Source: Trichodesmium erythraeum IMS101 (GTDB taxonomy: Bacteria > Cyanobacteriota > Cyanobacteriia > Cyanobacteriales > Microcoleaceae). From it: a DNA stretch of 32,000 nt. The notes beneath the pieces were generated by a model. It saw nothing but the letters and a program-made list of their open reading frames with translations, was not told where the DNA came from and did no database searches. The stretch covers positions 7,170,001 to 7,202,000 of the forward strand of contig NC_008312.1 of assembly GCF_000014265.1 (NCBI RefSeq). Reading direction: 5' to 3'. The position numbers were made by a program, and so were the translations under genes. Position 1 is the first letter of the stretch; each line of letters starts with the position of its first letter. Of this stretch, positions 1 through 32,000 are shown piece after piece.

Positions 1-230
1 GAATATCATGGAAAATTAGACCTCCACAGTTAATAGCTACCATTTTGTTATATATGCAATATTTTATGCTACTCTTGTGTCATACAGCAGATTCCAAGTC
101 TATGAGGTACAATTATTAATAATAATACCTTTGTATCACAGATATCTTATCGGCGAGGGCTGTACCTCACCCTTGATGAAATCTACTGTATTTTTTGATT
201 TGTGAATATTAAGAAAGCAAAATACGAGGT

Positions 231-1403
231 TTATTCTAAAGCTGCTGCTGATGTCTCTTCATCTACGATAGCTATTTCTACTGTAGTCTCAGTCTCCTCT
301 GTTTTTTGCGATGCTTCTGTTGCTAACTCTTCTGGCACTTCTAGCGCTTCTGATGTTATTACCTCTTCCGGTACTTTTAGTGCTTCTGATGTTGCTACCT
401 CTTCCGGTGCTTCTAGCGCTTCTGCTGTTGCCACCCCTTCCGGTGCTTCTGTCGCTTCTGCTATTACTCCAACTTCAGGTGTTTCTACTGCTGTTTCCCC
501 TCCCTGAGGAGCCATCATTTTTTCCCTAAACTTAGCAGCCATTTCTTCTGCTTGGTCATATACCATTTGTGGATTTTTCACCATCGCCCCTGGTTCTGGT
601 TCTAGTTGCTTTGTTGACAAAGATATACGACCTCTGTCAGCATCTAGATCGATGATCATAACTTTCAGTTCATCATTAACTTTTAGTACACTGCTAGGAG
701 TTTCTATATGGTCATGAGAAATTTCTGATATATGGAGTAGGCCACTTACTCCTCCAATATCAATAAAAGCTCCATAAGGCTTAATACCACGAACTGCGCC
801 TATCACTACTTCCCCTACCTCTAGGCGGTTCATCTTCCGCTCAACTAGGGCGCGACGATGACTTAAAACCAGACGGTTACGTTCTTCGTCTACTTCTAGG
901 AATTTTAAAGGTAATTCTTCATTAAGTAAATCTTCTTTTGGTTTGCGTGTACTAATATGTGAACCAGGAATAAATCCACGCAAACCTTCTATCCTAACTA
1001 ATGCCCCACCACGATTTGTTGCAAATACTTGTGACCGCACAGTTGCATCTTCTGCTTGTAATTGTCGGACTCTTTCCCAGGCCCGCATATATTCTATTCT
1101 TCGGATGGACAAAGTTAACTGTCCATCTTCATTTTCATCTGTGAGAATAAAAAATTCTCTTGTTTCATTAGACTGTAGAACTTCTTCAGGGTTTTCTACT
1201 CTATTAATTGACATTTCTTGGATGGGAATATAAGCAGCAGTTTTAGCTCCAATGTCAATTAATGCTCCCCTTGGTTCTAAGCTAAATACTGTCCCTGCTA
1301 CAATATCTCCAGGACTAAAGTGATAGTCATATTTATCTAGTAGGGCTGCAAAATCTTCGTGAGTAAAGCCGACTTCCTTGGCTGGTGTTTTCAAATTTGT
1401 CAT
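231..1403 (-). CDS. rpsA: 30S ribosomal protein S1 (cyanobacterial Rps1 type, three S1/OB domains) with an acidic repeat tail
   Basis: 390-aa ORF. Three S1-domain signatures are present: 'GDIVAGTVFSLEPRGALIDIGAKTAAYIP', 'VRSQVFATNRGGALVRIEGLRGFIPGSHIS' and 'GEVVIGAVRGIKPYGAFIDIGGVSGLLHISEIS'. The C-terminal ~70 aa are E/A/P/V-rich 12-aa repeats. Confidence 0.9.
   Translation of the reverse strand: MTNLKTPAKEVGFTHEDFAALLDKYDYHFSPGDIVAGTVFSLEPRGALIDIGAKTAAYIPIQEMSINRVENPEEVLQSNETREFFILTDENEDGQLTLSIRRIEYMRAWERVRQLQAEDATVRSQVFATNRGGALVRIEGLRGFIPGSHISTRKPKEDLLNEELPLKFLEVDEERNRLVLSHRRALVERKMNRLEVGEVVIGAVRGIKPYGAFIDIGGVSGLLHISEISHDHIETPSSVLKVNDELKVMIIDLDADRGRISLSTKQLEPEPGAMVKNPQMVYDQAEEMAAKFREKMMAPQGGETAVETPEVGVIAEATEAPEGVATAEALEAPEEVATSEALKVPEEVITSEALEVPEELATEASQKTEETETTVEIAIVDEETSAAALE
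325..468. repeat. Four tandem 36-bp (12-codon) repeats inside the 3' end of the S1 gene
   Basis: Units at 325-360, 361-396, 397-432 and 433-468 align by eye (plus strand, e.g. 'acctcttccggtgcttctagcgcttctgctgttgcc'). On the minus strand they encode repeats such as 'EALEAPEEVATS'. They also create the spurious plus-strand ORFs 202..507 and 311..529. Confidence 0.85.
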
Positions 1404-1461
1404 GCGTGTATTTTCTTGGGATTTCTCTCCTTAATGTTTTTTACTTGTCTTGATAGTTTCC

Positions 1462-1578
1462 CTGCTACATAAAACTGGTATAAAACGTTACAAATTGTTA
1501 CATTTTAATATTTACTTCCTGGTTCTACGGTTACTCTAAGCAGCAATATCTCCACAGGCATCAACGGTTAAGCAAACC
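1462..1578 (-). promoter_or_regulatory. Conserved ~117-nt upstream block, copy A (upstream of rps1), homologous to 5444..5560 upstream of psbB
   Basis: An ungapped hand alignment of the two blocks gives roughly 70-75% identity. Shared strings on the minus strand are 'ACCGT..CCTGTGGAG..TGCTGC..AGT.ACCGTAGAA.CAGGAAGTAAA' and 'CAGTTTTA...AGCAG'. The block ends 58 nt upstream of the rps1 start codon. Confidence 0.6.
1487..1504 (+). promoter_or_regulatory. HLR1-type direct repeat (candidate RpaB binding site) upstream of rps1
   Basis: 'GTTACAAA TT GTTACATT' matches the published HLR1 consensus (G/T)TTACA(T/A)(T/A)-N2-(G/T)TTACA(T/A)(T/A) at every position. It lies 84-101 nt upstream of the rps1 ATG. 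Confidence 0.45.
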
Positions 1579-1806
1579 GCATTTGTATACTTGTACTTTA
1601 GTAACTTATATATAATACCAATCCGGTTTGATCAGGAGATATTCACCAAATTTAACACTGTTGTATGATCAGGATTTGGTTACTTAAGTAACTAACCCAA
1701 TAATAACCGGATTTAGTATGAGACGAAACTTTCCTTTACAAGAACTATGGTTTTATAGAAAAACCAATTTTTTCGTATAATTTACGCAAGTAACTGTTAA
1801 TTTTTC

Positions 1807-2136
1807 GGCCATTAGAGCTTTTGTAAAAAATACCATTTTCCTATTTAAGGCTTGGACATTTACCTCATTTTTCTGACTTACACTCGATGTGTTAATTTAC
1901 CCTAGTGAGGTCGGAATAATTAGTAGAATGGAAATTTTACCAAGTCAAGGTTAGTTTCTATACTTCTACTTAGGCCATTAAAACTTTTGTAAAAAATACT
2001 ACTTCCCTAGTTAAGGTTTGGATATTTACTTCATTTTTTTGATCACTCTAATTGAGAACCTGACATACACTCAACGTGTTAATTTAGTCTAGTCAGGTCA
2101 AAATAATTAGTAGAATGGAAATTTTACCAAGTCAAG
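1807..2136. repeat. Imperfect two-copy tandem repeat (~145-165 bp units) in the rps1-nrdR intergenic region
   Basis: Copy 1 (1807-1949) and copy 2 (1973-2136) share long strings: 'ggccatta.a.cttttgtaaaaaatac', 'gtgttaattta' and 'aataattagtagaatggaaattttaccaagtcaag'. Copy 2 carries an ~18-bp insertion ('gatcactctaattgagaacc'). Confidence 0.8.
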
Positions 2137-2675
2137 ACAAGTTTCTAGAATTCAATTATGATTCAAAATATTTAATTTTACCACAAATCTACAATTATGA
2201 CATTAGGTACAATTTCTACCATTTGTTACTAAGTAAATTTCGAAATCTATGTTTTTGTTATATCATTTCTAAATCAAATAACTACCTTCTGTGGGAAACC
2301 TTTCGGAATGACTAGAAAGTAGACAGCAGAAGGAGACTTCGCAGCAATGTATTCCAAACAGAAAAGATACTCTGTTAACAGAGAAAAACATTTTTATTAT
2401 GACTAATTAACAATAATTAATATTATATCAGAAAAAATTATCCAACTCATGTTTCACCGTAACTAATTTCTATTTCTAACTTTCTATCTTTACATTAGGC
2501 ACAAGGCCTATTCCATAAACTATGCTATGTTTGAAATAAATTCTGAATAATATCTTGCGTATCGTGCCAACTAAATGTTAAAACTTTTTTACCATACAGT
2601 CGCTATAACTTTTAGGACATTCCCAAATTGTAAAATATAGTCAAAGCAAGAATTTAATTTATAACTTTAGCTGTT

Positions 2676-3203
2676 TTACACATTAATTACATCTTGTTGT
2701 AGAGAAATTTCAGAATTTTGTGGCACAGTCGCAGTAAACTCTAAATTCTCTTTTTGATTTTGCAGATGATTTAAGGTATCTACAAAATCTCGAATACCTT
2801 GAAATTTACGATAAACAGAAGCGAAACGGATATAGGCAACTTCACTAATGCCACTCAATTTGCTAAGAACAATTTCACCAATCTCAGCACTAGTAATTTC
2901 TCTCTGGCATTTACCTTGTAATTCAACCTCTATTTGATTGACAAAAGCTTCAAGCTGACTAACTTCAATACCAGTTTTTTCACAGGAACGAATAATACCT
3001 CGAAGTAATTTCGACTTGTCAAAAGACTCCTTTTTTCCATCCCTTTTAATTATTGTTATTGTCAGAAACTCTATTCTCTCATAAGTAGTGAAACGATGCT
3101 GGCAATTCATACATTCTCGCCGACGTCGGATGCTCTTGCCAGATTCAGCTGAACGAGATTCTAGAACACGACTATTTGTATCTTGGCAAATTGGACATAG
3201 CAT
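2676..3203 (-). CDS. nrdR: Transcriptional repressor NrdR (zinc ribbon plus ATP-cone)
   Basis: 175-aa ORF. It has the N-terminal zinc ribbon '[15 protein letters not shown]...[20 protein letters not shown]' and ATP-cone-like '[20 protein letters not shown]...[12 protein letters not shown]'. Confidence 0.9.
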
Positions 3204-3357
3204 ACTTTAAATTTTTCATACAATACATGAATAAATTTCCCCTATTTGGGGTGATGGCCACTAAATACAGGTAATAGATATGAATGCTGGGATCAAACTC
3301 AGCACTCATAACTAATTAAAAAGGTAATTTGTTAGAGAGGAAACTAATCAAGAATAA

Positions 3358-3453
3358 TTACTTTCCAATCCTAGGTGGATCACGGAAGGCGATGGCAAAA
3401 AATATTACGCCTAAGGCCAAAGCTAGTACCAAAATGTAAGCTGCACTTTCCAT
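3358..3453 (-). CDS. psbT: Photosystem II reaction centre protein T (PsbT), 31 aa, absent from the ORF track
   Basis: The reverse complement translates to 'MESAAYILVLALALGVIFFAIAFRDPPRIGK*'. This closely matches cyanobacterial PsbT ('MES.AYIL......FFAIAFREPPRI.K'). It lies downstream of psbB on the same strand, as in the usual psbB-psbT arrangement. Confidence 0.9.
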   Translation of the reverse strand: MESAAYILVLALALGVIFFAIAFRDPPRIGK

Positions 3454-3507
3454 AAGCTAATTTCCTGAAAATCCAGTTCTTTATTAGTTTACCAGTTCAT
3501 AGTAAAT

Positions 3508-3561
3508 AAAAGTCCAACTAAAATACTTTGTAAATTTTTTCAAAGTAATCGTTGGACTTTT
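3508..3561 (-). terminator. Long nested stem-loop between psbB and psbT (possible attenuator, processing or stabilising hairpin)
   Basis: 'AAAAGTCCAAC-taaaa-TACTTTG-taaatttttt-CAAAGTA-atc-GTTGGACTTTT' has an 11-bp outer and a 7-bp inner perfect stem. It is followed by T-rich sequence on both strands. Confidence 0.4.
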
Positions 3562-3886
3562 ATCAAATTTTAAGATTAATTAATTGGACAACACTCAGCA
3601 CTCAGGAATCAGTAGGATAATTTTTTTTTAGATTTAGAAAAATATCTCTTGCCGTCCTAAACAATTTATCCTTTGGAGTTCTCGGGTATTTTAACCCCAA
3701 GCTGCTAAAAGATATTAACTTAATTTCGACCCAAGAGACTAGCTGTTTGTGTTTTTGGCTCTCACCGACGTGAAACCCTGAGTAAAGTGAATGAATAGTA
3801 TTCCGTTACGGAAATCCTAAAAGTTGATAACTATTTAAAGATAGTAGTTTAGCCTTGTAGCCAAACTTTAGTACTTATTTTGTTTG

Positions 3887-5413
3887 TTATGTTTCCTTCC
3901 TACGGGTACTCAAGTCACCCAGTTTTTGGAATAAACCAAACTCTACTTGTTCCTCTAGGTCTGGGTCAATACCTGCAAACACATCGCGGAATAAGGTCCG
4001 GCATCCATGCCAAATATGACCGAAGAAGAATAGGAGAGCAAAACAAGCATGACCAAAAGTAAACCAACCACGAGTACTAGTTCGGAACACACCATCAGAG
4101 CCTAAAGTTTCTTGGTCAAATTCAAAAGGTTCACCAGTTTGGGCTTTACGAGCATACTTTTTAACATCGGCTGGGTTAGTAAAGGTTTGACTATCAAGTT
4201 CACCACCCAAGAAGCTAACTGTTACCCCCCGTTCCTCAAAACTATATTTTGACTCTGAACGACGAAAAGGAATATCAGCCTTTACTACACCTTCAGAATT
4301 GGTCAAAACTACTGGGAAAGTTTCAAAAAAGTTAGGTAAGCGACGTACAAATAATTCTTCACCATCCCTATCCTCAAATATAGGATGACCAAGCCAAGCT
4401 TGAGCTAAACCATCTCCATTATTCATAGGACCAACACGGAAAAGACCGCCTTTTGCTGGACTATTACCAACGTAGTCATAAAAGGCTAATTTTTCGGGGA
4501 TAGTTAACCAAGCTTCAGAGGGAGTTTTTCCTGCTACTATTTCAGCTTGAACACGACGATCAATTTCTTGCTGAAAGTAACTATTATCCCACTGATAACG
4601 AGTAGGGCCAAATAATTCTATAGGAGTAGCTGCACAGCCATACCACATTGTACCAGCTACAACAAAAGCTGCAAAGAAAACTGCTGCAATACTACTGGAA
4701 AGAACTGTTTCAATATTACCCATCCGCAAGGCTCTGTAGAGACGTTCTGGCGGTCTTACTGATAAGTGGAATAAACCAGCAATAATTCCCACAATTCCAG
4801 CAGCAATGTGGTGAGCAACAATTCCACCAGCATTAAATGGGTTAAATCCTTCTGGTCCCCATGATGGTGCTACTGGCTGGATCGAGCCTGTTAACCCATA
4901 AGGATCTGATACCCACATTCCTGGACCAAATACTCCGGTCAAATGGAAGGCCCCAAAGCCAAAGCAAAGTAAACCAGATAAGAATAAGTGAATGCCAAAC
5001 ATTTTTGGCAGGTCTAGAGCAGGATCTCCTGTACGTTGGTCAAAGAATAAATCTAAATCCCAGAAAACCCAATGCCATACAGCAGCTAGGAATAGCAAAC
5101 CAGAAAGAACGATATGAGCTGCTGCTACACCTTCAAAAGACCAGAAACCAGGGTTTGAAGCTACTTCTCCTGTAACACTCCAACCACCCCAAGATTGGGT
5201 AACACCTAGACGGGCCATGAATGGCATAACAAACATTCCCTGACGCCACATAGGGTTTAGCACTGGATCGCTAGGATCAAAGATTGCCAGTTCATAAAGG
5301 GCCATTGATCCGGCCCAACCTGCTACAAGAGCAGTGTGCATTAAATGCACGGATATTAGTCGTCCTGGATCATTCAGAACAACTGTATGTACACGATACC
5401 AAGGTAATCCCAT
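3887..5413 (-). CDS. psbB: Photosystem II CP47 chlorophyll apoprotein
   Basis: 508-aa ORF starting '[43 protein letters not shown]', full-length CP47. Confidence 0.97.
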
Positions 5414-5443
5414 TTACTACACTCCTCCTAGAAATGATGTCTA

Positions 5444-5560
5444 CTGCTTTGTAAAACTGACACAAAGCGTTCAGTAAAGTAACTGTTTGATTTTTACTTC
5501 CTGCTTCTACGGTCACTGTCGGCAGCAGGACCTCCACAGGTAGTGACGGTCAAGCAGACC
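5444..5560 (-). promoter_or_regulatory. Conserved ~117-nt upstream block, copy B (upstream of psbB)
   Basis: See 1462..1578. The block ends 30 nt upstream of the psbB ATG. On the minus strand it contains two 'GACCGT' direct repeats 37 nt apart, the same spacing as the 'AACCGT' pair in copy A. Confidence 0.6.
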
Positions 5561-6049
5561 ATACCAATATTTCTGAAAACTTTTTTCTTTTGCTTGTTAT
5601 GCTCTCCGAAAAATAAATCGTCCCAAACATTAGTCCTATTATCAAGATTATTTCGGACAACAATATGGCCAAACTTACTAGATGAGGGCATAAAAATTAA
5701 TACTTTTTCAAGAATTGTATAAAGTTTTGAAGTTAATAGCAAGTGAATTGAAAAAGCATTTAGGGCACGGACATTGGTAAATCCTGTTTGCAGAGTATGG
5801 ACCTATGGCAGTTTAAGTGCTTATGGCTTTATGGTTGTGTCCATCTCTAATCAGAAGATACCAATTAATAGAGTGTTGGTTGACAAAGTTTGGGTCAGAG
5901 ATACTTGGCAATTGATATTTCGTTTTAATCGTAAAATTTTAGCCTACAGTGTTTGTGTTTGGTTAAATAATCATGGCCATTTTCCTTTAAGGTTTGAATA
6001 AATTGTTAGTTAATAAGTTTTACATTACGTAATACTTAATATTTTTCAC

Positions 6050-6080
6050 AAAAAAACCCCCTACTAAAAGCAGGAGGTTT
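6050..6080 (-). terminator. Rho-independent terminator downstream of psaB
   Basis: The minus strand reads 'AAACCUCCUGCU-uuu-AGUAGGGGG-UUUUUUU'. This is a ~9-bp stem (with G-U pairs) followed by a 7-U run, 47 nt after the psaB stop. Confidence 0.7.
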
Positions 6081-6126
6081 AACTTAATCTAACCTACTAA
6101 AAAAGAGTTCAGCTAGTCTCTAAAAA

Positions 6127-8343
6127 TTAACCAAACTTACCAGCAGTAGAAGCTATCAAAAATGCGGCGTAAGTCAGAACATAGCCAATAGTAAAGTGAG
6201 CTAAGCCAACAACACGAGCTTGAACAATAGAAAGAGCAACAGGCTTATCTTTCCAGCGAACCAAGTTAGCTAGAGGAGTACGCTCATGTGCCCAAACAAT
6301 AGTTTCGATTAGCTCTTGCCAGTAACCACGCCAAGAGATGAGGAACATGAAACCAGTTGCCCAAACTAGGTGTCCGAATAAGAACATCCAAGCCCAAACA
6401 GACAAGTTACTAGTTCCATAAGGGTTATAACCGTTAATTAACTGGGAAGAGTTCAACCACAGATAATCACGCAACCAACCCATCAAATAAGTAGAAGATT
6501 GATTAAACTGAGCCAAGTTCTCTTGCCATACAGACAAGTTTTTCCAGTGCCAGTAAAATGTTACCCAACCAATGGTGTTTAACATCCAGAACATAGCTAG
6601 ATAGAAGGAGTCCCAAGCAGAGATATCGCAAGTACCACCACGACCAGGGCCATCACAAGGGAATGCATAACCGAAGTCTTTCTTGTCTGGCATTAACTTA
6701 GAACCACGAGCATCCAATGCACCTTTAACCAAAATTAAAGTTGTTGTATGCAAACCTAGAGCAATGGCATGGTGAACCAAGAAATCTCCGGGTCCAATGG
6801 TTAAAAACAGAGAATTTGTACCACTATTGATAGCTTCTAACCAATTTGGTAACCATACAGCACCAGCAGTGGAAGCAAGACTATCAGAGTTAGATAACAG
6901 AACATCCATGCCATATAAAGCCTTCCCGGAAGCAGCCTGAACGAACTGAGCAAATACCGGTTCAATCAAGATTTGCTTTTCAGGAGTGCCGAAAGCTACC
7001 ATTACATCATTATGGACATAAAGACCTAGAGTATGGAATCCTAAGAATAAAGAAACCCAACTCAAGTGAGATATGATAGCCTCTTTGTGATTCAAGACAC
7101 GATCGAGAACATTACCTTTATTTTGCTCAGGATCGTAATCCCGTACTAGGAAAATCGCACCATGAGCAAATGCACCTACCATAATGAAACCAGCAATATA
7201 CTGATGGTGGGTGTAAAGTGCTGCCATTGTAGTGTAATCCCTTGCCATAAAAGCATAAGGAGGCAGAGCATACATGTGCTGTGCTACCAAGGAAGTAATT
7301 ACACCAAGAGAAGCTAGAGCTAATGCTAACTGGAAATGTAGAGAGTTATTTAGAGTTTCATATAACCCTTGGTGAGGCAAGTTAAACTGACCTTGACTTT
7401 TTCCACCAATTAAACCAGCTTTGGAATCAAGCATTTCTTTGATACTGTGACCAATACCAAAGTTAGTGCGGTACATATGACCAGCAATTATGAAGATAAC
7501 TGCGATCGCCAAGTGGTGATGAGCCATATCAGTCAACCACAGGGACTCAGTTTGAGGATGGAAACCACCCAAGAAAGTCAAAATTGCAGTTCCCGCACCT
7601 TCAGAAGTACCAAACACATGGTTAACGGTATCAGGATTTTGAGCATAAACGCCCCAATTTCCTGTAAAGAAGGGACCTAAACCTGCTGGGTGAGGCATAG
7701 TCGTCAGGAAGTTATCCCAACCAACGTGCTGTCCACGAGATTCAGGAATTGCAACGTGAACCAAGTGACCAGTCCAAGCTAAGGAACTAACACCGAATAG
7801 ACCTGCCAAATGGTGATTGAGGCGGGACTCAGCATTTTTGAACCATGCTAGGCTAGGACTAAACTTAGGCTGGAGGTGTAACCAACCAGCAAACAGCATG
7901 ATGGATGCTAATATCAGGAGAAAAATAGAACCCTGATATAAGTCTCCATTTGTTCTCATGCCGATAGTGTACCACCAATGGTAAACACCAGAATAGGCTA
8001 TATTTACTGGATTAGAGGCTCCAGCTTGGGTGAAGGCATCTACGGCCTCTTGACCAAATTGAGGATCCCAAATCGCATGAGCGATGGGACGTACATTCAG
8101 AGGATCTTTAATCCACTGTTCAAAGTTTCCTTGCCAAGCCACGTGGAAGAGGCTACCAGAAGTCCAGAGGAAAATGATTGCTAGATGGCCAAAGTGAGAA
8201 GCAAAAATCTTTTGATAAAGATTTTCCTCTGTCATGCCATCGTGGGTTTCAAAGTCATGGGCTGTAGCAATTCCATACCAGATCCGACGGGTGGTTGGAT
8301 CTTGTGCCAGGTCTTGGCTAAATTTTGGGAATTTTGTTGCCAT
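6127..8343 (-). CDS. psaB: Photosystem I P700 apoprotein A2
   Basis: 738-aa ORF starting '[53 protein letters not shown]'. It carries the Fx-binding '[18 protein letters not shown]'. Confidence 0.97.
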
Positions 8344-8569
8344 AGATCTTTATATCTAAGTCTCGCAGATATTTAAGAGAATTTAGATTGAATTAGGGTT
8401 TTGCCACCGTTAAATCGTAAAAGGTATAATGGTATTTTTCTCAATCTCACTGATAGTAGCTTTCTGCCTCAATAGCTCAGGAATATCTAAGCTTGGACAA
8501 GCAGTAAGGATGAGACCCACGCCGTTTTTTACTAGTACTTTATAACGGGAGACCCCTTGAAAGATTAAG

Positions 8570-8598
8570 TTGGGGATTGAGGATAAGTCAATCCCCAA
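8570..8598 (-). other. Perfect 11-bp-stem hairpin in the 282-nt psaA-psaB spacer
   Basis: 'TTGGGGATTGA-cttatcc-TCAATCCCCAA' has exactly complementary arms. Confidence 0.6.
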
Positions 8599-8625
8599 GG
8601 AAGAATCTTAATATGCTATTGCATT

Positions 8626-10887
8626 CTATCCTACTGCAATTATTCGAGCTAGGAAGAATGCCCAGGTTGTGACAATTCCGCCGAGGAGATAATGAGCTAC
8701 TCCTACTGCTCTACCCTGGGTTATGCTTAAAGCACGAGGCTGAATTGCTGGAGCAACCTTTAACTTATTATGAGCCCAAACTATAGACTCTATCAACTCT
8801 TGCCAGTACCCACGACCACTAAACAAGAACATTAAGCTAAATGCCCAAATAAAGTGTGCGCCAAGGAATAACAAACCGTATGCAGATAATTCTGAACCGT
8901 ATGATGTAATTACGTTTGAAGCTTGTGCCCACAAGAAGTCACGCAACCAACCATTGATAGTAACTGCACTTTGGGCAAAGTTGCCGTAAGTAATGTGACT
9001 CACTGTACCATCTGGATCTACTGTTCCCCAGACATCTGACTGCATCTTCCAACTAAAGTGAAAAATCACAATTGACAGTGAATTATACATCCAGAAAAGA
9101 CCCAAGAATACATGGTCCCAACCAGAAACTTGACAAGTACCACCACGACCAGGACCATCACAAGGGAATCGGAAGCCTAGTTCACTCTTATCTGGAATTA
9201 GTCGAGAGTTACGAGCATACAGTACACCTTTAAGAAGAATCAGGGCTGTAACATGGATTGTAAAGGCATGGATATGGTGCACCATAAAGTCCGCCGTACC
9301 CAAGGTCATTGGCATCATTGCCACTTTGCCACCTACTGCTAATACATCGCCACCAAAAATTGGGCTGACGGATGCTAAAGCATTAGGAGCAGTATTGCCA
9401 GGAGCTAAACTATGAAGATTTTGTACCCACTGAGCAAAGATTGGCTGTAGTTGAATACCAGTATCAGAGAACATATCCTGGGGACGACCTAAAGCCCGCA
9501 GAGTATCATTATGAACGTATAATCCGAAGCTATGGAAGCCCAGGAAAATACAAACCCAGTTCAGGTGAGAGATAATTGCATCCCGGTGACGAATGACTCG
9601 ATCCAACACGTTGTTAACATTCTTTGCTGGATCATAATCCCGCACCATAAAAATAGCACCATGAGCTCCAGCTCCCACAATCAGGAATCCTCCAATCCAC
9701 ATATGGTGAGTGAACAGAGATAACTGAGTTGGGTAGTCAGTCGCAATATAGGGATACGGTGGCATTGCATACATGTGATGTGCCACAATGATGCTAAGAG
9801 ATCCTAGCATAGCCAAGTTAATTGCTAACTGGGCGTGCCAGGAAGTTGTTAAAGCTTCATATAGACCTTTATGACCTTCACCACCAATTATGAGTGGATC
9901 TTTATGAGCTTCTAAAATTTCTTTCATGCTGTGACCAATGCCCCAATTTGTCCGGTACATATGGCCAGCAACTATGAATAATACTGCTAGTGCTAAATGA
10001 TGATGAGCTGTATCAGATAACCACAAGCCACCTGTTACAGGGTTTAAACCACCTTTAAAGGTCAGGAAATCAGCATATTCACCCCAATTCAATGTAAAGA
10101 ATGGGGTTAAACCTTTGGCAAAACTAGGGTACAACTCTGCCATCAAGCTTTTATTAAATAGAAATTCATGAGGTAGAGGAATATCCTCTGGTGCTACCCC
10201 AGAATCTAATAACTTATTAATAGGCAAAGAAACATGAATCTGGTGGCCTGCCCAAGACAGGCAACCTAAACCTAGTAAGCCTGCTAAGTGATGGTTCATC
10301 ATTGATTCCACATTCTGGAACCATTCCAATTTCGGTGCTTTCTTATGATAATGGAACCAACCTGCAAACATCATCAGGGCTGCCATTACTAAGCCACCGA
10401 TAGCCGTGCAGTATAGTTGGTACTCATTAGTGATGCCAGAAGCGCGCCATAATTGGAATAATCCGGAAGTAATTTGGATGCCATGGAAACCACCACCCAT
10501 ATCACCATTTAAGATGCCCTGGCCTAAAACTGGCCATACAACTTGAGCACTTGGTTTAATTCCTGTAGGGTCTGCTAACCAAGCTTCATAGTTGGAAAAT
10601 TTAGCGCCATGAAAATATGCGCCACTCAACCAGACAAAGATTATGGCCAGGTGACCAAAGTGTGCGCTGAAGATTTTGCGCGATACATCTTCTAAATCAG
10701 AAGTGTGACTATCAAAGTCGTGAGCGTCAGCATGGAGGTTCCAAATCCAGGTAGTGGTTTTTGGTCCTCTGGCTAGAGACCGACTGAAGTGACCAGGTTT
10801 CCCCCACTTTTCAAAAGAAGTAGGTACAGGGTCAGTATCAACAGTTACTCTTACTTTTGCCTCACGCTCTGGAGGACTTATGGTCAT
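8626..10887 (-). CDS. psaA: Photosystem I P700 apoprotein A1
   Basis: 753-aa ORF starting '[59 protein letters not shown]'. It carries '[18 protein letters not shown]'. Confidence 0.97.
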
Positions 10888-11628
10888 GAAGACTCTCCTC
10901 TCCCAAAGACAATTAACTAAATTATTGATGTTGTAGAAGCTGATAAAAGTTGTAAAGAATTATCAATATCTTTTGCAAGTTTACAGATTGTAACTGCTTT
11001 TTGCTAGAGTGCAACATCACACTCCAAGTTTTCTGCCAACTATAATACTTAAATTTGGCTAAATTCTTAGAAATACATAGATTGGGTTTTACCAATTACC
11101 TGTAAATGCTAAGTTCTTTAGGTGATTATAGACTTGCTTGAGATGTTTAAGTTATATGTTTACAATTATTCAAGTTTCTTGATCAAGGATTATAGAGTAA
11201 ATTCACATTCTCTCAAGATTAAGAAAGCTATAGTCTTTGATTTGAATTGGTTACGGCAAAAAGTTAAAATTTAGCTATCAAGAATATACATTGTCGGACT
11301 ACCCACCCTAATGGACTGACACACCTTAAATTTTGCATAATAAAAATGGTCAAATCTTTCTCTTTTCAATAATTATACGAAAAAAATCTGATGCAAGGTT
11401 TTAGCTGTCTCAATCTACTAGAATAAAATTTAATATTCTTTTAACAAATAGTCTCTTAATCAAGTATTTTTTATAACTCACAGCAGAGAAAAAAAGTCAA
11501 AATATATCGGTTCAAATTTTACAAAACTTAAAGTTAATTAGCTATCAGCTTTTATAGCTCTGAGTATCCCCAGCAACTATCTATTGCGCCAGATCTTTAA
11601 AAGCAGTTGAAATCTTGTGCTCGTCACT

Positions 11629-11660
11629 AAAAAAAATGGTCCTACTGAGTTGTGACCATT
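11629..11660 (-). terminator. Candidate orphan rho-independent terminator (minus strand), ~750 nt upstream of psaA
   Basis: The minus strand reads 'AATGGTC-acaactcagtag-GACCATT-TTTTTTT'. This is a 7-bp stem with a 12-nt loop followed by a run of about eight U. No annotated minus-strand gene ends here. Confidence 0.4.
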
Positions 11661-11937
11661 GACTACTTCTTTAAATTAATTTTTAAATTTTATCGTAGTT
11701 CATAAGGATATTTTGGTATTTTCTCAAGTTCAATAAGTCCATCTAGTATGTTATTAAAGACGTAGTTTAATACTAAATCTAGTTTATAAAGTATCCCTTT
11801 GCGCAGATAGTGAGATGGGGGAGAACTCGGTGACAAGGGAGAAATCAACCGTGGACATTAAGAAATATTTACACAAAACTCAAGAATAGAGGTACTCTAT
11901 TCCATGGGAAGCTGTGGGTGCGATGATCAAAAATTAT

Positions 11938-12161
11938 CATTGCTGCATTAATTGTTTGGGTGATAAATTTGTCTTCTATATTATGAGTTTTAATCCTCCA
12001 AATTTCTACTTCCTTGTCCACTTTATCTTCTTGCCTACTAAGTCTTACCCATTGCTGCATTAATTGTTTGGGTGATAAATTTGTCTTCTATATTATGAGT
12101 TTTAATCCTCCAAATTTCTACTTCCTTGTCCACTTTATCTTCTTGCCTACTAAGTCTTACC
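11938..12161. repeat. Perfect 112-bp tandem duplication (2.0 copies)
   Basis: 11938-12049 and 12050-12161 are identical base for base ('cattgctgcattaattgtttgggtgataaatttgtc...ctactaagtcttacc'). The match runs three bases further (to 12164). Confidence 0.95.
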
Positions 12162-12358
12162 CCATGATCTCTTTATTACCCTTGTGAGGTAAGGGAGCAG
12201 GTGAGATACTTAGAGAAGATTTTGACAAAGTACATGCATTGAAAAACAGATTTGGTATCAATTATATCTGCGACTGAATTACAAGACTTTCGTACTTAAG
12301 TATAGATAAAATGTATTTAATTCCTTAATTTATTCTAAGTAAAACCCTTTATTTTTGG

Positions 12359-13666
12359 TTGAAAATTCTAGGAGTATCATCAGTGTTTGCCATAAATTTG
12401 CATTTCAAATATCTCAGAAAAATTATCACATTCCTAATTACAGTAGTGATAATATCAGGCTTAGTCAGTTGTAGCGATGACTTATATGAATCATCTCAAG
12501 TTCATTCTCAAAAATCTGTAACCACCTCTACCACCTCTAAAATATCTGAAGTTTCCCCACCGGAGATAATTCAACAACTGCGCCAAGGGATCAACAGATA
12601 CAAACCCCAATTAGCAATACAAAGTCCGCAGCCGGAGCAAATATTTGAAGACAACTATATTACTGTGCAACTCCAAGTCCAAGACTTACCTATATTCAAA
12701 TCAGACCTAGGCATAGGACCTTATATAGAAATTATCTTAGATAACAAACATTACACAAAAATCTATAATCTTAATGAATCCATTGTACTATCAGACTTAG
12801 AAGCAGGAACCCATACCCTCAGAGTTTTTGCCTGTAGTCCCTGGGATGAAAGTTTTAAGAATGAAGGTGCTTACGCTCAAACTACATTTCACATCTTTAC
12901 GAAAACTGCAAATAATAATCCCGCTCCAGACCTACCTTTGTTAACTTACAATAGTCCGGTAGGTACCTATGGTGCTGAACCTATCATGCTTGACTACTAC
13001 CTTACTAATATACAATTGCCCTCAATAGGGGGAGAATATCCTCAAGATGAAATAACTGATGGGCATCTTCGTGTTACTGTTAATGGGACTAGTTTCATAA
13101 CTGATCAGTGGCAAACAATATATTTACAAGGGTTCTATCCAGGAAAAAATTGGGTTAAGTTAGAATATATTGATAAATTAGGTAATCCAATTAATAATGT
13201 TTATAACAATACTGCTCATTTGATTACCTACAAACCAGATGGGGAAGATACTCTAAGCAAAATAATTCGAGGAGAAATTTCACTTAAGGAAGCGCTTAGT
13301 ATAGTTGATCAGGAATACATTTATAAGGAACCACAACTAGAAATAACTTCAGAAACAGAAGAAATATCTAGCGATGAGAAATTAGAAGTAGAAGACACTT
13401 TTGAATTAAAAACAGAAACTCCTATTGACCAGGAAGTAGAAGTAGAAGAAGTTTCTGTTGAACCAGAATTAGAAGAAGTTCCTACTAATGAAGAATTAGA
13501 GGAAATTCCCAACATGGAACCTACTACTGAGGAATTAGATGTAGAAGAAATTTTTGTTGAACCAGAATTAGAAGAAGTTCTTACAATTGAGCCTAAAACT
13601 GAGGAATTAGAATTAGAAGAAACTTTTTTTGAACTAGAAACAGAAAAAAATACTACTGATGAGTAG
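12359..13666 (+). CDS. Hypothetical lipoprotein with an acidic E-rich repeat C-terminus
   Basis: 435-aa ORF with a TTG start as given in the track. It has a lipoprotein-type signal ('KYLRKIITFLITVVIISGLVS|C'). The central domain has ordinary composition. The C-terminus has tandem repeats such as 'VEPELEEV.T..EP.TEEL.VEE.F'. I do not recognise the family. Confidence 0.7.
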   Translation: MKILGVSSVFAINLHFKYLRKIITFLITVVIISGLVSCSDDLYESSQVHSQKSVTTSTTSKISEVSPPEIIQQLRQGINRYKPQLAIQSPQPEQIFEDNYITVQLQVQDLPIFKSDLGIGPYIEIILDNKHYTKIYNLNESIVLSDLEAGTHTLRVFACSPWDESFKNEGAYAQTTFHIFTKTANNNPAPDLPLLTYNSPVGTYGAEPIMLDYYLTNIQLPSIGGEYPQDEITDGHLRVTVNGTSFITDQWQTIYLQGFYPGKNWVKLEYIDKLGNPINNVYNNTAHLITYKPDGEDTLSKIIRGEISLKEALSIVDQEYIYKEPQLEITSETEEISSDEKLEVEDTFELKTETPIDQEVEVEEVSVEPELEEVPTNEELEEIPNMEPTTEELDVEEIFVEPELEEVLTIEPKTEELELEETFFELETEKNTTDE

Positions 13667-14678
13667 TTAGAAGTTGAAGAAGCAAACTCACAGACTCAAG
13701 CTCTTGAATCTGACAAACCAAACACATCGAAAGAAAAAATAGGTAAATTAATAGATTATGTATAAGGTATGTTTAAAGATATAAATCAAGTTACTAACAA
13801 ACTGGAAAAACAAACTGTTTTAGCAACTTTAAATATTACAAAAAAGAATTGATATAAAAGAATAAACTCATAAAAATGAGCCTCTTTATCTACTATAAAT
13901 AGTATAGGAATTAGTAAAGCTAGGGTTAGTAGAATAAATGCCTCTGCAATAAACTTCTAACCTAACTTCAAATTTAGAATAATTTACTGATTCAAGAGAA
14001 GATTACTATATTAATACCAGCGCCAATTATCAATAATAATAAACAACGATATAATCATAATAAATTATCTATAAAAAAGTCTGATTTTTTGGTGGATTTT
14101 ACTTTGCAAAAAAGTTATGATTTTGCATTAAGTATTCATGAATAAATTGAACATGATTATCTTTTTTAATCCATATAATTACAAGAAATTAGTCAAGATA
14201 AATCTGTATTTTTTTTCAAATTTATACCATTAAAAATTTATAATTCGGCATCAGATATTATTCAATAAATTGAAATGGAAAATATTTTTATTTCAGTTGA
14301 AGATATAACAAAATTCAATTATATTTAAGTTACAAAAATAGGTTTATAAAAATCCAGTTTTCTTCTAGAGAATTGGTTTTTTATTCGTAAAATAAATAGT
14401 TAACTGATGTCTAAAGTTTTTGAGTGTAATCTCCTAAATCTTTTGGGTTCTATAACTTATGAGTTAGCTGTCAAAAAATGGTTCAAACAATTGAATTGGT
14501 AATATCTTTTTGAGTAACTTGTGATATATCTCATGGGTTCCCATTGATTAAATCTGGATATTTTATGAGAATAATATTTTTTTGAGAATAGCTAAAACCT
14601 AGAGGATGTTTATATATGGTTACAGTACTAAAAAAACTAACCTAATATTTAAGATGGCAAAAAATATAAAATCTAGAA

Positions 14679-15443
14679 TCAGGTATTAGTACTTTCAAAC
14701 AACCTGAGAATTATTTCTACATTATCAAATTCCCCAACAATTCTACGGACGGGAAGAGGCCAAACTCTTATCAAAGTAGGAGTTGCAGTAATTAGTTCTA
14801 CTTCAGCTTGTTCAGGATGTTGAAGGACATCTATTACTTTTAAAGTATAAGGAAGAGAAAGATATTCCTCTAATATTTGGTGAAGACTTTGAAGAGTCTG
14901 TTCAGTAGCAAAACTTTTACCAGATACAAATAAGTGGAGAACATAACCTTGAAACTTTGATTGTGAATCAATAGTAGACGTTGAGACTACCTGTGAAGTA
15001 GAATTGAGATTAATATCTTGTCGTTCAAGACATATAACAAAGTTATGATTTTCCCAGAGTTGAGGAAACTTGTCATAATAAGAAGAAACTACTATTGGAT
15101 TACAAAATTCCTCTGACCATGGAGCACATTGCCAAATCATCTCACCAGTATAAAAAATTGCATTAAGTAATGCCTGATATCTTAAGACTGGCATATAAGC
15201 TTCGGCAAAAACTTGGACTTCTTGAGTGTGAGGGTTTAGCCATTTATCAATAGTTGCAGTGTATCCAGGTATTAAGAAATGGGGTGGTTCAGTTAGTCCC
15301 AATACTGCTTGTAGCTCTAGACATAGGTGTAGATGCCATCGTTTTTTTTTGCTTGGGTCTATACAATAAATTAGATCTCCCCCTGGTGTAAACAAGGCAA
15401 TACCTTTGAATAACTGGGGAAATTTTAAAGGAGTCAGCTTCAA
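14679..15443 (-). CDS. Elongated KaiB-like protein (C-terminal KaiB/thioredoxin-like domain with a ~160-aa N-terminal extension)
   Basis: 254-aa ORF. The C-terminal 'YVLHLFVSGKSFATEQTLQSLHQILEEYL..PYTLKVIDVLQHPEQAEVELITATPTLIRVWPLPVRRIVGEF' matches the KaiB signature ('ATPTL....P.PVRRI.G'). The start is TTG in the track and the exact start is uncertain. Confidence 0.75.
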   Translation of the reverse strand: MKLTPLKFPQLFKGIALFTPGGDLIYCIDPSKKKRWHLHLCLELQAVLGLTEPPHFLIPGYTATIDKWLNPHTQEVQVFAEAYMPVLRYQALLNAIFYTGEMIWQCAPWSEEFCNPIVVSSYYDKFPQLWENHNFVICLERQDINLNSTSQVVSTSTIDSQSKFQGYVLHLFVSGKSFATEQTLQSLHQILEEYLSLPYTLKVIDVLQHPEQAEVELITATPTLIRVWPLPVRRIVGEFDNVEIILRLFESTNT

Positions 15444-15684
15444 GAAAATAAATGTAAAATCAACTGCAAACTTTGGGGTATTTCGGTTAAGCTAGCCGAG
15501 TTAAGACATCTGCTTTAGTTAACTTAGCTATATCTTAGCAAAGATTTAGCTGTTGTTAGAACTTACCAAACAATTGGGTTTAAAGCCTCGCAGGCCAATC
15601 GTGGGATTTTTGGTAGTGCATCAAGAAAGTGTGGGAATGGTAATATAATAGTTGTCCTTAAATACTTTCTATTATCATAGAATT

Positions 15685-16090
15685 TCCTCTATGTGGCCAT
15701 CAGAAATCTCATAAACATGGCCAGTAATGTTGTCAACGATATTATTGTCATGAATGCCTACAAACTTTCACCGATACTTTTGACACTCTCTACTATCGTA
15801 ACAATTCAACCTGAACAAATGCCCATGGTTCTATAGGCTCACGTTGAGGGCAGTAGTTGAAGAGGGATTAGTCGAACAGTGAATTTGGCCTATAATACGG
15901 TAGTTAGTTTGGTGAGAGCCGCCTCTGAAAAAGGACAAGTGATTCATAATGCTCATGTCCAAAATATCAATACCTCAAAAATCAGAAGTGATGAGTTTTG
16001 GTCATTGGTCCAAAAAAACGAAAACAGTGCCAGTATCAGGAATTGACAGAAGGGAATTCTTGGGTTGGCAAGCCCCTACGAATCAAACTT
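15685..16090 (+). pseudogene. Degraded IS1-like transposase fragment (zinc ribbon, HTH and start of the catalytic domain)
   Basis: Reading across frames and stops gives three pieces. They are 'FPLCGHQKSHKHGQ*CCQRYYCHECLQTFTDTF' (Cys-rich zinc ribbon), 'VEGSS*RGISRTVNLAYNTVVSLVRAA' (HTH) and 'IRSDEFWSLVQKK' (the D-E-x-W-S-F-V-x-K-K-type motif of IS1-like transposases). Multiple stops and frameshifts are present, and the fragment is truncated before pilT. Confidence 0.5.
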
Positions 16091-16212
16091 ATTTAAGTAT
16101 AAGAACTGAATATTTTTTAATGAGTAGTCAATGGTTCGCGCAAAACTATAGTAAAGATAACTCTTATTTATCATGTATTATATGTAGTATTTTTCCGTAA
16201 CTCCTGAACATT

Positions 16213-17502
16213 TTAAATTCTGCCGCGTAGCATTTGAGACATTTCGTTTGGGGAAGGTGACTGATTTATTGCTATCTCTTCAGTGATTCTACCATCTCGA
16301 TAAAGATCATACAAAGACCTGTTCATAGTAGTCATGCCTTCATAAGTATCTTTAAGCATGATCTGCTGAATGTCTTCATACTGGTCTTTGAGAATATACT
16401 CTTTCACTACATCAGTATTAATCAAAATGTCATGGAAAGCTGCTCGTTTACCATCAGTAGTTTTACACAACAACTGAGCAATAATCGCTACCAGAATTTC
16501 TGAAAGAGCTAATTTAATTGCTGGTTGTTCTTCAGCAGAAAACATATCCAGAATACGAGTTATAGTTTTAACTGCACTGTTAGTGTGCAAAGTTCCCATC
16601 ACCAAGTGTCCTGTAGATGCTGCCTTAATGGCTATTCCTACGGTTTCCTTATCCCGAATTTCTCCAACTAGCATCAGGTCAGGATCTTGACGAAGAGCAC
16701 CTTTAAGGGCATTGAAGAATTTCAGAGTATGTCTACCTACTTCTCGGTGCTTGATCAAAGATTTCCGACTTTCGTGGACAAATTCTACAGGGTCTTCAAC
16801 AGTTATGATGTGATAAGGAAAAGTATCATTCATATAATCAATCATGGCTGCCATGGTAGTAGATTTACCAGAACCTGTTGGTCCTGTTACCAAAAGTAAT
16901 CCTTTATGGTAGTGGCAAACTTTCTTAAAAACTTCTGGCAGCCTGAGTTGATCCATCTTGAGAATTGTTGCACCAATAAGTCTTAAGACCATGGCCGGGC
17001 CGGCAAGAGAATCAAACAAGCTAATCCGTATTCGGACAAAACCTAGGTCAGCGGCACCGTCAAAGTCTAAATTTTCCTGAAAGACGCGAATTTCTTCATC
17101 TTTGAGAATTTCTCGCAGCCAACTCATAAAAGTGCCTAAGTCAGTCTCTGGATACTCAATTGGTATGAGGTCACCACGCTTGCGAAATCTTGGTATTTCA
17201 TTTACACCCAAGTGAATATCTGAAATTCCCTCTTTTTCAGCCCGCCGGACAATTTCTGTCAATCTTACTTGTCCAGGTGCAAGTTCTGGACTTAGAGGAG
17301 TTGCTCGTTGCTTTGGTACAGTTTCCTTTTGAGGAATGATTTCCCTAGAACTTGGAGGTGATGCTGGTGAAGAATTGGAAGGTTTTAGAGAAACTGCTGA
17401 TTGTTTTTTTACTCTTGGAGGTGGTGGAGCTGGGGGACGATATGTTAGATCACGGCTTCCTGATCGTGATGTAGGGGGAGGAGGTGGCGGTGTTTGTGTC
17501 AT
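16213..17502 (-). CDS. pilT: PilT-family type IV pilus retraction ATPase with a proline-rich N-terminal extension (PilT2-like)
   Basis: 429-aa ORF. It has Walker A 'GPTGSGKSTT', 'ITVEDPVEF', 'ALRQDPDLMLVGEIRD' and 'GHLVMGTLHTNSA'. The N-terminal ~75 aa are P/S-rich ('MTQTPPPPPPTSRS...PPAPPPPR'). Confidence 0.85.
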   Translation of the reverse strand: MTQTPPPPPPTSRSGSRDLTYRPPAPPPPRVKKQSAVSLKPSNSSPASPPSSREIIPQKETVPKQRATPLSPELAPGQVRLTEIVRRAEKEGISDIHLGVNEIPRFRKRGDLIPIEYPETDLGTFMSWLREILKDEEIRVFQENLDFDGAADLGFVRIRISLFDSLAGPAMVLRLIGATILKMDQLRLPEVFKKVCHYHKGLLLVTGPTGSGKSTTMAAMIDYMNDTFPYHIITVEDPVEFVHESRKSLIKHREVGRHTLKFFNALKGALRQDPDLMLVGEIRDKETVGIAIKAASTGHLVMGTLHTNSAVKTITRILDMFSAEEQPAIKLALSEILVAIIAQLLCKTTDGKRAAFHDILINTDVVKEYILKDQYEDIQQIMLKDTYEGMTTMNRSLYDLYRDGRITEEIAINQSPSPNEMSQMLRGRI

Positions 17503-17505
17503 TTC

Positions 17506-17533
17506 AGTTATTAGTTATTAGTTATTAGTTATC
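17506..17533. repeat. Heptamer tandem repeat (AGTTATT x4; AATAACT on the minus strand), 4 nt upstream of the pilT start codon
   Basis: The sequence reads 'agttatt agttatt agttatt agttatc'. Confidence 0.9.
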
Positions 17534-20150
17534 ATATCAAATCTGGTTGAATACTTTTGATTATAGTTGGAGGAGATGGGGAGATTGAATGTTGAAGTAA
17601 TTATATAATTATCAAAATATATTATTCTGCCTATTTGTTGTGGCAAAATTCCATACTGAAAAAGTTGGGGAAAGTTGAATATTTGACAAGAGCACAAAGA
17701 ACTTAAAATAACTTAACTATTCTAAAAGAACTGCAAGGATAATCAAGTTGTCTTATGCAATTTTGGGCTGGTTACCAAGTATCTTCAACGAGGTTTTGCT
17801 CTGAGGCATTAGGAGCAAATTTTGTACAATTTATCTACCATTCTACTTTGGATTTTTCAGCTATTTTTTTGTTATTAAATCTTATCGAAATTCTGTCAAA
17901 TTATGATCATTGGCTCTATCCCGAAATATTGCTCATCTTTTTCTCTGCCTTGGATGCTGTAAATATTTCAATATTTTTCATGGTATTTTCAGTATTTCCA
18001 CTTCTTTTAAATATCAATAAATTCTTGGGCTTGATATTCTAAGCCACCAGAATAAGTAAGGCTTTTTTTTATTAGTGAAGTAGAATTTCTATTCTTCTAT
18101 CTGTTGCTCCCCAATCATAACCTCAAAGGTTTCCCTATATTAGATAACATTCAAAGGTCATAAACAATGTAGGCTTTCTGGGTTATATTTCTGGTTGCTA
18201 TTTTGTCAATTTATCCTGTCTAATTTTTTTTGCTTTCACTAATTAATTATTTTTATTGGCGTTCTTTTTGGGAGTTTTTTCAACTTCTAACCGCATTTTT
18301 CAGAGTCGTTATAATAACTTTGTAAAATATCACAAACTATATTAGGTGTATCATTTATGTAAATAGTTTTTTTCAGTCTCAAGTGTAAAATATTTACTTG
18401 TGCTCAATACCCATAAATCGTTTTATCTTTTTATACTGGCATTAATGTGATATGTTTATTCTTGATAGCTAAATTCTTAAACTTTCTATCCCTATAAAAA
18501 GTGCTAGGGGTTTCAATTTTACGCTAGAAACTGTTATAAATATTTAATATTTATTTGACTTTATATAAGGATTTATATACAAAATAATTTTTACTGCCAA
18601 GACTCTTTTAATTTTTTTTGCTATCGATGTTTGACTTGTAAAATTATCTACTTCATCTATAATATTTATTTTTTGTATTTTTTCTAGATATGTTCTTCTT
18701 ACTATTATATCTTTTGCGACCAATATGAGATTAGTATATATATGGTAAGAAATGGTATTAAACCTCTGATATATACGAGTTATATATTTATTAAGACTGA
18801 CTTAACTACAGTTTTGTTTGATTTTGAGGTTCATACCATTTCTTAATCTCAAGCTTTTGATGATACAGCCATCTTTAAATACTACTATTCCATTTTTCGT
18901 GTATGTGTTTGAATGTTGATTTATATTTTTTTTGACAGACGGAGTTTTGTTAAGTGTAAATATCTGATTTTCATTAGCTGATTTTTTCTGATTTTTAGTA
19001 TAGTTTTTTGATGAAGAAGGATACTCAAAAAATATAGTTAAAGATAAAAGGATAAACGTCACAAAACATAGTTTTTTTAATAATAAAATAATCATTCTAA
19101 GAACCTGGATTAAATTAATTTAACTGAATATTAATTACCTTAACTAATAATTGGCCTGACTTTAAAGTAGGCCTATAAAGGATTTATTTCTATCAATATA
19201 CTCTATCCCTTTTTCACCTATTTTATCTACGATAATAATACCTAAAAATAAAAGCTATCTAGGTATATTAATATAACTTTTCTACGAAACATTCTCTAAA
19301 AAAAAATATTTTTAAGAGACTCTCTTAGAGATTTTTTTGTCACTCAATATGAAAGAGAAAGTATGAACAGCAAGCAATATAGACTATTGCATATATTAAG
19401 TGCATAAGCAAAATTAATTACATATTCTGTTCGATGTGTGATCAAGCACTTTTTTTTAGCTTTTGAAGTCATATTTTTCAGTATTCAGGCATCTCCTACT
19501 TCAATTGATTGATATTTAATAAATTTCCTATTTCTATTATATTTGATTTTGTTGAGTATGTCGACAACCAAAATATTTATAGTTTTATAAATTCTATTTA
19601 TCTAATTTATTCAGTAAAACATTCCTAGTACTAATTTACACTTTAAAAATAAAAAATATAGTTTTTTAATAAAAATAAAAAATAGATTATTATCAAAATT
19701 AATCAATATTTAAATATTAATATTTACCTTTGCTATTCTATAAATTAATTCTTCTTTTTGAATTTATTAATCTTCTACTATTTATTTGTTTATTTATGCT
19801 TAAAAAGCTGACAAGTTATTGTTGTTTTTTTGAATGGCTATCTATAAAACAAGTAATGCTTTAAATAAAATCAATTTTTATATAAAATATTCAAGTAATT
19901 ACTTTTTTATTATTTATTTTTTAGTGATTATAGTCTATTTTTTTACCTATTACTCCCATTAATTATAAATTTAATTCTTCTTATTTTCATCCTTTATTAC
20001 CTCATTTATAATTTTTTTTATTTTTTTGTTGTCTATTTGCGCATATTTATTTCCTAAGTATGATGCATAAAATTAATAAATTACTAAGTTTAGCTGATCA
20101 TCTTTTTCCTGTCTGGCTTCCAATAATAATTGGAACCTAATTCCTCTTTC

Positions 20151-20178
20151 TAGCTGATAGCTAATAGCTGATACTTGA
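20151..20178. repeat. STRR-like heptamer tandem repeat (TAGCTGA-type, 4 units)
   Basis: The sequence reads 'tagctga tagctaa tagctga tacttga'. Confidence 0.8.
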
Positions 20179-20590
20179 ATACTTACTTTATTTTATATAT
20201 TTTGAATTTTTATTTTTAGTTATATTAAGTATTTTAGGCTCCAATTTTATCCAGATTTTAACTTGTTTTTTTTTCATAAGTTTAATTTTTTCTGCCTTTT
20301 ATTCTTTGATTATATAGTCCTAATATTCTTTGTTATGTCCATCAATTTAGCAAATTTAAACAGTTTTTATACTAACTTTAAATATTTTAATTAATTCCTT
20401 AAGAGGAAATCCTTAACTGCTCAATATTATATATTTAGCTTGATCTCTAACTTAATTACAATTACTATAGTTTTATTTATAGATATCTTCTAAGAGATAG
20501 TTAAACAGTGATAATTTCAAGTTTCTTAGGTTTAATATAAAATGCTTAAGTACTAGATTTTTTGCTTAGTACTGAGGAGTTTGGTTTGTA

Positions 20591-20611
20591 AGGGAATAGG
20601 GAATAGAAAAT
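20591..20611. repeat. Heptamer tandem repeat (GGGAATA x2 plus one degenerate unit)
   Basis: The sequence reads 'gggaata gggaata gaaaata'. Confidence 0.7.
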
Positions 20612-21008
20612 AGACCACAGAGAAATGCCCTAGGGTATTTCCGTAGTGCTATATTTAAAACTTTTAAATATACTTAACCTAAAATTAATATCTCGGATAA
20701 ATGGTTAAAAATTTATTATTTATTTTGGTTATTTAGGAATTTATAAATTATTAATATATTAGCTAATTTTTGGGGATTTTAATTAAAAATCAAAATAATC
20801 TCTCACTATAACAGTATGAAATTATTTGTGAAAAAACTATAGGGCTTTGGTTGTATAAATGCTATTTTTGCCCTTAGTTTGGAGACAAAAGTCCCTAGGA
20901 TCAAGTCTGAAAACTGATTCAGGATTGCTATATTTTAAATATTTGGTTTATCAAAGGTATTTCAAGCTATAATTTTTTTAAATATTCAACAACCTAACTA
21001 AAAAAAAT

Positions 21009-22118
21009 ATGCCAGTCAAGCGAAAATCTACTAATAGTAAACCCCAAATAACTAACAAACAAAAAGAAGCTGCTGAAGCTGAGATTAGGGAAAAGCAAAA
21101 AGTTATTGATTATCGAACAACAGAATATCCAGTAGAAGTTCTTGTTCAGAAATATATGGAAGGAAGAGAAAATGATACTAACGAGTTATTTATTCCTGAT
21201 TATCAAAGAGAAGAAGCCTGGCAGGAAAAAGAGCAGTCAAAGTTTATTGAATCTGTACTTTTAGGATTACCAGTACCTCCTATATTTGTTGCAGATATTT
21301 ACGACCAAGAAAATGACTTAGGGCGCTTAGAAATAGTAGATGGTACGCAACGCATTCGAACTCTATCTAAATTTTCTAATAATGAACTGACTTTAAGAGG
21401 ATTAGAAAAATTAGATAAGCTGAATGATTTCACTTTTACTGATTTACCACTTCCTCGTCAAAGACGTTTCAATAGAAGTACCATTAGGATGATTCAACTA
21501 ACAGAGAAAGCGGATGAGGAAGCACGACGAGATATGTTTGAAAGAATTAATACTGGTAGTGTTGTTTTAAATGACATGGAAAAACGTAGAGGAATACAAC
21601 GCGGACCTGTTCTAAATTGGATTGATAAATTATCAAAGAATCCCAAATTTCTAGAGCTATGTCCGTTTTCTGAAGCTCTAATTCGGAGGCGAGAACCTGA
21701 AGAATTTGTATTGCGTTTTTTCGCATATCTAAATAAATATCAGGAGTTTGAACACAGAGTAAATGTATTCCTCAATGATTATTTAAAAGAACAGGATGAG
21801 AAGAATAAGAATAATAAATTTTACCAGAATAAAATGGAGAAGGAATTTAAGTTAATGCTAGATTTTGTGGAAAAGTATTTCCCTGATGGGTTTAAAAAAG
21901 GCAAAAACTATAACTCAGTTCCCCGGATTAGGTTTGAAAGTATTTCTGTAGGTGTTGCACTTGCTTTAAGGGAAGAAAAAAATCTTAAACCAAAATCAAC
22001 CGACGAGTGGCTAAATTCCCAAGAGTTTAAAAAATACACTACTTCTGATAGTAGTAACTCTAGAGTGAAAGTTATTCGACGTATTGAATATGTTAGAGAT
22101 CAACTATTAGGTAAATAA
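21009..22118 (+). CDS. DUF262 (ParB/Srx-like, GmrSD N-terminal type) domain protein lacking a fused nuclease domain
   Basis: 369-aa ORF. It has the N-terminal DUF262 signature 'FIPDYQREEAWQEKEQSKFIESVLLGLPVPPIFV...LEIVDGTQRIRTL' (DGQQR-type motif) and 'MFERINTGSVVLNDMEKRRG'. I see no DUF1524/His-Me-finger-like motif in the C-terminal half. Confidence 0.8.
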   Translation: MPVKRKSTNSKPQITNKQKEAAEAEIREKQKVIDYRTTEYPVEVLVQKYMEGRENDTNELFIPDYQREEAWQEKEQSKFIESVLLGLPVPPIFVADIYDQENDLGRLEIVDGTQRIRTLSKFSNNELTLRGLEKLDKLNDFTFTDLPLPRQRRFNRSTIRMIQLTEKADEEARRDMFERINTGSVVLNDMEKRRGIQRGPVLNWIDKLSKNPKFLELCPFSEALIRRREPEEFVLRFFAYLNKYQEFEHRVNVFLNDYLKEQDEKNKNNKFYQNKMEKEFKLMLDFVEKYFPDGFKKGKNYNSVPRIRFESISVGVALALREEKNLKPKSTDEWLNSQEFKKYTTSDSSNSRVKVIRRIEYVRDQLLGK

Positions 22119-22819
22119 TGGGAAGAATATCATTTGTAATTCAAGATTTTAATGAACTTTCTGAAGAGGTAAGTAAATATTTTATTTTCTTGCAAGATTT
22201 AGAGCAAGGAAAAGTAAAATTAATCAAAGAAATTCAAGGAAATAATAAAGCTAACAAAATAGACGTTGAGTTAGAAAATACTCTAAAAGCAAGTGCTTAT
22301 TTATTACTTTACAATTTAATAGAATCTACTATGAAAAATGCTATAGAAGCAATCTTTCAGGAACTACAAGAGAAAGATGTTTCTTTTGATAAGATTAGAC
22401 CTGAATTAAAGAAAATTATTTTGGTTAATCTGAAAGGTAGAAACCCTGATAAAATTTTAGAAAAAATTCAGGACATATCTCTTGATATTGTTTCCATTGG
22501 ATTTAATAAAGAAGAACTATTTACTGGAAATATTGATAGTAAATTGATTAGAGAAACAGCTAAAAAATATGGATTTGATTCGCAAACAGATGACAAAAAA
22601 AGAACTAATGATAAAAATTCATATCTACTTCTAATTAAGAATAATAGAAATGATTTAGCTCATGGAAATAGACCTTTTGGCGATGTAGGAAAGTCGAAAA
22701 CTGCTGATGAACTGATAGAAATTAAAAAGACAATAGTCGAATATTTAAAAGGAATATTGGAGAATATTGAAACATATATAGATAATGAGGAATACTTAGA
22801 CTCAACAAATACTCCCTAA
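22118..22819 (+). CDS. HEPN-domain protein (resembles the MAE_28990/MAE_18760 HEPN-like nuclease family)
   Basis: 233-aa ORF. Its ATG overlaps the upstream stop ('TAATG' at 22116-22120). The Rx4H HEPN motif 'R-NDLA-H' is at residues 177-182 (nt 22646-22663), in a predicted helical protein. Family recall is from memory and was not searched. Confidence 0.7.
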   Translation: MGRISFVIQDFNELSEEVSKYFIFLQDLEQGKVKLIKEIQGNNKANKIDVELENTLKASAYLLLYNLIESTMKNAIEAIFQELQEKDVSFDKIRPELKKIILVNLKGRNPDKILEKIQDISLDIVSIGFNKEELFTGNIDSKLIRETAKKYGFDSQTDDKKRTNDKNSYLLLIKNNRNDLAHGNRPFGDVGKSKTADELIEIKKTIVEYLKGILENIETYIDNEEYLDSTNTP

Positions 22820-23853
22820 CTTATTTCTTGAACATGTTTAAGAATACTTTTTGCTACTACTTGACCTAACTTTACAGGGACAGCATTCCCAATTAAACGC
22901 CCTATATCTGTAAAAACAAATGATTTATTAGGAGGAAAAAATTGGTATTTATGAGGAAAAGTTTGCAACAATGCTGCTTCTCTGAGGGATATGGCTCTAT
23001 CTTGTTCGGGGTGTCCAAATCGACCATTACCAAAACCAAAGCACTGAGTCGTTATAGTTGGACTGGGACTATCCCATTCCATCCTGCCGTAAACCGATGG
23101 ATATGATTTACCACTACTCTTAGTATGGCATTTAGCTATTAAGTTTTTGGGCCAGTCTCGCCAAGTGCCTCCTGGTTTAGAAGCACGAATACGACGTAGA
23201 TTCAGTGCTGAAAGTTTGCTACATTGATGAAGTGGATCTATTTTCGATGATTGACCTGCACTCAGAGCTTCAAGATGCTCAATAGTCTTTCGTACAGTTT
23301 TGTAATTATCCTGATCGCAATTTGGGGGAATTAAATCTATATTGCCAAACTTGGAGGCAAAAAGTACTAACCGTTTACGATTTTGAGGTATACCGTAGTC
23401 TTGACAGTTAACACGATAAAATGTGATGAAGTATTTGAACTTTTTGAGTTTAGTAATAAATTCCTCAAAAACTTGATTTTGTTGCAACTGTGGTACATTT
23501 TCCATAGTCACAATATCTGGCATACATTGTTTGATAAGACGGGCAAAATAATAGAGAAGCTTCCATTTTGAGGAGCTGTTTCTGTAGCGCTTGGAGTAAT
23601 TAGAAAATGGTTGGCATGGAGAGCATCCGGCTAAAACTTTAAGGTGACATATTGGAAAATGCTTTGCTAGCTCCATACTCTCAATGTCTTCAACGCTTTT
23701 TAGTATAAACTTGGCTTTATTGTTATACTCATAAGGAAACTTACATACGGGATCAATATCATAACCAACATTTACAGGAAGACCAGCTTTCTCAAAGCCA
23801 TGAGTTAACCCACCTGCTCCGCAAAATAAGTCTATCGCAGAAATGCCAATCAT
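22816..23853 (-). CDS. DNA (cytosine-5)-methyltransferase
   Basis: 345-aa ORF with the full m5C-MTase motif set: I 'DLFCGAGGL', IV 'GCSPCQPFS', VI 'TMENVPQL', VIII 'QNRKRLVLFA', 'ISLREAALLQTFP' and X 'GNAVPVKL'. A 'GAGG' Shine-Dalgarno lies about 6 nt upstream of the ATG. Its stop (22816-22818) overlaps the HEPN gene stop (22817-22819). Confidence 0.92.
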   Translation of the reverse strand: MIGISAIDLFCGAGGLTHGFEKAGLPVNVGYDIDPVCKFPYEYNNKAKFILKSVEDIESMELAKHFPICHLKVLAGCSPCQPFSNYSKRYRNSSSKWKLLYYFARLIKQCMPDIVTMENVPQLQQNQVFEEFITKLKKFKYFITFYRVNCQDYGIPQNRKRLVLFASKFGNIDLIPPNCDQDNYKTVRKTIEHLEALSAGQSSKIDPLHQCSKLSALNLRRIRASKPGGTWRDWPKNLIAKCHTKSSGKSYPSVYGRMEWDSPSPTITTQCFGFGNGRFGHPEQDRAISLREAALLQTFPHKYQFFPPNKSFVFTDIGRLIGNAVPVKLGQVVAKSILKHVQEIS

Positions 23854-24288
23854 TATTTACCTCTACAGATTTTATATAAGTCAGGCTTAAATTATAATTC
23901 AATCAAGTTACTAATTTCAAGTTCAAATAAGAGGGAAGGTAATTAGAAAACTGCCTCATTCAATCATAAGTAATTTTTTCATACTGTATTTTTACAACAT
24001 AAAATGCTTGATAAGTAGCGGCACATTCGTAGTTTTGTTTCTGAGAGTGAAAAGCTTGAGAATATAAAGTTTATTCTCAAAAAACGATCAGCTTATCTGA
24101 GTGAAAAGTATTACAGAAATTTCCTGACAACATCTACAGTTCTTTGGAGAAAGTTTCTGATATTGAGGTTCCTGAAAGCCAAATCTCACAATAGTTATTC
24201 CCATAATTTCCCACTGCGGGTGTAAAAGGAATTTACTTATAAATATAATTATATCTACAGGACTACCAAATAATCTATATTACTCCTA

Positions 24289-25916
24289 CTAACGACCAGA
24301 ACGAAGAATACTAATAATTAACCACAACCTAAGAAAACTAGTTGTTGCAAATAAAGCTTCACTTAATACAGATAGCTGACTACTTTGAGAACCGATAGTT
24401 ACAATGGCAACAACAATAGTTAATTAACTTACAACTACACTAAAGGATAATCTATTGGCTGAATTATCTATACTATGACGCAAAGGTTCAATTCTTGTAG
24501 AGTCAAATTCCACTTTAATGTTTCGGAAGTAAGTCTATCTAAAAATAAGTCTAGCTCGCGAGGGAACTTTAAAGATAAATTCTTCAGATCAATAGCTGTT
24601 CTTAAGAAAGTTTGTACCAGATCATCCCCTAATAACTGTCGGCAAAATAAATCAGTCATTAATGGTTTAATCTCATCTAAAAGATTAAGTTGGAAATAAA
24701 AACTATGAGCGATCCCTTCTAAGTTTGCTAAAGTTTTGGAAAATAAACCTAAATTACTTGGTAATTTAATTTTGTTGTGACAACATAATTTTAATATGTC
24801 ATAAAATACTTGATAAAGGTTGATTTCAGACAAGCTGAGGTTATAATATTTTCGCAATATTTTGCTGTAATCATTTTTCAATTTAGCTAAGTTTGAGCCA
24901 ATATCTACTTCTACCATTTGTAGAGTTAACTGAGTACACCTTTGAGCATCTAAGTCAATGATCCCCAATAGTAGTTCTGTTAAATGCTGTTGACTCTTAG
25001 GGTCGAAGCGACTGAGTATTCCACAGTCTAGCAGAGCAATACACCCATCTTCTAAATAAAATATATTGCTTTGATGGGGGTCGACTTGAAAAAAACTGTT
25101 GAAATAAAGTTGTTGAAAGAAAGCACGGCATAATAAATGGGAAAGTGCTTGCTTTTCTGAATTTATACCCCCATTATAGTTAGCACCTTTGACTTTTGTC
25201 GATAAAATTGGTTGATCATGAAGCCATTCCAGAATTAAAAGCTTTGGGGTGGTTAGTGCCCAATATACTTTCAGAACCATAATTTGCTTGGAGTCAAATC
25301 ATTTACTTGTGGATAGGTTCTGAGGTAGTTCGTCAGTATAACTACCTTCTTGAATAAAATTCAGTTCTTATCGCAAAGTATCACCAAATTCTTGAGCTAC
25401 AGAAAGAATATCATAACTTTTTTCAAATTTTGTAAATGAGACTAACTCACCTAGACCTTTGAGCAAAGCAATATCTTTATCAACTATTTTATCAATGCCT
25501 GGACGTTTAACTTTGAGAGCTACTTCCCTGCAGTCTTTTAAAGTGGCTTTATAAGATTGAGCAATAGAACCTCCTGCTACACATTAAGTATTAATGTAGC
25601 TAAATATTTCTTCTAGAGTTTGGGAGAGTTATTGACGAATTAAGGTTTCGACTTCAGACCAAGATATTGGTGGTACATCTGCCTGTAAACTTGACAATGT
25701 ATTGATGTACTTTGTTGGCAATAGGCCTGGACAGGTGCTCAGTAGCTGACCAAGTTTTACATGTATTGGGCCTAAATCTACAAATATATTGCGCAGAACT
25801 GCTAGTGTTGGTAAGTCTGGTTGACCAGTTTGGCCTCCTGTAACGAGAGTTTTTATGTAGTCCCAACCATTGCGGAGGAAATTTTCCACTATTTCTGCTT
25901 GACTAGAGCTATGCAA
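24289..25916 (-). pseudogene. ABC1/UbiB (AarF)-family atypical kinase, pseudogenised
   Basis: - The N-terminal piece reads 'LRNIFVDLGPIHVKLGQLLSTCPGLLPTKYINTLSSLQADVPP'.
- The middle piece 'VAGGSIAQSYKATLKDCREVALKVKRPGIDKIV' follows a stop codon in its own frame and lies outside the track ORFs.
- The catalytic piece reads 'FQVDPHQSNIFYLEDGCIALLDCGILSRF'.
- A C-terminal hydrophobic piece, 'LTIVVAIVTIGSQSS...LRLWLIISILRSGR*', lies in another frame (24289-24425).
- At least three frame breaks or stops are present. Confidence 0.75.
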
Positions 25917-26481
25917 GGCTAGGTAATACTTGGCCTCCCTCTAGTGGTGTTGATATTTAATTCAGGTTTAAAGAAAATTTAATTATTTTTATATGTATAG
26001 GATAGTTTTGACAAAAAAACTGATATTTTTTTAATTTTTAAGATATGTATTATACCACTTTTTTTATGATTTGTCAATGATTTTTGATATTTTTGATAGT
26101 AGTTATAGGTTTAACTATGTGGGATGGGAAGCTGGAACTATAAAGGTTATGTGGTGCTAGGGAACACTCAGATGTATGAAGTTAAAAGGGTAGTCTTCCT
26201 CGTGTCAGGGTAGATGTATGTAAACAATGCTACTTCGGGTATATACCTTTTCTCCTTGACCAAAATAATTACAATAGACTACCATGAAAATTAACTACCA
26301 CCACCCATAAGGTTTGAGGGTAGTCTGTACTAATTGATTAATAACTGAGATGACTTTTAACTTGATGAATAGTATTCATTGTCACAAAAATCAAATTAGA
26401 AATTAAGAATCTAGACAGATTTATCCTTTACATAATACTCAAAGTTTTTTACATTAACTTTAGAATCAGTTTAAGATTAAA

Positions 26482-26748
26482 ATGAATAACATAGAATCTA
26501 TAGTAATTGAGCGGTTTCAATCTTTAAGTCCTATTAACTTAGACAGTTGTCAAGTAAAGCGGGAGTTAGTTGGCTCCAGAGTAGCAATGGTAATTGACTG
26601 CCCATCCACAGAAAAGTGTCATGAATTGTGGCGCGATCGCTACTTATTAATGCGTCGTTGTTTAGATCTATGGTTAGCTAATCAAATTGTAATTAGTTAT
26701 AAAGGTCATCCTTACGGTCGTACTCCAATACAACATCCTTTGGTATAG
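26482..26748 (+). CDS. Hypothetical protein (88 aa)
   Basis: The ORF has ordinary amino-acid composition, unlike the K/N/I/F-rich ORFs of the AT-rich gaps. It has higher local GC and an internal HIP1 site. No family recognised. Confidence 0.4.
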   Translation: MNNIESIVIERFQSLSPINLDSCQVKRELVGSRVAMVIDCPSTEKCHELWRDRYLLMRRCLDLWLANQIVISYKGHPYGRTPIQHPLV

Positions 26749-28477
26749 AATAAATTTTGATTTTTGGCACGATAATTCTATTTAATTAGCAAAACTTAAG
26801 TTTTATAGTGCTACGCGCAAGTTAAAAGTCAACTCCCCCAAGGGGGTAAGTCAAAAGTAAAGGATAATCTTTAGGTGAGTTTTCCCATCTGATAAAAAGT
26901 TAAAAGTTAGAATTTAAAAGTTGTCTTGGAGCCAAAAAAAATTAGCTCTCCAGTCTCTTTTAAGGAGATAAAAAAAATATTCGTATCAGTATTTTAATCC
27001 TTTGACTTTAGGAGTTTGTACTAAAAAGTATTTTTTATAACAAAATTGATGGGTTAGATAATATGTTAGATATTACGATAAATTAAAAATATTAGCACTT
27101 ATCTCCCGTCTGAGTAAGTCTGAAATTATAGACTATTGTAAAATTCATCGCTATTTAGATTTCGGGAAAAGTATATTGGGGATGAATATATTTTATTTAG
27201 GTAAACTTATTATCCATCAATTATTGATACTTTACGGGATACTTTAGAAATAATTGATAAATATACGGTTTTAAAAGATATAGATTATTTATATTTTTAT
27301 TGTGCAATTGATAATTTTTTATTTGGAGAATTAGATAACACAAAAGATGGCAAAATTGGGAATTTAATAATTTTCATAGTGTTTGGGAGAGAACATGTTT
27401 AACTGATTTACTCAAGCACACAGATTTATGTTTTGTTTCTTATCTAAATAGTAAGTATATTGCCTCATAAATAATTGCTAATTTGAAATACAAACACACA
27501 ATAATCGATCTGAGGAATATTTTTCATGTCAATGGTAAAGATATTTTTCCTGATGCTGTAATTATTTTATTTAAGGTTAAATATAACTTCTTAAACTCGC
27601 GGCTTTCAGATTTAGTTTTACCTAAAACTTTATATCAAATTGAAAAGTTAAAAAATGATGACTTAGTCGACTAAACTAGCTTCAAATATAATAAATATAA
27701 ATTAAAAATTGCTGTTATTAACCAAGAACATAAACTAGACCAAGAGGATAGGCTGGTAAATAATACTTTTATGAGTTAGCTAAATCATCGAAAATTGAGG
27801 GAGATATACTAAGAGTTTGTTATTTACTAGAGTGATTTTATTCTTACTGGGAAATATTGGATGATTTTAATACTGAAGAATTACAAATGATGAAAAATTT
27901 TAATTATTGATTTTATCTAGACGTGAAGTTTGGTCTCTTGTTATCGGACAGTTTTTTTCAACGTTTCATTCATTATGTATTGGGGTCAGAATCTCTAGTG
28001 AAAGATAATATATTTTATTTGTCATTATTTTGGGTTTAAGATAGACTCTGCTCTCTTAAAAAAATTAATCAAAGCTTTAATAATTTCCTCAAAAAAATTA
28101 TGGGCAAAATTTATATCCAAATTATTAATATTAAATCTGCAAATTTTGACTATGATCTGAACCCAGGAAACAGAGAGGAAAATAAGAATAGAAGTATTAG
28201 AAAACAGTTTTTCTATGAATATCTGATTCAAAATTATCTGGTAAATTTTCAAAATATTGTCAGAAGTTGAAGTATTAATAGTGAGTTTTGGTTACCTATT
28301 TATATAAAAAATTTGCTACTGTTTACTTCTGGTGCTAAATATATAGATAATTATGTGAAGTTAACAGGAGTTAATATTATGAAAGTTATTGATAGTTATA
28401 TTGATGGTTAAAAACTTCATAAATTCAAAGTTAGAGTTACAGCAATTTCGATTTTTATAAGGCAGAGCTACGGGGAA

Positions 28478-28534
28478 AAATGCTTGCACTAAATAATTTT
28501 CATTATTTACTTTGTACCTCATTTGCCCGAAATC
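28478..28534 (-). repeat. Left arm of a ~57-bp imperfect inverted repeat
   Basis: The reverse complement 'GATTTCGGGCAAATGAgGTAC...AATTATTTAgTGCAAGCATTT' matches 29081..29139. The inner 21 nt match at 20 of 21 positions, and the outer part is more diverged. Confidence 0.7.
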
Positions 28535-28603
28535 TGCTGTATTCTTTTCAGGCAAATAAATAATTTTAATATAACTTACACAAGGGAATTAATTATAGTA
28601 TTT

Positions 28604-28633
28604 GTAGGTTGGGTTGAGGCAAATAAACGAAAG
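28604..28633 (+). repeat. Small dispersed repeat 'GTAGGTTGGGTTGAGG...', degenerate copy
   Basis: 'gtaggttgggttgaggcaaataaacgaaag' shares a 14-nt core with 29043..29072 but lacks the 3' stem half. Confidence 0.6.
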
Positions 28634-29042
28634 ATATTTAGTATTTATTGAGGGATCTTGTGAATTTCCTTAAAGGTAATTGTATTTTACTTGTATAAAA
28701 AACTGAGATTTTGATTATTAATAATGAATATCTTTACACAAATATTCTTTTTAAGAGACTAAATTAACTGAGTTAAGGGAATAGCGATCGCTTAAATAAA
28801 TAATAACTCGACAATATGTTTAACCATGATAATTTTCTAATCATTCAACCTATTGTTTGAAACTGTTAGTCTTATAAAGATTTAGCTTTGATAAATTTTG
28901 GGCTGAAATTATCTAAAAAAAAAGACTGTTAACTGGATAAAATTCTCTATAGCTTCTTAAGTTAAAAGATATCCTAAAAATTAATCAAAACATTAGTTAT
29001 ATTTCTCAAGCAAGGTTAGGAAATCACATTAAAGATAGCATT

Positions 29043-29072
29043 CGTAAGTTGGGTTGAGGTAACGAAACCCAA
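29043..29072 (+). repeat. Small dispersed hairpin repeat 'GTAAGTTGGGTTGAGGTAACGAAACCCAAC'
   Basis: GTTGGGTT and AACCCAAC form an 8-bp stem. From memory it resembles a short hairpin repeat common in filamentous cyanobacterial genomes. Confidence 0.6.
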
Positions 29073-29080
29073 CATAAGAC

Positions 29081-29139
29081 TGATTTCGGGCAAATGATGT
29101 ACGGCTGTATTTAGTAATAATTATTTAATGCGAAGAATT
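29081..29139 (+). repeat. Right arm of the inverted repeat
   Basis: The sequence reads 'GATTTCGGGCAAATGAtGTAC...AATTATTTAaTGCgAAGaATTT'. The arms face each other across 546 bp (28535-29080). Confidence 0.7.
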
Positions 29140-29478
29140 TAGTTTTTTAAGTATACTTTATAAATCTAAAAGATGCTGTATATATCACTACGGATAAAAG
29201 TTAAAACATCCTAATGTTAATACTCAGATATAGCAGTCCTAAATTATATTTAAAGAAAGTATGATATGTAGTCAAATCAGCTATGCTAAACAATTGTACT
29301 TTTTCACGATATCTCATTTATATTCAAAATCATTGAGGATTAGTATATTTTTTCTTTTCAAATTTATTATATTACAGCGCTTTTAAAATTCATGACTTTA
29401 CATCAAAAGCAAAATCTGGTATCGAAATTGCATAGAATGCTTTGATTACTGTGGCCAATGAGTATGAAAACTGCTGTC

Positions 29479-29596
29479 GCTAAAAAATGTACTCCAAAAT
29501 TTTTATTGGGTTCCCCTATCTCTCAACCAAAGCTACAGCTAAAAAACGGACTCTAAAATTTTTGTTGAGTTGCCCTATCCCTTAGCCAAAGTTACA
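29479..29596. repeat. Two imperfect tandem 59-bp repeats immediately upstream of the GS-family gene
   Basis: 29479-29537 reads 'gctaaaaaatgtactccaaaatttttattgggttcccctatctctcaaccaaagctaca'. 29538-29596 reads 'gctaaaaaacggactctaaaatttttgttgagttgccctatcccttagccaaagttaca'. Confidence 0.8.
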
Positions 29597-29626
29597 ACTG
29601 TTCCCTATTCCTTAGTCTTGAAAAAC

Positions 29627-30982
29627 ATGAGCGATAAAAAACCAAACCTAGAAAAAGACATTTTCAAATATCTCAAAAAAAAAGGTACAAAATTTGTTCG
29701 TATCCTCTTTTGTGACAATGCTAACATTATCCGCTCCAAAGCATTCCATATTGACCAATTACCAGAACACTTCGATACAGGAGTTAGCATTACAGTCGCT
29801 CAACAAGCATTTACAGTTATGTCTGATGTGGTAATACCTGAAACAGGTCTGGCTCCGGTGGGAGAAGCTTGGTTAGTTCCTGACTGGTCTACCCTCCATA
29901 TATTACCCTATGCTCCTACTCATGCTAGTGTAGTTAGTGATATGTTTAAAGATGGCTCCCCTTGGTCTTTGTGTCCTCGTAGATTTCTCAAACAAGCGAT
30001 CGCTACTGCGGAAAAAGTAGGTTTACAAATAAAAGCTGCTTTTGAAAATGAATTCTATCTGTTGAAATCTACTTCTGATGGTATTGCCCCCACAGATAAT
30101 ACAGTTTTTGCCTCTACCTTCGGAATGGATATTAACCGTCTAGTCATTGATGACATTGCTGAGTCTCTCATTGCTCAAAAAATTCAAGTGGAAAAGTATT
30201 ATCCAGAGTCAGGTCCTGGTCAACAGGAAATTTCTATCCGCTATACCGATGCTTTACAAGCTGCTGATAGACAAATAAGTTTTCGGGAAACAGTGCGAGG
30301 AGTAGCTCTCAAATATGGACTTACTGCTTCTTTTCTGCCGAAAATTTTTGCTAACAAAGCAGGTAGCGGTTGCCACTTACATCTAAGTCTCTGGGAAGGA
30401 GAGCAAAATATTGTTCCTGACTCAGATGAAATAGGGAAAATTTCCAAAACTGCTCGTTGTTTCATTGCTGGTATTCTCAAACATTTACCTGCTTTAATGG
30501 CACTGACAACTCCGAGTGTTAATTCTTATCGTCGCATTCGCCCTCATTTTTGGAGTGGTGCTTTTCGTACTTGGGGGTTGGATAACCGGGAAGCTGCTGT
30601 GAGGGTGCCGAGTAATTTTGCTCCCCCTTCTCCTACTCATTTTGAATTGAAAACTGTTGATGCTTCTGCTAATCCTTATTTGGCTTTGGGTAGTGTTATT
30701 GTAGCTGGTTTGGATGGTATTAACTGTGGTCTTGATGTGGGAGAACCTGTGTCGGTTGACCCTGGTAATATGATGCAGGCAGAAAGGGAGGCGCGGGGAA
30801 TAGATGCTTTGCCTAGTTCGTTGGCAGAGGCGATCGCTCATCTGAATAATAATGATGTGCTGAAAAATGCTTTGGGGTCTGAGTTGGCTCAAGCGTTTAT
30901 TGCTGTTCGGCAAGCTGAGTGGGAGGAAATGAAGAATATGGAAATAGAAGAGGAGGTTAAAATTTTGTTGTCTAGATATTGA
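29627..30982 (+). CDS. Glutamine synthetase family protein (GlnA-like paralogue, gamma-glutamyl-amine ligase type)
   Basis: GS catalytic-domain signatures are present: 'AAFENEFYL', 'GSGCHLHLSLW', 'SVNSYRRIRP' and 'WGLDNREAAVRVP'. The N-terminus differs from canonical cyanobacterial GlnA. I place the start at ATG 29627 ('MSDKKPNLEK'). The track's TTG at 29570 lies inside the second copy of the upstream 59-bp repeat. Confidence 0.85.
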   Translation: MSDKKPNLEKDIFKYLKKKGTKFVRILFCDNANIIRSKAFHIDQLPEHFDTGVSITVAQQAFTVMSDVVIPETGLAPVGEAWLVPDWSTLHILPYAPTHASVVSDMFKDGSPWSLCPRRFLKQAIATAEKVGLQIKAAFENEFYLLKSTSDGIAPTDNTVFASTFGMDINRLVIDDIAESLIAQKIQVEKYYPESGPGQQEISIRYTDALQAADRQISFRETVRGVALKYGLTASFLPKIFANKAGSGCHLHLSLWEGEQNIVPDSDEIGKISKTARCFIAGILKHLPALMALTTPSVNSYRRIRPHFWSGAFRTWGLDNREAAVRVPSNFAPPSPTHFELKTVDASANPYLALGSVIVAGLDGINCGLDVGEPVSVDPGNMMQAEREARGIDALPSSLAEAIAHLNNNDVLKNALGSELAQAFIAVRQAEWEEMKNMEIEEEVKILLSRY

Positions 30983-31135
30983 GTTTTTGTCGGGGAAGAT
31001 CCCTGATCACAGAAGTTTTATTATCAGTGCTTTTGAGATCATAGACCTCTGGGACTAAATCTTAATTCTGAACCTCTTGAGCGATCGCTCTACTTAATTT
31101 ATTGCTGTGGATGTCTATAGTTATTTTAAATAAGA

Positions 31136-32000
31136 ATGAGACACTATTTGGCATAATAATTACGCATAATTTCCAAATCAAGAGGTATTGATAGGTGAAT
31201 ACATTCTAGCTCTTTTTAATACACTAAAATCATGTTCTATATCATTTAAATCAGGAGAGTATTTTCGCAAAAATAGTAATTGATGACCCCCTGCTTCTAC
31301 TAATTCTCTAATAACCTTTTTTCTATGAATTGGTTAATTCTCCATAATTAGTACACTGGGAATTTTTAATCATGGTAATAAATGTTGAGCTAACCATTGT
31401 TCAAATACCACGGCATTTAGGGTTCCTTTAAATATAATTGGTGCTATTAAATTTTTATTCCTTGTTTATGATAATATTTTTTCTTTCTTCTCTATTTCTT
31501 TCCCTATAACGAAGTTTTTTTTCAAGGAAATTTCATTTTTTTCAAAGCATAAAATATAGCTGGTTGATTAACTCCAAATTTTTTAGCTCTGTCTGCTAAT
31601 TTAAACTCTGGATTTGGTTTTACATCTTTTTCTAATTCTTTCCAATCTAATTTTATTCGACGACGTTTTACCTTAGTTGCTTCCAATTTTGTGCGAGATA
31701 ACCATCTATATATCGAAGCTATTCCTATCCGAAATACATGAGCTGCTTCGGTAAGCCTACCACCATTTTCTACAAAATTTATGACTTTTTATCTGAAGTA
31801 TAAACTGTAAGGTATGGTTAAAAATAGTTTCTAGTTGACTTAAAATTATTCTACTCAATTTTTTTATCAATCTTAATTTAAACAACTATAACTCGAAAAT
31901 AGACGAAAATAAAGCTCAATTTTCTAGTTAATTTAGAGTCTAAAAATTAGTTGAATCTAATTTTTATTTATAATTAAATACTTGTGTATTTGTGTCTCAT
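31136..32000 (-). mobile_element. Decayed IS630-family insertion sequence (possibly continuing past the window end)
   Basis: 'ATGAGACAC' at 31136-31144 is inverted at 31992-32000 (candidate terminal inverted repeats, with the right one cut by the window edge). The element encloses the transposase remnants listed next. Confidence 0.55.
31144..31815 (-). pseudogene. IS630-family transposase pseudogene (internal deletion, stops, lost start)
   Basis: Minus-strand reading gives the N-terminal HTH part 'PYSLYFR*KVINFVENGGRLTEAAHVFRIGIASIYRWLSR...FGVNQPAIFYALKKMK'. The C-terminal DDE part reads 'VLIMEN*PIHRKKVIRELVEAGGHQLLFLRKYSPDLNDIEHDFSVLKRA' (compare IS630 'DNA.FHKS......G..L.FLPPYSPDLNPIE'). 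The total of ~670 nt is too short for an intact gene. Confidence 0.7.

Follow-up and report, generated by a model that had tools for sequence, protein, structure and literature searches.

The current analysis of a 32,000-nucleotide stretch of the Trichodesmium erythraeum IMS101 chromosome (hereafter the window) centers on three intact and tightly packed genes, which encode a DUF262/GmrSD_N protein, a HEPN protein of the MAE_28990 family and a convergently oriented C5 cytosine DNA methyltransferase (MTase). This trio is a real and widely conserved cassette. We modestly favor the view that it functions as a methylation-coupled DUF262-HEPN defense cassette, which would join the logic of restriction-modification (R-M) to an RNA-cleaving output. 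Such a combination, which the first-pass annotation had also proposed, is plausible based upon the domain assignments, the conserved MTase partner and the co-variation of this MTase with both the residues and the ancestry of the DUF262 protein. The features discussed below are as follows.

16213-17502, minus strand: pilT-like T2SSE ATPase gene (Pfam T2SSE, 1.9e-51), a syntenic neighbor used as evolutionary baseline
21009-22118, plus strand: gene 1, NsnA-like DUF262 protein of 369 aa (open reading frame and profile matches)
21198-21209, plus strand: DYQR motif of gene 1, aa 64-67 (translation)
21339-21353, plus strand: DGTQR motif of gene 1, aa 111-115 (translation)
21340-22100, plus strand: gene 1 segment (codons ~111-364) of common ancestry with the MTase, resembling loci L007/L008 (sliding-window identity and dS)
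21726-22058, plus strand: C-terminal gene 1 residues that track the MTase, namely Y240 (21726-21728), P305 (21921-21923), R308 (21930-21932) and N350 (22056-22058) (alignment)
21744-21842, plus strand: hypervariable and charged stretch of gene 1 (aa 246-278), where conservation within the family is lowest
22116-22120, plus strand: TAATG stop/start overlap of genes 1 and 2 (read directly from the sequence)
22118-22819, plus strand: gene 2, MAE_28990-family HEPN protein of 233 aa, predicted RNase effector (open reading frame and profile matches)
22646-22663, plus strand: Rx4H catalytic motif RNDLAH of gene 2, R177-H182 (alignment A1)
22816-22819, both strands: overlapping convergent stops, HEPN TAA at 22817-22819 and MTase TAG (minus strand) at 22816-22818 (read directly)
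22816-23853, minus strand: gene 3, C5 cytosine DNA methyltransferase of 345 aa (open reading frame and profile matches)
23891-23920, minus strand: promoter-like site TTGAAA-18-TATAAT, 11/12 matches, 38 nt upstream of the MTase start (best of a consensus scan)
24292-25922, minus strand: ABC1-kinase pseudogene, a syntenic neighbor that is not part of the system (tblastn; Pfam ABC1 on a 270-aa fragment)

Architecture of the cassette and its gene products

The cassette is not a chance arrangement, as open reading frames of 369, 233 and 345 codons in DNA of ~30% GC far exceed chance length and the same three genes recur with the same geometry in dozens of genomes. The profile matches of all three proteins also lie above the curated Pfam cut-offs. 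The layout originally read from the window, with its spacer-free packing, both overlaps and every motif position, is correct to the base. The DUF262 stop (TAA, 22116-22118) has a single base in common with the HEPN start (ATG, 22118-22120), which suggests translational coupling of genes 1 and 2, and a stop/start overlap at this junction is kept in 60 of 80 species loci (ATGA in 45, TAATG in 14 and a longer overlap in one). Likewise, 26 of the 38 MTase-linked species loci exhibit the identical overlapping-stop geometry between the HEPN and MTase genes.

Gene 1 had been interpreted as a DUF262 protein without a fused nuclease, and this holds: the Pfam GmrSD_N/DUF262 match (7.9e-27) covers aa 56-194 only, Pfam yields no DUF1524 match and no nuclease domain or motif was detected in the protein. 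The accompanying proposal that a separate HEPN subunit had replaced the nuclease half was not borne out. We rejected the idea that gene 1 is a GmrSD half stripped of its nuclease, since the protein matches the PADLOC model of Menshen NsnA end to end (1.9e-56, aa 13-364); a further PADLOC match, which likewise extends along the whole protein, is to PD-T4-2_A (1e-31). From these two matches, it is evident that gene 1 consists of an N-terminal ParB/Srx-fold DUF262 domain together with its own C-terminal helical domain. Its PHROG match is phrog_2598 (7.6e-122), while the AF2 model (pLDDT 71) returns CTP-ParB, Noc and BrxU as its top Foldseek matches, all of them weak (E >= 0.016). The DGTQR motif corresponds to DGQQR in GmrSD, BrxU and SspE, a motif for which an NTP-binding role is described in the literature on DUF262 proteins. 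D-G-x-Q-R was found in every homolog checked (T, S or A in the middle position), as was x-Y-Q-R (D, E or S in the first position).

For gene 2, the HEPN assignment and its Rx4H motif were both upheld by a full-length match to Pfam HEPN_MAE_28990 (3.6e-39), accompanied by matches to HEPN_RiboL-PSP (4.8e-13) and phrog_3846 (7.1e-58). Among the PADLOC models, PD-T4-2_B included, none matched gene 2 apart from a weak CARF_HEPN hit. The MAE_28990 family comprises 1,539 clusters at 50% identity, the best 150 of which are all stand-alone proteins. The AF2 model of gene 2 is all-helical (pLDDT 62), with low confidence for aa 102-163. Residues N176, R177, N178, L180, A181, H182 and G183 are invariant across alignment A1, and RN.LAH recurs in the Moraxella phage, Rhodococcus and Polaromonas homologs. 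Gene 2 is presumably an RNase.

Gene 3 is an intact MTase with all of the m5C motifs, as first described. It matches nearly the whole Pfam DNA_methylase profile (4.8e-56, positions 2-324 of 324), TIGR00675 dcm (7e-37) and the PADLOC models MTase_II (1.3e-90) and DrmMII (5.5e-88), and it carries FCGAGG (aa 10-15), PCQ (aa 79-81, with the catalytic C80 at nt 23614-23616), ENV, QNRKR and GNAVP. Its best solved relative is M.HaeIII, although this match covers the N-terminal half only. Cyanobacterial orthologs are 68-84% identical. The site at 23891-23920 might be a promoter dedicated to the MTase, but this is suggestive only, as consensus matches in the region are no more numerous than in shuffled sequence.

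Distribution of the cassette and residues that track the MTase

In all 80 cyanobacterial species loci, the DUF262 gene lies directly upstream of the HEPN gene. The MTase is a genuine and conserved partner, as had been supposed, but it is not an obligatory one: an intact orthologous convergent C5-MTase abuts the HEPN gene in 38 of the 76 assessable cyanobacterial species loci, whereas ~37/76 keep an intact DUF262-HEPN pair among housekeeping genes without an adjacent DNA MTase. The persistence of these latter loci implies that the family can sense something besides this methyl mark. The MTase was never seen beside short DUF262 variants devoid of the C-terminal domain. Among the distant proviral loci, the MTase is present in 7/7 uncensored cases, three of which differ in gene order, with the MTase upstream and in the same direction. 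The trio was also found in a Klebsiella plasmid, a Rhodococcus plasmid, Moraxella phage Mcat24, the P2-like coliphage P2_4B2 and Polaromonas pPNAP06; the sole uncensored distant (pro)viral, plasmid or phage locus without an MTase is a pair on an E. coli IncF plasmid. In Cyanobacteria, Proteobacteria, Actinomycetota and phages alike, the pair is tied to one orthologous MTase clade. Viewed from the MTase, orthologs from Dolichospermum and Aerosakkonema that were chosen independently lie in the same trio, as do all of the sampled close orthologs on contigs extending beyond the gene.

Two residues in the C-terminal domain of gene 1 closely follow this linkage. Every one of the 33 assessable MTase-linked loci from cyanobacteria has R308 and N350, and the same is true of all further linked loci inspected (2 from cyanobacteria, 12 distant), reaching as far as Actinomycetota, whose HEPN partner shares no more than 36% identity with that of the window. 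Both residues are replaced in three independent lineages that lost the MTase: by K/S in a cyanobacterial clade, by W/T in locus L064 and by F/H in the IncF plasmid pair from E. coli. In the MTase-less cyanobacterial clade, the genes are intact and the alternative signature F/T/K/S is fixed across 25 species. A blind prediction from the signature pointed to an unannotated MTase in Polaromonas pPNAP06, which was confirmed. The association is partly phylogenetic, with only three or four independent transitions on a crude neighbor-joining tree. The co-variation of R308/N350 provides a testable clue to how the DUF262 sensor might read DNA methylation. In locus L025, which combines the MTase-type signature with an intact HEPN gene, the MTase is reduced to its first 75 aa; under strict R-M logic such a combination should be lethal, barring a recent loss, an assembly error or protection of the site by another MTase.

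Genomic setting and selection within Trichodesmium

The AT-rich stretch beside the cassette (GC 0.20-0.29 across about 17.5-21 kb) and the disrupted ABC1 gene were both correctly noted in the first-pass annotation, but the accessory island that it placed here was not supported, since the window carries psaAB, psbB, nrdR, rpsA and a glnA-like gene, making it core chromosome, and the order of pilT-like gene, cassette and ABC1 kinase is constant across Trichodesmium, Okeania and Dapis. The pilT-like gene shares 88-92% aa identity with the gene that precedes the cassette in L001-L003 and L005. The ABC1 pseudogene retains 70-78% aa identity (tblastn) to the intact ABC1 of L003-L008, L019 and L020, with its homology (25922-24292) broken by an in-frame stop and a frameshift near 24490.

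The cassette itself is of mixed ancestry. By sliding window, the 21340-22100 segment is 79-94% identical in nucleotides to L007/L008 versus 61-78% to L001/L002, and the 3' two-thirds of the DUF262 gene and the MTase are both 79-81% aa-identical to L007/L008, while the HEPN gene between them has a different ancestry. Compared with L001/L002, dS reaches 1.1-1.2 in the 3' part of gene 1, versus 0.29-0.35 in its 5' part and 0.25-0.27 in the flanking pilT gene. L001 and L002 are Trichodesmium metagenome-assembled genomes that carry an MTase-less DUF262 allele and MTase remnants only.

Presumably, the cassette serves an anti-phage function in this organism. Its HEPN effector may be decaying, however, and the alternative that survives best is that the open reading frames are intact while the HEPN gene is no longer under selection and no defense is exerted, which we consider unlikely. 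The HEPN dN/dS against L001 and L002 is 1.07-1.29, indistinguishable from neutral (p = 0.89), whereas that of pilT is 0.18-0.24. Furthermore, the window's HEPN departs from 11/88 family-conserved positions (e.g., K185R, S186P and E189D beside the active site), the nonsynonymous:synonymous counts against 99%-identical Tara Oceans contigs are 7:0 for HEPN and 16:3 for DUF262, both the MTase (frameshift) and HEPN (nonsense mutation and indel) are broken in T. erythraeum 21-75, where DUF262 is intact, and the adjoining ABC1 is a pseudogene. Conversely, all three open reading frames are intact both in the window and in the independent Tara Oceans contigs, the catalytic R177, N178 and H182 are kept, and the MTase is strongly constrained (dN/dS 0.13-0.17; 1:1 within the population). 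Gene 1 has a dN/dS of 0.28 against L007 and L008, and 9 of its 16 nonsynonymous differences from the Tara contigs, mostly charge changes, fall within aa 246-278; a nonsynonymous excess with charge swaps in one patch is also a product of arms-race diversifying selection.

Proposed mode of action and known systems

For a methylation-coupled defense cassette, the following sequence of events can be envisaged. The N-terminal ParB/DUF262 domain, via DYQR and DGTQR, would act as an NTP-binding switch, while the C-terminal helical domain would contact DNA, allowing the sensor to scan it, with R308 and N350, together with Y240 and P305, probably reading the methylation state of the MTase target site. 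Gene 3 would mark host DNA as self, and phage or plasmid DNA without the host mark would then flip the sensor, presuming that it is the unmethylated state that signals non-self. The sensor would subsequently release or activate the putative HEPN RNase, whose Rx4H-dependent cleavage of its presumed RNA target would arrest translation and abort the infection.

A different division of labor was proposed explicitly by Anantharaman et al. (2013) for HEPN families tied to R-M, in which the partner was named a "ParB nuclease". According to this two-layer scheme of R-M plus abortive infection, modeled on PrrC, the DUF262/ParB protein would be a restriction DNase working with the MTase, while a latent HEPN protein restrained by DUF262 would be freed once a phage neutralizes the first layer. 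This scheme, too, accommodates the conservation of the MTase linkage and the close coupling of DUF262 with HEPN. Nevertheless, we regard it as improbable: gene 1 contains no detectable nuclease domain or motif, its best structural matches are the CTP-switch proteins ParB and Noc rather than nucleases, and in characterized DUF262 proteins DUF262 is the NTPase or sensor, with cleavage performed by DUF1524. In addition, the pair occurs without the MTase in roughly half of the loci, a situation that should be lethal with a classical R subunit unless that subunit had acquired a different specificity.

Slightly less probable still is a licensing role resembling that of SspE, whose DUF262 NTPase is stimulated by phosphorothioate self modification, which activates the effector. 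The C-terminal domain would here bind host m5C and thereby determine where the sensor sits or which state its NTPase adopts, infection rather than missing methylation would be the trigger, and the mark would be cofactor-like instead of protective. Judging by the 5mC-Arg-G contacts of methyl-CpG readers, a strictly conserved arginine lost along with the MTase may be an m5C-contacting residue, and the destroyed MTase of L025 beside an intact pair would be tolerated under this scheme. Were a licensing mark simply lost, the pair would be expected to decay, yet the MTase-less clade with its fixed signature has remained intact, and the joint inactivation of MTase and HEPN in strain 21-75 is better explained by relief from toxicity. 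Finally, it is very improbable that the MTase is an independent neighbor (an orphan epigenetic enzyme or a remnant of another R-M system) beside an autonomous PD-T4-2-like module sensing something unrelated to methylation, since the MTase clade is linked across phyla and phages in a manner that outlasts gene-order rearrangement, its sampled close orthologs all reside in trios, the overlapping-stop junction is conserved and DUF262 residues and ancestry co-vary with it, even though the pair often stands alone, PD-T4-2 needs no MTase, several C5-MTases and a dynamic m5C methylome are known from Trichodesmium, and gene 3 has its own candidate promoter.

The defense reading also agrees with what is known of related systems. 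In line with the first-pass annotation, our literature search found no experimental or mechanistic study of this exact cassette family, but the arrangement itself is not new: cassettes of this type were first predicted by Anantharaman et al. (2013), and two relatives are validated E. coli anti-phage systems (Vassallo 2022). A defense role for the family is likely based upon its homology to these systems and its location on plasmids, in prophages and in the accessory end of a P2-like phage. PD-T4-2 (DUF262 plus HEPN) is the architectural relative of the DUF262-HEPN pair, whereas PD-λ-5 resembles the cassette in its ParB/HEPN plus methyltransferase composition.

Architecture of the cassette and its chromosomal setting

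The cassette is composed of three genes, all called as ORFs and assigned by Pfam, of which the first two are referred to as the pair and the three together as the trio:

21009-22118, plus strand: gene 1, DUF262 protein, 369 aa
22118-22819, plus strand: gene 2, HEPN protein, 233 aa
22816-23853, minus strand: gene 3, C5-methyltransferase (C5-MTase), 345 aa

The first-pass annotation had described these ORFs and their two junctions, and the ORF list and raw sequence reproduce them exactly. Genes 1 and 2 are joined by a TAATG stop/start with a 1-nt overlap (22116-22120), and the convergent stop codons of the HEPN gene (TAA, 22817-22819) and the MTase gene (TAG on the minus strand, 22816-22818) overlap as well. 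Its DUF262, HEPN, and C5-MTase assignments likewise stand, as all three exceed the curated Pfam cut-offs.

Gene 1 had been viewed as a GmrSD-type protein lacking a fused nuclease, with its nuclease half replaced by a separate HEPN subunit. The first part of this view is borne out, since the DUF1524 His-Me finger nuclease is absent from all three proteins at E values up to 1; Pfam likewise finds no PD-(D/E)XK, HNH, GIY-YIG, or PLD domain in gene 1 or gene 2. The second part is not. The Pfam GmrSD_N/DUF262 match (PF03235, E = 7.9e-27) covers aa 56-194 only, which includes the motifs DYQR (aa 64-67) and DGTQR (aa 111-115) seen in the translation. The best PADLOC match is to NsnA (PDLC03877, 1.9e-56), with aa 13-364 aligned to positions 23-377 of the 385-position profile, followed by PD-T4-2_A (PDLC04027, 1e-31; aa 59-361 against profile 51-356 of 363). 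Given the end-to-end match to NsnA and the full-length match to PD-T4-2_A, we reject the idea that gene 1 is GmrSD minus its nuclease. In the definition of Li et al. (2025, NAR), NsnA joins a ParB-DUF262 domain to a DNA-binding "ParBDB" domain, and because the NsnA match extends end to end, gene 1 has the same two-domain sensor composition. The remaining PADLOC matches of gene 1 are weak, those to SspE and HEC-06 (1e-3 to 1e-5) being confined to aa ~57-120 and that to "REase_II" (1.7e-5) to the DUF262 region.

Gene 2 matches HEPN_MAE_28990 (PF18737) at E = 3.6e-39, with 135.6 bits against a cut-off of 26.8 and coverage of profile positions 6-211 of 211; a second Pfam match is to HEPN_RiboL-PSP (4.8e-13), and NCBI names its orthologues "MAE_28990/MAE_18760 family HEPN-like nuclease". 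At 50% identity, the family falls into 1,539 clusters, the best 150 of which are without exception stand-alone proteins. Its Rx4-6H motif is present in the window as RNDLAH (R177-H182, nt 22646-22663), and R177, N178, and H182 are invariant in the family alignment. PADLOC returned no match for gene 2, PD-T4-2_B included, save a weak CARF_HEPN match at E up to 1, and the enterobacterial HEPN homologues are likewise without a PD-T4-2_B match. NCBIfam contains no model for either member of the pair, and the phage orthologous groups into which genes 1 and 2 fall (phrog_2598, 7.6e-122, and phrog_3846, 7.1e-58) are both labelled "unknown function". AlphaFold2 models built from shallow alignments reached pLDDT 71 and pTM 0.49 for gene 1 and pLDDT 62 for gene 2. 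In Foldseek comparisons with the PDB, CTP-switch ParB, Noc, and BrxU led weakly for gene 1, whereas the HEPN model returned nothing meaningful, and nothing fell below E = 0.016 for either; the sole match in a PDB sequence search with the DUF262 profile was a "DUF262 domain-containing protein" (20yv, E = 0.15). We take these structural comparisons as weak support.

Gene 3 matches DNA_methylase (PF00145, E = 4.8e-56) from end to end and retains a complete set of catalytic motifs in translation (FCGAGG, PCQ with C80, ENV, QNRKR, and GNAVP), in agreement with its earlier description as an intact C5-MTase. It is also matched by PADLOC MTase_II (1.3e-90). In a PDB sequence search, M.HaeIII, DNMT1, and M.HhaI match the catalytic core, and the target-recognition domain has no informative match. 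A methylome study of Trichodesmium m5C reports CpG-context methylation and five MTases, with motifs not assigned to genes. A promoter and terminator scan of the region yielded no more matches than shuffled sequence.

The suggestion that the cassette forms an accessory island does not hold. The window is core chromosome, encoding rpsA, nrdR, psbB, psaB, psaA, a KaiB-domain gene, a pilT-like gene, and a glnA-like gene, and Trichodesmium, Okeania, and Dapis share the order pilT-like gene / cassette / ABC1 kinase, in MTase-plus and MTase-minus loci alike. No tRNA or Rfam match was found in the window, and the AT-rich stretch beside the cassette contains no tRNA, Rfam family, or meaningful repeat, only low-complexity chance repeats. 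The locus is a long-resident one that exchanges alleles, not an island. Two of its neighboring features are as follows:

24292-25922, minus strand: ABC1 atypical kinase pseudogene, disrupted by a frameshift near 24490 and by a stop codon in frame between 25280 and 25629
18802-19095, minus strand: 97-aa ORF, 65% identical to part of a 173-aa frame in the comparison locus L003; a gene is called there in Tara contigs

Okeania and Dapis retain an intact ABC1 kinase of about 555-600 aa at the syntenic position. In one Trichodesmium MAG (L001), the ABC1 gene is wholly deleted, as is most of the MTase gene. The 3.5-kb AT-rich stretch (17500-21000, GC 0.20-0.29) is not empty, and coding density is low window-wide, only 16 ORFs across the 32 kb reaching 100 aa. 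In or beside AT-rich stretches are a 435-aa ORF (12359-13666, plus strand) with no Pfam match and a 254-aa protein (14679-15443, minus strand), in which a KaiB domain occupies the C-terminus only (aa 171-245) behind an N-terminal extension of ~170 aa.

Linkage and co-variation of the three genes

When one genome per species was scanned by pattern and tblastn, 358 genomes proved to have a HEPN relative, and the best 80 of these loci are all cyanobacterial. The DUF262 gene lies directly upstream of the HEPN gene in all 80, with the stop/start overlap in 60. The MTase could be assessed in the 76 loci whose downstream sequence extends for 1.2 kb or more; of these, 38 encode an intact convergent orthologous C5-MTase (E = 1e-160 to 1e-204), and the stop-overlap junction is identical to that of the window in 26 of these 38. 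In the other loci, the cassette has housekeeping neighbors, among them the genes for ABC1 kinase, ClpB, BrkB, aconitase, ArgRS, and signal peptidase. Only three of them adjoin an MTase gene of another type, the other immediate neighbors being housekeeping or RNA/small-molecule methyltransferase genes. In each of the three, an N6_N4 methylase (PF01555, 2.7e-39) is found on the HEPN strand, directly behind the HEPN gene:

L054, 7754-8737, HEPN strand: N6_N4 methylase
L060, 7719-8744, HEPN strand: N6_N4 methylase
L066, 4732-5739, HEPN strand: N6_N4 methylase

These loci belong to Rivularia, a Nostocales MAG, and Calothrix, which are related and heterocystous, and their DUF262 proteins bear the F/T/K signature of the MTase-less class. 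Because the flanking genes are common to all three, this arrangement probably goes back to a single event. When C5-MTase orthologues were instead picked independently, those of Dolichospermum and Aerosakkonema both proved to reside in a trio, located between glyS/murD or other unrelated genes; for a further orthologue, P0340, the contigs end just past the gene.

The arrangement is also encountered well beyond the cyanobacteria. On eight (pro)viral contigs with a GC content of 38-56%, HEPN proteins 29-36% identical to that of the window are found, each preceded by a DUF262 gene (8/8, E = 1e-99 to 1e-146), and a C5-MTase is present in all seven contigs with enough flank, downstream and convergent in four and upstream and co-directional in three. 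Convergent trios are found in a plasmid of Klebsiella FDAARGOS_1326, the Rhodococcus plasmid pRB98, and the Moraxella phage Mcat24 as well, and a further one is located in a coliphage:

NC_049387.1, 29078-31979: trio of the P2-like coliphage P2_4B2 (L097, Escherichia phage), at the genome end beside replication gene A

The P2_4B2 MTase is full length but for one frameshift, being annotated as 234 aa with homology running to aa 343. The three P2_4B2 genes carry only hypothetical or generic annotation. IncF plasmids of E. coli and Salmonella encode the pair without the MTase.

It is evident from the DUF262 tree of cyanobacterial loci that MTase-linked and MTase-less loci form separate groups. 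Inclusion of distant sequences makes MTase linkage the ancestral, paraphyletic state, with the cyanobacterial MTase-less clade nested inside it. Positions that discriminate between these groups are concentrated in the C-terminal domain (Y240F, P305T, R308K, A311S, I312L, and N350S). R308 and N350 are invariant in 33 of 33 assessable cyanobacterial MTase-linked proteins, as well as in every one of the further linked proteins examined, 2 of them cyanobacterial and 12 distant, and both are replaced in three independent MTase-less lineages, by K/S in the cyanobacterial clade, W/T in locus L064, and F/H in the E. coli IncF plasmids. This signature also served as a blind prediction for the Polaromonas plasmid pPNAP06 (L106), which carries R/N and has no MTase in the PLSDB gene table; an MTase was indeed found:

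NC_008762.1, locus 3677-4705, minus strand: full-length C5-MTase of pPNAP06, convergent with HEPN (tblastn aa 4-343, E = 3e-118)

R308 and N350 of the DUF262 C-terminal domain behave, as far as their sequence distribution indicates, as an MTase-dependent determinant, which provides a new testable lead.

The window itself is a mosaic in this respect. From 21340 to 22100 (DUF262 codons ~111-364), it has 79-94% nucleotide identity to the MTase-linked reference loci L007/L008 and 61-78% to the Trichodesmium MAGs L001/L002, whereas the pattern is reversed for the HEPN gene (82-93% to L001/L002 and 71-79% to L007/L008). Against L001/L002, the flanking pilT has a dS of 0.25-0.27, whereas the DUF262 3' part reaches 1.1-1.2. 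The MTase sides with L007/L008 (79-81% amino-acid identity), as does this DUF262 segment, and L001/L002 have an MTase-less DUF262 allele with only C-terminal MTase remnants at the HEPN stop.

Reduced forms also occur. About ten loci encode an N-terminal DUF262 alone (aa ~8-182) upstream of HEPN, and the MTase is present in none. These short-form loci (L009, L037, L043, L058, L062, L071, L074, L075, L076, and L079) have a spacing of roughly 50-120 nt between the short DUF262 and the intact HEPN, and their architecture is kept in six Microcoleus species plus other genomes. In the cultured strain T. erythraeum 21-75 (GCA_000963755.3), with 99.4% identity to the window, the MTase is frameshifted (316 aa), the HEPN gene has a nonsense mutation (E146*) and an indel, and DUF262 is intact; the strain is a natural double knock-out of effector and methylase. 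Its lesions correspond to window positions 22553, 22592, and 22936. One locus does not conform: in L025, the MTase is reduced to aa 4-75 (5506-5721), although the adjoining HEPN is intact and the DUF262 protein bears the Y/P/R/N signature of the MTase-linked type. L025 is a counter-example to strict restriction-modification (R-M) logic, and as a third-party MAG it could be an assembly artefact.

Substitution rates differ among the three genes:

dN/dS estimates for the cassette and the flanking baseline gene
MTase against L007/L008/L045: 0.13-0.17
DUF262 against L007/L008: 0.28
HEPN against L001/L002 (within Trichodesmium): 1.07-1.29, dS 0.10-0.12; not distinguishable from neutral
pilT against L001/L002 (baseline): 0.18-0.24, dS 0.25-0.27

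Tara Oceans contigs encode HEPNs 97-99% identical to that of the window, and a fragment of T. erythraeum 21-75 matches it at 99%. Against the 99%-identical Tara contigs, nonsynonymous:synonymous differences number 16:3 in DUF262, 7:0 in HEPN, and 1:1 in the MTase, with nine of the nonsynonymous DUF262 differences falling within aa 246-278 (window 21744-21842). This segment (E246K, E248K, D257N, E264K, N266S, N269D, F271S, N274K, and K278E) is a hypervariable charged patch and the least conserved part of the family. The window HEPN departs from its family at 11 of 88 conserved positions while keeping R177, N178, and H182. Its deviations include K185R, S186P, and E189D right behind the Rx4H motif, plus a 2-aa insertion. 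The pattern in HEPN and DUF262 fits either diversifying selection or relaxed constraint, and the cassette is both polymorphic and partly decaying among Trichodesmium strains.

A proposed model for methylation-dependent control of HEPN

Domain identities, conserved linkages, co-variation, and mosaic ancestry are the observed properties of this cassette, and the reading that they support best, which we regard as modestly probable, has four steps. Firstly, the MTase would mark host DNA. Secondly, the NsnA-like DUF262 protein would act as an NTP-gated DNA sensor, whose C-terminal domain may read the state of the MTase target. Thirdly, encounter with unmarked DNA would switch the sensor, and lastly, the switched sensor would activate the translationally coupled HEPN RNase. 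All of the biochemical activities, together with the direction of the logic, we infer. We favor unmethylated DNA as the non-self signal because R308/N350 are replaced after each loss of the MTase and because the MTase and HEPN lesions of T. erythraeum 21-75 occur jointly.

Other arrangements of the same parts are conceivable. R-M-linked HEPNs have been proposed as PrrC-like second-line RNases in a "multi-pronged R-M + HEPN" defense (Anantharaman et al. 2013), and a two-layer system of this kind, in which DUF262 itself is the restriction component, seems unlikely here, as a nuclease motif is absent from gene 1. An SspE-like scheme, in which the self mark licenses the sensor, would be a better fit to L025, but we judge it quite improbable given the same R308/N350 replacements and joint lesions.

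The four-step reading can be extended, albeit tentatively and as a possibility rather than a probability, to a more specific proposal. The cassette would be a DNA-methylation-gated RNase, providing immunity by R-M logic with no DNase in its "restriction" arm; R308/N350, along with Y240 and P305, would be the reader of cognate-site methylation, and a ParB-type NTP switch would unleash HEPN on unmarked DNA. MTase-less pairs, and by extension PD-T4-2-like systems, would then be derivatives with a retuned reader. If this is true, the natural R308K/N350S variants offer a switch for dissecting self/non-self discrimination in DUF262 systems without a nuclease, such as PD-T4-2, Menshen, and Dazbog. 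DUF262/ParB-fold sensors recur in anti-phage systems (GmrSD, BrxU, SspE, PD-T4-2, Menshen, and Dazbog), and the natural contrasts described here (MTase presence or absence, full-length or N-terminal sensor, and R308/N350) offer an approach to infection sensing and effector control by those without a nuclease. Together, these contrasts turn a vague methylation link into questions of point mutants and binding. The model would document a form of restriction-modification with RNA cleavage as its output instead of DNA cleavage. As for Trichodesmium, a nitrogen fixer of ecological importance, the analysis places one of its C5-MTases in a defense-type cassette, rather than leaving it as a purely epigenetic regulator.

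Relationship to known systems

Several established systems share parts of this architecture. A type II R-M system would pair a methyltransferase, for which gene 3 qualifies, with a restriction endonuclease of recognized nuclease fold, of which Pfam shows none in the pair. PrrC-EcoprrI similarly ties a HEPN RNase, an anticodon nuclease restrained by a type Ic R-M system, to methylation-based DNA defense, although PrrC has its own ABC-type NTPase domain and sits in a complete hsdMSR (type Ic), whereas the only partners in the window are DUF262 and a type II-like C5-MTase. GmrSD, BrxU, and SspE are type IV and modification-sensing defense proteins that share an N-terminal DUF262 with the DGxQR motif (DGTQR in the window). 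However, they are single polypeptides with DUF1524 that attack modified DNA or answer a self PT mark, and they have no cognate C5-MTase partner. Menshen, or NsnABC (Millman 2022; Li et al. 2025, NAR), some loci of which neighbor solitary methylases, has in NsnA the same ParB-DUF262 + ParBDB sensor as gene 1. Downstream of NsnA lies the NsnB ATPase, whereas in the window a 233-aa HEPN takes this position and the cassette has no ATPase; its third gene encodes the C5-MTase, and the NsnC effector (inactive PIN plus nuclease) is missing.

PD-T4-2 ("DUF262, HEPN") of E. coli ECOR65 consists of two CDS in 1.54 kb, with RCO39066.1 as PD-T4-2A, and is validated against T4, its deletion in native ECOR65 restoring T4 plaquing (Vassallo et al. 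2022). It likewise encodes DUF262 followed by a small HEPN, and the top HHpred matches of PD-T4-2B, HEPN_RiboL-PSP (97.8%) and HEPN_MAE_28990 (96.9%) (Vassallo et al. 2022), are the two families matched by gene 2. Unlike the window, with its conserved C5-MTase gene, PD-T4-2 has no MTase, and its HEPN is shorter (about 165 aa versus 233 aa); it is a sister family of the window cassette, not the identical family. PD-λ-5 ("ParB/HEPN, methyltransferase"), from an E. coli ECOR7 prophage, is also validated and broadly protective, and had to be cloned in an mrr-lacking host, with RM + Abi as the authors' reading (Vassallo et al. 2022). From this requirement, its MTase is evidently active. The proteins of the system are RCQ13837.1 and RCQ13838.1. 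PD-λ-5 likewise unites a ParB fold, a HEPN, and a DNA methyltransferase in one compact module, except that ParB and HEPN are fused, whereas they are separate, translationally coupled ORFs in the window. No PD-λ-5 model is among the PADLOC matches of genes 1 and 2, and the relation is one of architecture.

Literature since 2023 yielded no mechanistic study of a DUF262-HEPN system, and in the literature searched MAE_28990 is mentioned only by Anantharaman, Makarova, Burroughs, Koonin & Aravind (2013, Biol Direct 8:15), where a MAE_28990 HEPN / ParB / DNA-methylase operon occupies one line of Table 1, with no experiments. The window matches that operon in its HEPN family, Rx4-6H motif, ParB-fold gene, and DNA methylase gene, with no structural difference; the ParB partner is called a nuclease there, whereas gene 1 shows no nuclease motif. 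The gene after which the family is named is cyanobacterial, as is the orthologue in the window. The first-pass annotation thus overstated the novelty of the three-gene arrangement, which was described in 2013 and whose close architectural relatives are validated. The cassette is of a kind already known, predicted for the MAE_28990 family and validated for architectural relatives, and the window adds one more cyanobacterial member.
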